A DNA stretch of 63,261 nt, the filler included, from Stramenopiles sp. TOSAG23-2 (Eukaryota): the NCBI GenBank assembly GCA_900128395.1. It is 8 parts of 8 records of this genome, joined end to end, with 100 filler letters (N's around TTAATTAATTAA, not from the genome) between each part and the next. Parts side by side here need not be neighbours in the genome. Positions count along the whole stretch, not along the records: positions 26,739 to 53,349 come from LT649430.1; 7 more parts are not named here. One strand, given 5' to 3'. This document shows, piece after piece, positions 1 to 63,261 of the stretch. How positions within the stretch are numbered: position 1 is the first letter of the stretch; each line of letters begins with the position of its first letter. The notes under the pieces are model-generated. The model saw only the letters and a list, made by a program, of their open reading frames with translations, made no database searches and was not told where the DNA came from. The position numbers were made by a program, and so were the translations under genes.

Positions 1-123
1 ATTTTTTGGTCTATAACCCTAAACTAACCCGATCTTGAAAATCACATATCGGTGTCAAGCTCGACTTATATCCGGTGTATGGACAGGGGAACGATCGAAT
101 ATTGTTTAGGGGATCAGTATACG

Positions 124-2300
124 ACTTTTAGGTATTGGTTTCAGCTTTGTATATAATGGGAAAGTGTAGAAATGGCACTTTTAGGTATTGGTTTCAGCTT
201 TGTATATAATGGGAAAGTGTAGAAATGGCATTTGTGTGAGTGTATGTTGGTGCTGAAAAATAGAGTGAGAGGTCCCGTCATGTACGGGTATGACCCCGCA
301 ATGCTGAGTAGTGCTAGCATCTCTAACCCTAACGTAAATGATCAAAATGCACGATATTTTTAGTAAGCATGGTTCTACATTTAAACTCGCAAGACCACGA
401 CCTACAATTATTGTATACGTGATAAATAACGGATATGCAACGTTTCAAAGTCTAATTTGAATAACTTCAATGAAAATTTTCAACGTTTCATGATTTTCAC
501 CATTTACATGGAAAAGTGCTCTAATACTAACTCCATGCTAACGTACAATTAAAATTTTTTTTCCAGCACTTTTCTTTAAAAACATAATTATACATGTAAA
601 CGCTCAGAGAAAAGTTAAATATATCACCTAAGATATAGAAACTACGACATTTTATCAAAATTTTTTATGTTTCGTGTTCCAAACAAAGATTTCTAGATGC
701 TAGCATCTCTAACCCTAACGTAAATGATCAAAATGCACGATAATTTTAGTAAGCATGGTTCTACTGCTAAACTCGCAAGACCACGACCTACAGTCAGTGT
801 ATATATAATAAGTAATAGATATGCAACGTTTCAAGGTCTAATTTTAATAACTTCAATGAAAGTTTTCAACCTTTCATGATTTCCACCATTTCGGTCAAAA
901 AGGCTCTAATACTAACTCCATGCTAACGTGCGATTAAACTTTTTTTTCCAGCACTTTTCTTTAAAAATATAATAATACATGTAAACGCTCAGAGAAAAGT
1001 TAAATATATCACCTACCATATAGAATCTATGACAATTTATCAAAATTTTTTATGTTTCATGTTCAGAATGAAGATTTCTAGCTCCTGTTAGAATTGTTGT
1101 GATTCAAAATCGATTTGGATTTCTAGGCCTTTTTCAAGCATGTGAAAATGCATTGCAAAATGGGGTATAATTGACACAATATATCTCCAGTCAATCAAGA
1201 TATTAATACAAAAATAGGTTCGATTTTCATTTTTACATGTATAAAGCCAAACCTAAGAGTAAGTTGATGACAACTGAGTGTTAGGAACATACTTTTCTAA
1301 CAACGTTTCAATTGCATGTCAAAGTGCCCTTACTATTAAATAGGCTTGTAAAACCTTAATAAAAGTGACCAAAAATGTGCATTTTTTAGTGAAAATTCAC
1401 TTTGGGTCTAGCGTTTCATGTAAATGTAATATTTATTTTGGTTGGAGTTTAGAGATACAAGTTATACATATAAAGAGAGGTACACTTACTATGGAATAGG
1501 CTTGTAAAACCTTAATAAAAGTGTCAAAAAATATACACTTTTTAGTGAAAATTCATTTTGGGTCTAGCGTTTCATGTAAATATAATATTTATTTTGGTTG
1601 GAGTTTAGAGATCCAAGTTATATATATGAAATAAGGATGTGGAAGTTTATATGACTTATAAATATTAGGAATGATGTTGTGAGACGTATTGCAAATTTTA
1701 TATATTTGATAAAATTTCTCATTTTTTGTACCCATATTGGCGGAACTTTTAATATATGGAAATAGCATTGTTAAAAGTAATATTTATTTTGGTTGGAGTT
1801 TAGAGATACAAGTTATATATATAAAGAAAGGATGTGGAACTTTATATACGTTAAAAATGTTAGGAATGATATTTGAAGACGTAATGCAATTTTTGCATAT
1901 CTGATGAAATTTCTCAATTTCGTACCCATTTTGGCGGAACTTTTAAAAATGAAAATAAAATTGGCAAAAATATTCGTGTTTGAGGTGTTATATAATCGTA
2001 GTATAACTTTGGTAGTCTTATTTACATAATTTTGTTAGAGTACTTAAAACTATAGTATGGAGATTTTTTGTAATATACTACCAACTACAATGTACTATTT
2101 AAACTATTACTAATTAAAATCTGTTCGAAATTTTTTCGATTTTTGTTAGAGTACTTAAAACTATAGTATGGAGATTTTTTGTTATTTTCTATAGTATGAT
2201 AATTGTCCCTAGGAAGTTTTTTTTAATATATGGAAATAGCATTGTTAAAATAGCATAGACACAGGCCTTTCAACATTTTGTAAATTGTGTTTTTCTGCCA
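124..2300. repeat. Gene-free region made of nested, diverged tandem duplications
   Basis: 53-bp unit x2 (124-176, 177-230); ~386-bp unit x2 (312-697, 698-1081); further duplicated blocks around 1338-1470/1495-1630/1775-1830, 1635-1765/1830-1950 and 2030-2070/2141-2182. No ORF of 60 aa or more. Confidence 0.85.
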
Positions 2301-2692
2301 CGTTTTCTGTTTTTCATTTCCTATCATATTTATACTTAATGTAGTCCTTTTCATATACTCAGTAGATTTGTAGTGTTTGATATATTTGATAGAACAGATT
2401 AGGTATTTTTTGTACTTGAGAGAAGGCTTTTTGAAATTATATTAATTTCAATAATTAGCACCATGGATTTAGTCGGTAGCCAGGTAGCCAGGTAGCACGG
2501 AAGAAAAAAAAAAAAAAAAAGTTCTTTGCACCTTTCGTACTTTCTTCTTCTTCAATTCATTCAAATCTATCAAAAATAAAAAAAAAAAAATAAATAATAC
2601 GAGCACAGTAAATGAAGTAGTTAGCAAATATATGCATGCAGGGCTTTCTGAGGTAGATCGAAAATTGCATTTCCTGAAAAACAATAATATCG

Positions 2693-3808
2693 ATGAATAA
2701 ATTTATTGTATCAATTATAATATTGTCCACGTTGACAATCACATATGTGAGTGGTGATTATTCAAACCTAAAAATTAAATTAACAATAGCAAGTTGTCCA
2801 TCCCCATTTTCAGGTAAAGGCAACGTGGTGGAATTAAGATTTAATAATAATGATGCACAAGTAAATTTTAAAGTAAAAGAAAAATTTAATTTTCCAGATA
2901 AAATTGATGATGCTTGTCCAGTTATGGAAACTTCTATTATGGCAAATCAAGAAAACAAAACTGTTCTTAGTTTTACAACAGAATGGGGGTTGTTGTCTGT
3001 CATAGATATTAATACAGGGAATTTAACAAGCTTTGCAAAGGGATCTTCAGCAGATCAATATTTATTTGATGGTTTTACCTCTATGAAAATAGCAACAAAT
3101 TTCCAAGATATTCTTGGCGTAACACCGCATGTAACACAAGATGGATTCTGTTCAGATGGTTGCTTTAGATTCGGCATGCAAAATATACAAACGGGTGTAT
3201 TTTCAGCACTCGAAGGTAACGGTCCTGGCGGTGCATTACCTTTTAAAGCATCTTCCAGTCAAACTTCATATCATGATGAGAGCAATGATATTTTTTATAT
3301 TCAAGGGTCTTACCCATTGAATTCAATGGCCAGTTGTAATTCAGATGAAACGACTGATTGTCTATTGGCCATAGATACAAAACTTGGAAAATTAATAAGT
3401 AGTAAATTATTACCTGAAAATATTGTTGTTTATAAATATCATTCTAATAACTCTAGTGCATCAAATGTACTTGCATTTGTATTTGGTTTTGAAAAAATAT
3501 GTAATCATCCATATCAATCATATGCTTTTGTTCATTTAGATTTAACAAATTCCAAAATTATTGGTAAACCAGTTTGCATGGCAAAATCCATTACCGTGCA
3601 TCAAAAACCAGAAATGGGAGCATTTAGTAATGATGGCAAATACTTTGCATTAGCAAATGGCGATACGGAAGGAAGTGCATTTCAGTTCTTATTATTTGAT
3701 ACCGAAACTGGAGATGCTGTTGTAAATTCTGAATTAATAGGATTAAAAAAAGCTTTACATGTGAGCAATGAAGTTCCATTAATGCAAGTATGGGGGATTT
3801 CATCATAA
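2693..3808 (+). CDS. Secreted protein of unknown function (possibly beta-propeller-like)
   Basis: 371-aa ORF with an N-terminal signal peptide (MNKFIVSIIILSTLTITYVSG), beta-strand-rich, and an FSNDGKYFAL propeller-like motif. Confidence 0.75.
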   Translation: MNKFIVSIIILSTLTITYVSGDYSNLKIKLTIASCPSPFSGKGNVVELRFNNNDAQVNFKVKEKFNFPDKIDDACPVMETSIMANQENKTVLSFTTEWGLLSVIDINTGNLTSFAKGSSADQYLFDGFTSMKIATNFQDILGVTPHVTQDGFCSDGCFRFGMQNIQTGVFSALEGNGPGGALPFKASSSQTSYHDESNDIFYIQGSYPLNSMASCNSDETTDCLLAIDTKLGKLISSKLLPENIVVYKYHSNNSSASNVLAFVFGFEKICNHPYQSYAFVHLDLTNSKIIGKPVCMAKSITVHQKPEMGAFSNDGKYFALANGDTEGSAFQFLLFDTETGDAVVNSELIGLKKALHVSNEVPLMQVWGISS

Positions 3809-3860
3809 AAACTAAAAGTGTAAAAATTAATTTGATATATATATAAAAAATGTTCTCTTA

Positions 3861-3901
<41 letters not shown>

Positions 3902-4329
3902 AAACCTGTGAAAATAAAAGAGCAAAATTTAATTTGATATATTATTAAACCTTGAAAATAAAAGTAAAATATATATAGAGTGTTGCACTGCTGTGAGATG
4001 ACCTTGCTGGCTTGCCATGGCTTGCCCAGGCTTTTGTATTTTTTTTATAATTTTCGTTCCAACCACCATTCTATTATTAATACCATCGGACAACAAAAGA
4101 AAAAATACAGTATTATAATATCTTCTTACAAACTATTATGAAGAGGATCGTATCCTCTCTATTATACAAACCATCATATGTCAAATAAGATAAAATAATT
4201 ATATTGCATAATATATTTTGCTGTTATTATTAGACGAGAGACTCACCAGCAGTGTTACTACGTTACTTTTGCTTCAAAATTTCTATTATAGTATTATTAC
4301 ATTTTTTTTAACAAACACAAAATGACAAC

Positions 4330-5781
4330 ATGTCACGTGTAATATTAATAAATAATCAAACAGCTGGAAACAACAAGAAAAAAATATTCCAATATAAAGT
4401 CGAAACACGTCATGCAACAGACCAAAATTTTCAACTGTGTGAAAAGGAGTTTCGAAATAATTTCGCTGTCGGAGTTGAATTAGGTGCACAACTTACAATA
4501 TACCACAAGGGTAAAGTTGTTGTAGACTTGGCAGGTAAAGTTTTGGAAAAACCGTATAAACCCGAGAAAAAAACAAATGAAATTGGAGATAAATGTATTA
4601 ACAACGAAAATAGAGAGTTAATGGCTACAATCATAGAATATTCACACCAGTCTTTGCAGACGGTATATTCATCTACTAAAAATTTAACTGCTATGTGTGT
4701 TGCAAAGTGTGTGGAAAAAGGTCATTTCTTATATAACGACAAAGTTTGTAAACATTGGCCTGAATTTGGAAATAATGGAAAGGAAAATATAACTATTGCT
4801 GATGTTTTGAGACACGATGCTGGGTTGTTTCGATTTCATAGGCAAGGAAAGCCTAAAGATGTGATGGACCAAAAGAAGATGTTTAAATTGATTGAAGATT
4901 CACCACTGAACTATTTTAAATCAGTACATACGCCAAGACCAGAATCATTTATTGCTCCGCCTGCAGATGGTAAACGTCGTGGATATCATGGTGTTTCAAG
5001 AGGGTGTATTTTGGGTTGCTTGATACAAAAAGTGGATGGCCGAGAACTTCAACAATTTTTCAAAGAGGAAATAGTTAATTTATTGCCAGAAAAATTGAAC
5101 GGAAATGTATATATTTCACAAACAGAGGAAGAGCAAAAGAAACACCATTTCGCTGATATGGCCCCATATCAATCTCGGTGGTGCCAAACTGATCCAGATA
5201 TTGGTTTATATCTTGGTGGTGGAAAAATGGCAAAATTTGCAAAGGAAAATCAACGTGATGGATCGATTTTTTTAATGAATAGTGTAAGTTTTGGTTTTCC
5301 GAATTCAGTCATGTCACGCGCGTTAACAATTGGTAGTGCTTCGGGTACTTGTAATGCCTTTGGTTTGGGAACATTAGCAGCTGTAATGGCAGGTAAAGGC
5401 ACATTAAATGGCGTACAAATTTTGTCGGAGGAAACATATGATCTTGCACATTCGGCTATCACGCAAAAATATGATGATGTTTTATTAGAAGAAGAAAGAT
5501 TTGCTCAAGGTGGGTTTGCAGAATTTCGTTTGACACATTTGTCTCGTGAAACTTCAGAGGGACGTGGATCTTTAATCGGAGGTGCTAATAATTTTGGTTT
5601 AAAAGGTTCCTTTTATGGCTGGGGAGGCAGTGGTGGTAGTGCTTTTTGTTGGAGTCCAGAATATGAAATAGGATTTGCATATACTATGAATGGCATGGCA
5701 AGTTTTACATTAGGCGGCCCAAGAACTACCCGGATCTTTAATGGGTTGTTTGAAAGTTTAAAACAAATGGGTTATGAATAA
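4330..5781 (+). CDS. Beta-lactamase family serine hydrolase (family VIII esterase-like)
   Basis: SxxK motif (YSSTK), GKENITIADVLRHDAGL, catalytic Tyr region (GYHG) and C-terminal GWGGSGGS motif. Confidence 0.9.
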   Translation: MSRVILINNQTAGNNKKKIFQYKVETRHATDQNFQLCEKEFRNNFAVGVELGAQLTIYHKGKVVVDLAGKVLEKPYKPEKKTNEIGDKCINNENRELMATIIEYSHQSLQTVYSSTKNLTAMCVAKCVEKGHFLYNDKVCKHWPEFGNNGKENITIADVLRHDAGLFRFHRQGKPKDVMDQKKMFKLIEDSPLNYFKSVHTPRPESFIAPPADGKRRGYHGVSRGCILGCLIQKVDGRELQQFFKEEIVNLLPEKLNGNVYISQTEEEQKKHHFADMAPYQSRWCQTDPDIGLYLGGGKMAKFAKENQRDGSIFLMNSVSFGFPNSVMSRALTIGSASGTCNAFGLGTLAAVMAGKGTLNGVQILSEETYDLAHSAITQKYDDVLLEEERFAQGGFAEFRLTHLSRETSEGRGSLIGGANNFGLKGSFYGWGGSGGSAFCWSPEYEIGFAYTMNGMASFTLGGPRTTRIFNGLFESLKQMGYE

Positions 5782-6223
5782 AATATGTTTTTATCATATT
5801 ATTTTTTTATATAATATTCGTACGCATATTAATATTTTTTTTTTGTTTTTTAAAAAATATTTTAAAATAAATACGGTGGTTCGTATAATAATTTTTTTAG
5901 TTTACGCATAATTTATTTGATACTTGTATAAAAATGAATATCATAATTTTTAATTTATGCAATAATTTATTTTATATATATATGATACGTCGTAAAATTT
6001 ATACCAGGTAATGATAAAATATAAAAGAAATAATTTTAATGATTTGTGCACTCAACCATCATTTCTATAATTATCAAAAAATATAAAAAATTGAAACAAA
6101 AGAAAAAATTAATATTAATACACGGTTCGTAATATTTATATTATTTTTTACAAAAATACTTTGAGAGATATTATTAAAATTTTTATACTTTTCGGTATTT
6201 TTATATATTTGCCTTCCACCAGT

Positions 6224-9200
6224 TTAAGCTTTATTGCCTTCATAGAAATGCAACCCGGCTTCCAATTGAAGAGTTATACCATCAATAGATACATCGTATT
6301 TTCCAGATTTTGGCAAACTAGCTTTTGATGCAAGATAATTTTTTACCTTTGCAACAGTTTCATCTGAACCGTTTGCACCAAGAGCTTCCTTTAAAGTTGC
6401 ATCTGCTGCAAATCGAACGGAATCTGCTCTTGTCAAGGAAATCTCAATATTAGCTTCCCCAATTTCGCATAACTCACTGCCAATCACCACTTCATGTGAT
6501 TGTTTACTTGCAAAAGGTTTTAACGAAGTACGAATGGTTTCAACAATTAATGCTTCCCTATCTTGAATAGCTACTTGAACTTTACTTGACTCAGCACCTT
6601 CTGATAATGAGTAAAATACATTGACCTCATCGCTTACATCCAAACCAATATTTTTACGGATTTTCTGTATTCTGTTCATAACTTCACGTGCTAGATATGT
6701 CTTACGCATTTCATCATCAATGCGAAGATCAATAATCAAAACAATATCTCCAAGCTTTGTTGAATCTGCTTCGTAAATAGATCTATCCCCTGAAAATTCA
6801 CGAGTGATGATCAATTCACCAGCAAGAATAGTTTCTCCTTCAATTTCTACTTGACCATTCTTTTCATACTCAACAACTTGTTCATGTGTCAATTTCGATT
6901 TTTCATACTCCGCAATTTCTTCTTTGGACAACTTTGGTTTGCCTTTCTTTGCTTTGTACTTTTGCCCATCAACATAATTACGTACTTTGCCGAAGTTTTT
7001 ACCTAATCTCTTGCCCAATTTTTTACCATCGGTACGAGCGGAAAATTTACACCATTTACTTTCGTCATCAGTCGTTTCAACATTCATAACATTTAATTCT
7101 TGATACAAATATTTTTCCAATTTCTTACATGCAGCTAATTTCTTTTGATCACGACTTACAATGATAACGTTTTTCAATGGCATTTTCATGGAAATTTTTT
7201 TCTTTTCCCTTACAATGCGGCCAAGGTCAATAACTTCCTGTAAGCATTCAACTTGCGCTTCAATCTCCCCATCTAAACGGGTAGGATCAAAACTAGGAAC
7301 GTCTTGAAAATGGACACTGGCAGTTGGATCCATTGTTTTTTCACTTGCACGTTCAGTTGCAAATCCACCAAGAATTCTCAAATGTTGATATAAATATTCC
7401 GCGAAAAATGGTGTAAATGGCCCCATTAATCTAGCTAAAGTCATCAAAACATCATATAATGTTGATAATGCTTTACCAGTATCTTCAGGGCCTTCCGAAC
7501 CCTTCAATCTTGCTCTGTTCAAACGTACGTACCATTTTGTCAATTGTTCAATGTATCTAACAAGCCCAGGAACAACAGTGTACAAGCGATATGCACCCAT
7601 TTCCTCATGTACATATTTAATTAAGTTGTGTAACGATGCTTGGATCCAAAAGTCCATCAAATTGGTAGATGAGCGTGCTAGTTCAGATGTCGGTGTAAAC
7701 GATTTACCTGTTTCCTTTTGCATGCGTTCAACATTTTGAAATAAGAAACGGAAAGCATTATACCATGGTAAAAATAAATTTCGTAGTACAGCTTCCACAC
7801 CTTCATCTTTGAACTTTAATGCTTCTGCTCTTACGACTGGCGAATCAATCAAATACAAACGCAATGCATCTGCACCATGTTTATCGACTATGATAGTTGG
7901 AGAAGTGTAATTTTTCAATCGTTTACTCATTTTTTTCCCATCTTCAGCCAATACTAAACCGTTAACAACTAAATTTTTAAATGCCGGTTTATCAAAAAGG
8001 GCAGTTGCAATAACCATCAAAGTGTAAAACCAACCACGGGTTTGATCAAGACCTTCAGCAATAAAATCAGCTGGAAAACCTTTTTCAAATTTTTCCTTAT
8101 TTTCAAATGGATAATGTTGTTGTGCGTATGGCATACTACCACTTTCAAACCAACAATCAAGCACTTCTGGCACACGACGCAAAAGACCTTTTCCTTGTTG
8201 CGATGGAATTGTTAAATCATCAATATTTTCACGATGAATATCTTCGATTTTTTTGCCAGTCAATTTTTCCAACTCTTCAATGGAACCGACACAAATGGCT
8301 TCTTCACCATCGTCACTCACCCAAATAGGCAGTGGTGTACCCCAATATCGATTACGACTTACGCACCAATCACGTGCATTCACAAGCCAATTATGGAAAC
8401 GACCTTCTTTCACATTGCGTGGTACCCAATACGTCCCTTCCGTATTGTTTTTAACAAGCTTGTCTTTAATAGAGGTAACATTAATGAACCAACTTGGAAT
8501 GACACGGTAAATCAATGGTGTATCAGATCTCCAGCAAAATGGATAACTATGCTTTACTGCACTTTTTTTAATCAATCTTCCAGCTGCTTTTAATTTAGCA
8601 CAGATATTCTCATCAGCTGCTTTCACATGCTGCCCAACAAAATCTGGAACTTCATCTGTAAATTTACCATTAGCATCTAATGGACATGGTACGGGCTCAC
8701 CTTTTTTAATGACACCATGTGCCATGCAAACGCGGTAATCATCCTCCCCAAATGCAGGAGCTTGATGTACAATTCCAGTACCATCCCCATCGGTTACATA
8801 GGTATCGTTACAAACAACGAATGAGCCTTGCCCTTTACGGCTACTAAAGTAATCGAATAATGGAACATACTCTATGCCTTTTAGCGCGGAACCTTTGACT
8901 TTCTCCAAAATTTCAAATTCACCACCTTTGTATTTTTTTCCTTTCTTTACTCCTGGATACATTTCAACTAAACGAGTTCCCATCATGTAATATACTTTAC
9001 CACTTTTAATGTCTTTAAATTTGACATATTCCAAGTCTGGATGCACGCATAATGCCAAGTTACTTGGCAAGGTCCAAGGTGTAGTAGTCCATGCAAGAAA
9101 TGCTTCATTAGGATCTTTCACCAATGGAAACGATACAACAACTGCAGGATCATTCACATCCTTGTAATTTTGAGATGCTTCGAAATTGGATAATGGACTG

Positions 9201-9772
9201 TTTAATGTCGTACTGTATGGCATAACTTTAAAGCCTTTGTAAATCAAGTCTTTGTCCCACATGGTTTTAAAAACCCACCATACGCTTTCCATGTACCATG
9301 GCTCCATAGTTTTGTAATCATTTTCCATATCAATCCAACGTCCTAAACGATTGACCATAATGGCCCATTCTTTGCAGTAACGTGTAACGATACCGCGACA
9401 TTCTGCATTATATGCACGAATACCCATTTTCTCAACGTCCTCTTTGCCTTGGATACCAAGCTTTTTATCAATTTCAAATTCAACAGGTACACCATGGCAA
9501 TCCCAACCGAAACGCCTTTCAACATTATGTCCAGTTTGATGTGCCCACCTAGTAACGGTATCTTTAATAGTACCTGCTAAGATATGTCCATAATGCGGTA
9601 AACCAGTTGCAAAAGGAGGACCATCATAAAAGGTATATAAAGGCTTATCTTTGTTGATTTCCAATGATGTTTTAAATGCATCAATATTTTTCCAAAATTC
9701 TAAAGTTTTTGCTTCCTCTGCTGCAAAATCTAGTTTTTCTGGTATTTTTGTAATTTTGCGTAATTCTGCCAT
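6224..9772 (-). CDS. IARS1: Isoleucyl-tRNA synthetase, cytosolic type
   Basis: FYDGPPFATGLPHYGH (HIGH), WTTTPWTLPSN, DWCVSRNRYWGTP, EGLDQTRGWFY and KMSKR motifs; 1182 aa, intronless. Confidence 0.98.
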   Translation of the reverse strand: MAELRKITKIPEKLDFAAEEAKTLEFWKNIDAFKTSLEINKDKPLYTFYDGPPFATGLPHYGHILAGTIKDTVTRWAHQTGHNVERRFGWDCHGVPVEFEIDKKLGIQGKEDVEKMGIRAYNAECRGIVTRYCKEWAIMVNRLGRWIDMENDYKTMEPWYMESVWWVFKTMWDKDLIYKGFKVMPYSTTLNSPLSNFEASQNYKDVNDPAVVVSFPLVKDPNEAFLAWTTTPWTLPSNLALCVHPDLEYVKFKDIKSGKVYYMMGTRLVEMYPGVKKGKKYKGGEFEILEKVKGSALKGIEYVPLFDYFSSRKGQGSFVVCNDTYVTDGDGTGIVHQAPAFGEDDYRVCMAHGVIKKGEPVPCPLDANGKFTDEVPDFVGQHVKAADENICAKLKAAGRLIKKSAVKHSYPFCWRSDTPLIYRVIPSWFINVTSIKDKLVKNNTEGTYWVPRNVKEGRFHNWLVNARDWCVSRNRYWGTPLPIWVSDDGEEAICVGSIEELEKLTGKKIEDIHRENIDDLTIPSQQGKGLLRRVPEVLDCWFESGSMPYAQQHYPFENKEKFEKGFPADFIAEGLDQTRGWFYTLMVIATALFDKPAFKNLVVNGLVLAEDGKKMSKRLKNYTSPTIIVDKHGADALRLYLIDSPVVRAEALKFKDEGVEAVLRNLFLPWYNAFRFLFQNVERMQKETGKSFTPTSELARSSTNLMDFWIQASLHNLIKYVHEEMGAYRLYTVVPGLVRYIEQLTKWYVRLNRARLKGSEGPEDTGKALSTLYDVLMTLARLMGPFTPFFAEYLYQHLRILGGFATERASEKTMDPTASVHFQDVPSFDPTRLDGEIEAQVECLQEVIDLGRIVREKKKISMKMPLKNVIIVSRDQKKLAACKKLEKYLYQELNVMNVETTDDESKWCKFSARTDGKKLGKRLGKNFGKVRNYVDGQKYKAKKGKPKLSKEEIAEYEKSKLTHEQVVEYEKNGQVEIEGETILAGELIITREFSGDRSIYEADSTKLGDIVLIIDLRIDDEMRKTYLAREVMNRIQKIRKNIGLDVSDEVNVFYSLSEGAESSKVQVAIQDREALIVETIRTSLKPFASKQSHEVVIGSELCEIGEANIEISLTRADSVRFAADATLKEALGANGSDETVAKVKNYLASKASLPKSGKYDVSIDGITLQLEAGLHFYEGNKA

Positions 9773-10094
9773 TTTTTTAAAAAAAATCTTTCTTATATTA
9801 TATTTATATATTTGTGTGTATATATATATATATATATATGTATTTAATATTGAAAAGAAAATGAAAGAATCGAAATGTCTCTCTCTCTTTTGTTATTATA
9901 TTTAAATTTTTGGATAAGATATGTCATTAAAAAAAATACATATTCAATATATTCATCTATGATTCATTTTTTCTATAATTACCATTAATTGTACAAAAAT
10001 ATTAGTCTATATTTATATTGAAGAAGAAAATATGTGGCCACCACAAGAAACAAATTAGATCACGCGTCTTTTCTTCTGTTCACACAAGAAAATG

Positions 10095-10294
10095 TAAGAT
10101 AATAGTAAGATAGTGCTAGAGGGGTGAAGAGTGGATGCTCTAATGATGTGTGCCTGCTGCGCTAAGCACTTTTGGCATAGCACGGTGGTTATTCTAAGAT
10201 AATAGTAAGATAGTGCTAGAGGGGTGAAGAGTGGATGCTCTAATGATGTGTGCCTGCTGCGCTAAGCACTTTTGGCATAGCACGGTGGTTATTC
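10095..10294. repeat. Perfect 100-bp tandem duplication
   Basis: 10095-10194 is identical to 10195-10294. Confidence 0.95.
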
Positions 10295-11857
10295 GATTTG
10301 TACTATTTAGTATATCATTTTTGATAGGTATTTGGGTTTTACCTTGGCAAAAACAAAAAAAAAAACATCATTAGGTGATAAAAAACACTTTTTCACGGAA
10401 ATTACACAGTTGCACACACTCATTAGTGCCATAGATTTTCAATTTCTACAATGTAACAGACAAAACAAATTACAGAATCGACCGATTACATATCATTGAT
10501 ATCATTTTAGCACAAATTAACATACCGTATGTCTATGATTGCCATTGCTGTGTATTTTTATGCAAGTAAGACAACATAGGTGAAAAAGAGCTTATTTTCT
10601 CGTGAAATTAGCACATTGTGAAAGCAAAAATAAAGACAATCTCATCATATGGCAAACTAAAAATAAAGACCATTTTGCCGTATTCAGCAGATGGTTTCTA
10701 TTTCATGTTAATATGATGTCGATGTGGTTATTGAATGCATTTGGGTATATTTGATGGCAATTCAAGACATGATCAACGACTTCTTTTATACTACAAATTG
10801 ATATAAAGTAATAATAATAGGATTCCTGCTGTGTGTATATACCATTACCAAATAACACTAATAATAATAGGATTACGACATTTATCATTGTTGTCAGACA
10901 AAGCAACAAATTTTTAATGCTGTGTCTATACTATCCATAGCTTAGGAGGCTCACATCACTACAGTGTTAATCATGTGTAAAGAAATGTCAATTTGTCCAT
11001 TTTTTTTACAATAATTCAATGATACAACTAGGACATGGAGTAGTAAACTATACTAAATAAAGGCAAAATAGTATAATTATTTCTATATCTTACGGTGCGA
11101 GAATAGCTAACTCTAATTACCCTTGTCCTTATGGTAATACTGTACTTTGTGCGGTGATTTAATATTATTTTGGTCTTACGTTTTCTTTTTCAGCCAGGAA
11201 GACTTTGTACTAAATTAGGCTTTTTTGTATACTATTACCTTCCTTATTGCTATCTTCATCAAACTCAAGAAAACGAAAATGTAAGAACTATCAAAGAGGG
11301 GAAAATTATACTTAAAATTGCACTTAGATTATGATCTTACGTTTTGGACTTTTTATTCTCAAACCCTATTGTTTGATCTTACATTTTCCGAAGAATCTTT
11401 TTATTTACCTGGTATTTCCATCATACCATCTCCGGGATCTCATGTATCTTAATCTTTTATTAAAAGAATAGACGACTCACAGCTACAGTACAGTATTTTA
11501 ATCTATACTGTCTACCTGCTACCTGCTACCTGGTATGCAGGTACTGTGTATAGCAGATATAGCGCGTATACTACCACGTATGGCTTAGAGATATTTAATA
11601 TTATTTATTCCAACATATGCAACATATTACTGGATTAATATATATATTCATTATGACATATGGAAAAGGAATATATATATAATATATATATAGATATATA
11701 TAAGTGGAATAGCTTGATATCGCAATATATATATACATAGATAGAGATACAAGGCAAAAAATTGTCAGGATTGAATTATTGTTGGTAGTCATATATATAT
11801 ATATATATATATATACATGGTATATATCTATAAATAAAAATTTGAACATAAATAATA

Positions 11858-14041
11858 ATGGCATCTTTAGTATCTATTAGTGGTGAAAAATCATCCAATA
11901 ATAATAATAATAATAATACGACAAATGAAGATGATACTAGTTTAACATCAAAAAAAGAAAATTTTCGCATGTGGAGTGAAGTTGATCAGTATGATGAAAG
12001 TCATGTAATTAATCAGTCTATAGTCATGCGTAGCCTTGATATGGTAACTGGAAGAAGTAGACGTAGACGTAGACATTCAACTGTTATTACAGAGTTTGAA
12101 AATGATTTATTTCCTACCGATATGAATTTAACAAACCAACATGTAGAGAAACTGGTCGAAGAGATTGTCAATGGAAAAAAAATTGATATAGTGCATGTAC
12201 AAAATTTAATGAAGTCACTTACAGCCTTGCTGCGTACGAAGCCAAACGTAACAGAAATTACAGTACCAAAAGATGGTAGAATTACAGTAGTTGGAGATAC
12301 GCATGGACAGTTAAGTGACCTCGTTTATATATTGACAAGGCAAGGTATGCCAAATGAAAACAACATGTACTTGTTCAATGGTGATTTTGTCGATCGTGGA
12401 TTATTTGGTACGGAAGTATTTGTTATACTGTCTGCTTTGAAAATTGCAAATCCTAAATTTGTATTTTTAAACCGTGGTAATCACGAAAGTGAGAAATATA
12501 ATGTTATTTATGGATTTGAAAAAGAAGTTGTTGAAAAATATGATAAAAAAACATTTCATCATATCGAAACATGTTTTAATGTTTTACCATTATGTGCAGT
12601 ATTAAACAAAGAAGTATTTGTAGTTCATGGTGGACTGCCACGTAATAGGAAAATTACCTTGCGACATATCAACCATATACATCGAAACATTGAAATACCA
12701 TCAAAGCCTGACACGACGGAAGAGCAAATTATGCAAGATCTATTATGGAGCGATCCAATGGACGAATATGGAGTAGAACCAAATTCTAGAGGTGCAGGAT
12801 GTTTATTCGGTCCAAATATTACTAAAAAGTTTTTGAAGTTGAATAATTTTAAAACAATTATACGTAGTCATGAGTTAGTTGATGATGGTTATGACATAAA
12901 ACACGATGACCAATGTTACACCTTGTTCAGCGCATCCAATTATTGTGGCGATGCGGGAAACGAAGGTGCTATTATGATCTTTAAAGGTGGTTTGCACTGG
13001 AACCATCATCCAAATGAGATACACCCATATATGGCACCACGATTAGCTATAGAAAAAGGGAAAACGATGGCTGAAATAGAGGAAGCTGAACGTCAACAAT
13101 TAGAGAAAGAGAAAAACAAACGCCGCGAAGCAAGAATATACAAACTAACAGACAAATTAGCGGATTATATATTGCGGTTTCATGAAGATTTAGAGTTTCA
13201 TTTTGTAAAAGCCAATGAGAAAAGCAATGATCTTATAACGATGGAAAATTGGGCAGATATAATGAGCGATATTTTAAAGGTGAAGTTGCCATGGTTAAAA
13301 TTAAGACCTTATTTAGCACCTGATGTAGAAATCTTAGATGGGATGGAACATGTAAACTTTAGAAAGTTTTTAGCTAGGTATGTAATTGATTTTGATTACG
13401 ACCATAGCTTCTTCGACAGCATCTTAGATCGGATCAATGAAGAAATACATAGAGTGGGAGATGATTTAAAAATAGCATTTAAACGGTTTGATTTGGATGG
13501 AGATGGCAATATATCTTGTCAAGAGCTTGGCCTTGTTTTGACTGACATATGCCCAGATGTACATTTAGCATCAGAACAGATTGAACAACTATTACGTGCA
13601 ATCGATGCAGATGGTGATGGAGCAATTGATTTTGAAGAGTTTATGAAAAAATTTGGCAATAATAATAGTAATGCTGCATTAACAAATGCGACATCCACAA
13701 CGACGACGACGAAAAAGGATATTGATGTGAAATCCAGCGAAGCGGATCATTTAGATTGGAAGAAACGTCTGAAGCAACATTTGATACGTACATTTTATGA
13801 AAATAGAGCTACGTTAAATCATGCATTTCAATGTTATGACACAGATGGTTCTGGCTTTGTATCTCAAGATGAGTTTCAAAATGCAATTAAAGCACTTTTA
13901 AGTGTCGAAACTTCGATTAAAGTTCCAGATATTGAAATACAATACCTTGCAAAAACGCTAATAGAAGAATCAAAGGATGAAAGAGGTATAAACTATAACA
14001 GCTTTATCGAGAGATTTTCGAAGCAACAAATTACGTCCTAG
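11858..14041 (+). CDS. Ser/Thr phosphatase with EF-hands (PPEF/RdgC-like PPP family)
   Basis: GDTHG, GDFVDRG, RGNHE, HGG and SASNY PPP motifs; C-terminal EF-hands DLDGDGNIS, DADGDGAIDFEEF, DTDGSGFVSQDEF. Confidence 0.93.
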   Translation: MASLVSISGEKSSNNNNNNNTTNEDDTSLTSKKENFRMWSEVDQYDESHVINQSIVMRSLDMVTGRSRRRRRHSTVITEFENDLFPTDMNLTNQHVEKLVEEIVNGKKIDIVHVQNLMKSLTALLRTKPNVTEITVPKDGRITVVGDTHGQLSDLVYILTRQGMPNENNMYLFNGDFVDRGLFGTEVFVILSALKIANPKFVFLNRGNHESEKYNVIYGFEKEVVEKYDKKTFHHIETCFNVLPLCAVLNKEVFVVHGGLPRNRKITLRHINHIHRNIEIPSKPDTTEEQIMQDLLWSDPMDEYGVEPNSRGAGCLFGPNITKKFLKLNNFKTIIRSHELVDDGYDIKHDDQCYTLFSASNYCGDAGNEGAIMIFKGGLHWNHHPNEIHPYMAPRLAIEKGKTMAEIEEAERQQLEKEKNKRREARIYKLTDKLADYILRFHEDLEFHFVKANEKSNDLITMENWADIMSDILKVKLPWLKLRPYLAPDVEILDGMEHVNFRKFLARYVIDFDYDHSFFDSILDRINEEIHRVGDDLKIAFKRFDLDGDGNISCQELGLVLTDICPDVHLASEQIEQLLRAIDADGDGAIDFEEFMKKFGNNNSNAALTNATSTTTTTKKDIDVKSSEADHLDWKKRLKQHLIRTFYENRATLNHAFQCYDTDGSGFVSQDEFQNAIKALLSVETSIKVPDIEIQYLAKTLIEESKDERGINYNSFIERFSKQQITS

Positions 14042-14397
14042 GGATGATATGATTACGTTTAATATCATATATGATATACATATATGAGAGTAGGAATTGT
14101 CATGGGGGTAGAGAAATAAAAATTAAAATACGCGTATACGCTATCGTATACGGGCGATATATATTATATAGAATATAAAAAATTCTCTTACTTACTATAT
14201 ATAGATACTTCGCATAATATTATATTATGATATGTATGATACACTTCGTAATGTATTAAAATATTACGCAAAAATATGATACGGTCTTCGTAAAATATAC
14301 GAACCCGTATTATATGATGTACGAGCGTACATTAAAATATTTAAAAAAAATCATTTTAAACTCCCGACTCATCTGCTACATATCATAGAGATCTTCT

Positions 14398-16220
14398 TCA
14401 CGATCTATAATCACCATTTTCAGTTACATATTCATGTGTCAAATCAGCACCACGTACAATAGCTTCTTTATTACCATTTTCCATTCCTAAATAAACATTT
14501 ATTTTTACGCATTTTTGATGTGGTGGATAATTAATTGGGACAGGATATAAAACTTGTTCAACACCCCCATTCGTTTCATTTAAAATAATATCTGGATCAC
14601 TATCGAACATTTGTGAATCTTTCATCAATGTTTGCAATTTTGCTTCAATATCTTGATTGATTAGAAATTTACCATTATCAAAAATCAATGTATCGCCAAT
14701 TTCGATCTTCATCTTAGCCGAAGGCTCAATTCCATTATTACCTAAATAATCACCGATAGCACTTAATAATCGCCCAACATTGGGATCGTTTCCATTAATA
14801 GCAGCTTTTAGCAATGGTGAATTTACAATAGCTTTACCTACACCATTTGCTACTTCATTACTTGTTGATTCTTTAACATGAACTTTTATCACATGTTTTA
14901 CCCCTTCTCCATTTCTAACAACATCTTCGCATAAACGATCACACACTTGAAACATAGCATTTTCAAATGCTATATAGTCATTCTCATCAACCGCGTTATG
15001 ATTATTATTATGATTATTACTACTTATTGCAATTACAGTATCACTTGTACTCATGTCTGAATCTATACTAATACAATTAAATGTTTTATCAATAACACGT
15101 TTTAAAATGGTTTGCATTGAAGTTTTATCAATAGGCGCATCCGTCAATAAATATACAAGCATTGTAGCCATATTTCTATTGCAGGCATATATATAAATAA
15201 TGGTTACATGTTAGCAATGAATGTAAAAGAAATTGATGTGTGTATCTATGTATAGTAATATATATATATATATATAATCGAAGTACTTACGGTTCAACCA
15301 TACCAGCACCTTTTGCTATGCCAACCAATTTATATCCTTCTTCTTCTTCATTATTATTATTACTATTATTATTATTATTATCATCCATATCAATATGTGC
15401 ACTACGTACTTTTGGAAACATATCGGTTGTCATAATTCCTTTAGCTGCTGGTAATATTGATTTATTTTGCATATTATTTACATCACATGCTATTCCTACA
15501 TTTTCAATCATTTGTTTGACTGGTAAACTCCAACCGATTACACTGTGGAGCGTAGCGTATGAATGACAGATGTGTTAGAGAGGATAACTATTTTAGGTTT
15601 AGGGAAATAAAATTTACGTACCCGGTGCTTGAAGGTAAGACACAACACGTACTTTCATCACTATTACCATCATCATTATGCAATAATGATTGCAAACATG
15701 CATTTGCAACGTCAGTTGCATCTTGAACACCATCACTTGATGCTCGAACATTGGATATCTTATTGTTAATAACAATACCTTTCATTGCCTTCCCAGATTG
15801 TAATAATTTACGTCCATAAATGATTGGAGAGCCTGGGAATGCATTTTTAGTAAAAACGGCTCCCCAATTATTTGATGGATTATCAAGGCTAATAACAGTC
15901 ATGTTCATATTTGCATCCATAGTCGGTAATTCGACTGGATTAAAATGAAACGATGACGTACCCACTCGAAAACCTTTTGGCAATGTTGAAATACTTTCCA
16001 AAAAATTTAAATGTTCTTCCTCCGATTGAAATGTTTCATGATTTGAATGATTGGTTGTCATATATCTATTATTATTATTATTGATACAAAAATTCTTTAC
16101 ATTATAATAATAATAATTATTATTATTTGGTTGATTAAATACATTATACGATGATGAGGATGTTGTTCTAGCAGATGATCGTATTGCCTTTATTGCATAA
16201 TGTTGTCGTATTTTAAACAT
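14398..16220 (-). CDS. argJ: Ornithine/glutamate N-acetyltransferase (ArgJ), 3 exons, probable mitochondrial transit peptide
   Basis: Exons 16220-15622, 15542-15291, 15175-14398. Introns 15621-15543 (GTACGT..CTAAC..CAG) and 15290-15176 (GTAAGT..CTAAC..TAG). Splicing restores the conserved STGVIG and [14 protein letters not shown] autocleavage motifs; also [15 protein letters not shown] and [10 protein letters not shown]. Confidence 0.95.
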
Positions 16221-16978
16221 TTTTCTTTATTTATTGATATATGTAATTATTGTATCAGTTTTATATATTAATATATATAAATAAACCATCACTTCTATCT
16301 TTTTTCATAAATAAATAATAAATAAGTATATATATATATACTAGACTATACTCTGGCAAGCGCAGAGTCTTTCCTTGTGAGCTAATATAATGTGTAATAT
16401 AATAAATAATAAATGTGTAGTAATATAATAAATAATAATAATTTCGAAAAATTAATAATACCTGCTGGTTAATAATAAAATAAAATAAAAAAGAGAAAAG
16501 AGAAGAAAAGAGTCGTCTACGGTGGTAGATCTACATGTAATATTACCTGTACTGTAGCTATTATTGGATTATTGGAATTATTATACATAAGGAATAATGC
16601 AACGTGCTATTAATATTATATGTGCTAAATAGCTAATGTCTATACAGTATCTTCGCTTAATTTAACCTTACAACTAGATATTTCTGTGCTAGTGTGGCCA
16701 TGTTTCTCCAGGATATCTTGTAGCGCTACATAAACTGAGCGTGGCCGTAGAAGGTACGCCCTATCATTGTACTGGTACTATAGCTATCCGTTTCATAGAG
16801 ACGTTTGTTCATCATATGTAATTGCAACATAATACATATACATGAGATAGATTTACTTCTACTGATATATGTACAAACAATAGGAGATTAAATATCGAAT
16901 CAATCCTTAGGAACGAACATATAGATACATAATATATATAATATATAAAATATAACAAGAACATAACAACAACAAATA

Positions 16979-17962
16979 ATGGCTTGCAAATATTCTGGTT
17001 ATACACCTGGTTTCCGTACAATTCCACCAACACAAAATTTGGGTTCAGAAAATGTACATAACAAATATGGTTCTAGTGGCTTTTCTGTTGTATATGAGAA
17101 ACCGCGTATGTTGGACAATATTCGTTCCAATCGTCGTGCGGTATCACAAGATGCATCGTTAGCTTTAAATCCTACACAATACAAAGATCCTGATCGTAGA
17201 GGAGTTGCAGGTAAACGCGAGGATGCTAGGAAAGCCGCACCACGACGTAGATTTGTACATCGCAGTGCGAATAGACTGGACTTTCCAGATTTTTGGAAAG
17301 AAAAGGAAACTTTTTTATCACAATCTGAGACAAAATATCAAGCAGAATTTGACAAACACAAGACGGCAATGACAGGCAACTGCCCAACCGTAAAAGCTAT
17401 AGAAGTGTTACACGCTGTACATGGTATTGATTTGCCACCACGGTTTTTAATGATATTCACAGATGCTATTAATAGTGTTAGTACAGTTGCTGTATCTTGG
17501 GATGATTTTATAAATACAGTACGTAGTGTTAATGAACGCATTGGTATGGTAAATGTTGGCCCAGCAGAGCCATCTGCTCTATACAGTGCGAAATTGCCTG
17601 ATAAAGTGGTTGAGGCAAGAACACAGAAAAGTCGTTATAGTTCAGACATGGGTGATATGGGCCATCAACCAGGTCAACGTCCATTAATCACCTCATTTGG
17701 TGCAATGGCAACTACAACACAAGATTTACTTTTAGGAACGGCGAAAAACTCAGATCAAATACCAGGATATTCTGGTCATATTCCAAAAGGTAATGGAGAA
17801 CCAACTTTACAACCACCAAGAAGAGATATGAAGAAATCAATTAAAGATACGTATAATGTAAATGTATCTGGTTACACAGGTACAATTAAAACAAGAGAAG
17901 TTGCTATTACATATAAAACAACAAGCGGTAGCTCATATTCAGGAAAATTAATCCCAGAATAA
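16979..17962 (+). CDS. Putative ciliary microtubule inner protein with PYG-like repeats (FAM166-like)
   Basis: 327-aa ORF with YSGYTPG, IPGYSGHIP, VSGYTG and SYSG motifs. Confidence 0.55.
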   Translation: MACKYSGYTPGFRTIPPTQNLGSENVHNKYGSSGFSVVYEKPRMLDNIRSNRRAVSQDASLALNPTQYKDPDRRGVAGKREDARKAAPRRRFVHRSANRLDFPDFWKEKETFLSQSETKYQAEFDKHKTAMTGNCPTVKAIEVLHAVHGIDLPPRFLMIFTDAINSVSTVAVSWDDFINTVRSVNERIGMVNVGPAEPSALYSAKLPDKVVEARTQKSRYSSDMGDMGHQPGQRPLITSFGAMATTTQDLLLGTAKNSDQIPGYSGHIPKGNGEPTLQPPRRDMKKSIKDTYNVNVSGYTGTIKTREVAITYKTTSGSSYSGKLIPE

Positions 17963-18603
17963 ATATTTTATTTATTAAAATATAAAAAAATTTATATTTT
18001 TATTTTTAAAAAATAACTTTAAAATAAAAAAAAATAAAAAAAAATTGAAAAATGTAAAATATGAAAAAAAAAAAAGAAGAGAGAGAGAGCTGGGAAAGTA
18101 CCTGGTACGAAGTGCAAGTACAAAAAAGAAGTGAAAAACAGAAAACTAAAAAAAAGAGTGCCAGAGAGTGTATGCCAAAAGTATAGTGTGTGGAAAAAAA
18201 AAAATTAAAAAAAAATAAAAATATATTTTTACTCTCAGATTAAATTGGACGGACGTATGATATGATATGATATGATACATTTTTTATTTATCATACGTGT
18301 TTGCACATATACACACATTACATGTATTAATTATATATTTTTAAAAATACACTATTTCCTCTAATAACTATCTCTCTCTCTCTCTATATATATATATGTG
18401 AGATGATATTTAAAATGATACGTATCATATATATCTCAGTATATTAATATTATTATATCTCATCAAATGTCTCATATCACGCACACCCTTTATTACTGTA
18501 CTTCGTATCACATACCGCACTATATACATCTCAAAAACATGATATGATATGTGAAGGAATATTTCCCGACACTTCTTCCAATGACTTTATAATATTTTCA
18601 CTT

Positions 18604-19980
18604 TTAATCCAATCCTCGATATGGCTGTTGTACTTCAGGTTGTAAATCTTCCACGGAACCTTGATCGTGTTGTTGCAATGATGCTAAACTTGCAGATCTA
18701 TTTCTAGGCACAACTGGTAACGATTGCAATGTTCTTGCAAATCCACTAATATACCCATTACATTTTTCCCATTCTCTATACGGTACAAAAGCATCTCCAA
18801 TATTCGATAAATTACGTATAGTGGGATTATTAATGGATTCCAGTAAACGTGTAATAAATTCATTATCTGGATTCGTCAACACTAACAATGGTTTATTATA
18901 TTCATCTAAATGACCAAGTAAATCTATCCCGTATACTTCTCTATTCCATACCGGAATAATACTCATATTAAACTCTAAATTCGGTACAAGTATATCTTTC
19001 ACATCTTCAGGAATATTAGAATGTTTAATATGCCTTAAAACAATTTGATTTTTTAAATAACAAAACCAATTCATACGATAAAAGCCAAGGAAAAAATTGT
19101 GAAAGCTACAAAAATAATTGCACGGATTTAAGATCGATTTATCATGTATGGTTGGCCCATACAATACTAGTCCACTGATGCGATTTGGGTTCTGTTCCGC
19201 GAAATACATTGCTGCATCTGATGCACCACCATATGCACATAATAAAATTTTTATATTTCGACTTGGTCCTAAGACCCGGTCAAAAACTTCACTGAGGACA
19301 CGTTCACATCGTTGCAAACTGTATGAAACAGCAGCTAAACTGCCACTTCCAGGCAAATCAATTGCCAAAGTTCGATATTCCAATGACAATTGATCCGTAT
19401 GATATAATGATACAATGCGTGGTGCACCGATACCGGATAAAAATACAATCGTACCTTTTGTTTTATTGTTTTCACCAAAACTATCAAAATGCTCATATAT
19501 ATGTTGTCCAGATAATAATTCTTCTAATAATGCATCACCGAAAAAATTTTCACGCAACCGTTCACGTCTACTCGGTCTTAAACATACATTTAAAAGTGTC
19601 AATGCTAAAAATGGCCCAAAAAAGCCAAATGCAATTAAGCTAATCCATACAGAATCATCGCCAAAATTAGGTTTACACCATGGCAAAATATTTGGTAATG
19701 AATTGATATTCGGATCTAATAAACATAATGAACCAGCAACTAATACAAAAAGAAATAATATCAAAAATAAAATTGGCCAAAATAAATGTGAACATCTGTA
19801 AAAAAACCTAAACCCTTTGCGCAATGCACGTACCTGACGAGGAGTTTTTGCTTGATAATATTGCCCAGATGAATCTTCCATGGAGTCAATATGGATTGAA
19901 CGAGTCGATGAGGTCAATGGCGTCCTAAATGATGAAGGCGGAGAATAAAATCCTAAATTCTCATTATTATTATTATACAT
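18604..19980 (-). CDS. Membrane-anchored alpha/beta-hydrolase fold protein
   Basis: Two hydrophobic helices, then TIVFLSG, AIDLPGSGS and FAEQNPNRISGLVL hydrolase motifs; the nucleophile elbow is degenerate. Confidence 0.75.
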   Translation of the reverse strand: MYNNNNENLGFYSPPSSFRTPLTSSTRSIHIDSMEDSSGQYYQAKTPRQVRALRKGFRFFYRCSHLFWPILFLILFLFVLVAGSLCLLDPNINSLPNILPWCKPNFGDDSVWISLIAFGFFGPFLALTLLNVCLRPSRRERLRENFFGDALLEELLSGQHIYEHFDSFGENNKTKGTIVFLSGIGAPRIVSLYHTDQLSLEYRTLAIDLPGSGSLAAVSYSLQRCERVLSEVFDRVLGPSRNIKILLCAYGGASDAAMYFAEQNPNRISGLVLYGPTIHDKSILNPCNYFCSFHNFFLGFYRMNWFCYLKNQIVLRHIKHSNIPEDVKDILVPNLEFNMSIIPVWNREVYGIDLLGHLDEYNKPLLVLTNPDNEFITRLLESINNPTIRNLSNIGDAFVPYREWEKCNGYISGFARTLQSLPVVPRNRSASLASLQQHDQGSVEDLQPEVQQPYRGLD

Positions 19981-20967
19981 ATTTTATTAATTCTGCTTCC
20001 AATAAAAAAATGTTATTACAGTAATTGTAATAGTACTACTACTACTAATAATAATGCAAAAAATTTATCTTATTTCGTGATATTATCTACTATAAAATAT
20101 AGTAATATATATTTGATGAAGAGCCGTTGGATCTATGTTTATTCAATTCAAATAATGATGATTATTAATTTTGAAGTACGAGAGAGTGTGGACATTTACT
20201 ATAAAATTTTTTATGTGGTGTATTATTTATATATAGCAACTATATATTATTTAATCTATTTAAGCACTTAAATGTATTTTATTTTTAGTAGTGATAGACT
20301 AGCAAAGATAATTTAAAAAATTTAAATTTTTTGTTTTGTTTTTTTCCTTAATTCATATAGCATAAAACTAGCACTACCTGCATTAAATATGGGAAATTAT
20401 ATCCAGCTATAATTGGAATAATATGAGCTACCTATATTACCAGGTATTCTACCAGCTAATTATAGATAGGTGTAATCATTTTGATCATTGCACCATTTTG
20501 ATATTTTGATGGACTACGAGAGTAGGACGGCACAAAAAATGAATTGATTGATCAAAATCTTTCAAAATCTTTTATTATTGTGCTATTCCGGGCAATGTGT
20601 GAAAGATTGCATCAATATTTTAGACACTATATCTACCAGGTATAATATTAATACAATGCAATAGTATTGGCTTAATAATATATCATCAATCAAAATCAAT
20701 CAACACAACAATGTACAGCAGTATAATAATACACAGCGCCACACACAGTATGATTTAAATAAATATATATCGATAGAATAAAACATAGAGTATACATATC
20801 ATATACGGAATTACCTTGTAAACATTTTCAACATTGATTCTATCGAGAATAACTCTACCTCTCTTTATCTCTTACATACATAAATTTTTCATATCGGAGG
20901 AGAAAAAGAATAATTACTTAATACTGCATATATAAATAGTATTATATACATACAAAGATTATACATC

Positions 20968-22728
20968 ATGGAAACAACAACAGGTTTAAAACGCCCTGCA
21001 AGTGAAATGTTGGATACTACTGAAGCTACCTCGAATAACGACGAATTGCCGATACAAATACCACCATCTAAAAAAGTTAATCGTGGCGATGGAAATAATG
21101 AAAACGTTCGACAGGTCCTGTCAGAATTAGTGAAACCAGAACATATTTTTTATAGTGGAGTAAGGAAAGATATAAGTAGTGATTTTAGCGGTCGAGAAGT
21201 CGAAGATCGTGGTATATTGCGAGAATATCCTTTAACACGTACAACTGAATTCCATTGTGATATATGTGGAAAAGATATAACGCATGAAGTGCGGGTCAAA
21301 TGTTTTGTTTCGCAGGCTGATATTTGCCTTGAATGCTTTAAGGATGGCAAAGAGACGGAAAAGCATAAATCAAATATGCCATATAGCGTAATTGATAATT
21401 TAACAGAGGATATGTATGAAGGTTGGGAATGTGCAGAAGAGTTAGCATTGTTAGAAGGTTTACGCTTATATGGTATTGGGAATTGGGATGATATTGCTAC
21501 ACACATAGGTACACGCAATGGCAATGCATGTAAAGATCATTATTGGAAGTGTTATTTAAAAGCAAATGAAGATGAAGATATCACGTCACCAAAAACTGAT
21601 CCGGTAACCACTACGACTACCACTACGACAACAACGACTACAACCACCACCACAACAACAGACAATGATAATAATAATAATAATAATGATGATAATAATA
21701 ATAATAATAATAATAATGATAATAATAACATGAATGGCGGTAAACAACCCGTTGATAAAAAAGCCATAATGGTCAAACATAATGCAATTAGCAATGGCAG
21801 TAGCTCAAGTAACAGCACAAGGGCAAGATCAGCAAAAGATAAATTGCCTGGAAGTGATATCAGCGGATATCTACCATTGCGTGGTGATTTTGAAGTGGAG
21901 CATGATAATGATGCTGAATTAGCTATTGCGGATATGGACTTTCCTTTAAATGATAATCCATTAGAAAGGTCTTTAAAATTGAAAATTATTGAAATGTACA
22001 ATAGTAAATTAGATGAAAGAGAACGAAGGAAACGGATGGTGGAGCGGTATGGCTTGTTGGAAGTACATAAGAACAAGCAAATCGATAAAAGGCGCCCGAA
22101 AGCAGAGCGTGATATACATGATCGTATGCGTGTATTTGCAAGATTTTTGCAAAAAAAAGAATATGACACGTTCGTAAATAATTTAATACGTGAAATGCAA
22201 TTACGTCAAAATATTGAAAAACTTAGGGAATATAGGGAAAATGGAATCCGAACTTTACACGAAGGCAGGATATACGATTTGGAAAAAGTCAAACGCGACC
22301 AGGAAGCTAAAGTACGTAAACATCGCGCGTCTACGCCGTATTTATTTAAAAACAATAGCAAAAGCGGTGGCGCGCAAAGAAATGCTCGTTATGCAAAGCG
22401 TGGGGAGGATTCAAAAAAAGGTTCCAGTAATAATAGTAATTCTAGTTCTAGTTCAAGTAATGGAAAACATAATGAAGTACGTTATGAAAAGTTAAATGTG
22501 TCTAATTTACCACAAGTTGAAAAATTAAGTGATAAGGAAAAAAAATTATGTTCAACGTTGCGTCTTGACCCAACACGTTATTTGTCTATTAAGAGTGCCA
22601 TTGTCAAAGAGTGCTTGAAACAAGGGACTTTGGGAAAAAGTAAAGCAAATCGAATTATAAAAATGGATTTAAATAAATCTGGAGAATTGTATGATTTTTT
22701 CGTATCAACGTCTGTTATTCAAAAGTAA
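20968..22728 (+). CDS. ADA2: Transcriptional adaptor ADA2 (ZZ-SANT-SWIRM)
   Basis: CDICG..CLECF ZZ finger, WECAEELALLEG..GIGNW SANT, GYLPLRGDFEVEHDNDAE ADA box and C-terminal SWIRM (LSDKEKKLC); poly-T/poly-N insert. Confidence 0.95.
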   Translation: METTTGLKRPASEMLDTTEATSNNDELPIQIPPSKKVNRGDGNNENVRQVLSELVKPEHIFYSGVRKDISSDFSGREVEDRGILREYPLTRTTEFHCDICGKDITHEVRVKCFVSQADICLECFKDGKETEKHKSNMPYSVIDNLTEDMYEGWECAEELALLEGLRLYGIGNWDDIATHIGTRNGNACKDHYWKCYLKANEDEDITSPKTDPVTTTTTTTTTTTTTTTTTTDNDNNNNNNDDNNNNNNNNDNNNMNGGKQPVDKKAIMVKHNAISNGSSSSNSTRARSAKDKLPGSDISGYLPLRGDFEVEHDNDAELAIADMDFPLNDNPLERSLKLKIIEMYNSKLDERERRKRMVERYGLLEVHKNKQIDKRRPKAERDIHDRMRVFARFLQKKEYDTFVNNLIREMQLRQNIEKLREYRENGIRTLHEGRIYDLEKVKRDQEAKVRKHRASTPYLFKNNSKSGGAQRNARYAKRGEDSKKGSSNNSNSSSSSSNGKHNEVRYEKLNVSNLPQVEKLSDKEKKLCSTLRLDPTRYLSIKSAIVKECLKQGTLGKSKANRIIKMDLNKSGELYDFFVSTSVIQK

Positions 22729-22945
22729 AAACAAGAGCGAGAGGGAATGTAGGGAGGAGGATTGAAAATATATTTCTGTGTGCTGTCAATAGAGTATTGA
22801 GCATGTATGATAGTCTTTACAACGGGAAGTAAAATTATTATGATATCACATATATATATATATATATATACAAACATCGCGATTATTAAAACTTGCGCCC
22901 CTACAATTAATTGTCTTGAGCTTTAAAATGTGCATTTGGCAAGTC

Positions 22946-24253
22946 TTATGTAATACTTTTGCCACCCGCGTCATCTCGTCCAAATTTTCTTAAGCGTAAC
23001 ATACGAACGCCATCAATATCAACATATAAAGAAATAGAACCAGTGAAGTTACCCAGTTCTTTTTCTTGATACAAATCGCGTACAGCCATAATTTCTTCAT
23101 TACTTTCAATCCCAAGTGTCTTCCAATCAACTGTCATTTTCTCAGGGACCCCGTATGGACATCGATTCCAGAGCACTACAGCCAAATCACCGTTGTAAAG
23201 TGGTTTTGACCATACGTCATAATAATTGTTACCTCCACATGCTGCTGTATGAACCAACCTTCTGCCTTGAACTCCTAATGGATCCTGGTTTATAGCAATT
23301 ACTTCTTTACTTATTAAAATTGCTTTAAATTTTGGATCTAAATTTCGAAGATCGTTGCCCATCAAAAGAGGAGCTGCCATGATTGAATATAATGCCATTT
23401 GTGATTCAGCTTGTGTGTAACTCAAAGCGAAATTTCCAATCATTAATGAATCTGGATCGTTGAAATGACCAGGTCCAGCAGCATTGATTAGTGTCTCTTG
23501 GTTGTCTCCAACCCAATCAATTATATTTAAAACGCTACCCCAATCATCTTGTACATCGTTGTACATCCTCCAAATGTTACAATGTTCAGCTATGTCTGTA
23601 TAATTGACAGTAATCCCAGCTAATCGTATATAATCTGGCCATGAGCAAGAATATATCATTTCACGGCCACTATTATTTAACTGTTTGCCAAAATATTTAT
23701 ATCCCCTATCTAAAATTTCACTTGTATGGACACTATTACATCCGTCCATTTTCACCAAGTCAATACCCCAACTTGCAAATGTTTGTGCATCAATATCCAT
23801 ATATCCAGGTAAGGTACAATTTTGATCTTTACATACACCAGGGTATCCAACACATGTTTTCGTTCCCATATCTTGATAAATTCCCAATTTCAAGTTTTTA
23901 GAATGTGCATAATCAGCTAAAGATTTCATACCTGAGGGGAACCTTGTGGCATTCCATGATAAAACATTCTGTGAATTTCGACTTGTAGACATCCATGTAT
24001 CATCAATATCGACATATTCATAACCAGCCTCTTGCCACTCAGGTTGAGAAAGAATGTCAATATGCTCTTTAATTAATTTTTCACTGACACAGCGGTCTGG
24101 AAAGGAAGTGCAATCAACTACATCCCGAAATCTTTCCCAAGCCATCCAACCCATAGGTGGCGTTCTACCTACACCGTTATCCAAACCATAGCTCGTGGAT
24201 ATACAAAAAAGAAAAAGTACAATTAAATTTAGAAAAACATGAGCATGATCCAT
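22946..24253 (-). CDS. GH27 alpha-galactosidase / alpha-N-acetylgalactosaminidase, secreted
   Basis: LDNGVGRTPPMGWMAWERF, YVDIDDTW, DLVKMDGC, WRMYND and HFNDPD motifs. Likely start is the second Met (MDHAHV), which precedes a signal peptide; the ORF extends to 24301. Confidence 0.95.
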   Translation of the reverse strand: MDHAHVFLNLIVLFLFCISTSYGLDNGVGRTPPMGWMAWERFRDVVDCTSFPDRCVSEKLIKEHIDILSQPEWQEAGYEYVDIDDTWMSTSRNSQNVLSWNATRFPSGMKSLADYAHSKNLKLGIYQDMGTKTCVGYPGVCKDQNCTLPGYMDIDAQTFASWGIDLVKMDGCNSVHTSEILDRGYKYFGKQLNNSGREMIYSCSWPDYIRLAGITVNYTDIAEHCNIWRMYNDVQDDWGSVLNIIDWVGDNQETLINAAGPGHFNDPDSLMIGNFALSYTQAESQMALYSIMAAPLLMGNDLRNLDPKFKAILISKEVIAINQDPLGVQGRRLVHTAACGGNNYYDVWSKPLYNGDLAVVLWNRCPYGVPEKMTVDWKTLGIESNEEIMAVRDLYQEKELGNFTGSISLYVDIDGVRMLRLRKFGRDDAGGKSIT

Positions 24254-25025
24254 TGCGTTTTTGTTGTTATTGTTTACTTTGTAAGAATAATAATATTTCA
24301 TTTGTAAATTATTGTGAATAAATAGTTGCTATATGTATCTATATTTATGAGTATCACATACGAATAAACGGCATTATACATATTATGCAAGATAGAAAAA
24401 ATTAGGTGCAACAAATCTAAATATAGCTATACTATATTTTTTATAAAAAAAATAATAGTAGACTAAAGCTTATAAATATACTGTAGCACAATAATAGCAG
24501 CAATAATAATAAATAATACCAAGCCAGCAAGCCCAGCAAGCCTGGCAATTGTTCCGGAATTTTAGCAGCTAAATAGAACTGTACAGTGCAAATTATTAGT
24601 ATGATTGAAGATTGAAGGAGATGATCTTTGTTTTTTTTTTACACAACAGCCAGACAATAGACTTTCTATTATAATATATATAATAGGAATTATCATGAGT
24701 AAATTAAAAATAAATTATGCGTAAATTAAATATATAATATTATGTATGTATATAACAAAGCTCACAAAGATTACTATAGTGCATCATATACCATTTAGGT
24801 TTGTGATATAGTATTATATTAGTTTCTAGAACATATTGCGACGTTTTTACATATATTTAATATTCATTCATTGATTAGTGTGGAGGCATCGATTTCTGCA
24901 TTATTATTTATTCGAAGTGGTTTATTTATTATTGTGATTGCAGCATTGATAATATCAGGGTTTGGAGTTACGATTATATAAATAAGAAACTTTTCTAGGA
25001 ACTAACAAATAAACAGGGCACGGTA

Positions 25026-26237
25026 ATGAAAATATTATACATCATTTTATTTTGTGTATATATTAGCTTTGCGCTCGCGGCGGAATGGGACTGCTCTACG
25101 ACGAGTGGCGTTTTCACACAGTCAACGAACTGTACAGTGAGTAGCGTAGTCGCCATTAAAGACTCTACATCATTAAAGATTACTGGCATCCCAGACGTGA
25201 ACGGCGTAATGCCAAAAATTATCGGCGCTGTAGGGTTAAAACGCTTGTTCATAGTGGAGGGTGGTGGGAAGCTGATTCTGAATGGTTTGAACCTAACTGC
25301 AGGAATTGAGGTTAGGGTTGATTTTTTTTGTAGTGATGGTCCTGGAGGTGTTTGTTATGACGGTTCTTTAGCTGGTTATGATGCAAGTACAAATGGCAAT
25401 ACTACCGACTCCTCGTATCTAGCTGCTTTGAGTGGTTTTAAACACCCACTCGCCCGAAATTATACTGGATGGCAAGATTATTGTAAAAGTTGGAGTGCGA
25501 ACGATGGAACATTTAATGGAGGTTTGGGGACATGCAAGACAAAAATGTATCTTATCAATGTAGAGCAAGCAGTTATAGACGACTCGAAGGGTGCAAGTCA
25601 AAACTGCAGCAACTCCCCCACCCAATGTGAAGAAAATGGGTACTATGGCGGTTGCATTACACGTCAAAACACCGACGCAGGTGTGATGTGTTCCCACAAC
25701 TGTTCAATTGGTACCCACAAAAGTGGAATATTTAATCATAAATGCGCAGCATGTATAGATGGAACCTATAATCCTTCATGGAATCAAAACCAATGCCAAT
25801 CGTGGTCCGATTGTTCCACCGGCCAGTATATCTCTACCGATGGCACAAACAGCTCTGACCGTGTATGTAGTAGCTGTGGGTCCGGGAAATATTCTGCATT
25901 AACTAACGCATTTGCATGCGCAAATTGGACAGACTGTGTAGCAGGTCAGAAAAGAACAGCATCTGGTACTGCTATTGCTGATCATACATGCGTAGTATGT
26001 CCTACTGGAAAATTTTCTACCACATCTAACCAGAACACTTGCACCGATTGGACAACATGTAATGCTACCACAGTCGAGATTAATGCTGGTTCTACTACAG
26101 CAGACAGAGTCTGTGGTCCTACAAGCGCAACAACTACAGCATCACCAACACTGGATGACCTAGGTAGTATGGGTAGTTGTATTCGACCAACATTGTATAC
26201 AACAATATTTTTCATTGCATGGAGTGTCTTGCAATAG
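25026..26237 (+). CDS. Cys-rich cell-surface protein (TNFR/ephrin-receptor-like repeats), probable GPI anchor
   Basis: Signal peptide, repeated CxxCxxGxY/F...C..W..C..G...G....D..C units, Thr-rich stalk and hydrophobic C-terminus. Confidence 0.8.
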   Translation: MKILYIILFCVYISFALAAEWDCSTTSGVFTQSTNCTVSSVVAIKDSTSLKITGIPDVNGVMPKIIGAVGLKRLFIVEGGGKLILNGLNLTAGIEVRVDFFCSDGPGGVCYDGSLAGYDASTNGNTTDSSYLAALSGFKHPLARNYTGWQDYCKSWSANDGTFNGGLGTCKTKMYLINVEQAVIDDSKGASQNCSNSPTQCEENGYYGGCITRQNTDAGVMCSHNCSIGTHKSGIFNHKCAACIDGTYNPSWNQNQCQSWSDCSTGQYISTDGTNSSDRVCSSCGSGKYSALTNAFACANWTDCVAGQKRTASGTAIADHTCVVCPTGKFSTTSNQNTCTDWTTCNATTVEINAGSTTADRVCGPTSATTTASPTLDDLGSMGSCIRPTLYTTIFFIAWSVLQ

Positions 26238-26638
26238 ATCTACTATTATATAATATATTCATACAAGCTTCGTGTAGTAGTATTCTCGTAAATTTTTATG
26301 AAAAATCAAAAAATGAAGGGGTATTGCTGGATTGCACTATTTATATAATTATTTTGCAAATTTTTTAGCAGGTAAATACAGTGCAAATTAGGCAAATTAG
26401 TTGCAAATCAAAATGTTTTGATAGGTACATTATGTATACAATTGTACATATTATATTTGTACTTCAAATATACCTCGTATACGCCTCGTAGTATTTTAAT
26501 CTGAAAGTCTGAAAGTTGCCTTCTGGCCTTCCAGCCTGGCCCTGGGCTGGCCCAGCTGGCCTCCAGTCCAGGCCTGGTTTTTTTTTTATTATTAACCAGC
26601 AGGTATTATTAATTTTTCGAAATTATTATTATTTATTA

Positions 26639-26738
26639 NNNNNNNNNNNNNNNNNNNNNNNNNNNNNNNNNNNNNNNNNNNNTTAATTAATTAANNNNNN
26701 NNNNNNNNNNNNNNNNNNNNNNNNNNNNNNNNNNNNNN
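26639..26738. other. Artificial contig linker (N44-TTAATTAATTAA-N44)
   Basis: Identical linkers occur at 53350-53449, 55003-55102, 56655-56754, 58307-58406, 59959-60058 and 61611-61710. Contig sizes fall monotonically (26638, 26611, 1553, 1552 x4, 1551). Confidence 0.98.
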
Positions 26739-26834
26739 AAAAACCGATGGTAGTAATGATCAAAACGACGAATATTTCAAAGGCGTCACTGAATATAATT
26801 TACGCATAATTTATTTTTAATTGCTATATCTTTT

Positions 26835-28040
26835 TTATTCCAATTGCTCTCGGTCCAATTGACATTGATTGTATTTGTACACACCCCCTCGATAACGTCT
26901 TGTAATTCTACCATTTCCATTACTCCTTGTCATACGATGATTCCACCATCTTGGATGATGAGTTGTATTTTGATTGCCACTTACAAAAACACCAAAAAAG
27001 TTAATTTCCCAATCTTGATATGCCCTCGATATTCCATGTTCCAAATTATTTTTCTCTCCAGCATCTACTATATCATCCAGCTCACGAAACACATCTGGTC
27101 CACAAGAAGCAAACACACACTTTGGTTTTATATATTCAAAGAGGTACCACCTCAGAAATTTCGCAGACACTTCAACAAATAACAATTGTAAAGCATCTGG
27201 TAATTTTTCATACTTAAAATCACGTCGTTTTTGCTCACCATGAATGCACAAAAGGTGACTTTCCAGAACAAATTGTTTTCGTATATTTTTAATTCCAAAG
27301 TTGTGCAAACATTTTCCGGTTGCAGTATCGCCAACATTGCCAGAAACATTTCCTGCAGCCACTTGCCACGCCGGTTTGCAAGTAAGTAAAATTACTTTCA
27401 ACCTATGCAAAACTGCATGGCGTTTCGGGTGATTATATGGGTCCCGTTTCCAATACTCCCGGAAAAGGCTTTCATATTTGGGATACGTCATACCATCGTC
27501 ATCCAACAATTTCAAAATTTCATTTAAAAATTTTTTTAACGTTTTGTTAAAGATGGTATTTTTACCTGATTCAATGGAATCCGGTGCAGGATTTAATCTT
27601 CTTCCGCGTTCCAAAGTGCAGCCACAACCATGCGCAGGGCAATTAAAATTAATAACGTCATTGTTGAATAATGGTGCTGTATGTGTCGGCGTCGTCGGTG
27701 TTGTCGTCGTCGTGGTTGTCGTCGTCGTGGTTGTCGTCGTTGAATTTGATGAATTTGAAGATGACGAATTATTAGATGTAGATGACGAATTAGCAAATGC
27801 TGCATTTTGCTGCTTTAATGCAGCAAGCAAATTTTTATACCGGTGATCATCTTCGAACCACTTGTCCTCCACCATCTTCTTTGCTTCTGCTTCGGTGGAA
27901 ACAGATTTCGACAGAAAAACGCTTTGTCCTTTTCTCAAAGAATAACCAACATAATGCCTCAGACGCCATCCCTTCCTTGTATTTTCTCTGTCAAAATAAT
28001 AGCCTTTTACTTTCTTTTTCTTGTTATTGAATTTTGTCAT
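26835..28040 (-). CDS. Hypothetical protein with an N-terminal putative AP2-like DNA-binding module
   Basis: 401-aa ORF; GYYFDR..KGWRLRHY..SVSTEAEAKKMV module, Ser/Thr linker and a Cys/His-containing C-terminal region. Confidence 0.6.
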   Translation of the reverse strand: MTKFNNKKKKVKGYYFDRENTRKGWRLRHYVGYSLRKGQSVFLSKSVSTEAEAKKMVEDKWFEDDHRYKNLLAALKQQNAAFANSSSTSNNSSSSNSSNSTTTTTTTTTTTTTTPTTPTHTAPLFNNDVINFNCPAHGCGCTLERGRRLNPAPDSIESGKNTIFNKTLKKFLNEILKLLDDDGMTYPKYESLFREYWKRDPYNHPKRHAVLHRLKVILLTCKPAWQVAAGNVSGNVGDTATGKCLHNFGIKNIRKQFVLESHLLCIHGEQKRRDFKYEKLPDALQLLFVEVSAKFLRWYLFEYIKPKCVFASCGPDVFRELDDIVDAGEKNNLEHGISRAYQDWEINFFGVFVSGNQNTTHHPRWWNHRMTRSNGNGRITRRYRGGVYKYNQCQLDREQLE

Positions 28041-29080
28041 TTAATTTTAAATTAATTAAATGTAATATTATTATTAATAATATAAATTAAACCCAAAATA
28101 AAAAATAAAAATGAAAATATATATATAAATAAATATTATTAATGGATGAATAAAAATATTTATATCGTATTTTAAATTTTGTATCTACCTCATTTTAAAA
28201 ATCATTTTCTACTTTCTATATTATATATGTTTTTGAGAATATATATATATTTTGCTTCTCATGAAAGGTATCAGTAGTTCAACATGGGAATAACATGTAC
28301 ATATGAGAAAGAATTATAGTATTATAGTTTGGTATTCTATACGAAAAAAAAATTGCTGATGACCCGTTTGAAAAAGTTAGCACAAACCATTTACTATATA
28401 CACAAGCCGTCGCCGAGATTTATTTACGCGACCATAGTACCATAGTATAGGTCCATAATGATTAATTATCGGATATTATTATTCCTATCCCACTCTAAAC
28501 AGTCAGTTTGGTAACAAAACGAAAAGACAATCCAACCTCCCGCATAGTGTACAGTTAGTTGTACTTAATACTATAACATTTTATGCTATCGACGATTTAT
28601 AGGAAAAGGACTTACACATCCGATCTTCTATAGATTAAGATTAATAAGATCTCATGGATCAATGTAGCTCTGGTATCATGTATAATATATCGATATACAT
28701 ATATCAATATATAATAATTTCAATCATAATATTATAATTCATAAGAAAATACTAAAACAAAAGAAACGAAAATAGAAACAACTTGTGACGTATAAATTGT
28801 GTAATACATTTGTGTACCTTTCATTAAACAATCGTATTTGTAATAGATAATGATAATTTTAATATGCAATTTGTGATAAAGTATGTATTACGTAGTACTC
28901 ATTTGAAATAATAGTGGGAAAATTTTTTTTATACATTAATAGGTTACGATAAACTATTATATGTGGCCATCTTTTGGTTCAGATTCGAATTTATCATCCG
29001 ATAGATCAAATAGATATTATAACATCATTCTAACAAAAAAAGTAACGAAAAAAATGTATAATTAAATATTTTATATTATA

Positions 29081-29680
29081 TGAAGGTATATTAAATTACA
29101 AATTTCTAGGTGATAAACATAGAAATATTGGTTTTTTAAAATGTCAAAGATGTAAAATGTAGCAACTGAAACCATATAACTACATGTATTAAACTGTGTA
29201 TTTTGAAGGTATATTAAATTACAAATTTCTAGGTGATAAACATAGAAATATTGGTTTTTTACAATGTCAAAGATGTAAAATGTAGCAACTAAAACCATAC
29301 AAGTACATATATTAAACTGTCTATTTAGGTCAAAACGTTAAGCCTCGACCAATTACCAGTATACGAACATATGATTTAACCAAAAAATCAACTGTAGATC
29401 ATAATTTTTGATATTTTTTTGATATTTTTTCATTTTTTCACCATTTACTACGTATGAATTGTTGCAATTATTGGATTATATTTGATTGAATCCCCTTATA
29501 TTTCAATATTTTGATAAAATGTTTGTATTTTGGTTATTAATATGTATGTAATAGTTATATTATGTGTGGAATGTGTTTTAAAATGATGTTGAGTTTTGAT
29601 AAAATGTTTGTATTTTGGTTATTAATATGTATGTAATAGTTATATTATGTGTGGATTGTGTTTTAAAATGATGTTGGGTT
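29081..29680. repeat. Two adjacent tandem duplications
   Basis: ~123-bp unit x2 (starts 29081, 29204); 85-bp unit x2 (starts 29509, 29594). Confidence 0.85.
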
Positions 29681-30202
29681 TCTAAAATGGTAAATAATTT
29701 GTAATATAATAAAATATTTAGTATGTAATTTTATAAATGAAAATGATATGTAAATCCATTTGTGGAGTGTAAATATATATATATATTGATGGAAATGGAC
29801 TTGGATTAAATGCAAATCCAATTATTTTCATTTTTCATCAGCAAAAATCATCATCATCGAGGCAAGGAAAATCAGACTAAAAGTTACTAGCCTGTAATAG
29901 CATTGTAAAACCTTAAAAATACCCTGATTTTACTCAAAATAGAAGCCACACAGCACTAAATCTAGCGAGAGAAGAAGAAGAACTTTTTTTTTTGATGATG
30001 ATGATGAAGAAAAAATAAATATTTTTTTTATTATATTATTAAAATATTATTTAAAGAAATAAATTAATAAAAAAATTAAAATGAATTTATTTGTGTTGGG
30101 ATTATTTATTATATTTATTTTTGGCAACAACATTAACATAATCAATAACTATACACATCCATATCATCAATACCAAATCAGTCAAAATAATTGACTCCAC
30201 CG

Positions 30203-30937
30203 ATGTCAACGAATAATATAGTGCGTATCATCAATACCAAACCAGTCAAAATAATTGATTCCAACATCGCAGCTGGTTTAGCAAAAACAACAGGTTGGAA
30301 AACATGGGGTTCCGCATTAGTAGCTGGAAAATTTTTATCCCTTGATGAAAACAAACTTTTTATTAAGAATAAAATGGTGTTAGATTTAAGTAGTGGTAAC
30401 GGAGTTGTGGCATTGATATGTGCAGCTTTGGATGCAAAGCAAGTAGTTGCGACAGAATGTAAAACATGTATGAAAATATTGGAAACAAATATTGAATTTA
30501 ATATAGAAGATGATAGTAAATGGTTGACAACAGATAAAATATGTGTAAAAGAATGTAATTGGGGTGAGAAAATTATTGATGAAGCAATAATAAATGTGGA
30601 ATACGATTTAATTATATTATCTGATTTAGTATTTATAGCAGTTCGTGATTCTATAATGGATGAATTTATCAATACTATATTACAAATTGTAAAATCACCA
30701 AAAACAAAAATATTATTAATTTATGAAGAAAGAATTTTAGAAGGTGAGGAAGAATTTTTAAATATATTGAAAAGATACTTTACTTTGAAAATGATTGAAC
30801 TTGATACGGAATTGTTAGATTGGTTGGATAATCCAAGAAGTAGTAATGACGACGATGACGTAGGAGGTATTGGAGGTTTATTTTATGAAAAGCCAGGAAT
30901 TAAAATTTTTATATGTAGTTTGAAAATAAAAAACTAA
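30203..30937 (+). CDS. Seven-beta-strand protein-lysine methyltransferase (METTL21/Methyltransf_16 family)
   Basis: TGWKTWGSAL, motif I VLDLSSGNG, CNWGE and DLIILSDLVF; first ATG at 30203. Confidence 0.85.
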   Translation: MSTNNIVRIINTKPVKIIDSNIAAGLAKTTGWKTWGSALVAGKFLSLDENKLFIKNKMVLDLSSGNGVVALICAALDAKQVVATECKTCMKILETNIEFNIEDDSKWLTTDKICVKECNWGEKIIDEAIINVEYDLIILSDLVFIAVRDSIMDEFINTILQIVKSPKTKILLIYEERILEGEEEFLNILKRYFTLKMIELDTELLDWLDNPRSSNDDDDVGGIGGLFYEKPGIKIFICSLKIKN

Positions 30938-31441
30938 TAAGTGAGTTTTGTGACTAAATTGTTTTTTTAAAGATTTAGGTGCTTAGATAGTCTGCGTCGT
31001 CAGACTCTTAGTGCTTAGATTTTCATCGAAAATAAATTATTATTAATAATTTTAAGGTATATATACGTTCAAGTTAGGTTATAGGGTTTATTTTCAGATT
31101 TGCAAAAATTTAATATATTTAAAAAAAGGAAAGTGTCTCGTATCGATTTAGATCCACAGTTTTGTTCTTGGTTTATTCTTCTTCGTTTCTGATTCTGGTA
31201 CCCTTTTTATGTATTACTTCTGCTTTTTAAAACTGGCATATGATTATCATTTATACTATGAAAACCAAATATGTTTCTGATAATCACTTTATTTTCCTCT
31301 CTTAAATTATCAAATCCACCAATATCTCCACCTTTTATTGCTAATAATAGTATATTTTTTACATATTTATAATGCAACACCATTTCCCCCCTATCCATAT
31401 ATGCATTTCTCCAAGGTTAAATATTTTTACACAATTTCTGC

Positions 31442-31618
31442 ATGGCACAACCACCACCACAACCATTACCAAGAAAATATAAACGAAATTGTTGTATATG
31501 GGATGCACCAGCATTACATAATTTTTTATTATCACAAAATACGAAAATATTACATGCAAGATGTATCTATAAATATTTAATGCGAACACCAAATGCATCT
31601 ATACAAAATCTTGATAAT
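31442..31618 (+). pseudogene. 5' fragment copy of the RlmN-like gene at 48199-49755
   Basis: Near-identical to codons 1-69 of that gene, in inverted orientation, with a 30-nt deletion and several substitutions; truncated. Confidence 0.9.
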
Positions 31619-31875
31619 AAAACTAAAAACACACATTTGGATCTTTACCATAAAAGTAGAGAGAGGATCCTCTCTACATAAATAGTTGGGAATTAAGCTG
31701 TGCCTTGTTGTATATTAATTATGAAGATAAAAGGGCAGGATAAGAAATGTTATTTTTAACAAAGACAAATAAAACTAAAAATACACATTTGGATCTTTCC
31801 CATAAAAGTAGAGAGAGGATCCTCTCTACATAAAAGTTGGGGATTAAGCTGTGCCTTGTTGTATATTAATTATGA
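31616..31875. repeat. ~109-bp direct repeat x2, each containing the palindrome AGAGAGGATCCTCTCT
   Basis: Copies at 31616-31724 and 31768-31875; palindromes at 31660-31675 and 31812-31827. Confidence 0.9.
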
Positions 31876-33734
31876 CATATCCATATCCAAACTGCCCAGC
31901 GGAGGCCACATCATTTGCGTGTTAGTGTTACAGTAGGGTTTATTTTGAAAAATTCAATCGTTTAAGAGTATCAATTTTAAGGAAATTGTATCAAAAATCA
32001 CAAATTTAAGTAGGTATCTATTTAAGGAATTGTTCTTACGTTGGTTTAGTTTCCGGTTTCTGGCCATTGATTTTTTAACTTGAATCTAAATTTATTATCG
32101 GATTATGTCAAAAAGAAGACGAAACGTTTACATTATAATTAAAATTACCGAAAAAAACACTTTAAATCAAAAAATTAAAATTTTATGGAAATAATGATTT
32201 TTTAATATCTCCAATTTATATTTAGAAAAATAGTAAATTAAAATGGCACTCGATATATATAGGAAGGTGACAGGATAGTTTAACAGGTGTACTATTTTGG
32301 ATTCGGGTGAAAAAATGAAAAATTCATGAAAAATTCACAACATTTAAGTACAAAACCATAGAGTACAAAACCGATAGGTAAAAATACAATTTCCTTGAAA
32401 AAATAAAAAGTTAAAAATCGCAAAAAATAAATAATTGATAGTTTAATTGATAGTTTAGCAAGAACATACCATCATATTTCAGTTCCTATATACCACCTCG
32501 AAAACTCGAAAATAGAACCAATAAGAAGTAACAATACTTTTCATAGTCTAACAAGTGAAAAAAAATGAAAAATTCACAACATTTTAGTACGAAACCATAG
32601 AGTACAAAATCACATTTTATTGATAGGTAAAAATTCAAATTCCATGAAAAAATAAAAAGTTAAAAATAGCAAAAAATAAATACCTTCACGGTGACGATTT
32701 TTGATGAAAACAAAAACCTTAAAAATTAGTATACTATTTATTGTACTTTTTGAAATTGAAAAATTTTGACCGTACTGAAAACGGTTCCTGGCCAAATCCG
32801 TGAATTTTTAAAAAAATTGTACTAATTAGTATATGAATTTTGTTTTTACTTATGTGTTGTTTTATTTCAGGGCATATATAGGAACAATAATTTCAATAAT
32901 GTGCCGTTATTTGAAAGTGAGATTTATCAAAAAATAACACAATAAATTATTTTGCATAAAATCTATGATTTTTGATAGGTAAAAACAATCATCCCTGTGC
33001 TATTTGTATGTTACAGCAAAATATTTGCTGGAATAAATTAAAATAAACCACAATACTTCCAAAATTATATACATGTATACTATATATATTTTTGAATACT
33101 ATAAATAAATTTTGAATTAATGTTTTCCAAATATCGGTAATCTCACAATACAATTTTCCCAACAATTTGATTGGAAAACAAAGCAAAACTATCCATGTAT
33201 TTTTACCAGATATTTTAACTGTCATGCTTACATTATTATAATGAATAACAATAGAAATTTAAACGAATGGGGGCTTTTTGCGTAATTACATTTTACGTTC
33301 CAAGGGGTTCAAAAAAAGGCTTAAAAGCTGTCTATACGTTTATACTTGATGATGTAAAAAGACTATTAAATTAGTTTTGAACTAGGACTTTTATCATCTC
33401 TACATTAAGGTAATAAATGAAAAGCAAGGTTCAAAAGTACAATTATAGGTTTATGTGGAAATAGTGTCTTTGTAAATATCCGGTTTATGAATGGATAGAA
33501 GCACCTTGGAGTGCACATTGCACATGGCCAAAACATTCAAATTTAGACATAGGAGTTTTGGTGTACTTCCACTGGAAAAGTAGTAGTCTTTTATGGTTTT
33601 CATTCATTTTCAATGCTATACTATGATACATGATACTATGTTGGATAAAATTAATATATTTTGAAGTTTATCCACACGTAACAGTTTCGAAAATATGTAT
33701 ATTATTCACTATCGGTATAAACTTGCCTTAATGA

Positions 33735-33848
33735 ATTCAGATAGGTAGTGAAAGTATACAAAATGGTCATGCTATTCTACCACAATTTTGCCCTAAATTG
33801 TGGTAGAATAGCACGACCATCTTATATACTTTCACTACCTATCTGAAT
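33735..33848. repeat. 114-bp inverted repeat (54-bp arms, 6-nt loop, 3 mismatches)
   Basis: Arms 33735-33788 and 33795-33848 are reverse complements; followed by a 23-bp tandem duplication at 33863-33908. Confidence 0.95.
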
Positions 33849-34462
33849 AACAGGGGATTTCCACGATGACTAGACTCTGGTTAAGACGATGACTAGAATC
33901 TGGTTAAGGGAAATAAATAATTTATATCACTTAACCATGTAATATGTAACAATATTACCTGTATGGTATGTCAGAAATCCGATAGTGAGGTACATGGTTT
34001 GTTAATGCTATTTCAAGCCTATTAATTTGACATACTTTACTATGTATCTTAATATTAGGATATTCTCATACTAAATTCATCATAAAAAATTGATATTTTG
34101 GGATTATAATAAATGTATTGCTTACCGTATGTATTGAAACTTGGCACTTTTTTGATAGAAAATCATCAAAGTTTGTCTCTATGAATGCAAATTTTAAGTA
34201 TACTAAAAATTTCGTTCAAGTACATCATTAATTTTAGAAATTACCCTTTTAGATTATGCGTTTTTATGAAACTAACCATGTTTTATTTTATATAAGTACT
34301 ATTTTCTAATAATCTTCCATGCTTTTGTAGCCCTATATAAAAAAGTATTTTGGAAAAAAAGATAAATTACAAAATTTTGTGTAAAATCGTTTTAAATAGG
34401 GACTGTATTAGTACAGTAATTGTATACTTAGTAAAACTAGAAAAAATTACCACAACATGTGC

Positions 34463-35507
34463 TGTATTACCTTGAAAAACAGGTACAAGAAAATGAAATG
34501 CAGTATTGCTTAAACTGTAACTTTGCATAGCGATTGCCTACAAGGCTACAAATTCAACCAAATGAAAGCTCTAAGTCATGGCTTTCATGTACTGCATGGT
34601 TGTAACTATGTAATATTAAATACGTACGACAAGATGCAATCAAACATTGAAATAATTTTATTTTGCGTTTGAATGATGAAAAGCGGATTGTATTACCTTG
34701 AAAAACAGGTACAAGAAAATGAAATGCAGTATTGCTTAAACTGTAACTTTGCATAGCGATTGCCTACAAGGCTACAAATTCAACCAAATGAAAGCTCTAA
34801 GTCATGGCTTTCATGTACTGCATGGTTGTAACTATGTAATATTAAATACGTACGACAAGATGCAATCAAACATTGAAATAATTTTATTTTGCGTTTGAAT
34901 GATGAAAAGCGGATTGTATTACCTTGAAAAACAGGTACAAGAAAATGAAATGCAGTATTGCTTAAACTGTAACTTTGCATAGCGATTGTGTACAAGGCTA
35001 AAAATTCGACCAAATGAAAGCTTTTAGTCATGGCTATCATGTGCTACATGGTTGTAACTATGTAAAATTAAATACTGTACGTCAAGATGCAATCAAATAT
35101 TGAAATAATTTTATATTGCCTTTGAATGATAAAAAGGGGATTGTATTACCATTAAAACGGGTAAAAGAAAATGAAATGGAATATTGCGTGAACAATAACT
35201 TTGCATAGCGATTGTCTATAAGGCTACAAATTCGACGAAATGCAAGCTCTAAGTCATGGCTTTCACGTACTTTATGGTTGTAAATAGGCCATATTAAATA
35301 CTGTACGTCAAGATACAATCAAACATTGAAATAATTGTATTTTGCGTTTGAATGATCAAAAGGGGATTGTATTACCTTGAAAAACGGGGAAAAGAAAATG
35401 AAATGCAATATTGCTTGAACTGTGACTTTGCGTAGCAATTGTGTATACGGCTACAAATTCGACGAAATGCAAGCAATTGTGTATAAGGCTACAAATTCGA
35501 CGAAATG
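34463..35507. repeat. 226-bp tandem satellite, about 4.5 copies
   Basis: Unit starts at 34463, 34689, 34915, 35142 and 35368; the first two copies look identical and later copies diverge. Confidence 0.95.
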
Positions 35508-35544
35508 GAAGGGAGGGACGTTGATCATATAAACAGGTTAAAGG

Positions 35545-35554
35545 AAAAAAAAAA
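35545..35554 (-). terminator. Putative RNA polymerase III terminator (T10) for the tRNA-Met gene
   Basis: A10 on the + strand is T10 on the - strand, about 25 nt downstream of the discriminator base. Confidence 0.65.
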
Positions 35555-35578
35555 TTTGAGATGTGCGGTTATGCACAT

Positions 35579-35858
35579 TGCCTCCGGCGGGGCTCGAACC
35601 CGCGCTTTATTTTGAGAAGGAAATTTAATGTTAATTTCTTGTCGTTTTCCGATTTTCCTTAAATTTTCACTTACACCTTTGGATTATGAGCTAATGATAT
35701 TTACTTGTTAATTGTTGTTCTTCCTACAAATTGTTCGTACTTGTTAACTTACACCAACGCTCTACCAACTGACTGTATATTTTAATTTAAGGGAGTTTTG
35801 TTAGAGAATAATTTTGGGTATCACATTTTTTTGTACAATTGACTTACGCCACGGAGAC
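35579..35858 (-). tRNA. Elongator tRNA-Met(CAT) interrupted by three spliceosomal-type (GT-AG) introns
   Basis: Exons 35858-35848, 35772-35753, 35690-35675 and 35604-35579 join to GTCTCCG TG GCTC AGTTGGTA GAGC G TTGGT CTCATAA TCCAA AGGTC GCGGG TTCGAGC CCCGC CGGAGGC A, a 73-nt full cloverleaf. All three introns start GTAAGT, contain YTAAC and end in AG. Confidence 0.92.
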
Positions 35859-36257
35859 AGGAGTGAAAACTCCTGTTTCTGATCGCTATTGTTCACTGTT
35901 ACTAAAATTTGTGAAATTTTACGTATATATAATAAATTATTAATTTCATAATTGTGTAATGATACTTACATCGTAATTTTTCATGTACAACGTAGTAGAA
36001 AGATAGCACTGCCACTGAAAATATTTTGAAGACTTATTTTTTTGAACAGATGTGCAGTTGTGGAATAGCAGGAGTTGCAATAATATATATACCAGTAGTA
36101 TATACACACAGACAACAAATATAAAAAAAATATTTACGTCTGTATGTGCCATAGACAATTACAATTGATTATATATGATACAAACAATACAAACGTTACT
36201 AACACACGCACACAACTTACGAATCAACGCGTATATATATATATAGTACAATAAACA

Positions 36258-36779
36258 ATGTCGACAACTCCATCAACATCGTCACCAACTTCAATTATTA
36301 CAATGTCTACCGCAAAATTAATAAACCAACGTCATAAAAACAACCGTCCGCATCATCATCAACATCATGCATATACTTGTCCAAAAAAACTTAATTGTCC
36401 ACAGCCTAAAAATAATAATATTACGGATATAAACACAAATACCACTTTTGATATTCTATCAAAATGGTATATCGATGGTGAATTAGAAATTAAACAAAAC
36501 TTACATGAACATGAAAAATCTGAATTAATTGAAGAGATTCGACAGTTGGAACAAAAGAATCATGATATAATAAAAAGTAAAAAATTAACGGAGAAAAAAT
36601 TAATTGAATATATACATTCCTTAGAAACAAAAGTAGGAACTTTAGAAAATGATAAAAGAAAGTTACAAACAACCATTCAAAATTTGGAAAAGAGTTTATT
36701 AGGAGAAAATGATTGGTACGAGGAAGAACATGCACTTGATAATGCTTTAATTACTTTTACAAATGGATTGAAAAAGTGA
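36258..36779 (+). CDS. Hypothetical coiled-coil protein
   Basis: 173-aa ORF with a low-complexity N-terminus and heptad-rich C-terminal half. Confidence 0.65.
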   Translation: MSTTPSTSSPTSIITMSTAKLINQRHKNNRPHHHQHHAYTCPKKLNCPQPKNNNITDINTNTTFDILSKWYIDGELEIKQNLHEHEKSELIEEIRQLEQKNHDIIKSKKLTEKKLIEYIHSLETKVGTLENDKRKLQTTIQNLEKSLLGENDWYEEEHALDNALITFTNGLKK

Positions 36780-37933
36780 AAATCCTGCCAAAATCCTGCA
36801 CCGTGTTGGTGGAAGAAAATCCTGCACCGTGTTTGTGGAACGTAGTGTTGCACCGTGTTTGTGGAACGTAGTGTTGCACCGTGTTTGTGGAACGTAGTGT
36901 TGCATATATGATGTATGTTAACTTATTTAAAAACCTGCACCGTGTTTGTGGAACGTATTGTATTCTGGGTATGCATATAATGTTAACTTATTTAAAAACC
37001 TGCACCGTGTTTGTGGAACGTATTGTATTCTGAGTATGCATATAATGTTAACTTATTTAAAAACCTGCACCGTGTTTGTAGAACGTAGTAGTATTCTAAG
37101 TATTCATGTATGTTAAAACTTATTCTTTTGAGAATATGTCATATAGTCTAGGAATTTCAAAGAACTTTTAAAAAATTACGAGTCATACTTGTAAAAAAAT
37201 ACAAACACGTTTGTATACGCGCGTATTTTATTGACATACATTTTACATTTTGACCAAGACTAGAAAATAAAACAAGGTTAAAATTATATATATATACACA
37301 TGTACAACGTTCGTAACACATAAAATATGCTTTTTCGTAAATTTTAAATTAATGTAAATATATGATATGACATATATATTGATAATATCATACACGTTCT
37401 AATAAATTATTAAATACACACTCGCTCTCAAATACACTACTCGTTCCCACAAACACGGCAATACAGGGTTTTCATCGTTCCACCAAACCTCTGGCTCACT
37501 AAATCGTTACAGGATTTTCACGTTCCACAAACACAGTGGTGCAGGATTTTCATAAGTTAACATACATTATATATGCAACACTACGTTCCACAAACACGGT
37601 GCAACACTACGTTCCACAAACACACGGTGCAGGATTTTCTTCCACAAACATATATGCAACACTACGTTCCACAAACACGGTGCAACACTACGTTCCACAA
37701 ACACGGTGCAGGATTTTCTTCCATTTTCACACGGTGCAGGATTTTCTTCCACAAACACGGTGCAGGATTTTCTTCCACAAACACGGTGCAGGATTTTTGT
37801 GTTGCAGGATTTTTGTGTTGCAGGATTTTTGCAGGATTTTCATCGTTCCACAAACTCTGGTATGTACAAAATACACACTTCGTTCCACCAACACGGTGCA
37901 GGATTTTCTTCCACCAACACGGTGCAGGATTTT
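36779..37933. repeat. Foldback-like structure: two inverted arrays of ~26-27-bp subrepeats (TGCACCGTGTTTGTGGAA core)
   Basis: Left array ~36779-37090 (+), right array ~37440-37933 (reverse complement); 36790-36833 is the exact reverse complement of 37890-37933 (44 bp). Confidence 0.9.
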
Positions 37934-39416
37934 ACACCGACATGGCTGAATTTAATAAATTTTTACCTTCCTCTGCTTTTGTTTCCAATTCTGCTGGTTT
38001 CATCATTGTTCCTCTTGCTTTTATTATAGGTGGACGTTTTGAATGATAACTAGGTGAATGTTGACGTGCTGGTGGTTTCATTGGTGGCATACCCATTGGT
38101 GTTTCAGGCGGTGCTACTTCACCATTATCCATAACTACTTGGCGTTTTGATGGACGTTTTGGTGGTGCTACACGTTTTTTTGGTGGTGGTTTAGCACCAG
38201 CACTATTACTACCAGATGGTTTAACACCACGTGGTTTCACAGGTGGTGGTTTCTTTGGTGCATTCCCACCAACAACAGCTTGTGCTATCGCTACGTCTTC
38301 TTTCTTCTCTTCATCGTTATTATTTGCAACAGCATTTGGATTTCTTGGTGGTGGTTTTGGATGTTTTGGTGCAGCATTTTTTTGATTACCACGTGGTGGT
38401 GGTTTTGCTAATTTTGCATTTGAGATCACCGTAACATTTGCATCTCCATTTACTTTATCAGTTTCTTTTGCTTTTGATGATCTCCAATCGACTTTTGCGG
38501 AATCTAATAGTAAACTCGCAGGTGTTTGATATCTTGCCATTCGAAATGGACCATTTGGACGTCTACTTTTTTGGATTACATTGGCATTTTTATGGGTATG
38601 GTATTTACGACGTAAACCACCAAAAAATCCCAAGGATCGCTTATTTCTTTGAACTACACTTGATCTAACTTGTTGATTATTATTATTAGTATTACTACCA
38701 TCCGCCATACCTTTATAATACTCATCCGTATCATTAATAAAACCTTTGATATCGGCCACGACATCGATAATTTCGCAATTTTTTTGCAACGATACACTGC
38801 GATTTCCCATTGATACTAAATCGTTCCTATGCATTTTCGTCATCTTTTGTAAATACGATTTCGATCGTTTTAAACGTGCCTCTTCAACTGTTTGTAAATT
38901 TTCTAATATTTCATCCATCGATTCTTTATGCCTGAATTGCACTTCGTTTAACCTTTTAATTTTTGTATATATAATCATTCGTACAAAATGTTAGTATTGT
39001 ATGTTTGTATGTATGTATGTATATATCGATATGTGTGGAAAGGTAAGGAAATCTATCTTTCTATAAGAATGCAGGTAAGAATGTCGGCCAACCTTGGGCA
39101 GGTTACTCGCGGCCAACCTTGGGCAGGTAGGTACTAAGAATGTAGGTAAGAATGTCGGCCAACCTTGGGCAGGTTATTCGCCGGCCAACCTTGGGCAGGT
39201 AGGTACTAACCTTTTAATTTTTGTGAAATGTTGCTGATCTAACATTTTCGTCTTTGCAACCGTTTTCTCCATTTTTGCTGCTAACTTTGCCTTTACTTCT
39301 GGTTTTAAATCGCCAGCACTTAATTTAGTCACAAGTTTTTCCGCAGCCTTTTAATTTTTGTAGATATAATCATTAGTGCAAAATGTTAGTATTGTATGTT
39401 TGTATATGTATGTATG

Positions 39417-39448
<32 letters not shown>

Positions 39449-40391
39449 GAAAGGTAAGGAAATCTATCTTTCGCATAGGCAATTAAAAATGCCTTGGGCA
39501 GGTAGGTATGTCGGCCAACCTTGGGCAGGTTATTCGGCAGGTAGGTATGTCGGCCAACCTTGGGCAGGTTATTCGGCAGGTAGGTATGTCGGCCAACCTT
39601 GGGCAGGTTATTCGGCAGGTAGGTATGTCGGCCAACCTTGGGCAGGTTATTCGGCAGGTAGGTATGTCGGCCAACCTTGGGCAGGTTATTCGGCAGGTAG
39701 GTATGTCGGCCAACCTTGGGCAGGTTATTCGGCAGGTAGGTATGTCGGCCAACCTTGGGCAGGTTATTCGGCAGGTAGGTATGTCGGCCAACCTTGGGCA
39801 GGTTATTCGGCAGGTTATTCGCCGGCCAACCTTGGGCAGGCAGGTATGTTGGCCAACCTTAGGCAGGTTACCTACAAGTTTTGCAGCATCAAATTTATTT
39901 TTTGATTTCAATGCCTCATCCATTGCATCACCAAGTTCTTTTTCCACAGCAGCTGCTTGCTCAGCAATTTTTCGTTTAATAATAGTTTGCGTATGTTTTA
40001 ATTGTATTAAATTATTACTCAATCCTTTCAACTCTTTTGTAGATGTTAATACTTCTTTACATTCTTCTAAAAGCGATTTTTTCATGGCATTCCATGCAAG
40101 CTCCAGGGTCGAACCTTTTTCACTTTCAGGTAGTATATGTCCTTTTGAAATTTCACCTAATCTATATGCATATGCTTCTTTTGCTTCTGCTAATGTATCA
40201 ATTGCAGATGCAATTACTTTTAACGAGAATTTTCCATCCCAACTACGTTCCATGCAATCAACATATCCATTTCCATAATTAATTGCTCGGTACCCTTCCT
40301 CTGCCGGGATCATTAAGCCAGCCGACATCCAATCCATATTATTTGCAGGTACAGTTGTTGCAGGTGTTGATTCTTTTTTTTTTTTCGACAT
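37932..40391 (-). CDS. F-BAR-like coiled-coil protein with Pro-rich C-terminus, 3 exons
   Basis: Exons 40391-39876, 39347-39211, 38952-37932. Introns 39875-39348 (GTAGGT..CTAAC..AAG) and 39210-38953 (GTTAGT..CTAAC..AAG) give a continuous frame (..DAAKL|AAEKL..TKIK|RLNEVQ..). EAYAYRL..GSTLELAW resembles an FCH/F-BAR signature. Confidence 0.8.
39502..39813. repeat. 39-bp minisatellite, 8 perfect copies, inside intron 1 of the F-BAR-like gene
   Basis: Unit GTAGGTATGTCGGCCAACCTTGGGCAGGTTATTCGGCAG; degenerate copies flank it and also occur in intron 2 (39070-39205). Confidence 0.97.
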
Positions 40392-41393
40392 AGTTTTTTA
40401 ATAATATACACAATATATATATATATATTATATATAGATAATAGATAATAATATTTTTTATCAATAATTATAAATAATTTGTAGTAAATAATTTCTACTT
40501 GTATGAATGTATGTATATATAATCAACAAGGTTATTTTCAATTATATTATAAAATTGTGTATATATATAGCTATATGTAATTGTTGTCTTTGTCTCTCTC
40601 AATATATCTTTTCCTTGTATTTCAACTATTTATCTGTATATCGATATGTCTCTTCACATATGTGTATAGAAATATACATTTTTATTATAATACATGGATA
40701 TATATAAGTTGTGATGGAGGCGTATAAAACAGTACATAATATTATACCAAATAGTCTACAGTACAATCAGTAGGCGTATAGGATTAGCTATCGTCAAACT
40801 TTGTGACTACCCAGACGAATAGAGCAACAACAAAAACTGGAACGATATATTAGGAAAGTTGGGAAAGCCAAAACCCAGAACCACATTTTTTTCAGTCACA
40901 GAAAGAACCATATATTTTATCATTAGATTACAACTATTATACTTGAAATGTCTCTATTTTGTTTTAACATAGTACTAGCATTACGAGTCTACACTTTCAC
41001 TCAGATTCGAAGATTTTCTTCCACCAACACGGTGCAGGGTGCCAGGATTTTCTTACAAATATTATACTTGAAATGTCTCTATTTAGTTTTAACATGGTAC
41101 TATCATTATACGATTCTACACTCAGATTCGAAGAAGATTTTTTTTGAGGAGATTTAGATTTTTTTTTTAAAAGCTAAAAAAGTGGAGGGGATTGTAACAG
41201 CATAGGATTATCATGGTAACGTATTATTAGCATGCACATACTATTAACATTTATACAAGAATTATATATTGTTGTTTGCTTTTAAAAAACATAAATACAA
41301 TAGATAGTTATAAACATACACATAAATAGATATAGATGAATCCAGAGATAGACAGAGAGAGAGAGAGATAAAGATAGTTCAGGTATCATCAAC

Positions 41394-44300
41394 ATGAAGG
41401 TTACAACTCTACTTATCCTCCTATTAATTTCTGTATGTGCACTCGTCACCTCTACAAAATTACGTTCACCATCATACGTTCCACTTCACCATGACGAGGC
41501 AGGGTCGATACATAAACCTGATGTAGGTCTGTCAAAGGAAGAAATATTAAACGACGCTTGGAATGCGGTGGAACATAGTGAAAAATATGGCGAGTTATTA
41601 GGTACAACAAAGGCACGTGTTTCGGCACAACCTATGGAGGTGGTGCTGCCTAAAAAGCCAAGTGTACGCGAAGTTGATTATGCACCTATTGAAAAACAGT
41701 TAAAAGCAAATTTAAATGTTATGGAAGCATTAGCACACTACGTGAATGTATTAGTGAAAGGTAGTAAATATCAACCAGCACCTGATACGAAAATAGTCAA
41801 AGCAGATAATATGAAACAATATTATAAATTAGCAAAATTAAGCGAACAGATGTTATTTAAATGTAACAAAGTGTTAAAAGACATTGATCATACACGTACA
41901 TTTGATAACCATAATGCTTTCGTAGCAAAATGGGTAGTAGATGAAAGTAGTAACAAAGTAGTAGTTATTACGGAGGAGGAAACGAATAGTGCAAAACAAG
42001 TAATTTTAAAACGTTCTACTGTTAAAGAATTACAAGGTGTCAAAGTTGACTCTGCAAAAAGTGCTATGATGAAAGTACACTACGAGGCAGACATGCACCG
42101 TGGTAATCTCGTGCAATTGGCATATGATATGTGCGTTGCTGGTGGTCATAAAGTTGATATTCCAAATGAACATGTAGAAGCATCCAACCCACAACATTTA
42201 AGTGCCTTAAAAGCATTAGAGGAAACTATGAAATTATTTGTATTGACAAAGAAAAGTAAACCTTTTTTGGATTTGAAAGAGGAAATACAAATGGAAAAGG
42301 CAATGTTGAAGGAACGCACGAAAGATTGGATTGCGCACAAGAAAGTGAATGATAAAGAAGCACATGAGCAATATTTAGATCGTGTAGAATTGGATGATGA
42401 TATGGAACAATTAGCAAAACGTAAATCGTTTAATTTAGTGAAAATAACACAACGTTTAAATAGATTGCATGTTGAACGTGGCAGACCATGTTCCGGAACT
42501 AGGTGCGAAACGTTAAGGCGTGTCGTTGGCGCATTGAGGCGCGCGAAGAAAGCATTGAGCGATGCAGATGTATGCGATGCAGCAAGAACATGTGAAGAAT
42601 GTTCGAAAATGTCTTTCTGCGGTTGGTGTGATACAGAAAAAACATGTTTGGAAGGTAATGTTGTACGTCCAAGATTTGGACCAAGTTGCAGTGGTGGTTG
42701 GATACATCAACAAAGTGAAGATGCGAAATGCCCTGCAACAGATGGAAAAGCACCTGTAACGCCAGTGAAATATCCAGATCCATCGATATTCTTTGATCCT
42801 GAATGTGCCGGTTTCAACGGTACTCCAGGTGATTGTGCGCGTGCAAAGTTACGTTTAATTGCCATTGAACACATGTGCCTTGCAAAAGGTGGAACGAAAG
42901 AGGAATGTGAGAAAGAAAAAGAATTGGAAGCTGCAAAAATATCGATTGAACAAGTGCAACAACAGAAGGAAAAGGAAGGAACGTTGAAAGCATTGAAAAA
43001 ACAAGAAGAAGGTGGGAAAAGGATCGAACAAGCTGAAAATTTAAAGAAATACAATATAAATTTACAAAAATGTAAGGAAATCCATGCAAAACAACAAAGA
43101 TCACATCCACGGTTTGTTGAATGTGGTAGATTCATACAATCAAATATGAAAAATTCAATCGCAACGTCATTGTTACAAGTAAGTGAACTTACTTTTACTG
43201 CTACTGGTAGTAGTAGTAGTAGTAGTGCTACTGGTGCAAAAGGAACCGTAGGAAGTGCAACGAAAGCAGCGACTGGCGCAGCAAATAAAGCAGCAACTGG
43301 CGCAGCAAAGAAAGCAGCAACTGGTGCAGACAATGAAGTTATTACGGAAGATATGAAAGCAGCAGAGGAGGAACAAGCAAAAAAAGATGCAGCAAAAGAA
43401 AAAGAAGAAAAAGAAGAAAATGCAAAATTAAATGGTGATGATGATGCATTGATAAAATCACAAGAAGCAAAGGCAAAACAAGCAGAAGGTCCAGTTGGCG
43501 TGACTGGTTCGACTGGTTCCACTGGTTCCACTGGTGCGACTGGTGCAGCTGCTACTGGCCCTTCCAGTAATCTTGCTAGCAAGGCAACGGGGCCATCCTC
43601 CGTTACAGGTGGTTCCATTGGTAAAGCGGCTACTGGATTTGAACATGCAGATTCATTAGGTACGGAAGAAAAAGCAGTTGATCCAGATGATGAGGAAGAG
43701 GACAGATTGAAGAAAAAGAATCTTGCCACGATCATTGGTGATGGCATGGGTCCAAATGGCAAAGCATCATTAACTGCAACGATATCAGTTGAAATGAAGA
43801 TGACCGGTATCAATAAAAAAGAATTTGAAGACAATTCACCTGCATTCACAGCAGCTGTCGCAGTTGCATGGGGTGGTGATAAAAATTTAGCATCCATGGT
43901 ACAAATTTTAGATTTGAAACAAGGATTAGGGGTTGATAATGGGGTTGCATCTCCAGCATCTGCTGATAGTTTTTTACTTTTACAATTAGGTTCAGCATCA
44001 ACTGGGCCAGCATCGGAACCAAGTTTAGATGATCCAATGGGAGATGATACCGTAGTAAGCAATCCAAAAACATTACCTAGTCTTAGTTTTAAAGTATTGT
44101 TCCAATTAGTAGGAGCAAATGCACGTAAAAAAGCATTGCAAATTGCTGAACGTGCAGGTGGCGAAAAAGGTGGTAGCACGTTGGCATCCCAATTGCCAGA
44201 TAGTTTATCGAAAGCAACTCTTAAAGTTACTAGTCGCCCTAAAGTTACTGTTGGTAATACAGAAAGTACCAAAGCACGTAATATTGTTAGTTTAGATGCA

Positions 44301-44522
44301 GCTACGCGTAAAGCTCAAGAAGCACTTGCACGCCATACCGTGAAAGCATTAGAAGGTGCAATGTGGTCTCATCATAGACCTCATGCAGATCCACAAGTTC
44401 AAAAATTGTATAGAAAACGTTTTGATTGTAGAGATGATAATTGTTTAAAAAAATTAGATGATCAAATATCAGCTATCCGTCGTATGAGTGCTGATGCTGT
44501 TGATACGGAACAAGTTGAATAA
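41394..44522 (+). CDS. Large secreted protein with a PSI-like Cys domain, coiled coils and ATG/STG low-complexity repeats
   Basis: Signal peptide; CEECSKMSFCGWCDTEKTC..C..GW (PSI/plexin-repeat pattern); KAATGA and TGSTGS repeats. Confidence 0.8.
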   Translation: MKVTTLLILLLISVCALVTSTKLRSPSYVPLHHDEAGSIHKPDVGLSKEEILNDAWNAVEHSEKYGELLGTTKARVSAQPMEVVLPKKPSVREVDYAPIEKQLKANLNVMEALAHYVNVLVKGSKYQPAPDTKIVKADNMKQYYKLAKLSEQMLFKCNKVLKDIDHTRTFDNHNAFVAKWVVDESSNKVVVITEEETNSAKQVILKRSTVKELQGVKVDSAKSAMMKVHYEADMHRGNLVQLAYDMCVAGGHKVDIPNEHVEASNPQHLSALKALEETMKLFVLTKKSKPFLDLKEEIQMEKAMLKERTKDWIAHKKVNDKEAHEQYLDRVELDDDMEQLAKRKSFNLVKITQRLNRLHVERGRPCSGTRCETLRRVVGALRRAKKALSDADVCDAARTCEECSKMSFCGWCDTEKTCLEGNVVRPRFGPSCSGGWIHQQSEDAKCPATDGKAPVTPVKYPDPSIFFDPECAGFNGTPGDCARAKLRLIAIEHMCLAKGGTKEECEKEKELEAAKISIEQVQQQKEKEGTLKALKKQEEGGKRIEQAENLKKYNINLQKCKEIHAKQQRSHPRFVECGRFIQSNMKNSIATSLLQVSELTFTATGSSSSSSATGAKGTVGSATKAATGAANKAATGAAKKAATGADNEVITEDMKAAEEEQAKKDAAKEKEEKEENAKLNGDDDALIKSQEAKAKQAEGPVGVTGSTGSTGSTGATGAAATGPSSNLASKATGPSSVTGGSIGKAATGFEHADSLGTEEKAVDPDDEEEDRLKKKNLATIIGDGMGPNGKASLTATISVEMKMTGINKKEFEDNSPAFTAAVAVAWGGDKNLASMVQILDLKQGLGVDNGVASPASADSFLLLQLGSASTGPASEPSLDDPMGDDTVVSNPKTLPSLSFKVLFQLVGANARKKALQIAERAGGEKGGSTLASQLPDSLSKATLKVTSRPKVTVGNTESTKARNIVSLDAATRKAQEALARHTVKALEGAMWSHHRPHADPQVQKLYRKRFDCRDDNCLKKLDDQISAIRRMSADAVDTEQVE

Positions 44523-44749
44523 TTTTGCAAAAAAAAAGAAAAAAGAGAAAAAGTGTTTTTTGTCACGCTAAAAGAGTTGTTTTTTTTTTAGTGTTTCACT
44601 TTTTGTGTCGGGTGTGTAAAATATTACACTTTTTGTAATGTATCGTACGAACAAAATTAATTATATTATGATATAATGATATTTGATAAAATTTTCACAC
44701 ACAAGATAATATACGAATTCGTATGATATATATATAAAAAATATTAAAT

Positions 44750-46114
44750 TCACAACGCATCATCTAAATTAAATCCTAAACCTCTTTCCAATAGAAAATC
44801 TTTCATAGAAGGATCTAAATGTACAGCATTTTCTGCCCAACGAATGGATTTTACTCGATCTATTTTTATATCATGGTAAAACATCGCCGTTAACGCTAAG
44901 CAATGACCATCTGCATGTCCACCTGCATCAATTGCCTTTTCAAAAAACTTCTCAGCAAGGTTGACATCTACATCGTTTTGAAAAAATAATGCCGCATCTA
45001 AAAATGCATTATATGATGGTGGTGGATCACATTCTTCCGCCATTTGTTTAAATTCATCACTTGCGCCTTTAATATCTTCTTGGCAATGACACAATATCAT
45101 TGCATATCGCCAACGAGATCGAAAATCTTGTGGATGCTCTTTCGCATGTTCCCGAACTGCATCTGCAATTTCTTCTATAATTTCTAGTTGTTTTGGCTCA
45201 TCTGCAAAGTGTGTATATAAATGCAAATTTTGTTGTACTACAACGGATATTGGACGTAAAGAAATATCAAAATCAAAAAAATCATGAAATGTATGTATAT
45301 GATTTTTATCAAAAATTGCATGGTATTTATGTTCCCATTGATGATCATCATGGACCGCCATTGCAGCTATTTTGACACTATATGCAGCAATAAAAATATT
45401 ATAACTTTGTTGTACAAAATTACCACGGCCTTGACTTTTCCATTTTTTATTATTTACTGCATCCAATGCAATATGAAACCTTTTCGATGCAAACGTAAAA
45501 TCATGTGGTTCCGTTCTATATGTTTGTATTGCTAAATTACATAAATTTACAGGATCAATGACATTTGGCGATAATTCACGAGCATTTATATATTGTTCAT
45601 TCGATTCCACGTCTTTGTCACCAAGTGATTCTAAAAATAATGCATGGTCAGATAATAAATGTGCTTTTGTCATTTCATTATCACCTGCACTAGCTAATGC
45701 TTTATTAAAATATTTTTCTGCATTTTCATTATCCTGTTTTAATATCCAATAATAAAGTGCAAAAACGGAATATGTTAAACATCCATCAAAACGCTCTCTT
45801 TCAATGAGTTTTTCTGCTGAACGTAAAATTTTCTCCGCTCGTATTGCATCTTTTTCACCTCGTATTATAATTAAAAATAATCCATAAGTTGCTAAATTGT
45901 CTATATCATGAGGATGTTTTCTATGTCGTGTAGTAAATTTTTTTTCTAATTGCATTTTTGTAAATATTTCTATCTCTTCTATATCGTCTTCATCGTCTCC
46001 ATCATCGCGTTCAGTAATAGCTTCGGTAAATACTTCTATACCATCTTGAGTAAACTGATCTAATTCACCATCTTCTAATCCACCCCTTGCTGCACAACAT
46101 AATTTATTTCCCAT
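44750..46114 (-). CDS. TPR-like helical-repeat protein with predicted N-myristoylation/palmitoylation
   Basis: Likely start MGNKLCC at 46114; AEKYFNKAL and AEKFFEKAI TPR-like helices. Confidence 0.75.
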   Translation of the reverse strand: MGNKLCCAARGGLEDGELDQFTQDGIEVFTEAITERDDGDDEDDIEEIEIFTKMQLEKKFTTRHRKHPHDIDNLATYGLFLIIIRGEKDAIRAEKILRSAEKLIERERFDGCLTYSVFALYYWILKQDNENAEKYFNKALASAGDNEMTKAHLLSDHALFLESLGDKDVESNEQYINARELSPNVIDPVNLCNLAIQTYRTEPHDFTFASKRFHIALDAVNNKKWKSQGRGNFVQQSYNIFIAAYSVKIAAMAVHDDHQWEHKYHAIFDKNHIHTFHDFFDFDISLRPISVVVQQNLHLYTHFADEPKQLEIIEEIADAVREHAKEHPQDFRSRWRYAMILCHCQEDIKGASDEFKQMAEECDPPPSYNAFLDAALFFQNDVDVNLAEKFFEKAIDAGGHADGHCLALTAMFYHDIKIDRVKSIRWAENAVHLDPSMKDFLLERGLGFNLDDAL

Positions 46115-46864
46115 TGCAATAATAAGTAAAAAAAATACAGTGTATTTATATTCTATATAAATTAATATTTTAAATTGTTGATTAATAACTTGGTTTTTAT
46201 GTACAATAATAGTATTAATCACGCAAAAACGATGGGTTGATTGCTTTCCAAAATGACAATATATATAATATATATATACCTATATAGTATATCAATTTAA
46301 TCCGATTTTTTTGTCGTACAAATAATATGTCTGTATAAGATATATATTGATCTAAAAAATATTGAAGAGTATATATAGACTATAATTATATTTGTATGTA
46401 TTATTATTATGGATGGCATAGAAGTCTTTTTTTTGTTGTGTGTGCGTGTGTATGTGTTGTTGTTGATGATAATAAAATAAGTAACTGACTATAATTAGAA
46501 GAATAGTGTAATAGTAAAAATGAAATTTTCTATTTCTCGGTATATTAATAAAATGCACTATAATAAAGGCTGGAAAGCCTGGAAAGCCTGGAAAGGTTAA
46601 GGTGAAAATGTTATAATAGCGAACACAGGCTCGGCCGCGGCACCGCCGGCAGGAGTTTAACAACTTATACGCGAATACATAAAAATATATTATGTCCACA
46701 TCTCTAATAACAAAACGCAAAGTGTGCATAGATCGCTGATATAGAAAGAAATACAGTATTTGTTTCATTAATATATATATATATATATACGCCATAAATC
46801 ATTTAAATATATATGACATATATTATATTTTACTAACTATAATTTCAAATTATTTTTATTACCT

Positions 46865-47362
46865 ATGGATAGACGATATATATCAGAAACTGCGCCAATT
46901 TTTTGGAGTAATTTACATAGGTTAAAATTAAACAAAGGACGTGTGACGATTAATAATATTGTTGATCAAATTAAACGTGATTTTGGAATCGATGTATCGA
47001 GAAATGAAGTATTAGAAGTGTTATTTGCAGATGAAATTAAACAAAACAGTAGGAAAGGTACATTGCAAACGTCACCTATCGTAAAACCACCATCAAAACG
47101 ACCAAAAAGTGCACCGTACAGGAAAAATCCAAGAACAAAAAGACAAGTTGATAAGCGAATTAAACCGATTCAATATCGCCCAGTGACACCTGTATATCGC
47201 GCATCATGGACTGCTGATAAATTAGTTGAAATGAAAAATAATCGTAGCAGTATGTATCGCAAACGTACTGCGCATTATAACCATGTAAGAAGAATACGAC
47301 GTCCAAGTTTAAAACCATATCCTGGTGGTGGAAGTCCAAAAGCACCAGCATTTCGTATTTAA
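46865..47362 (+). CDS. Hypothetical basic protein
   Basis: 165-aa ATG-initiated ORF, Arg/Lys/Pro-rich (RPKSAP). Confidence 0.6.
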   Translation: MDRRYISETAPIFWSNLHRLKLNKGRVTINNIVDQIKRDFGIDVSRNEVLEVLFADEIKQNSRKGTLQTSPIVKPPSKRPKSAPYRKNPRTKRQVDKRIKPIQYRPVTPVYRASWTADKLVEMKNNRSSMYRKRTAHYNHVRRIRRPSLKPYPGGGSPKAPAFRI

Positions 47363-48198
47363 AACTCGCAAAAAAAAAAAGGCACAAAGAGGTAATTTTT
47401 TTTTATTACGAATCAAATAAAAATGTGTAATGCAGTAACAGCTAAAAATAATTTAATTAAAAAAGTCAAATTTGATACGAAGCGTTAATAATAAAAATAA
47501 AAAAACAAATACAATATGGAAATATGTCAAAGCAGCGAGAAAAAAAGGAATCGATGCAGATTTAGAAGAAAGAAGAAGGGGTGTGTTTAAAAAGCTCGTT
47601 TTTTTTTTTTCCTTTTTTTTGTGGTGCGTTGTAATGTGAAGTTGAAAAAATTTAATCCTTTGGATTTAGGCAAAAAAATATAATTTAAAATATAATTGGA
47701 TCATACGTTCGGTACAAAATATTTGAGAGAGGAGAGCGCATATTATTTTTTAACGTAAACTTCGTACCGAATTGGTAGTATTTTATCATGCACCGGGAAG
47801 TTAAAATTATATATATATTATATGAGTGATATTGATAAATATTGGCTTGGGTTTTAAAGTTTATTCTTTTGAGAGTAGGAATTATCACAAGTAGAAATAA
47901 AAAACTTTTTATAAAAAAAAAAAATATAATTATATATACTTCTTTCGGTAAAAACTTAAAACTTTTATTTTAGAGAGCGCGCGAGATATTTTTAAACACA
48001 CTTAGATTTTTAACGCCCAATTTATTTAATATTTTTGAAAAAAATACAAAACACACCACACTGGTAATCTCGTGTCAAGTATGAATACTCGTCGTGTGTA
48101 CTCGTACCGATTTAAAACACACCACGATATACCATTATCTTTTTCTGTAACATATAAAATAATTATTTTTTAATAAATATATATGACATATAAAATGA

Positions 48199-49755
48199 TT
48201 ACTCCATGGCCATATTCATACTACCCATATAAATTCCAAATATCATAATACCAATGATAATAAATATATCTGATATTTCTAATCGCATGATTTTTTCAAA
48301 TGTACTATATTTACGCATTGGGCATTTTCCTTCTTTTTCCATTATTACTGTGTTCTTATCTTTCGTTTTTTTCATATTCTTCATTTTGCTTTGATTTACT
48401 TTGATACCACCTTTGCCTAATCCTCCAACACCTGGCCATAGAACTTTATTTTCATTTAATTTTGGATGTCCATATTTATTTAACTTTTGTAATAATAAAC
48501 GATTATTACTATCTGTATTATTATCATATTTTGGTATATTTTCAACACCTTTGATATCTTCAATATCTTTCGTTTCAATTAAATTATTATTACAATCATC
48601 CATATGTTTAACTTCATCCTCATTACTACCTGCTTTTACTACTAATTGACCACATGCACTTGCAATATCAGCACCCATTTCTTTTCGAATTGTTGTTGCA
48701 ACTTTATATTGTTTAAACAAAACACTTTGAAATTTTAACACATCTTCCATTTTTGTTGGAAGATATGGTGCATTTACATCTGTATTATTATATGGTATTA
48801 AATTTATTGTAACATTTTTACCTTGTAACAATTGCCCTAATTCATTTGCCACTTTTTCGCTATCATTGACGCCATTTAATAGTACATATTCAACAAGCAA
48901 TTTACGTTTTGTTTTATTTAAATACAAATCAACCGTATCCATTAATTTATGCAATGGAAACCCTTTTGCACTTGGAACAAAACTTTTACGTAATTCTTGA
49001 GTAGGTGCATGTAATGATAATGCTAAATTGACATTTGGCAAATCATTGATGAATTTTTTCATCGGGCCAGGTACACCTACTGTACTGACGGTTACACGAT
49101 TTGGACTTAATTTAAAACGATGTGGATCAATCATTGCATTCACAGCTGCTTTGACATTTTCATAATTATTCATTGGTTCCCCCATCCCCATGAACACAAT
49201 ATTTCGTATTTCAGCAAATTGTCTAGCAAAAATTAATTGTTCTAGGATTTCTCCACTTGTTAAATGTCCAATCTCACCCATGGTGCCAGTTGCACAAAAT
49301 GTACATGCCATTTTGCATCCAATCTGAGAGCTTACACATAAAGTTGTCCTTTTCTCACCATCTGGGCTACGTGCAGTTACTGCACCATGTCGTATAATTA
49401 CTGTCTCAATACGCAACCCATCTTGCAATTCAATTAATAATTTTGTTGTTGATTGGTCTTTACAAGTAATTGCACTTACTACTTTTGATGTAAACATGGA
49501 AAATTGCTTTTCCAATTCTGGTAAAATACGCATTGGAAAATCAATAATATTATCAATATTTTGTATAGATCCATTTGGTGTTCTCAATAAATATTTATAG
49601 ATACGTCTTGCATGTAATATTTTCGTATTTTGTGATAATAAAAAATTATGTAATGCTGGTGCATCCCATATTGATTTTTTATTTAATAATTTAATACGAT
49701 GACGACGATTTCCTTTATATTTTCTTGGTGGTGGTTGTGGTGGTGGTTGTGCCAT
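48199..49755 (-). CDS. RlmN/Cfr-family radical SAM RNA methyltransferase
   Basis: CVSSQIGCKMACTFC (CxxxCxxC), VFMGMGEP, SLHAP, EYVLLNGVND, NLIPYN and ACGQL motifs; hydrophobic C-terminal tail. Confidence 0.95.
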   Translation of the reverse strand: MAQPPPQPPPRKYKGNRRHRIKLLNKKSIWDAPALHNFLLSQNTKILHARRIYKYLLRTPNGSIQNIDNIIDFPMRILPELEKQFSMFTSKVVSAITCKDQSTTKLLIELQDGLRIETVIIRHGAVTARSPDGEKRTTLCVSSQIGCKMACTFCATGTMGEIGHLTSGEILEQLIFARQFAEIRNIVFMGMGEPMNNYENVKAAVNAMIDPHRFKLSPNRVTVSTVGVPGPMKKFINDLPNVNLALSLHAPTQELRKSFVPSAKGFPLHKLMDTVDLYLNKTKRKLLVEYVLLNGVNDSEKVANELGQLLQGKNVTINLIPYNNTDVNAPYLPTKMEDVLKFQSVLFKQYKVATTIRKEMGADIASACGQLVVKAGSNEDEVKHMDDCNNNLIETKDIEDIKGVENIPKYDNNTDSNNRLLLQKLNKYGHPKLNENKVLWPGVGGLGKGGIKVNQSKMKNMKKTKDKNTVIMEKEGKCPMRKYSTFEKIMRLEISDIFIIIGIMIFGIYMGSMNMAME

Positions 49756-50224
49756 AGTTTTTTTTTATATTAAAAAGACTGTGAATGTTGGTAATATATA
49801 TATATATTTATGTATGTATTGATGATGTATATTCATATATCGATATACAATGACTTTATTTCTTGTTGAGAGATATATCTTGTTGTTTCTATGTGTGTTG
49901 TTGAGGTGGTGGTTGGATGTAAGATGGATTTTATATTAATAGCATTGACATAGCATTGGATTAACAAATTTCAACAAAATCTCTCTAACTACCACCAGTG
50001 GTATGTATATATGGCACTTAATAATATCAGTGATTTTCGTTCAAACAAACTGTTTCCTAAACCATTTTCAGATATACCATGTGGTACATTTGAAAGAGAT
50101 GTATAGATTTTTGTCGATTGACATAAGCAATCGAAAAAATCATCATGTGATTTAATTTTAAATTCACAAAAGTCAGGACTGTTTGGTGTAAATTGTTTGT
50201 CTCCATTTTGACTTACAGAACATA

Positions 50225-50590
50225 TCAAACAATGATTTCCCAGAAGAAAAAATGCATTTGTTGATACCGGTGATCATCTTTGTACCACTTGTCCTCCACC
50301 ATCTTCTTTGCTTCTGCTTTGGTGGAAACAAATTTGGACAGAAAAACACTTTGGTTTTTTCGCGAGTTTTGCCCAATGTAATGCCTCAGGCGGCATCTTT
50401 TATTTTCTAAATAATAGCCAACTGTTTTTTTCTTTGTAATATCAAATCCATCATCAGCATTTTGCTGATTTAATTCAGCCAGCAAATTTTTATACCGGTG
50501 ATCTTTTTCCCACCAACAATTGGCTACCATCCTTTTTGCTTCTGCTTTGGTGGAAACAGATTTCGATTTGACAGAAAAACACTTTCAGTC
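50225..50590 (-). pseudogene. Degenerate tandem copies of the N-terminal module of the 26835-28040 protein
   Basis: Encodes SKSVSTKAEAKRMV..DHRYKNLLAEL..GYYLENKRCRLRHYIGQNSRKNQSVFLSKFVSTKAEAKKMVEDKWYKDDHRY; frameshift near 50565. Confidence 0.75.
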
Positions 50591-51470
50591 ACTATATTTT
50601 CAAAAAAACGTGATAATGAAGTGCATGATCTGAAGAAAAAAGTGCATGATGCAACATGGAAAAAAATCCAAAATGAAATCAACAAGGTGCAGCACAAAGT
50701 TCAAAAAAAGTATAAAACACAAAAACCATCAGATGTACGGCCAATTTTTGGAAGAGTAATTTATTACACTGAAAACGGAATTATAAAAACAAGATCAACT
50801 CAAAGTAAAATGCTTTACAATCCTGTACTTCATCCATTAAGAAGTAACAAGCAAAAAGCAGAAAAATTAATAAACAAAGTCACCCTGCATTAACTGGTAT
50901 GTCAAGCTTGGACAGTTGGTATGATGTGGGTTGCATATTGCAAGTTTGCAACAACAAAACACAAATGTAATTCAGCATCTGCATTTCTTCAAATGAACGA
51001 TTAAAGCAGGTTTGAAGTTTGAAGAAGAGTGAAAAATTAAGACTTTTTCGGCAGTATTGGGGAGAGGACCCATATAAGTAAAATCACTTCCAACCTTTGT
51101 AAAAGGTAATTATAGGTATGAAAAATTACCAGATGACCCACAACAAAAATGTGTACAGTACATATGCAGTATAGTGTACAGCACTATTTTCATGTTCCTT
51201 GTAGGTTTTCCAAGGTATAGTATGGACACAGCAAAGACCCATACAGTAGGTATAGACATTGACACTGCACATCATTGATCCCAACCTTAACCTTTTCTTT
51301 CCAATTTCCATCCAATAATAATAATCAATAATAATAATAATAATAATCTCGTGCATATTATACCAAAATGTACAAAAAAAAACCACACATTACACACACA
51401 ATATAATACTAATTATATCAAAACAACAACATCATCATCATCATCATCAACAACAATAACATTGAACAAC

Positions 51471-52430
51471 ATGGCATTGAATATGCATGATGATAATATT
51501 AATCCATTGCGTCCACCTAGGAACAATGAAGGGGATCCTGTGAAATTATTATTTCAGGAGTCCATGGTAAAGGAAAAATTTGGCATCCAAATTAATAACT
51601 TGCCAAAAAAACTTTTGGTGAAAAGGAATACTGCAATATATGCAACAATTGCAGAAGCAATTTTTTGCATTGTAAGTATACCCTTAGGTGCAGTTGGAAG
51701 GGGATTGAGCCGTGCCTCTTTATATATCAATATTGTCACGCTTGGGATGGCAATAATTGGTTGTTGGGCCTGCATCCATTTGAAAGGGCCATGGGTTCAA
51801 GCACATTATTTAACAACATTTAGTCTTACTGGGTTATTTGTATTATATTGTATTATAATTGCAGCTGTTACAGGCTCGGATAATATTTTGATTTTACTAG
51901 TTTTGGTTATATTTATGATAAGCGATGTGGTTGCTGGTGTATATACCTATTTATTTATGCGGGAATATAATCAATTCAAAAAGGATATCGTAGCTGGAAA
52001 ATATAATGATGTAAGAAGAGGTAGTGAAGCTGTAGCCAATAATAATAATAATAACAACAACAACAACAACAACAACAACAATCCAGCTGCTACACCTCCA
52101 GTCACCTCCTCTAGCTTTAATAATAGTACAGCAGTTGCACCAATAATGTCGGAGGATGATGTTATAAAACGCCGTATGACATATCCAAACTGCCCAGATC
52201 TATATAAATGTCCAATTACAACAGATATAATGTTTGATCCTGTCACTGCTGAAGATGGGTATACATATGAACGTGAAGCAATATTAGAATGGTTTGTAAA
52301 TAATTCAACAAGTCCAATGACAAATGTGATGATTGGGAAAAATATAATACCAAATCATGCAATCAAAAGTGCTGCAATGGAATATATGGACAAAGTTGAT
52401 CGAGATAATAAAACAGAAGAAATGGTTTGA
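51471..52430 (+). CDS. U-box E3 ligase with about four N-terminal transmembrane helices
   Basis: PDLYKCPITTDIMFDPVTAEDGYTYEREAI..SPMTN..IPNHAIK U-box; first ATG at 51471. Confidence 0.9.
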   Translation: MALNMHDDNINPLRPPRNNEGDPVKLLFQESMVKEKFGIQINNLPKKLLVKRNTAIYATIAEAIFCIVSIPLGAVGRGLSRASLYINIVTLGMAIIGCWACIHLKGPWVQAHYLTTFSLTGLFVLYCIIIAAVTGSDNILILLVLVIFMISDVVAGVYTYLFMREYNQFKKDIVAGKYNDVRRGSEAVANNNNNNNNNNNNNNNPAATPPVTSSSFNNSTAVAPIMSEDDVIKRRMTYPNCPDLYKCPITTDIMFDPVTAEDGYTYEREAILEWFVNNSTSPMTNVMIGKNIIPNHAIKSAAMEYMDKVDRDNKTEEMV

Positions 52431-52880
52431 GTTGTGTCACGTAAATATAAAAAAATATTTGAAAAAAAAATATATACTCGTATCTCTCCCAGTATTTAAT
52501 AAAATTTAAATATATCTCTCATATTTTTTAAAAAAAAACTACATGTGTCGGTATAAAAATATAATTGGTTATAAAATCTATACCTGCTGAAGTTATTTAA
52601 TAATTTTACTTCCCCGTGCTAAAGTAATATTCGTACGGATCGTATGAAATATATATACAAAAAGTATATTACATTTTTAAATCTATTATCTCATTAATTA
52701 CGAATCGTACTTCGTACTTTTGAAATTTTGAAATTTTTAATATGACACTTGTGTAAATGTACGTTCGTACGATATATAATGGCATGAGACTTCGTATGCA
52801 TATATTAGTGGTCATTACTTTCATCTCTCTCGGCCTAAAAAAAACAAAACACGTACACACACGCCTGACACCAACAATTT

Positions 52881-53349
52881 TTATTTAATATCTCCACAAC
52901 GTTTTAAAATCTTTTTTGCACGAACATGGTTTGAATCTTCATTTAAAAGTTTATATGCCCAACGGATACTCTCTTTGCAATTTTCAAGAGAGTTTAAATA
53001 AATAACTGCAATATTTATCATAGCATCTGTTGCTTTTGGTTTTATCTCTAAACTTTTTACAAAAAATTGAATTGCTTGTTCGAATTTTTTCAACTTATTC
53101 ATTGCATTTCCTAAATTATAATAGGCATCTGAATTATCTGGAAATAACTCTATTTCCTTTTGTAGAAATGCAACTTTTTTATTCAAATCATCTTGATATT
53201 TAGCCATCTTTTCATTAATTAATGGATATTCTGGATTTAATTTATATGCAACTTGGTAACTTTCATATGCAGTAAGCGTGAAACGATCTTCTTTGATACA
53301 ACAATTTAGGAAAGCATATGGATCAGATGATTTTGAACGTGTACGTGAT
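52881..53349 (-). CDS. TPR protein, 3' part (5' end lost at the contig end)
   Basis: AYYNLGNAMNKLKKFEQAIQFFVKSLEIKP TPR; the frame is open up to the linker. Confidence 0.8.
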
Positions 53350-53926
53350 NNNNNNNNNNNNNNNNNNNNNNNNNNNNNNNNNNNNNNNNNNNNTTAATTA
53401 ATTAANNNNNNNNNNNNNNNNNNNNNNNNNNNNNNNNNNNNNNNNNNNNTTAGAGTAGAGAAGAAAAGTGTTGTTGTGAGTGAGTGAGTCAGGATGGAGT
53501 GAGTGAGTAAGTCTTTGACACATTAAAGAGAAATTAAAATACTGGGCCAGTAATATTAACAGGGTCACAGGGTCTTTCCGGGAGATGGGGGTTTTATGTT
53601 TTCTTTCGACATCTCCTTCAAAAAATTTTTTAGCATCTTAGCTTTTTTAGAGAGTTTTAGAGTTTTTGACACACATTTTTATAAAATATTTCGTAATATA
53701 ATTAAAATAATTACACTGGAGGTACGCGTACGTAATTGTTTCTCTGTTTTTAGGAAAAAAATCAACACACCCCGACAAAATTAAATATCTCTACTCCAGC
53801 ATTTCCCCCACATATTACGAAGTTTGTAACATTTTTTTTAAACTCTTTATTTCTGCTTTTAATGCATCAATTTCCTTTACCAAACGAGCATTATTATCAT
53901 CTTTTTCTTGTTCTTTAATGCCCCCT

Positions 53927-54760
53927 TTAATTCCCATCTCCTACCCACTTACCATTTCTATCATAATGGTTTGCTTTCCCCCCGTGCTGACGTATTAATT
54001 GAACGATGTCATTTTTAATTGGACTGTCATTCCACTTATACGCGAAATCCAAGGGAGTGAATCCCTTTCCCAAGTAGCGTGCCTTCTTATTGATGGACTC
54101 CAATGACATCTTCTTTAATAGTGACTCTGTGCATCTTGTTGACTTTTTATTATAATGTGCACTCCAGTGCAGTGCATTCCATGTACCACTTGTAATGTTA
54201 GGATCACAGCCAGAGTCTAAAAGTAGTACTAACACTTTGTGCCTTTCATAAAATACCGACATCATCAATGTATGACACTCATCACCATCACTATCCTTAC
54301 CAACCTCATCCAATAACTTCCTCACAGTAACACCAGTGCCATCCACATCATGGCATTCAACGAATAATTTCAAGAATAATTTCAAGTCCTCCAAACGACC
54401 TTTTTCACACATAACTACGATTGGCGTGCCTTGCGGAAATTCTTTTTTATATTCCTGCTTTAAGTAATCCATAAATTGTATTTTATATGGATATTGTATA
54501 TTTGTACACAGTTGATATAACGTAAAATCATTTTGACTTTTACAAAACAATTGAAGAAATGATGAATATATCAATGAACTTAATGATTTCATATCTAACA
54601 TTGTAAGTATGGTGTAAACAACATTTCGTCCAGCACCACCACCTTGCAATATATCAATGAACGATCGATCAACAATATCATTTGAATCATCATCGCCATC
54701 TTTGCTTTCATCATCGTTATTATTATTATTATTATTTGTTAGTTCAATAACACAATTCAT
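53927..54760 (-). CDS. Ankyrin-repeat protein
   Basis: TPIVVMCEKG, WNALHWSA, GFTPLDFA..IVQLIRQHGG. Confidence 0.85.
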   Translation of the reverse strand: MNCVIELTNNNNNNNDDESKDGDDDSNDIVDRSFIDILQGGGAGRNVVYTILTMLDMKSLSSLIYSSFLQLFCKSQNDFTLYQLCTNIQYPYKIQFMDYLKQEYKKEFPQGTPIVVMCEKGRLEDLKLFLKLFVECHDVDGTGVTVRKLLDEVGKDSDGDECHTLMMSVFYERHKVLVLLLDSGCDPNITSGTWNALHWSAHYNKKSTRCTESLLKKMSLESINKKARYLGKGFTPLDFAYKWNDSPIKNDIVQLIRQHGGKANHYDRNGKWVGDGN

Positions 54761-55647
54761 TTTTGATATTATTTATTAGTTTTATTGGTCTTTTAATATT
54801 TTTTAATGTTTGTATTGTTTTAATACTAATTATCAAGAGATATGCGCTTGCTTTGAATTAGAGATAAAAGATGATGTGTTTTCGATTTTAATTGCCGTTA
54901 TGTGATATACGTACGTATAATTAAGATTAAAAAACACTTACAGGAGGTGTCCTCGTATATGTAATTGCGTAAATGCAATAATAGATTTTCTTTTTACTTT
55001 CTNNNNNNNNNNNNNNNNNNNNNNNNNNNNNNNNNNNNNNNNNNNNTTAATTAATTAANNNNNNNNNNNNNNNNNNNNNNNNNNNNNNNNNNNNNNNNNN
55101 NNAAAGTTGATCGACACATAGTATGATGTAATCTCTCTCATTGAAAGAAAGAATATATATATATATTTATAAATATTATTTATATTTCATAATATAATAA
55201 TTAGTAATATTTAAATATATATTTATAAAAAAACTACGAAGTAAGAAACATGAGATCTGTTCGTGGAAAAAAAAGGATCTTACTAGTTCATACGAATAGA
55301 AATGTGTGTGTGTGTGTGTTTGAGGGAGAGGGAAAAGGAATGACTTTTCAATATTATGAACGAAAAAGTATCAAAATATGTACGAGTATACGAACCTCGT
55401 ATATTATATAAAATTATATACGAACCGTATATACGAACTTCGTACGTATGATACGAGCCGTAGCATCTAGCAATATACTCGTATATTATATTATTTAATA
55501 TATTTTATGATACATGATATAATATATATCTAGCATTTTTAATGCACATACACACAAAAACTTTACGAAAAAATAAATTACGTTCGTAAGAGCTTAAAAA
55601 CATTCTTTTTTCGGACACTTCTTCTTTTTTACGACACTTTTGCCTTT

Positions 55648-56130
55648 TTAACGTTTTCTTCCCCCACTGGATGAACCGCGTTGATGTGCTCCCAACATTT
55701 GTTGTTTTTCCATCAGCTCTAAAATTTTATTTAATTTCTTATCTACATCACCTCTTAAAGCACCAACTTCTTTGCTGACAGTCTTTTTTAACTCAATTAA
55801 CTGACCATGCCAATGCCCGTCGTCTAGCTCTGTATCTAACGGCGATAACATTACAAGCCATCGCGGATTTAAAATAGGATCTTTTTTTGATGCGTACTGC
55901 TCCAGTAAATCAACAACAACTTGTGCACGACTTAACGCTGTATAAATTGAATTATATGAAATTAAATTTTTAAATCGTTGTTTACGTGTTTTGTTTGTTT
56001 CGTTGTGTTTGGTAATGATGCTTTTACATTGACATTTATGTTTGTATTTTCTTAGATTTTGCACGAAAAAGGGTGGTTCATATAATAATAAAATTTTTTT
56101 ATTTTTAGCATCAGTTACGTCGTCATATGC
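55648..56130 (-). pseudogene. Orphan C-terminal fragment resembling the post-S6 tail of TRP-like channels
   Basis: AYDDV...ALSRAQVVVDLLE..PRWLVML..WHGQLIELKK followed by a coiled coil; stops immediately upstream and no TM exons seen on the contig. Confidence 0.4.
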
Positions 56131-56599
56131 ACATTATTATCACAGCAAATGTGCCATGTTTTTGTCACAACTATGACTTTAGCAGGTACGCAGGTACACA
56201 GTCTTATAGCAGGACAAACAATACCAACAAGTATCACTATAGATAGAAGACTAGCTCAAAACAACAACTAGTACATTAAGCTCATAAGCTCAAAACAACA
56301 AATGTGCAAATCAATCAGATTCACAGTCGTCTTTATCTTTGACTTCCTGGACGGACTTCATCTTAATCTTCGTTCTTCTCTCTTCTCCATCAATATTATA
56401 TAAACTATTATAGAATAGTGCAATATAAATAAAAATTAATAATGAATAAGTAAATGAAATAAAATATTTACTCAATCAAACGACAAAAAAGAAAAGTCAA
56501 ATCTTTTAATTCTAAATATTAAAAGAATATTCCATACTATCATTTCATATAATAATTAAAATATACATACATACGTACATAAACTCTTATACAAAAAGA

Positions 56600-56654
56600 A
56601 TGTCATCATCGGTACCAGAACCATGGGGAAAATATTTCTCAAAGTCAAAACAAG
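56600..56654 (+). CDS. 5' start of a WW-domain protein (truncated by the contig end)
   Basis: MSSSVPEPWGKYFSKSKQ matches the first half of a WW domain (xPxxWxxxxSxS). Confidence 0.5.
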
Positions 56655-57290
56655 NNNNNNNNNNNNNNNNNNNNNNNNNNNNNNNNNNNNNNNNNNNNTT
56701 AATTAATTAANNNNNNNNNNNNNNNNNNNNNNNNNNNNNNNNNNNNNNNNNNNNTAAAAAAAGAGTGATGCTATTATGTAAATCTGTTGTTCTTGCAATT
56801 GGTTTTTATTTTTTTCAAAAATGATTTCTATTTCTATCTATGTATATCTACATGTATTATCTTTACTTGTGTAAAGATATTTTTTTAAAAGTGTGTGTGG
56901 TAGCCAGGTAGTGAACTAGAGAGGATCCTCTTCTCTAGTGTAAACCAGTAAAATAATATACTACTATTAATAGTAGCTCTATAGTCATATTAATACCACC
57001 GAGAGGAGTGCTTTATTATACTATAATGCGATAGCTGGATACTATATAGCACCTTACCAGGCTTACAAAATATGTCGTAGTTTCAGCTTCAATTAGCCTG
57101 TTATGATACTATACTTATACTAATAATAATACTACTTGGTATACCAAGAAGTGTGTAAAATTATTATAACTTTAGATTTTAACCATTATATATAAAATAT
57201 ATATAATGTACGCCTATGATGTCCGTTTTCCATCAGCTATTAGTGTGAAGATATAAATGCTTGCTCGAACATATTATATTATAATATTAA

Positions 57291-58139
57291 TTAACAAGAG
57301 ATGTAAAACAATGTAAGCAATGGTAAGATGAACAATACCAATGATGAAGTTGCTCTTGCGGCAATACCAATCTCTGTAGTAGTTGGACCTGGTGATGTTG
57401 TCGGTCCTTGTGTAGTCGTTGGTGCTGCAGTGGAGGTTGTCGTTGGTCCAGCGGTTGTTGTCGGACCTGGTGATGGTGTTGGGCCTTGTGTGGTTGTCGT
57501 CGTTGGTGCTGCAGTGGAGGTTGTTGTTGTGACTGTAGAGGTAAGTGATAATGCTTGACGTGACACAGTGCTTTGACCACTTGCAGTTAATACAGAAACT
57601 GTAATGTGTGTGGTTGTCGTCGTTGGTGCTGCAGTGGAGGTTGTTGTTGTGACTGTATTCGTAAGTGATAATGCTTGACGTGACACAGTGCTTTGACCAC
57701 TTGCAGTTAATACAGAAACTGTAATGGAACTTACGGATGTAATATCACTTGGAACAGTTAAATATAATGTTAACGTAGCACCAACACCGCCTTGTTTGTA
57801 AAACATTTTGTCAGTACAGCCGGTTTTTGCAGTATATCCAGTTGGTGTACTTTGTGCATTATTTGCAGATGACAAAGTACCAGCACTTGTATGAATAACA
57901 GCACCGTCCCCTTGTAAATTTGCTAAGGTTACTGTAATTTTTGCATCTCCTTGATTATATGTACTTGTGTCAAACGAAATCAAATTACTTGCAGTTATTG
58001 GAGTTGAGCCCATAATCGTACCCTTTGTCATAACATTAGAACTACTACTGGAACCAACTAAATCACACCCAGGATAACTGGGTCTTGCTTCTGCAGCATA
58101 TACAATAAATGCCAAAAATAGAGAAATTTTTAGCAGCAT
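57291..58139 (-). CDS. Secreted Thr-rich mucin-like surface protein, probable GPI anchor (Reeler-like N-domain possible)
   Basis: Signal peptide, two-Cys beta domain, TTTTSTAAP repeats and hydrophobic C-terminus; in-frame 120-bp internal duplication (57487-57606/57607-57726). Confidence 0.8.
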   Translation of the reverse strand: MLLKISLFLAFIVYAAEARPSYPGCDLVGSSSSSNVMTKGTIMGSTPITASNLISFDTSTYNQGDAKITVTLANLQGDGAVIHTSAGTLSSANNAQSTPTGYTAKTGCTDKMFYKQGGVGATLTLYLTVPSDITSVSSITVSVLTASGQSTVSRQALSLTNTVTTTTSTAAPTTTTTHITVSVLTASGQSTVSRQALSLTSTVTTTTSTAAPTTTTTQGPTPSPGPTTTAGPTTTSTAAPTTTQGPTTSPGPTTTEIGIAARATSSLVLFILPLLTLFYISC

Positions 58140-58406
58140 TTTGTTTAAACTTGTATACTTTTAAAGTTAAAAAATATTTATGATTATTATTAAATCTTCT
58201 AAAAAATAATTCTTAAATACATATCCGTTACATTTCTTCTATATTGCTCAATAAAAAAAGAGTGATACGTTTATGTATAAATCTGTTGTTCTTGCAATTG
58301 GTTTTTNNNNNNNNNNNNNNNNNNNNNNNNNNNNNNNNNNNNNNNNNNNNTTAATTAATTAANNNNNNNNNNNNNNNNNNNNNNNNNNNNNNNNNNNNNN
58401 NNNNNN

Positions 58407-59958
58407 ATTATAATTTTTGTTGACGCTGCCCCTAAATAGTTCAAAAGCTGGTATTTCTCTAGTGGTATTTGCTTATGTCGAATTATTTGCAAAAGGATTA
58501 GGGACATTTCGATCCTTTCATTATGACATTCTATTAATGCCTTTAAGACTAAATGTGTATCTTTTAAAAACATTGTCCTTGTTTTTAATATTTTAAGTGA
58601 CGTCTCGTATTTTTTTAACTTTATTTCATGTGGCTCATTTTTGGAGTTTAAGTTTTGATCTGATGATCTGTTTCGTGAAATATTAAGTCGAACGTCATTA
58701 TTTACTACACTACTAGATGGCTGATCATGGATATCCATAGTATGTTTAAGCAGCATTACGCATTCTCCTACTTTATCTATTATCTGTTCGTCATCTATAG
58801 AATTATATGACTTGATATCCATGATCAGTGAATTCATCTGATCAAGCAATATCAAGACTGCGTTTTCATTGTTTATCTATTGTTTTTTTTATTTCATCTC
58901 CATTAATAGGGTCAATTTTGATCGTGTTGTCAATTATGAAACTTGACATAGCCTCTATCATACCATCTTCCGTTTCTTTTATCCTTTTGGCCCTAACTGC
59001 TATGTTGTCCATAATTATTGCTTCTAATTCTACATCAATTGCTGCAGCGCTTTGACCTCCGTGATCTTTGCTTAATTTTATTAATTCATGCATAACACCA
59101 GCGCTTTTTTCTGCCAATGCAAATTCCCTGTGTACTGTTTCAATCAATTTAGGGAAATATTTGTTGCTATCATCATCGTCAATGTTTTCATAGTGCTGTT
59201 TTGACATCACGATGTTAAATATTTCATTAAATTTACCTTCAAGTAATTTTTTCTGCAATTCATGGATTTGTTCAACATATTCATCTCCGTGGATACCAGA
59301 GTATTGTTTTTCAAGCGATGCAATCCATCGTTTTTCATCGTTGGATTTTTCATGAATATTCTTGTTGAACATTTTTTGCTTACTTTCTATACTATCTATG
59401 AAGTCTTTAAATTGGAAGTACATGTTTGAAATGTGGGCAAAAATTGCACCAATAGCTGTGCAAACTGGAATCGCTAGTTCTGGTTTTATGACAACACCGA
59501 TCAATGTCCATAAGAAGACATTCGCTGTTACAATTAAAGATGCGGTATATCCTAATGTCCGAATAAATGAATGTACACTTTTGATGGTAATAGGAATGTT
59601 GCAATCTATTTTTTGCAATGGTGTTGCAAGTACATTTCTTGTTGATGTTAAGAATTCCCACGTGTCAAAAATAATTGTTATTACTGAAAGATGTAGGCCC
59701 CAAAACCCAATTTCTTTAAGATAATCGTCCATTGGTTGATGAACATAAATATTTGCATTAACAACTTGCAAATAAACCCACACAATTCCCAACGTTGGCA
59801 GACTGGGCAATATTATAATCAAAATAAAAAGAACAGCTCGCTCAATACGCTTTAAATTGCGCCATTCTAAATCCACCAACATTTCGATTTTACCATCACG
59901 ACTTTTTCTTCTCCTTCTCCTTCTTTGTTTTTTCAAGTTTAATGAAAGAAGTTATGAA
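58407..59958 (-). pseudogene. Internal part of a large multi-pass membrane/coiled-coil protein with apparent frameshifts
   Basis: ORFs 59936-58866 and 58855-58407 join if one A is removed near 58873 (IDK*/INNENAVL overlap); a second frame break lies near 59900-59940. Confidence 0.55.
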
Positions 59959-60427
59959 NNNNNNNNNNNNNNNNNNNNNNNNNNNNNNNNNNNNNNNNNN
60001 NNTTAATTAATTAANNNNNNNNNNNNNNNNNNNNNNNNNNNNNNNNNNNNNNNNNNNNAATTATGAATAATGATATTTGATAAAAATATAATTTTATATA
60101 TATATATATATAATTTATTGTATATATATAATGCCTATGATATTTTTCATCAACCAAATGTTGATAACATCTATGTACCTCATCGGTAATTCCTGTTAAT
60201 AGGAGTTCCCAGAGTTATCATACTGTGAGATACGTTGTCTAAATATGATATATTGCATATTTTGGGAGTAAAATTATTATACAGTGTCATAACTTAAAAA
60301 TTAAGCATCATATGAGGATATAATATATATGGGGTGCATCATATACGTACACTGATAATATATATGTATATGCATATCATAAGTGCATAACTTAGATTTT
60401 AAGCATCTTTATATTTATTAAAATCTA

Positions 60428-61135
60428 TCAATGCGAAAAGATATGAAGACAAAACCAAAAGAAAAATAAAGTAAATATCATGCATCCAAGAATCAAAAAT
60501 CGATCGCTACATTCTCGATGTTGTATAACGCGTATGACAGAATTACTTAGGCCTAAGGTATGCATCATATTCATAACACCAGTTTTCATACGTTTAAAAC
60601 GGTCCCATTGGCCTTTTAAAGTAGACATTACATCGCTTGAATGAGCGTTCATTTCATCTATCATTCCAATTGAATTTTTTAACGCTTCATTGGCATCTAA
60701 TAAATTGCCCGTGGCGTCGCGGTTGCGCAGGGCTTCCTGGTAGTCAAAAAGTTGCTGTCGTTCGTTGTGTTCTTGCGCTAATCGATTCCATTTGTTTTGG
60801 AGTTTTTGTAGTGATCGAGTATACGAGTTATATTGTTCCCATAAATCTACAATCCGTCGCTTCCAGAGTTCCTTATTTTTCAGCTCCTGCTTAATCGCAG
60901 TATCAAGCCTTTGCAAATTATCATACAGATGAACTAAATCGGTTGTTACTCTACGATGGCCATCATCTGTGGATCCATAATTTGATTCTAACTCATTTAG
61001 CGTAAATGATATTTCATATGCTAACTTTTTGGTACGTGGATATAAATCAGCGCATGATTCGTTATTATTATTACCTGATGTTTTTGATCGAAGGACATTA
61101 CCAGACATGTTATGATATGGATATTGTCCATTCAT
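60428..61135 (-). CDS. Qb-SNARE, membrin/Bos1/GOSR2 family
   Basis: Helical N-domain, ERQQLF, SNARE heptads with a central Q (LKGQWDRF), TLGLSNSVIRVIQHR..DR and C-terminal TM helix. Confidence 0.88.
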   Translation of the reverse strand: MNGQYPYHNMSGNVLRSKTSGNNNNESCADLYPRTKKLAYEISFTLNELESNYGSTDDGHRRVTTDLVHLYDNLQRLDTAIKQELKNKELWKRRIVDLWEQYNSYTRSLQKLQNKWNRLAQEHNERQQLFDYQEALRNRDATGNLLDANEALKNSIGMIDEMNAHSSDVMSTLKGQWDRFKRMKTGVMNMMHTLGLSNSVIRVIQHRECSDRFLILGCMIFTLFFFWFCLHIFSH

Positions 61136-61710
61136 TTTTGTTGTTGTTGTAGTATAATGATATAAAATGAAGATGGTGGTATTTTAGGAATGGGGAGAAA
61201 AATTAATTATCAATAGGCAAACACAAATAAGATGTTATATTATTATTATTATTACTGAATTAAACATATGTCAACAATGATGAAAATATGAATGTGATTG
61301 ATATTTGATGCAGCGCAATATATGATTGTGTTTATAAGTATAATTTCAATATTATAATTCTATAGAAATAGTTGCAATAAATAATAATAATAATAACCAA
61401 AATGACATACAAAAACGCGTATTATATTAATATTTTTAATTTTTTGATAACATATAAATTTGAACTTTTCCAAAATCTAAATCTATAAATCATTTTTGCC
61501 TTTTGATAGGAAGCTTTAGCTTATACTTGTTAGTGCTCAAATATTTCTATAGATGTCACGTCAGCAATTTTAGGTACAAAAATCGTACTTTTTAGAATAT
61601 ACTAATCTTTNNNNNNNNNNNNNNNNNNNNNNNNNNNNNNNNNNNNNNNNNNNNTTAATTAATTAANNNNNNNNNNNNNNNNNNNNNNNNNNNNNNNNNN
61701 NNNNNNNNNN

Positions 61711-63221
61711 TCGTATGCCAATGAGACCATTGGGAAAATCAATGGATCCTATTGGAAGTATGAGGCAACTGCAGCCACACATTAGTAATAATAGTAATAG
61801 CAATAATAATCTCCAAGATCAATATCCATTAATGATGAAAAAAGTATTAGAAGAGCAAAAGATACAAATGCAACGAGATGGAATTCATCAAGCAGCTAAT
61901 TTAAGTACACCAACTGCAATACCATCAACACGTAAAAACGATAATGGGCAAGGTGACGTTTTTGCTATTGTGAAGCAGGCTTACAAATCTGATAAGGATA
62001 ACCTGAACAGGACGGAAGTTGTGGTGGACTTTTCCTTGTATAAAGGTAAACGTCCTGTGTATGCTGTAATATCTGTTGGGTATCCAGAATTAAAGTTGGT
62101 AATTGAGAATGCAGACCGTAAAGCATTCCACAACCATGTGGATTTGCTATCAAAAATTGTAGCAACAACAACTGGTATGGTTTGGGTAGATCGGGAAAAC
62201 TTAGTTTTCAAACAAGCAGCAGCAATTGAATATTTACTTGGAACAAAGTACGTTGCAACGAAACAGGAAGCAATGATGGTTTTAAATGCAATGCTTGAGG
62301 AGCATTTATTTTCTAGCACTACTGATGTGCCGCAGGAGATGGAAGATAAAGAATTTAAAATACCATACGATTGGAAAGAATATGGACGTACAGAAGTTGT
62401 ACGTGGACCAAAATATAGTACATCAAAAAAAGCTGTATTTATACAATTTGATGGTGATATTACAATTCCAACATTTGCAGATGGTATAGTAGTTAAAATG
62501 AAAGTATTTGAAATGGGCAGTAATAATAGTAGATCACCATCAGGAAGCACATTGATTTATGATTTTGCTGTTGCATTGAGTGATTTATTACGAAGTCCAA
62601 ATGTAACTGTATATCCAAACAATGTACCAATTGGTTTGAAAGTGAAAATGCCATTAGGTGAGGTAGGCGTAAATGTTGATACTGGTGCATCAGCTGTCTT
62701 TGATCTTTCAGATGATCTTAGGCAGTTGAAGGTATATGAGGATTACAAAGACCAGCCAATATCACAAATGAATGTACCATCGCAATTGTTGCATATGTAT
62801 TCAAATAGAATACGAGAGTTGTTGAATATATATGCAGATGACGCTGGCCAATATGCATTGTTGCAACAACGTGAATTATTAAATAATTATATGGCATTTA
62901 AAACACAATTGATACCGTCAATGGGAAATAAAAATGTACCGAAAACGAAGAGGTATATTTCAGATGTTTCACGGCAATTTGAAGCGACCAATTTGAATAG
63001 GTATTGTGTATCTGTAGTCGAAAAAGAGGAAGATATAAAAGGTATGGCAAGACCGGAAACATACAATTATGAAACAATTACATGTGGTATGCCAGCTGCA
63101 CATTCAATTGGTTTTAAACATGGTGGTTTAATCACATTGCAAGAAGAATATTTACGTTTACGACGTAAAGCGGTTGATGGTTATATTACTACACCAGAGG
63201 AAAATCGATTGGAACGTTTAG
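61711..63221 (+). CDS. Partial INPP4-like inositol polyphosphate 4-phosphatase gene (one exon) with DEP-like and C2-like regions
   Basis: YETITCGMPAAHSIGFKHGGL and FEATNL resemble INPP4 conserved blocks; the ORF ends at a G|GTAAGT donor (63222); the catalytic CX5R motif is not in the window. Confidence 0.65.
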
Positions 63222-63230
63222 GTAAGTAAA

Positions 63231-63261
<31 letters not shown>

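Follow-up and report, generated by a model that had tools for sequence, protein, structure and literature searches.

We have identified, in the nuclear genome of a MAST-4-like marine stramenopile, an elongator tRNA-Met(CAT) gene that is interrupted by three U2-type GT-AG spliceosomal introns. The gene lies on the minus strand (35858-35579) of a 63-kb window, the whole stretch of DNA analyzed, which comes from an uncultured marine flagellate, and it spans 280 bp as four exons and three introns. The balance of evidence is about even as to whether it gives rise to a Pol III transcript that would be matured by the spliceosome. The earlier note on this DNA had proposed exactly that combination; its reading of the introns as mRNA-type is borne out by splice signals like those in four of four mRNA introns and by the absence of a bulge-helix-bulge (BHB) motif, so that spliceosomal-type introns in a real tRNA gene stand, while Pol III transcription and terminator avoidance are only suggested. 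Expression, splicing, the polymerase and the mode of promoter use are what we infer from the anatomy described below.

Layout and identity of the split tRNA gene

Read 5' to 3' on the minus strand, exon 1 (35858-35848, 11 nt) contributes the 5' strand of the acceptor stem and ends in the TGGC half of the A box (35851-35848). Intron 1 (35847-35773, 75 nt) separates it from exon 2 (35772-35753, 20 nt), which opens with TCAGTTGG (35772-35765), the 3' part of the A box, and carries the D loop, the 3' strand of the D stem and the 5' strand of the anticodon stem. Intron 2 (35752-35691, 62 nt) is followed by exon 3 (35690-35675, 16 nt), with the CAT-bearing anticodon loop, the 3' strand of the anticodon stem and the start of the variable loop. 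Beyond intron 3 (35674-35605, 70 nt), exon 4 (35604-35579, 26 nt) supplies the T arm, the 3' half of the acceptor stem and the discriminator A, and it holds the B-box match. Relative to the 73-mer, the introns are situated between nucleotides 11 and 12 (within the D stem and the A box), 31 and 32 (the anticodon stem/loop border) and 47 and 48 (the variable loop/T stem border).

When the four exons were joined by coordinates, ARAGORN recognized a 73-nt tRNA-Met(CAT) with a full 7/4/5/5-bp cloverleaf and a conserved T loop; one pair of the acceptor stem is G-U, and 31-39 is a U-U. The unspliced gene returned zero genes in ARAGORN and zero matches at the Rfam gathering score, and when Rfam was relaxed to E<=5 over 33000-36600, none of the seven weak matches was a tRNA. 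A T-arm geometry search of the whole window found no other tRNA, split or whole, and exon 4 is the sole T-arm-like hairpin with a TTCRANN loop in the window (one match). This is a real split tRNA gene, beyond chance. Standard tRNA finders miss such split genes entirely, and protist tRNA sets may therefore be undercounted. The gene sits in a repeat-rich spacer next to a 226-bp satellite.

Four RNA data sets were consulted, three of which (X15, X17 and X19) consist of poly(A), oligo-dT or cDNA metatranscriptome contigs; the fourth (X9) is labelled 'DNA?' yet carries a spliced joint (39346>39875). No contig piece or joint listed in the four sets represents the tRNA-Met gene (35545-35858), an absence that is uninformative because the sets are mostly poly(A)-library contigs. 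Mean depths across the bin 35410-36076 were 0, 0, 1.21 and 1.85, and the neighboring genes are covered by all four sets. In metagenomes, a pattern built from exon 2 plus its splice borders found no loci, and the exon 4 pattern found eight, all of them other tRNAs and none a split tRNA-Met; these included bacterial genes, an 11-tRNA cluster (L004) and an unsplit tRNA-Arg (L007). Of two viral pattern scans, one was empty and the other matched two phage tRNAs and no split tRNA-Met, and a prokaryote-genome pattern scan gave zero matches. A search of the published literature found no description of spliceosomal introns in natural tRNA genes or of tRNA introns in MAST-4, and the text on introns and tRNA in PMC3998028 and PMC5778133 describes no tRNA introns in MAST-4.

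Splice signals and origin of the introns

All three tRNA introns open with GTAAGT, a U1-complementary type of 5' splice site and a hexamer that occurs 31 times on the two strands of the window, and all three end in NAG. YTAAC stands 16-27 nt before the 3' end of each: CTAAC at 27 nt in intron 1 (ending in CAG), TTAAC at 16 nt in intron 2 (TAG) and TTAAC at 25 nt in intron 3 (AAG). By shuffling (20,000 shuffles), such a placement in all three has P = 0.004. These signals were compared with those of four mRNA introns of the window (980 nt, two paralogous), two of which were confirmed by RNA contigs in which they are missing (joints 38948>39207 and 39346>39875), the other two being backed by a restored 545-codon frame. 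The same splice signals are found in all four, with YTAAC 31-37 nt from the 3' end. The AAG acceptor of tRNA intron 3 is common to both RNA-verified mRNA introns, and the branch-like octamer TCTCTAAC of tRNA intron 1 recurs in a 79-nt mRNA intron (15621-15543). Further intron candidates from a relaxed-donor in silico screen were dropped as mostly antisense false positives. That the tRNA introns are of the spliceosomal type is a well-supported reading, given signals matching the organism's own mRNA introns and the lack of a BHB motif.

Comparison of the tRNA introns with each other and with the rest of the window, 63 kb in all, revealed no repeats, the best non-self matches being 11-16 nt; by contrast, the mRNA introns 39210-38953 and 39875-39348 are paralogous. 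Since the tRNA introns are copies neither of one another nor of other window DNA, it is unlikely that one element gave rise to them in a single recent burst, and within these 63 kb no repeat copies support an origin from an introner family.

Transcription, promoter elements and alternative readings

The three introns total 207 nt (A100 T53 G26 C28, 74% A+T). Their sense strand contains no run of four or more T (T4+), the longest being T3, and eight A4+ runs, of which four lie in intron 1 (lengths 7, 4, 4 and 4), none in intron 2 and four in intron 3 (all of length 4); intron 3 is 50% A and 24% T, with no T4+ run. The missing T runs alone are only mildly unusual. Among 20,000 random 207-nt non-coding samples, the probability of finding no T4+ was 0.09, or 0.07 when samples were A+T-matched, and under the tRNA introns' own base composition it rises to 0.59, so that their T-poor composition accounts for the missing runs. 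The rate in the mRNA introns (four introns, 980 nt, two paralogous) predicts 1.06 T4+ runs per 207 nt and a probability of none of 0.35; with T5 or T6 in place of T4 as the terminator threshold, the corresponding probability at window density is 0.35 or 0.65.

The skew of A over T is a stronger anomaly than the absence of T runs. A/(A+T) in the tRNA introns is 0.654 (P = 0.013 versus A+T-matched non-coding samples), and the absence of T4+ combined with at least eight A4+ runs has P = 0.003 against the non-coding background. T4+ and A4+ runs number 0 and 8 in the tRNA introns versus 5 and 5 in the mRNA introns (Fisher one-sided P = 0.029), and the A:T counts of 100:53 and 305:257, respectively, differ at nominal significance (chi-square P = 0.018). 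Terminator avoidance as the force shaping the introns is only suggested by these values.

Downstream, a T10 tract resembling a Pol III terminator (35554-35545, minus strand, +305 to +314) begins 24 nt after the discriminator base and does not belong to the 226-bp repeat unit next to it. With 0.00013 T10+ runs per nt and strand across the window, the probability of meeting one within 40 nt is 0.005; for T8+ at whole-window density, this probability is 0.017. The intervening 24 nt (35555-35578, minus strand), read from sequence as a putative 3' trailer, include a 6-bp hairpin. The sense-strand T4-free interval that encloses the gene extends over 311 nt (35865-35555, -7 to +304) and ends in the T10 tract. 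Of 1566 T4-free intervals in the window, 54 reach at least 300 nt, and two of these 54 end in T8+, the tRNA-Met gene being one of the two. The nearest T4+ run upstream is a T4 at 35869-35866 (-11 to -8), in the putative leader, where it occupies the loop of a 7-bp hairpin that overlaps the tRNA 5' end (35857-35876, minus strand). It follows from this T4 that the leader would be at most 7 nt long, or else that a T4 fails to end transcription in this organism.

The internal promoter elements were compared with those of tRNA genes, a general consensus serving for the A box. An intact B-box match, GGTTCGAGCCC, is present in exon 4 (35600-35590, +259 to +269); the T loop requires this sequence anyway, so that it does not discriminate between polymerases. 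The A box is cut between TGGC and TCAGTTGG, intron 1 placing 75 bp between its halves (35851-35848 and 35772-35765); the distance to the B box is 247 bp for the 5' half and 165 bp for the 3' half. In yeast tRNA genes, A-to-B spacing ranges from 31 to 93 bp, and mutation of the A box abolished transcription in vitro (PMC11724288). With the A box split and a spacing of 165-247 bp, no canonical internal promoter is intact. Among the hallmarks of a Pol III type-2 gene, the locus has a B box and an oligo-T tract shortly 3' with none inside, the latter of modest statistical weight, and lacks a continuous A box and a spacing of ~30-90 bp. A TATA-like stretch occurs at about -74 to -64 (35922-35932, minus strand); this A+T-rich spacer contains many of the kind. 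The earlier note had reported a B box whole in exon 4, an A box cut by intron 1, a 280-bp gene, no T4+ and many A4+ runs in 207 nt of intron, and a T10 tract after the gene; we found each of these, the A4+ runs numbering eight.

If Pol III makes the precursor, it would start a few bases upstream of +1 and read through the 280-bp unit, which would be possible because the sense strand is free of oligo-T, and it would terminate in the T10 tract 24 nt downstream of the gene. As the A box is split, with its halves 165-247 bp from the B box, initiation would have to proceed either through the B box with a long-range TFIIIC contact, as in yeast SNR6, or through upstream elements. The spliceosome would then recognize the GTAAGT donors, which are perfect, together with the YTAAC branch sites and take out the three introns, as in intron-containing fungal U6, and only after intron removal would the cloverleaf fold and its ends be processed by RNase P and RNase Z. 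To our knowledge, all nuclear tRNA genes studied to date are Pol III genes. Extended to the lineage, this scheme would mean that in MAST-4-like stramenopiles the spliceosome is obligatory for tRNA maturation, that nuclear tRNA genes with several mRNA-type introns are still transcribed by Pol III from a promoter tolerant of a split A box and that oligo-T is kept out of these introns, since a T run anywhere in them would terminate the transcript; we put this wider proposal forward tentatively, with somewhat more doubt than confidence. The T10 tract, the long T4-free interval that ends in it and the contrast in A and T with the mRNA introns are the pointers to Pol III. Counted against transcription by Pol III are the restriction of the evidence to a single gene, the weak T-run statistic, the T4 in the leader, the split A box with its wide spacing to the B box and the usual assignment of spliceosomal introns to Pol II transcripts (PMC12530127). 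The clustering of GTAAGT on the same strand further upstream (35969, 36220 and 36504) was counted likewise.

A Pol II origin, in which the tRNA would be embedded in a short non-coding RNA that is spliced co-transcriptionally and releases the tRNA through RNase P and RNase Z, is unlikely but deserves serious consideration. Such a transcript would have its start within the 355-bp divergent spacer that is shared with a conserved 173-aa gene (36258-36779, plus strand). This neighbor is a real protein gene (of 78 candidate proteins, 24 reached E<=0.001, the lowest identities being ~40%), which makes a bidirectional Pol II promoter plausible. The release of tRNA-like structures from Pol II transcripts is known from the mascRNA of MALAT1; however, we know of no natural nuclear tRNA that depends on Pol II. 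Six of the 21 minus-strand GTAAGT hexamers of the window fall within 35674-36504, but those at 36220 and 36504 lie in the transcribed region of the neighbor, on its antisense strand. Just upstream of the gene, a candidate fourth intron-like segment (35969-35902, minus strand, GTAAGT...TAG) is, at 68 nt, in the size class of the tRNA introns, with another acceptor 6 nt further on and one T4; it lacks YTAAC in the usual place, and it would bear only on this Pol II alternative. Splicing is as a rule linked to transcription by Pol II (PMC12530127), and in the DNA itself the internal Pol III promoter is broken up (cf. PMC11724288). A Pol II transcript would leave the T10 tract and the T-poor introns to coincidence or to another cause, whereas the tract lies 24 nt past the gene (P about 0.005) and T is scarcer in the tRNA introns than in the mRNA introns (P 0.02-0.03).

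It is quite improbable that the locus is a dead or dying copy, that is, a redundant tRNA-Met with intron-like insertions that is unexpressed or unspliced and whose T10 tract and lack of T runs are leftovers or chance. The split A box, the single locus and the repeat-rich spacer beside the 226-bp satellite would suit such a fate. A flawless cloverleaf nevertheless emerges from the four exons once the three segments are removed, with no other lesion, and three independent insertions, each with a perfect donor, a correctly placed branch motif and an acceptor precisely at the exon borders, would be unexpected without selection for splicing; for the branch motif alone, the shuffle P is 0.004, and the introns are not mutual copies (best non-self matches 11-16 nt). 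BHB introns at ectopic sites, as in Cyanidioschyzon merolae, cut by TSEN and sealed by a ligase, were rejected as extremely improbable, because the motif test (two 3-nt bulges with the cut sites and a 4-bp helix between them, the usual geometry of the motif) failed at three of three introns with 0, 3 and 1 central-helix pairs and 0-1 pairs in the flanking helices, and because the introns, 62-75 nt long with borders unstructured in the minimum-free-energy fold, carry full spliceosomal signals throughout. The introns lie after nucleotides 11, 31 and 47 rather than at the canonical eukaryotic 37/38.

Significance and comparison with known systems

The textbook division assigns spliceosomal introns to Pol II transcripts and tRNA introns to the tRNA endonuclease (PMC12530127), and a natural tRNA that needs three spliceosomal splicing events would cross that line. 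A spliceosome-dependent Pol III tRNA, if confirmed, would be the first natural tRNA to require the spliceosome and a clean case of Pol II-independent splicing outside U6. Should Pol III make the precursor, several introns could be spliced efficiently without coupling to the Pol II tail, and not only in the special case of U6; the gene would also reveal how widely the elements of a type-2 Pol III promoter can be separated, and oligo-T avoidance would become a simple signature of which polymerase reads an intron. The genome is intron-poor, with about 4 introns in roughly 25 genes of the window, versus three introns within this 73-nt tRNA, which invites the question of how abundant non-coding RNAs come to acquire introns. 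A tRNA is not a component of the spliceosome, so that the account of intron gain by reverse splicing at the active site is not directly transferable.

The U6 genes of fungi, with which the earlier note had compared the tRNA introns, are an apt analogy. In S. pombe, Pol III makes the U6 RNA and the spliceosome splices it, and up to four introns occur in a fungal U6 gene (PMC5855946). As in the tRNA-Met gene, a gene of a Pol III class carries one to several introns that have canonical splice sites at both ends and a canonical branch site but are otherwise unconserved (PMC5855946). The host RNA here differs in being a tRNA instead of a spliceosome component, and in being known from sequence alone. 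A second difference concerns the promoter: the U6 intron of Schizosaccharomyces reportedly carries a match to the B box, as described by Frendewey in 1990, whereas the B box here is exonic and it is the A box that is split. Spliceosomal introns also occur in the U1, U2 and U5 snRNA genes of Rhodotorula hasegawae and in ascomycete rDNA (PMC5855946); these are likewise spliceosomal-type introns outside protein genes, including a non-Pol II class (rDNA), but none of the hosts is a tRNA. The section on intron-bearing non-coding RNA genes in the same 2018 review presents no tRNA case (PMC5855946).

Among tRNA genes, those of the C. merolae nucleus have up to three introns at non-canonical sites in the D, anticodon and T arm regions, in a genome that is otherwise intron-poor (PMC3728597, PMC9602550, PMC3978253). 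They resemble the tRNA-Met gene in bearing several introns at non-canonical places. They differ in that theirs are BHB introns cut by the tRNA splicing endonuclease, whereas GTAAGT...YTAAC...NAG marks the introns here and the BHB test failed in all three. For the stretched promoter, the closest parallel we considered is yeast SNR6, in which A and B blocks about 200 bp apart support TFIIIC-dependent Pol III transcription in vivo (PMC5855946). The wide spacing is shared (165-247 bp here), but in SNR6 the A block is intact and a TATA box stands at its normal distance, whereas the tRNA-Met gene has a cut A box and no TATA-like stretch at -30. Finally, Koehrer, Vogel and Domdey are said to have reported in the EMBO Journal in 1990 that the pre-mRNA machinery spliced an artificial yeast Pol III pre-tRNA containing an actin pre-mRNA intron. 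That construct would be an engineered proof of principle for splicing of a Pol III tRNA precursor by the spliceosome; it had one intron, whereas the gene described here is natural and has three.

The split tRNA-Met gene and its setting

The gene lies on the minus strand of the contig at 26739-53349 and, in a strand reading of 35480-35960, consists of four exons (35858-35848, 35772-35753, 35690-35675 and 35604-35579) separated by introns of 75, 62 and 70 nt. Joined by these coordinates, the exons give a 73-nt tRNA-Met(CAT) that ARAGORN folds into a regular cloverleaf, with stems of 7 bp (acceptor, including one G-U), 4 bp (D), 5 bp (anticodon, where 31-39 is U-U) and 5 bp (T), and with A as discriminator. 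Its G1-C72 pair and T54-containing T loop identify it as an elongator, not an initiator. While unspliced, the gene is hidden from standard tools: ARAGORN reported 0 genes in the window, Rfam gave 0 matches at gathering score, and none of seven weak Rfam matches at E ≤ 5 over 33000-36600 was a tRNA. A geometric search for T arms returned a single one in 63 kb, which belongs to this gene.

Contigs in the window are joined by N44-TTAATTAATTAA-N44 spacers (at 26639-26738, at 53350-53449 and in five other places), the last pieces are ~1552 nt each, and adjoining pieces are not necessarily linked in the genome. The isoleucyl-tRNA synthetase of the window is 97% identical to marine metagenome proteins, 84% to a cluster including a EukProt Stramenopile-MAST_4 protein and ~70% to named stramenopiles; on these identities the host is treated as a MAST-4-like heterotrophic flagellate. 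Its genome is gene-dense and intron-poor (4 introns definable among ~25 genes), which makes three introns in 73 nt remarkable. A metagenome contig of 2919 nt, matched in the homologue scan and unrelated to the split gene, carries 11 tRNA genes in 2.1 kb on one strand, one of them interrupted by a canonical intron in the anticodon loop; the gene inspected has an oligo-T behind it.

The surrounding spacer is repeat-rich. A 226-bp tandem array (34398-35511; 4-5 copies, 62-100% identity) lies ~35 bp beyond the T10 tract that follows the tRNA gene, and 355 bp upstream is a divergent, conserved 173-aa protein gene, covered by RNA contigs from 36214. Its product (36258-36779, plus strand) is coiled-coil-like, belongs to no Pfam family and has 24 marine-assembly relatives at E ≤ 0.001 among 78 candidates (identity 100% to ~40%); it appears to represent a lineage-restricted orphan family. 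Between this gene and the next, 26-nt and 65-nt repeat arrays stand in inverted orientation (36790-37110 and 37550-37935), with arms of up to 77 nt that are 96-100% complementary. A near-perfect hairpin at 33735-33848 (54-nt arms, 94% complementarity, 6-nt loop) resembles only a microRNA precursor model in Rfam, weakly (29 bits; gathering 68). At 33525-33600 (~75 nt), contig depth rises well above the surroundings, up to ~450 in X9, one of the four runs placed on the window, and three runs show loose ends on both sides. The segment seems to be an element conserved or repeated in other contexts; it matches nothing in Rfam.

Spliceosomal signals in the introns

Every tRNA intron starts with GTAAGT, and the 3' ends of introns 1, 2 and 3 are CAG, TAG and AAG. 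CTAAC or TTAAC is present in each, 27, 16 and 25 nt before the 3' end; only 0.4% of 20,000 interior shuffles placed the branch motif so in all three. In RNA contigs from two studies, 38949-39206 and 39347-39874 are missing from the adjoining minus-strand gene, and these gaps, set on GT..AG, are introns of 258 nt (39210-38953, GTTAGT...AAG) and 528 nt (39875-39348, GTAGGT...AAG). Removal of 15621-15543 (79 nt) and 15290-15176 (115 nt) restores a 545-codon frame in the gene at 16226-14398. CTAAC lies 31-37 nt from the end in 4/4 of these mRNA introns, one of which shares the octamer TCTCTAAC with tRNA intron 1. The tRNA introns thus use this organism's spliceosomal signals; they are not copies of each other, nor do copies occur elsewhere in the window. 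We consider it highly probable that this is a real tRNA gene carrying spliceosomal-type introns.

The two RNA-verified introns at 38953-39210 and 39348-39875 are paralogous: their 3' ends are 92% identical over 87 nt, and both consist of GC-rich tandem units of 29-38 nt (8 copies in the 528-nt intron), an introner-like or repeat-expanded pair within an intron-poor genome. In run X9, although listed as 'DNA?', the 528-nt intron is already spliced out (39346-39875) and contigs are restricted to genes, as in a transcript library; alternatively, the run has processed copies.

Transcription of the gene

The earlier note had proposed that Pol III transcription keeps the introns free of T runs. Its observations were reproduced: 207 nt of intron (A100 T53 G26 C28) contain no sense-strand run of at least four T (T4+) and eight such runs of A (A4+, lengths 4-7), T10 occupies 35554-35545, 24 nt past the tRNA 3' end, and the gene spans 280 bp, with a B-box match at +259 to +269 and an A box that intron 1 severs (TGGC apart from TCAGTTGG). 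The T-run density of the non-coding background (0.0153 per nt per strand) predicts 3.1 T4+ in 207 nt, and the probability of none is 0.09 (0.07 when A+T-matched); requiring eight or more A4+ as well brings it to 0.003, and A/(A+T) ≥ 0.654 has a probability of 0.013. Composition-preserving shuffles of the introns lacked T4+ in 59% of trials, so the absence of T runs follows from T-poor composition. What needs explaining is the A/T skew rather than the runs.

Over their 980 nt, the four mRNA introns, of which two are paralogous and rich in repeats, contain 5 T4+ and 5 A4+, a rate that predicts 1.06 T4+ per 207 nt and none with a probability of 0.35. The T4+:A4+ counts (0:8 versus 5:5; Fisher P = 0.029) and the A:T counts (100:53 versus 305:257; chi-square P = 0.018) differ nominally in a very small sample. 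As the control proposed in the earlier note, which asks whether mRNA introns are equally free of T runs, this comparison is underpowered. T4-free stretches of at least 300 nt are not rare (54 among 1566 intervals, both strands). A T4 at -11 to -8, inside a hairpin overlapping the tRNA 5' end, implies either a very short leader or that T4 is no terminator here; in the latter case the probabilities of finding no T5 or T6 run would be 0.35 and 0.65 at window density. No single feature points to Pol III as strongly as the T10: a run of at least ten T within 40 nt has P = 0.005, one of at least eight P = 0.017, and of the 54 long T4-free intervals only 2, one of them that of the tRNA gene, run into a T8 or longer tract.

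The DNA lacks an intact type-2 promoter: the severed A box has one half 247 bp and the other 165 bp away from the B box. In yeast tRNA genes the A-to-B distance is 31-93 bp, and mutating the A box abolished transcription in vitro (PMC11724288). No TATA-like stretch lies at -30, and the closest one spans -74 to -64. A 2018 review describes S. pombe U6 as an RNA made by Pol III and freed of its intron by the spliceosome, and reports up to four introns in U6 genes of fungi (PMC5855946). By this precedent Pol III transcription would be mechanistically possible, yet it would need non-canonical TFIIIB placement upstream of exon 1. The T10 and the A/T skew point to Pol III transcription, and we put that reading, with oligo-T avoidance shaping the introns, at even odds.

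A less probable reading has the tRNA embedded in a Pol II transcript, short and spliced, with its start in the divergent spacer. On the minus strand GTAAGT forms a cluster, 6 of 21 copies falling between 35674 and 36504, and a 68-nt GTAAGT...TAG segment lies directly upstream at 35969-35902; however, two of these GTAAGT are antisense within the neighbour's transcript, the segment has no well-placed branch motif, and the T10 is left unexplained. Among the RNA contigs listed, which come mostly from poly(A) libraries, no piece lies on the tRNA gene, a result that speaks neither for nor against either reading. That the gene is a non-functional copy seems quite improbable. Endonuclease-type (BHB, bulge-helix-bulge) introns are hardly credible: across the 3 introns the central 4-bp helix forms 0, 3 and 1 pairs, with no more than 1 pair in the helices that flank it.

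Comparison with known systems

In the full-text literature surveyed, no account of a natural tRNA gene carrying spliceosomal introns came to light. When an actin intron was engineered into a yeast pre-tRNA, the pre-mRNA machinery reportedly removed it (Koehrer et al. 1990). Non-coding hosts of introns named in the excerpted U6 review are U6, U1, U2 and U5 snRNA genes and rDNA (PMC5855946). Multiply interrupted tRNA genes of Cyanidioschyzon merolae contain endonuclease-type BHB introns (PMC3728597, PMC9602550), whereas the BHB motif fails in the tRNA-Met gene described here. A 2025 paper still describes spliceosomal introns, assigned to Pol II transcripts, and tRNA introns as two classes without any relation to each other (PMC12530127); a natural tRNA gene with spliceosomal-type introns would cut across that division.

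What the first reader, a model, noticed from the sequence alone, without database searches (positions are those of the whole stretch)
35579..35858. tRNA-Met gene split by three spliceosomal-type introns
Seen: four exons of 11, 20, 16 and 26 nt are separated by introns of 75 nt (35847-35773, GTAAGT..CTAAC..CAG), 62 nt (35752-35691, GTAAGT..TTAAC..TAG) and 70 nt (35674-35605, GTAAGT..TTAAC..AAG). Removing them exactly at GT/AG gives a 73-nt cloverleaf with a 7-bp acceptor stem (one G-U), GCTC/GAGC D stem, CAT anticodon with the U31-U39 opposition typical of eukaryotic elongator tRNA-Met, TTCGA T loop and discriminator A. The signals match the argJ mRNA introns in this window. Known: nuclear tRNA introns normally sit at 37/38 and are cut by the TSEN endonuclease; non-canonical ones (archaea, Cyanidioschyzon) use bulge-helix-bulge motifs; spliceosomal introns are known in some fungal snRNA genes. 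Here the positions are 11/12, 31/32 and 47/48. I know of no described spliceosome-dependent tRNA maturation, and standard tRNA finders would probably miss this gene.
Basis: partly seen in the sequence, partly recalled or inferred. Interest (0 to 1): 0.97.

Follow-up and report, generated by a model that had tools for sequence, protein, structure and literature searches.

The report
tRNA gene split by spliceosomal introns
A methionine tRNA gene of an uncultured-looking marine protist is cut into four small pieces by three introns that carry messenger-RNA splicing signals, and a related organism keeps the same gene with only one such intron, so this looks like a real and previously undescribed way of making a tRNA.

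Summary
On the minus strand at 35858-35579, four GC-rich pieces (11, 20, 16, 26 nt) are separated by 75-, 62- and 70-nt AT-rich inserts. Each insert starts GTAAGT, carries a (C/T)TAACA box 17-28 nt from its end, and ends AG. Joined at those borders they give a 73-nt cloverleaf that ARAGORN calls tRNA-Met(CAT). ARAGORN and Rfam both miss the genomic locus.

Twenty block-shuffled windows gave 0 tRNA calls in 8,607 splice chains.

A metagenome scan found relatives:
- L022, an orthologue in the same neighbourhood, has pieces 1-3 contiguous. This fixes junctions 1 and 2 exactly.
- L022 has a single diverged GTAAGT..TTAACA..AG intron at 47/48.
- Exons are 71/73 identical to the window. The two differences form a compensatory acceptor pair (C6-G67 versus A6-U67). 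The shared intron is 61% identical, near shuffled level.
- L018, a partial copy, keeps introns 2 and 3.

No bulge-helix-bulge motif is present.

Best reading: a working elongator tRNA-Met gene whose introns the spliceosome removes. Pol III is the likelier polymerase (conserved TATA block, T-poor introns, conserved hairpin plus T10).

Splicing itself is not shown, and no genome was available to look for an intronless copy. Eight literature searches found no prior description.

The parts
35848..35858 (-). exon 1 (11 nt): acceptor 5' strand, positions 8-9, first two bases of the D stem
   Evidence: contiguous with exon 2 in L022
35773..35847 (-). intron 1 (75 nt) at 11/12: GTAAGT, CTCTAACAA box 28 nt from the 3' end, ends CAG; absent in L022
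35753..35772 (-). exon 2 (20 nt): rest of the D arm, position 26, anticodon stem 5' strand
   Evidence: identical in L018 and L022
35691..35752 (-). intron 2 (62 nt) at 31/32: GTAAGT, AATTAACAA box 17 nt from the 3' end, ends TAG; 56/62 identical in L018, absent in L022
35675..35690 (-). exon 3 (16 nt): anticodon loop with CAT, anticodon stem 3' strand, variable positions 44-47
35605..35674 (-). intron 3 (70 nt) at 47/48: GTAAGT, AATTAACAT box 26 nt from the 3' end, ends AAG; the same position is occupied in L018, L022 and L012
35579..35604 (-). exon 4 (26 nt): position 48, whole T arm (B-box-like GGTTCGAGCC), acceptor 3' strand, discriminator A
35857..35876 (-). 5' leader hairpin: 8 bp plus a 4-nt loop, with its 3' arm ending in tRNA positions 1-2; kept in L022 with 4 of 8 pairs changed on both sides
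   Evidence: a perfect 8-bp hairpin ends at only 0.14% of window sites
35561..35578 (-). 3' trailer hairpin (6 bp in the window, 5 bp shared, 6-nt loop) right after the discriminator; core sequence identical in L022
35545..35554 (-). T10 run, a candidate Pol III terminator; T10 at the matching place in L022
   Evidence: a T>=8 run lies within 48 nt downstream of 1.7% of random sites
35883..35936 (-). conserved upstream block with TATATATA at 35931-35924 (-73 to -66); candidate promoter and start-site region, alignable with L022 far better than the introns or the rest of the leader

Best explanation
This is a working nuclear gene for elongator tRNA-Met(CAU) in an AT-rich, intron-poor marine eukaryote. 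By its IleRS the organism is nearest to stramenopiles. The primary transcript carries three spliceosomal (U2-type GT-AG) introns at positions 11/12, 31/32 and 47/48. The spliceosome has to remove them before the D arm, the anticodon arm and the variable/T junction can form. RNase P, RNase Z and CCA addition finish the ends. The intron at 47/48 is old, being shared with relatives. Introns 1 and 2 are either later gains in the window's lineage or losses in the relative's lineage.

Shown: the gene anatomy, exact junctions 1 and 2, selection on the exons and on acceptor pairing, conservation of the splice signals alone inside the introns, and absence of BHB motifs.

Inferred: that the spliceosome does the cutting, and the order of processing steps.

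The polymerase is open. I put about 60% on Pol III, starting from the conserved upstream TATA block and ending at the conserved hairpin plus T10, by analogy with the spliced Pol III U6 transcript of fission yeast. I put about 35% on Pol II.
For: (1) The joined exons are a clean tRNA-Met(CAT) cloverleaf. Shuffled controls gave 0 of 8,607 chains, and only this locus among 420 real chains.
(2) Orthologue L022 shares a neighbour gene: 86% identity to window 30127-30244. Its exons 1-3 are contiguous and reproduce the window's exon joins letter for letter apart from position 6. Its spliced form is also called tRNA-Met(CAT).
(3) Exons are 71/73 identical between the window and L022, and the two differences convert C6-G67 to A6-U67. 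By contrast intron 3 is 51/83 (shuffled 52 +/- 3%), the leader 37/70 and downstream 50/94, with Fisher p = 1e-8 to 1e-11.
(4) All 7 tRNA introns seen (window x3, L018 x2, L022, L012) start with a perfect GTAAGT, have (C/T)TAACA 17-31 nt from the end, and end AG. They share little else. Both argJ mRNA introns use GTAAGT or GTACGT, CTAACA and AG.
(5) BHB test: 2 weak 4-bp matches, both at intron 2, against about 1.6 expected by chance; none at introns 1 and 3.
(6) L018 independently carries introns 2 and 3 (56/62 and 58/75 identical) with exons 2-4 at 61/62, so the structure is not an assembly artefact of the window.
(7) For Pol III: T10 after a conserved trailer hairpin in both the window and L022; a conserved TATA block; and the six introns of the AT-rich lineage are A-rich (A:T about 2:1) with no T run above 3, whereas both argJ introns have T4 and A roughly equal to T.
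Against: No RNA has been seen, so neither splicing, CCA addition nor aminoacylation is shown.

No genome was held, so an intronless tRNA-Met(e) gene that does the real work cannot be excluded. My one metagenome scan required the intron, so it could not find such a copy.

Only two complete genes exist (window, L022). L018 is a chimeric metagenome contig, usable for its first ~225 nt only. L012 lacks a recognisable T-arm 3' strand and acceptor 3' strand and may be a pseudogene.

Internal exons of 20 and 16 nt are very short for spliceosome assembly.

Against Pol III: intron 1 splits the A-box region; the window's leader hairpin loop holds TTTT; the L018 remnant of intron 1 has T5; the T-run comparison rests on only 2 validated mRNA introns; and 6.6% of random 318-nt windows also lack TTTT.
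Confidence: 0.78

Rival explanations
1. A dead or dying tRNA-Met gene. Intron-like insertions disabled it, another intronless gene supplies tRNA-Met(e), and what we see is a relic.
For: No RNA evidence for use. No genome to check for an intronless copy. The A-box region is split by intron 1. L012, a more distant relative with the same 47/48 intron, has no proper 3' part and could be a pseudogene.
Against: Exons are 71/73 identical to L022 while the intron and flanks are at or near shuffled level. The only two exon changes restore an acceptor pair. Splice signals are perfect in all 7 introns. The leader hairpin is kept through 4 double changes. The 47/48 intron persists in at least three sequence lineages. 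A relic would not keep all this.
Confidence: 0.08
2. A tRNA-like module inside a spliced Pol II non-coding transcript. It is processed or used for something other than decoding, for example as a 3'-end or localisation element in the way of mascRNA-type tRNA-like structures.
For: Spliceosomal introns normally belong to Pol II transcripts. There is a conserved TATA block upstream. Leader and trailer hairpins are conserved and are not part of ordinary tRNA genes. A further GTAAGT..TAG candidate intron lies upstream at 35969-35902.
Against: The spliced product has every feature of a standard elongator tRNA-Met, including the CAT anticodon loop and the T loop, with nothing degenerate. The upstream candidate intron is not kept in L022, where the matching place reads GTTTAT. 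T10 follows the gene in both species.
Confidence: 0.08
3. The inserts are removed by a protein endonuclease and ligase (TSEN-type, BHB-dependent as in Cyanidioschyzon or archaea) or by another non-spliceosomal route, and the GT..AG ends are incidental.
For: All previously described nuclear tRNA introns, including multiple and ectopic ones, use this route (passages of PMC3978253).
Against: No BHB above chance at any of the three junction pairs. The only sequence shared by the 7 introns is the 6-nt donor, the branch box at the right distance and AG, which are spliceosome signals and the same as in argJ mRNA introns. Positions 11/12, 31/32 and 47/48 do not fit the 37/38 ruler mechanism (recalled).
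Confidence: 0.03

Closest known systems
mRNA-type (spliceosomal) introns in U6 and other snRNA genes of some fungi (Schizosaccharomyces pombe U6; Rhodotorula hasegawae U6, U2, U1, U5)
   Same: GT-AG introns with mRNA signals interrupt the gene of a small, highly structured, non-coding RNA. U6 is a Pol III transcript that the spliceosome nevertheless splices, and its gene combines upstream elements with a B box. Presence varies between related species (passages and reference list of PMC5855946).
   Different: Here the host is a tRNA, with no known contact to the spliceosome's catalytic centre, so the reverse-splicing-by-proximity idea offered for snRNAs does not obviously apply. There are three introns in 73 nt, leaving 11-26-nt exons. 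That review lists snRNA and rRNA genes but no tRNA gene.
Multiple or ectopic BHB introns in nuclear tRNA genes of Cyanidioschyzon merolae, in nucleomorphs and in archaea
   Same: Several introns per tRNA gene in the D arm, anticodon arm and variable/T region; genes invisible to standard finders (abstracts of PMC3728597 and PMC9602550 in the listing; passages of PMC3978253).
   Different: Those introns are defined by bulge-helix-bulge structure and cut by the tRNA splicing endonuclease. Here no BHB is present and the borders are GTAAGT..TTAACA..AG.
Canonical eukaryotic nuclear tRNA intron at 37/38 (TSEN plus tRNA ligase)
   Same: An intervening sequence must be removed from a pre-tRNA in the nucleus before the tRNA is functional.
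   Different: Position, number, signals and presumed machinery all differ. PMC12530127 (passages) describes spliceosomal and tRNA introns as unrelated classes.
Spliceosomal introns in rRNA genes of ascomycetes (Bhattacharya et al. 2000, seen only as cited in PMC5855946)
   Same: Spliceosomal-type introns in a gene not transcribed by Pol II.
   Different: rRNA (Pol I) rather than tRNA. I did not read that paper.
tRNA-Sec transcribed by RNA polymerase II in Trypanosoma brucei (PMC2943599; listing and abstract only)
   Same: A precedent that a nuclear tRNA can come from a non-Pol III or extragenic-promoter route, relevant if this gene is a Pol II unit.
   Different: No introns are involved there.

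Membership tests
Eukaryotic cytoplasmic elongator tRNA-Met | Cloverleaf with 7/4/5/5-bp stems, 73 nt before CCA, anticodon CAT | tested here: met
   ARAGORN call and drawing for the spliced window gene and for spliced L022
Eukaryotic cytoplasmic elongator tRNA-Met | Elongator rather than initiator: G1-C72 not A1-U72, T54 in a TTCGA loop, no run of three G-C pairs at the foot of the anticodon stem, U31-U39 opposition (criteria recalled, not from a call) | tested here: met
   Read directly from the ARAGORN drawing; the criteria themselves are from memory
Eukaryotic cytoplasmic elongator tRNA-Met | Structure maintained by selection (compensatory changes) | tested here: met
   C6-G67 in the window versus A6-U67 in L022, with no other exon change (71/73); L012 has 28:42 changed on both sides relative to the window (read)
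Eukaryotic cytoplasmic elongator tRNA-Met | Mature, CCA-tailed, methionine-charged RNA exists | not testable with these tools
   No raw small-RNA data; the one read-laying run used polyA contigs
Spliceosomal (U2-type GT-AG) introns | 5' GT with extended donor consensus complementary to U1 | tested here: met
   GTAAGT in 7 of 7 tRNA introns
Spliceosomal (U2-type GT-AG) introns | Branch box at a suitable distance from a 3' AG | tested here: met
   (C/T)TAACA 17-31 nt from the 3' end in 7 of 7; ends CAG, TAG or AAG
Spliceosomal (U2-type GT-AG) introns | Same signals and size class as the organism's mRNA introns | tested here: met
   argJ introns: GTACGT or GTAAGT, CTAACA, AG, 79 and 115 nt, against 62-79 nt here; only 2 validated mRNA introns were available
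Spliceosomal (U2-type GT-AG) introns | Signals conserved while the intron body drifts; presence or absence varies between relatives with exact exon joins | tested here: met
   Intron 3, window versus L022, is 61% identical against 52 +/- 3% shuffled; introns 1 and 2 are absent from L022 with seamless exon sequence
Spliceosomal (U2-type GT-AG) introns | Removal as a lariat by the spliceosome, seen in RNA | not testable with these tools
   No junction or lariat reads available
TSEN/BHB-type tRNA introns | Position 37/38, or a bulge-helix-bulge motif at the exon-intron borders | tested here: not met
   Positions are 11/12, 31/32 and 47/48; BHB scan gave 2 weak hits at intron 2 only against 1.6 expected by chance
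Type 2 Pol III tRNA gene | Intact internal A box and B box (consensus recalled) | tested here: inconclusive
   The B-box-like GGTTCGAGCC is intact in exon 4. The A-box region is split by intron 1 in the window but contiguous in L022
Type 2 Pol III tRNA gene | T-run terminator shortly after the gene and no terminator inside | tested here: inconclusive
   T10 lies 25 nt after the 3' end and is conserved in L022. No T4 occurs between -7 and the T10. But TTTT sits at -11 to -8, T5 in the L018 remnant of intron 1, and 6.6% of random windows also lack T4

The most novel reading that the evidence does not exclude
In this marine stramenopile-like lineage the spliceosome is an obligatory tRNA-maturation enzyme. 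The 47/48 intron of tRNA-Met is ancient and clade-wide, introns are still being gained in tRNA genes (two more in the window's lineage), and other tRNA species are likewise hidden from standard finders. The transcripts are Pol III products started from an upstream TATA-type promoter, which frees the gene from needing a contiguous A box, and they are spliced without Pol II coupling. The conserved leader hairpin that sequesters tRNA positions 1-2 would then hold back acceptor-stem formation and end processing until splicing is done.
Probability: 0.4. Interest if true: 0.95.

Novelty: categorically new. Interest (0 to 1): 0.9.

Why it matters
Textbooks and current reviews treat spliceosomal introns and tRNA introns as separate, unrelated classes handled by separate machines. 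A conserved, selected tRNA gene that cannot fold until three GT-AG introns are removed would add a fourth route of tRNA intron removal, beside TSEN/BHB, group I and group II.

It would also be a second class of probable Pol III transcript spliced by the spliceosome, after U6. It would show that spliceosomal introns can be gained in a 73-nt RNA with no link to the spliceosome's active site, which bears on models of intron gain.

Such genes are invisible to ARAGORN and Rfam, and are mis-called when only one intron is present (L022). tRNA complements of under-sampled protists may therefore be under-counted, and "missing" tRNAs may simply be hidden.

It is directly testable with total or small-RNA sequencing of marine samples or single-cell material.

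Tried and rejected
(1) RNA evidence. One run search found 20 runs from 10 studies, mostly polyA seawater metatranscriptomes kept as contigs. I laid X1, X2, X4 and X10 (4 of the 20, from four studies) on 35000-39200. The neighbouring ORF 37932-38978 is covered in 4 of 4 runs, and no contig lies on 35579-35858. PolyA contigs cannot show a small non-polyadenylated RNA, so this says nothing either way.
(2) In 3 of those 4 runs a contig fits only ~35935-35986 and runs on into unlike sequence. A 20-nt motif of that loose end has 0 matches in the window at up to 3 mismatches, so I treated it as another locus or organism.
(3) Whole genome: none held. No search for further split tRNAs or for an intronless tRNA-Met was possible.
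(5) The same pattern in genome contigs (12 hits) and viral contigs (1 hit) gave chance matches only, none with tRNA context.
(6) Of the 38 metagenome hits, 34 had no tRNA context. L010 is an ordinary organelle-type tRNA whose T stem happens to start GTAAGT.
(7) Upstream candidate intron 35969-35902: rejected, because the donor is not kept in L022.
(8) Introner or transposon origin: the introns have no further copies in the window and no meaningful likeness to each other. With only 63 kb this is weak.
(9) T-run avoidance as proof of Pol III: underpowered. Only 2 validated mRNA introns were available, and the other 14 candidates were dropped as false positives in repetitive coding sequence.
(10) L012 3' part: only a degenerate G-U-rich match with an oversized T loop. 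It was not counted as a gene.
(11) L018 beyond ~225 nt encodes bacterial-type DAO/GCV_T and MttB proteins at 47% GC. It was treated as a chimeric contig and ignored.
(12) The protein Atlas gave no usable taxonomy.
(13) Supplementary files of papers were not opened. tRNA tables in supplements of protist genome papers such as PMC3998028 could hold relevant remarks that I did not see.

Full report
**What is there.** On the minus strand, four GC-rich pieces lie at 35858-35848, 35772-35753, 35690-35675 and 35604-35579 (11, 20, 16 and 26 nt). They are separated by AT-rich inserts of 75, 62 and 70 nt. Each insert starts with GTAAGT, has CTAACA or TTAACA 17-28 nt from its end, and ends in AG. I joined the pieces by coordinates in a script. 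The result is 73 nt (61.6% G+C) that ARAGORN calls tRNA-Met(CAT). It has a regular cloverleaf, one G-U in the acceptor stem, a U-U opposition at 31:39, a TTCGA T loop and discriminator A. Sequential and standard numbering coincide, so the inserts sit at 11/12, 31/32 and 47/48. By criteria I recall rather than tested (G1-C72, T54, no G-C triple at the foot of the anticodon stem) it is an elongator, not an initiator. The genomic locus is invisible to ARAGORN (0 genes in the window) and to Rfam.

**Chance.** GTAAGT is rare in this window. I removed every plausible chain of up to four GT[AG][AT]GT..YTRAY..AG candidates in the window, 420 chains in all. Only this locus gave tRNA calls, as six overlapping variants. 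Twenty block-shuffled windows gave 8,607 chains and 0 calls. ARAGORN is forgiving about borders: 29 of 36 versions with one border moved by 1-3 nt were still called. It therefore proves the tRNA but not the junctions. With intron 1 left in, none of the four such combinations gave a call.

**Setting.** The window is a string of draft contigs joined by linkers of 44 N, TTAATTAATTAA and 44 N. Our contig spans 26739-53349. The genome is about 31% G+C, gene-dense and intron-poor. It encodes ordinary eukaryotic proteins: IleRS, a PPEF-type phosphatase, ArgJ, ADA2 and an alpha-galactosidase. The IleRS has unnamed marine relatives at 94, 73 and 72% identity. Its best named relatives, at 55-59%, are mostly stramenopiles: oomycetes, a bicosoecid and brown algae. 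Neighbouring genes occur in seawater metatranscriptomes from 10 studies. I go no further than "marine, stramenopile-like, under-sampled". The two convincing mRNA introns in the window, both in argJ, read GTACGT..CTCTAACAC..CAG and GTAAGT..TGCTAACAT..TAG. These are the same signals as in the tRNA inserts.

**Relatives.** One scan of metagenome contigs asked for a CAT anticodon loop, five free bases, AGGT and then GTAAGT. It returned 38 loci. Thirty-four have no tRNA context. One (L010) is a normal tRNA whose T stem begins GTAAGT. Three are split tRNA-Met loci. The same pattern in 596 Gb of prokaryotic genomes and in the viral collection gave 12 and 1 chance hits, none tRNA-like.

**L022.** L022 (1,209 nt, 31.6% G+C) is an orthologue. 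Its far end matches the start of the methyltransferase gene at window 30127-30244 at 86%, although the relative orientation differs. In L022, exons 1-3 are one uninterrupted 47-nt stretch. That stretch equals the window's three exons joined exactly at the GT and AG borders, apart from position 6. Nature has thus supplied the "cDNA" for junctions 1 and 2. A single 79-nt intron sits at 47/48, again GTAAGT..TATTAACAA..TAG. After its removal ARAGORN calls tRNA-Met(CAT). Exons are 71/73 identical between the two genes. The two differences turn C6-G67 into A6-U67, a compensatory double change in the acceptor stem. The shared intron is 51/83 identical, against 52 +/- 3% (maximum 60%) for shuffled sequence. 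The leader is 37/70 and the downstream flank 50/94. Each differs from the exons with Fisher p between 1e-8 and 1e-11. The exons are therefore under strong purifying selection for tRNA structure. Inside the intron only the donor, the branch box and the acceptor are kept.

**L018 and L012.** L018 carries exon 2, intron 2 (56/62 identical), exon 3, intron 3 (58/75) and exon 4 (exons 2-4: 61/62, with the T67 state of L022). This confirms the multi-intron form independently of the window's assembly. The rest of L018 is bacterial-type DNA encoding DAO/GCV_T and MttB proteins at 47% G+C. I treat it as a chimeric contig and use only its first ~225 nt. Its exon 2 appears to begin one base earlier than the window's, but exon 1 is off the contig, so I cannot resolve that. 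L012 is a more divergent tRNA-Met 5' part, with 28:42 changed on both sides. It has a 77-nt GTAAGT..TATTAACAT..CAG intron at the same 47/48 position, followed by the T-stem 5' strand. The rest of the T arm and the acceptor 3' strand are not recognisable. It supports the age of the intron position, not function.

**Mechanism.** A bulge-helix-bulge search at the three junction pairs found two weak G-U-containing 4-bp helices at intron 2 only, against 1.6 expected for random cut pairs. Nothing was found at introns 1 and 3. The positions also do not fit the 37/38 ruler of the eukaryotic endonuclease (recalled). All seven introns carry a perfect U1-complementary donor, a branch box at the right distance and AG, and these are the only things conserved in them. 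The spliceosome is therefore the only machinery the sequence argues for. This step is inferred, not shown.

**Flanks and polymerase.**
- An 8-bp hairpin with a 4-nt loop ends exactly at tRNA positions 1-2 in both the window (35876-35857) and L022. Four of the eight pairs are changed on both sides and none is broken. A perfect 8-bp hairpin ends at only 0.14% of window sites.
- Right after the discriminator, a 5-6-bp hairpin has an identical core in both, and a T10 run follows. A T>=8 run lies within 48 nt downstream of 1.7% of random sites.
- Upstream, a ~55-nt block containing TATATATA (window -73 to -66) aligns well with L022, while the sequence between it and the hairpin does not.
- The six introns of the AT-rich lineage have A:T near 2:1 and no T run above 3. 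Both argJ introns have T4 and A roughly equal to T.

Together this favours a Pol III unit with an upstream promoter and a T-run terminator. That would also explain how the gene tolerates an intron inside the A-box region. The evidence is thin, however. Only two mRNA introns were available for comparison. 6.6% of random 318-nt windows lack TTTT. TTTT sits in the window's leader hairpin loop, and T5 in the L018 remnant of intron 1. I put Pol III at about 60% and Pol II at about 35%. The role of the leader hairpin is unexplained. Delaying acceptor-stem formation or 5' processing until splicing is done is a guess.

**RNA.** The one read-laying run used polyA contigs and gave no cover on the locus.

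**Literature.** Eight answered full-text searches found no paper describing spliceosomal introns in a tRNA gene (one search was a format error). Passages of the 2018 U6 review list such introns in U6, U2, U5 and U1 snRNA genes and in rRNA genes, not in tRNA genes (PMC5855946). Passages of a 2025 paper describe spliceosomal and tRNA introns as unrelated classes (PMC12530127). Passages of a review of disrupted tRNA genes deal with BHB introns only (PMC3978253). The library lacks most subscription journals, and supplements were not opened, so "not in print" means "not found in these searches".

**Verdict.** The most likely reading (0.78) is a functional elongator tRNA-Met gene that depends on the spliceosome. 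The 47/48 intron is old, and two further introns are specific to the window's lineage or lost in L022's. The main open points are direct RNA proof, the existence of an intronless copy, the polymerase, and how general this is among the organism's tRNAs.

Noticed in passing
window 26639-26738, 53350-53449, then 55003, 56655, 58307, 59959, 61611 (each 100 nt): Linkers of 44 N + TTAATTAATTAA + 44 N (stops in all six frames). The window is a concatenation of draft contigs, and the last six are exactly 1,552 nt apart, i.e. small contigs of equal size.
   Followed up: yes
window 34463-35511: A 226-bp tandem repeat (4.5 copies, 91% matches) plus a 38-bp repeat start about 70 nt downstream of the tRNA gene. 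The repeat is absent from L022, where a methyltransferase gene follows after ~600 nt instead.
   Followed up: partly
window 35857-35876 and L022 331-351: A conserved 8-bp leader hairpin that includes tRNA positions 1-2, kept through four double changes. Ordinary tRNA genes have nothing like it, and its function is unknown.
   Followed up: partly
window 35902-35969 (minus strand): A fourth GTAAGT..TTTTAG candidate intron lies upstream of the tRNA, preceded by a short ATG-started reading frame. The donor is not kept in L022, so it is probably not an intron.
   Followed up: yes
window ~35935-35986: RNA contigs in 3 of 4 laid runs (X2, X4, X10) fit only this ~50-nt AT-rich stretch and share the same unlike continuation. 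A motif of that continuation is not in the window. Probably another locus or organism.
   Followed up: partly
window 36797-37116 and 37569-37933: Arrays of a 26-nt unit (TGCACCGTGTTTGTGGAAC...) occur in opposite orientations on either side of ~37.2-37.5 kb. Short RNA contigs pile up at 37679-37819 in all four runs.
   Followed up: no
window 39497-39840: A 39-bp unit is repeated 8.8 times at 98% identity inside overlapping ORFs on both strands.
   Followed up: no
window ~33750-33850 (minus strand reading): A long near-perfect inverted repeat (arms of roughly 45 nt around a short spacer) lies in the AT-rich gene-free stretch between the tRNA gene and the methyltransferase gene. Possibly a small mobile element or its scar.
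   Followed up: no
L018 178-3247: This metagenome contig joins ~225 nt of the eukaryotic split tRNA gene to bacterial-type DAO/GCV_T and MttB genes. An 11-nt string of the tRNA 3' end is repeated at the join, so it is most likely an assembly chimera.
   Followed up: partly
L022 350-419: Rfam's tRNA model scores this one-intron gene above its gathering threshold (34.9 against 29 bits) by aligning the start of the intron as a false T arm. Routine annotation would report a wrong, pseudogene-like tRNA here.
   Followed up: yes
window 25026-26237 (+): An ORF with two TNFR/NGFR-type cysteine-rich repeats (PF00020, E = 2.6e-10), unusual outside animals.
   Followed up: no

Follow-up and report, generated by a model that had tools for sequence, protein, structure and literature searches.

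Two neighboring introns of a protist gene as probable members of a small, dispersed introner-like family

The origin of new spliceosomal introns is an old open question, and most of the well-supported cases involve DNA transposons; to our knowledge, there is little direct evidence from nature for RNA-mediated transposition of the intron itself. A gene in a 63,261-nt stretch of DNA, filler included, from Stramenopiles sp. TOSAG23-2 (this whole stretch is referred to here as the window) poses the question in a concrete form: two of its introns look like copies of each other, and one may ask which of them came first and by what route it was copied. The gene is encoded on the minus strand, and its spliced translation matches the 557-aa protein P0121 at all residues except one. 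Its parts, in the order of transcription, are the following:

39876..40391, minus strand: exon 1, with the ATG at 40391-40389; supported by the open reading frame, its translation, P0121, and the RNA contigs X15 record 2 and X17 record 11
39348..39875, minus strand: intron 1 (copy B), 528 nt, GTAGGT..TACTAAC..AAAAG, phase 0
39211..39347, minus strand: exon 2, 137 nt
38953..39210, minus strand: intron 2 (copy A), 258 nt, GTTAGT..TACTAAC..AAAAG, phase 2, with TACTAAC at 38996..38990
37932..38952, minus strand: exon 3, which reaches the stop codon; supported by the open reading frame, its translation, P0121, and RNA contigs

Both introns are spliced out exactly in RNA contigs of two studies (X15 and X17), where the joint 39346>39875 skips the 528 nt of intron 1 (GT..AG, minus strand) and the joint 38948>39207 skips the 258 nt of intron 2, the latter with 18 nt that fit both sides. 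The exons show no similarity to each other and are colinear with those of the orthologues, as the original prediction had held in calling the flanking exons unrelated. No Pfam families were found in exon 1 or exon 3. The host is an uncultured marine protist, probably of the stramenopile lineage; sequencing runs of 11 studies contain this organism, so it is abundant enough to be detected. P0154 turns into unrelated sequence after ..KSKNK.

The homology of the two introns, which had been proposed from the shared sequence, is borne out by several features. The 29-mer GAAAGATAGATTTCCTTACCTTTCCACAC has two exact matches in the window, one in each intron (0 expected), and the 20-mer around TACTAAC likewise has two matches in the window. 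The 3' modules of the introns are identical at 104 of the 123 aligned columns, with most of the mismatches due to misalignment of a microsatellite. As also claimed before, the 5' parts share the same repeat: with up to 2 mismatches, the GC-rich 17-mer CCTGCCCAAGGTTGGCC is found 14 times (0 expected), 10 times in intron 1 and 4 times in intron 2, and has no match elsewhere in the 63-kb window. The four copies in intron 2 are part of a 71-nt internal duplication, which that intron has along with the 3' module. Intron 1 has an array of 39-nt GC-rich units, every one of which contains CCTGCCCAAGGTTGGCC. The two parts of intron 1 are these:

39497..39840, minus strand: tandem array of intron 1 (TRF: period 39, 8.8 copies, 98% matches; repeat families D1-D3)
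39348..39472, minus strand: 3' module of intron 1, consisting of GAAAGATAGATTTCC..CCACAC, a CA/TA microsatellite, TACTAAC, and the tail

TACTAAC of intron 1 is located at 39391..39385, and its tail, the 14-mer ACAAAAATTAAAAG, at 39361..39348. The 5' end of intron 1, GTAGGTAACC, is like that of a copy in a kinase gene (see below), and intron 2 starts with GTTAGTACC. In addition, intron 1 lacks three substitutions that are common to the intron 2 alleles of the window and of L008, a syntenic metagenome contig that is 96-99% identical to it (intron 1 versus intron 2 alleles: CTGCC versus TTGCC and GTACGAATG versus GCACTAATG). A repeat search over positions 38000-41000 revealed no inverted repeats that would link the two ends of intron 1 or of intron 2, and the predicted fold of intron 2, the only one computed, is nothing special (minimum free energy of -47.1 kcal/mol versus a shuffle mean of -43.6, z = -0.80).

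The tail ACAAAAATTAAAAG occurs exactly three times in the window (0.37 expected), at the ends of intron 1, exon 2, and intron 2. The identity of the 3' end of intron 1 to the end of exon 2, pointed out in the original prediction, is exact. In exon 2, ACAAAAATTAAAAG makes up the last 14 nt and codes for part of TKIKR(L). On either side of intron 2, it belongs to a longer direct repeat, which is also exact (repeat family D9, 100%):

39207..39224, minus strand: upstream copy of the 18-nt repeat ACAAAAATTAAAAGGTTA, which spans the end of exon 2 and 4 nt at the start of intron 2
38949..38966, minus strand: downstream copy of ACAAAAATTAAAAGGTTA, formed by the last 14 nt of intron 2 and the first 4 nt of exon 3

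At the intron 2 site, the orthologues read ..YYSNIKRLNEV.. (P0124) and ..YYSNIKKLNEV.. (P0125) and the host gene reads ..HFTKIKRLNEV.., with no difference in length. Judged from this protein alignment, the duplicated 18 nt on the two sides of intron 2 (TKIKRL) come from long-standing coding sequence of the host, and the downstream copy is the duplicated target of the intron 2 insertion. Contigs of X2 stop exactly at the borders of the 18-nt repeat, with record 16 starting at 39207 and record 15 ending at 38966.

Intron 1 has no target duplication: its filled site adds exactly the GT..AG sequence, with an ambiguity of 1 nt (0-1 nt). The empty site reads AAACTT|GCTGCG in X2 and AAAGTT|GCTGCG in L008, and FDAAKATTEQLVTK of the orthologues is equal in length to FDAAKLAAEKLVTK at this place. 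The exon flanks of intron 1, GCTGCAAAACTT and GCTGCGGAAAAACTT, resemble each other. They were considered as a degenerate target duplication and rejected, since both copies are found in the empty alleles and the length of the orthologous proteins is unchanged.

The two introns also differ in their presence among related sequences. L008 contains intron 2, with an internal repeat that differs from that of the window, and lacks intron 1, reading ..GCAAAAGTT|GCTGCGG.. at the empty site; beyond position 1421, it runs in inverted order relative to the window, so that L008 is not a clean assembly. Record 16 of X2 (depth of 19.4) joins 39346>39875 with 0 differences from the window over 665 nt. The filled state is represented by the protein P0165, encoded on a 6,826-nt contig, in which exon 1 continues into intron 1 with a 3' module of the intron 1 type. 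In two related species, represented by P0124 (34-kb contig) and P0125 (42-kb contig), the gene is uninterrupted across both intron sites. X2 and X5 carry the label “DNA?” by guess; positions 39216-39416 and 39819-40421 have no cover in X5, and positions 38010-38411 have none in X2. Intron 1 is polymorphic and so young that some wild cells do not have it, in line with the earlier view that the process is recent. The proposed order of the introns is likewise upheld, as intron 2 occurs in sequence that lacks intron 1 and the tail of intron 1 is the duplicated host coding sequence of the intron 2 site. The same gene includes one more site:

38449..38453, minus strand: third insertion site of the same element, empty in the window and occupied in other samples only (a lead from the protein P0149)

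In P0149, which two contigs encode, ..KAKETDKV is followed by SNLPKVGRHE*, the translation of the element. At this site, the tblastn match stops at 38448, and in X5, record 24 starts exactly at 38450 and record 23 runs to 38479.

Between a local pair and a dispersed family, the two possibilities named in the original prediction, the metagenome data point to the latter, with related introns found in three other genes. When a 19-mer from the motif was used to scan metagenome contigs, 16 loci were identified, 10 of which (L001-L003, L006, L009-L013, and L015) were set aside as chance matches because of their GC content of 56-66% and empty BLAST output against the window. The other six (L004, L005, L007, L008, L014, and L016) are AT-rich relatives. 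In L014, the GC repeats and the 3' module come with the tail ACAAAAAATTAAAAG, and the exon that follows is a different one, in which Pfam recognizes an EF-hand (an EF-hand coiled-coil gene); the 5' end of this copy is cut by the contig end, and its 3' splice site is assigned from homology alone. In L004 and L016, an intron splits the Pkinase domain at DIW|AIGV, and in L005 and L007, an intron with one 39-nt unit inside is found in an RCC1-repeat gene. The kinase-gene and RCC1-gene copies do not have the tail. In L014, L004/L016, and L005/L007, it is the resumption of reading frames and Pfam domains across the intron that speaks for splicing. The 3' module is common to copies A (intron 2), B (intron 1), and C and is weaker in D, and the 39-nt unit is found in all of them. 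The 5' ends of the copies are heterogeneous and not clearly truncated, and there is no A-tail at the 3' end.

Six sites of the family are known, and at all 6 of them the motif is in the sense orientation relative to the host gene; selection alone could explain the presence of sense-only copies within coding exons. The loci L004 to L016 may come from sister species and not from the window's own genome. Searches of assembled genome contigs and viral contigs, with two patterns each, gave 0 matches. A search of representative proteins with the 161-aa frame over intron 1 returned 241 proteins at E of ≤0.001. Nine proteins among the 150 listed of these 241 had higher identity; one of them, P0165, is the element, and unrelated repeat proteins account for the other eight. 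At E of ≤0.01, none of 8,000 candidates was homologous to the part of the read-through ORF that derives from the intron.

Taken together, membership of the introns in a family and recent gain of intron 1 are highly probable, and the complete account, in which both introns are part of a small dispersed introner-like family with a founder and its copies, is moderately probable. Since intron 1 and L014 both end in 14 nt of host coding sequence, the tail-bearing subfamily can be traced to the intron 2 locus. Copying appears to have stopped at the 3' splice site, as suggested by the tails of intron 1 and L014 that end at AG, and the donor of intron 1 was probably either intron 2 as it was at an earlier time or a sister copy. 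Accordingly, the idea that intron 2 was copied upstream holds with respect to homology and order and is doubtful for today's intron 2 as the direct donor, given its different 5' end and the three substitutions.

The element can be described as self-sufficient for its removal: its 5' part is a variable GC-rich minisatellite built on CCTGCCCAAGGTTGGCC and beginning with the GT donor, and its conserved 3' module supplies the TACTAAC branch site ∼38 nt before the AAAAG acceptor. An older element, of the kind still present in the kinase gene, may have entered at ..ACAAAAATTAAAAG|GTTA.. and duplicated 18 nt, whereupon the AG|GT within the duplicate would have become both splice junctions of what is now intron 2. 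Copies could then have been made whose 3' end was the 3' splice site of intron 2 and which for that reason would carry the 14-nt host exon tail. One of these would have gone into the EF-hand coiled-coil gene (L014), and another, 137 nt upstream in the same gene, would have produced intron 1 with no change in the protein and no target duplication. A third insertion in this gene, into exon 3, would have taken place in the organisms of other samples.

The analysis demonstrates homology, splicing, dispersal, presence and absence, and the derivation of the tail from the host; beyond this, the evidence favors copying through the excised intron RNA, with the RNA intermediate and the integration step being inferred. 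The excised RNA as the copied unit would be the most economical reading. An intermediate consisting of the spliced intron is somewhat better than an even bet. Its return to DNA might have involved reverse splicing followed by reverse transcription and recombination, or else capture or priming of an intron cDNA at a break. Reverse splicing specifically, the mechanism offered in the original prediction, is possible and yet rather doubtful: it fits intron 1, which has splice-site bounds and no target duplication, but it could not make the 18-nt duplication around intron 2, so that there were either two mechanisms or a single break-repair or target-primed mechanism for both introns. An intron-riddled tRNA 3 kb away, which had been cited as a further sign of intron creation, was dropped from consideration, as ARAGORN found 0 tRNA genes and Rfam 0 families at the gathering score in the whole window.

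Several other explanations have to be weighed against this account. The element might be a non-autonomous DNA transposon of the algal introner kind, moved by a transposase, with ACAAAAATTAAAAG as its own right end and with the exon 2 match resulting from insertion beside a similar site. Most introner families outside ascomycetes are described, in the accessible part of PMC9860276, as having target duplications and/or inverted ends; intron 2 is indeed flanked by a direct repeat, and a short target duplication of 4 nt could be behind the GTTA found at intron 2 and the GTAA of the third site. Nevertheless, chance would not be expected to give an identity over 14-18 nt between the end of an element and a conserved coding sequence of the host; such homology is absent from the insertion sites of intron 1 and L014, and the older kinase and RCC1 copies have no tail. 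With terminal inverted repeats missing as well, and with intron 1 showing no target duplication even though its empty form is known, a transposon of this kind is unlikely. If, in place of a recent gain, an older intron 1 had been precisely lost through recombination with spliced cDNA, the intron-less alleles would equal the mRNA sequence exactly, as is the case here. Further, the states of intron 1 look ancestral relative to both intron 2 alleles, and the repeat region of the P0165 allele of intron 1 is far more degenerate than that of the window, so that intron 1 is not brand new. Loss is nonetheless quite improbable in view of the two related species that lack both introns, the identity of the intron-less X2 contig to the window over 665 nt, and the tendency of the cDNA route to remove intron 2, just 137 nt away, along with intron 1, whereas L008 has kept it.

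A purely local DNA event with no mobile family, such as template switching in replication or gene conversion between neighboring introns, would suit copies that are 137 nt apart, and same-gene intron duplications are known in fungi, half of them being segmental duplications according to the accessible text of PMC3609843. Such an event is contradicted by the related introns in three other genes (L014, L004/L016, and L005/L007); moreover, there is no duplication of the flanking exons, which are colinear with the orthologues, and GT..AG marks the exact bounds of the inserted piece, all of which makes it very improbable. Least credible is an assembly artifact, with intron 1 put in by the assembler or by amplification chimeras. 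The runs that are the likely source of the window (X1 and X3) are very small, at 17-21 million letters, L008 has its inverted join, and contigs that skip intron 1 do exist. However, the insert is bounded by GT..AG, lies in sense, leaves the frame intact, shows just 1 nt of ambiguity, and has a branch site, and an independent contig of 6,826 nt continues from exon 1 to intron 1, which speaks against the misassembly that had been held out as a possible refutation.

Introners are a known kind of element, and the introner-like family favored here is a new member of it with an unusually informative molecular fossil; in a non-exhaustive literature search, no report of a host-derived tail in introners was found. 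Introners with neither target duplications nor inverted ends include fungal introner-like elements and some Micromonas families (van der Burgt 2012 and Simmons 2015, as cited in the accessible parts of PMC9860276, PMC3609843, and PMC10996645). The fungal elements are described as having stable structures (PMC3609843, in part), whereas intron 2, with its z of -0.80, has no stable predicted fold. To the extent that those sources describe them, the two groups share with the present family the occurrence of similar spliceosomal introns, non-coding and a few hundred nucleotides long, in unrelated genes, all in sense, with their own splice signals, recent gains, and proposed spliceosomal propagation. 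Compared with the hundreds of copies per genome given there, just 6 sites are known here, and the fast-changing GC-rich minisatellite in the 5' half, the host exon tail, and the 18-nt target duplication of the founder set this family apart.

DNA-transposon introners of marine algae were reportedly described by Huff in 2016. Those listed in the accessible part of PMC9860276 (Gozashti 2022) come from Micromonas, Aureococcus, Symbiodinium, Chrysochromulina, and Florenciella. As portrayed there, they resemble the elements analyzed here in having marine protist hosts, in leaving the mRNA unchanged upon insertion, and in the use of a duplicated target to supply a splice site, just as AG|GT gives both junctions of intron 2. 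In contrast, their target duplications are given as 3-9 bp, where intron 2 has 18 bp and intron 1 has 0, and no inverted ends were found here. In addition, some of the mother's target duplicate has passed into the daughter copies of this family, an outcome not predicted by cut-and-paste transposition. In target-primed non-LTR (SINE-like) retroposition, the end of the RNA determines where the copy stops on its 3' side, target duplications are variable in length, and 5' ends are heterogeneous. All three properties would have counterparts here, with target duplications of 18 and 0-1 nt, but the junction has neither an A-tail nor a 3' microsatellite, and the 6 sites include no antisense or intergenic copy. 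No reverse transcriptase gene was seen, at a search depth short of genome-wide.

Same-gene intron duplications have been described in fungi and also in C. elegans (PMC3609843, accessible part), and intron spread through an RNA intermediate has been proposed for Oikopleura (Denoeud 2010, as cited in the accessible part of PMC4122922). Like the former, as presented in that source, the introns studied here are near-identical, occupy one gene with unrelated flanking exons, and can be read as a transposition within a single transcript; unlike them, they have relatives in other genes, one polymorphic member, and a third, polymorphic site in the same gene. Introner families, including those from ocean-survey genomes, are covered in the supplementary tables of PMC9860276 and PMC12130899.

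This locus offers a natural case for intron birth, in which the founder copy is marked by a duplicated piece of a conserved host exon, the daughter copies carry that exon mark up to the splice site, and filled and empty alleles coexist in present-day seawater samples. The founder mark and the alleles make it amenable to timing, to inference of donors and recipients, and to work on allele frequencies with raw reads. A bolder and tentative reading is that the intron 2 site was the birthplace of an introner subfamily whose transposing unit, the excised intron RNA, is still active in the wild; if true, a single gene would have three insertion sites, two of them polymorphic. If the P0149 contig is genomic, it would bear the signature of cDNA recombination, with a new intron gained and two neighbors lost, as the reverse-splicing model predicts. 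P0123 and P0149 both lack intron 2, and both may be transcripts.

The window is AT-rich eukaryotic DNA (32% GC) in which genes are long and mostly uninterrupted. Its isoleucyl-tRNA synthetase is 94 to 97% identical to metagenome proteins and about 62 to 71% identical to those of named eukaryotes, with stramenopiles prominent among the latter, so the source is tentatively regarded as a marine protist that has not been cultured and that probably belongs to the stramenopiles. The gene that hosts the two introns has the following structure:

40391..39876, minus strand, exon 1
39875..39348, minus strand, intron 1 (528 nt)
39347..39211, minus strand, exon 2 (137 nt)
39210..38953, minus strand, intron 2 (258 nt)
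38952..37932, minus strand, exon 3

Its spliced translation matches a 557-aa database protein (P0121) save for one residue; neither exon 1 nor exon 3 matched any family in Pfam. In each of two RNA runs, X15 and X17, which come from separate studies, one contig splices out both introns, with joints at 39346>39875 (528 nt skipped) and at 38948>39207 (258 nt skipped, with 18 nt that fit on either side). The skipped ends read CT..AC on the plus strand, i.e., GT..AG on the strand of the gene, and the branch-site consensus TACTAAC is found ∼38 nt upstream of the acceptor in both introns. Judging from one example, the 78-nt intron of ArgJ in the window, the usual introns here seem to be shorter.

As originally predicted, introns 1 and 2 are copies of each other. 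They share a 3′ module (GAAAGATAGATTTCCTTACCTTTCCACAC, a CA/TA microsatellite, CATACAATACTAACATTTTG, and then ..ACAAAAATTAAAAG), whose 29-mer and 20-mer occur twice each in 63 kb, once per intron, and a GC-rich 17-mer, CCTGCCCAAGGTTGGCC, with 14 matches (4 in intron 2 and 10 in intron 1; 0 expected) and none elsewhere in the window. In intron 1, this 17-mer lies within a 39-nt unit present in 8.8 tandem copies with 98% identity. The predicted identity between the end of intron 1 and the last 14 nt of exon 2 was confirmed and extends to intron 2: ACAAAAATTAAAAG occurs exactly three times, at the ends of intron 1, exon 2, and intron 2. Intron 2 is bracketed by an exact 18-nt direct repeat, ACAAAAATTAAAAGGTTA.

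When metagenome contigs were scanned once with a 19-mer from the motif, 16 loci matched, 10 of which (56 to 66% GC, without similarity to the window) were set aside as chance matches; the other 6 (33 to 35% GC) are relatives. One of them, L008, is syntenic with the window at 96 to 99% identity. Another, L014, holds a third full copy of the element, with GC repeats followed by the 3′ module and ACAAAAAATTAAAAG, its 5′ end being cut by the contig end; the exon after it is a different one, from a long coiled-coil protein with a pair of EF-hands. L004 and L016 represent one kinase gene in two versions. An intron with GTAGGTACC at its start, two motif units, CATACTAAC, and a different acceptor, CTGCAG, splits the Pkinase domain at DIW|AIGV; its 3′ module is recognisable, if more diverged, in L016 and deleted in L004. 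The remaining two (L005 and L007) carry a single 39-nt unit in an intron of an RCC1-repeat gene. At each of the six insertion sites, one of which is a third site in the present gene, the motif is in sense orientation to its host gene. These contigs may come from the window's own genome or from sister species. Given the relatives in EF-hand, kinase, and RCC1 genes, the element represents a dispersed family, more than the local pair that the original prediction had considered as the alternative.

The suggested presence/absence polymorphism was also found. L008 lacks intron 1, reading ..GATGCTGCAAAAGTT|GCTGCGGAAAAACTTGTG.., and has intron 2. In run X2 (labelled “DNA?”), which holds DNA because intergenic stretches are covered too, a 694-nt contig with a depth of 19.4 joins 39346>39875 with 0 differences from the window over 665 nt. 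The filled allele is present on an independent 6,826-nt contig, represented by P0165, a 120-aa frame from the representative search that reads out of the exon 1 end (..KFDAAKL) into intron 1 (VGNLP..) and on through a 3′ module of the intron 1 type (..CTNDY), with a shorter and more degenerate repeat region. Both introns are absent in two related species, whose orthologues P0124 and P0125 (59% and 57% identity, on 34-kb and 42-kb contigs) are uninterrupted at both sites. On this evidence, intron 1 is polymorphic and probably young.

At the intron 1 site, the orthologues read ..FDAAKATTEQLVTKIS.. and the host gene ..FDAAKLAAEKLVTKLS.., so intron 1 added no residues; what the filled allele has beyond the empty one is precisely GT..AG, ambiguous by 1 nt. 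Exon 1 ends in 12 nt that resemble the 15 nt with which exon 2 begins (GCTGCAAAACTT and GCTGCGGAAAAACTT, coding for AAKL and AAEKL; 39876-39890 and 39331-39347, minus strand); as a target duplication of intron 1 they were ruled out, both being present in empty alleles. At the intron 2 site, the orthologues have ..YYSNIKRLNEVQF.. and ..YYSNIKKLNEVQF.. where the host gene has ..HFTKIKRLNEVQF.., which marks the 18-mer, coding for TKIKRL, as old coding sequence of the host. The final 14 nt of intron 2 and the GTTA after them form its second copy, a duplicate that dates from the origin of intron 2, and the AG|GT within this duplicate provides the two splice junctions.

Intron 1 and the L014 copy end in ..ATCTACAAAAATTAAAAG and ..ATATACAAAAAATTAAAAG, both homologous to intron 2 through the acceptor AG, whereas this tail is absent from the more distant kinase and RCC1 copies. 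From this distribution, we infer that the tail-bearing copies descend from the intron 2 locus after its insertion; the 3′ splice site of intron 2, rather than the border of the DNA first inserted, would have set the end of the copied unit. Copying via the excised intron RNA would predict such an end, and a transposase working on the element ends would not. The lack of a target duplication at intron 1, its exact GT..AG bounds, and the sense-only orientation of the copies likewise fit an excised RNA. They also agree with the class of introners without target duplications or inverted ends that, in passages of PMC9860276, PMC3609843, and PMC10996645, some authors suspect to be moved by the spliceosome. 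Reverse splicing, as originally proposed, fits the bounds of intron 1 and its missing target duplication but is unable to generate the 18-nt duplication at intron 2. One process that could account for both introns would be intron cDNA primed or captured at staggered or blunt breaks, yielding duplications of 18 and 0 to 1 nt.

The proposal that intron 2 came first and was copied 137 nt upstream agrees with L008, which has intron 2 without intron 1, and with the intron-2-derived tail, but present-day intron 2 is an improbable donor. Its alleles in the window and L008 have CTGCC and GTACGAATG, where TTGCC and GCACTAATG stand in intron 1 and L014; TTGCC is found in the kinase copy as well, which makes the intron 2 states look derived, and intron 1 would not have been copied from intron 2 in its current form. 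The donor was probably intron 2 in an earlier state, or else a sister copy (L014, for example). Unless an old polymorphism is assumed or a sister copy served as the donor, this sits awkwardly with the absence of intron 1 from L008. Intron 1 starts with GTAGGTAACC, resembling the GTAGGTACC of the kinase copy; intron 2 starts with GTTAGTACC, its first 4 nt coming from the target duplicate. The 5′ half of intron 2 is entirely different in two near-identical strains with a ∼98% conserved 3′ module: in the window (39064-39194) it contains a 71-nt duplication with four 17-mers, and in L008 (750-994) a single 17-mer and then about six repeats of a 14-nt unit. The minisatellite inside intron 2 thus evolves very rapidly, and the repeat-rich 5′ halves hold little historical signal.

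A DNA-transposon introner is disfavoured by the absence of inverted ends, the lack of a duplication at intron 1, and the host-derived tail. Precise loss of an older intron 1 is possible, albeit less likely, because L008 retains intron 2, only 137 nt away, and the related species have neither intron. The finding of copies in other genes contradicts a purely local duplication, and an assembly artefact behind intron 1 is contradicted by the independent contig of P0165 and by insert bounds that fall exactly at splice sites. The presence of an intron-riddled tRNA nearby, as originally noted, was not supported.

Another member of the P0121 cluster (P0149, 395 aa, on 2 contigs) has exons 1, 2, and 3 contiguous to ..KAKETDKV and then SNLPKVGRHE*, the translation of an element unit; the break maps after window position 38450. 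In X5, a run also labelled “DNA?”, two neighbouring contigs, one beginning exactly at 38450 and the other ending at 38479, show the pattern expected of a branch point. This protein frame and these contig ends offer a lead that the 1.7-kb host gene may carry the same element at a third position in other cells. If the P0149 contig is genomic, the lack of introns 1 and 2 together with a newly gained one is the outcome that recombination with a cDNA would give; if it is RNA, it is simply a partly spliced transcript. The 17-mer search found no element copy in the remaining 61 kb of the window, which, together with the third site, hints at local re-insertion or a favoured target.

Introners are well known from marine protists and fungi, and large surveys list them in 175 to 201 species, ocean-survey genomes included (PMC9860276 and PMC12130899); same-gene intron duplications are already on record (PMC3609843). 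The kind of event is known, then, and what is unusual is the combination of a founder locus, recognisable by a captured piece of conserved host exon, with daughter copies cut at the splice site and empty and filled alleles that coexist in nature. No description of a host-derived tail in introners was found in the literature searched, although the listings of those two surveys may already include this family.

Several minor features deserve mention. Both ends of the ArgJ intron (15544-15621, minus strand) resemble those of the RCC1-gene intron (L005:4779-4928 and L007) over 27 and 38 nt, each at 89% identity, pointing to a second family of similar introns spread over unrelated genes; in L005, the GC-rich 39-nt unit is nested inside this ArgJ-like intron. 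At L008:1417-1425, compared with window positions 38529 and 40643, the 5′ part of the gene is inverted and adjoins sequence from upstream of the gene, which would be due to a chimeric inverted join or to a genuine inversion. P0154, also of the P0121 cluster, leaves exon 1 after ..ALKSKNK (∼39893) for unrelated sequence, LDSLNKCLLEYETHMSIY, and possibly represents a chimera or some other rearrangement. A 26-nt repeat (TTCCACAAACACGGTGCAGGATTTTC and variants), dispersed as well as in tandem, lies on both sides of the host gene (36797-37116, 37569-37933, and 40928-41134), where summed contig depth is high in RNA and DNA runs alike, and also beside the kinase gene (L004:1357-1498 and L016:452-523), with up to 100% identity over 70 nt. 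Finally, N runs of 44 nt occur in pairs, 12 nt apart, at 26639-26738 and at six sites from 53350 to 61710; the latter, in the last 10 kb of the window, are spaced by 1,652 to 1,653 nt and look like masked or withheld sequence at a regular period.
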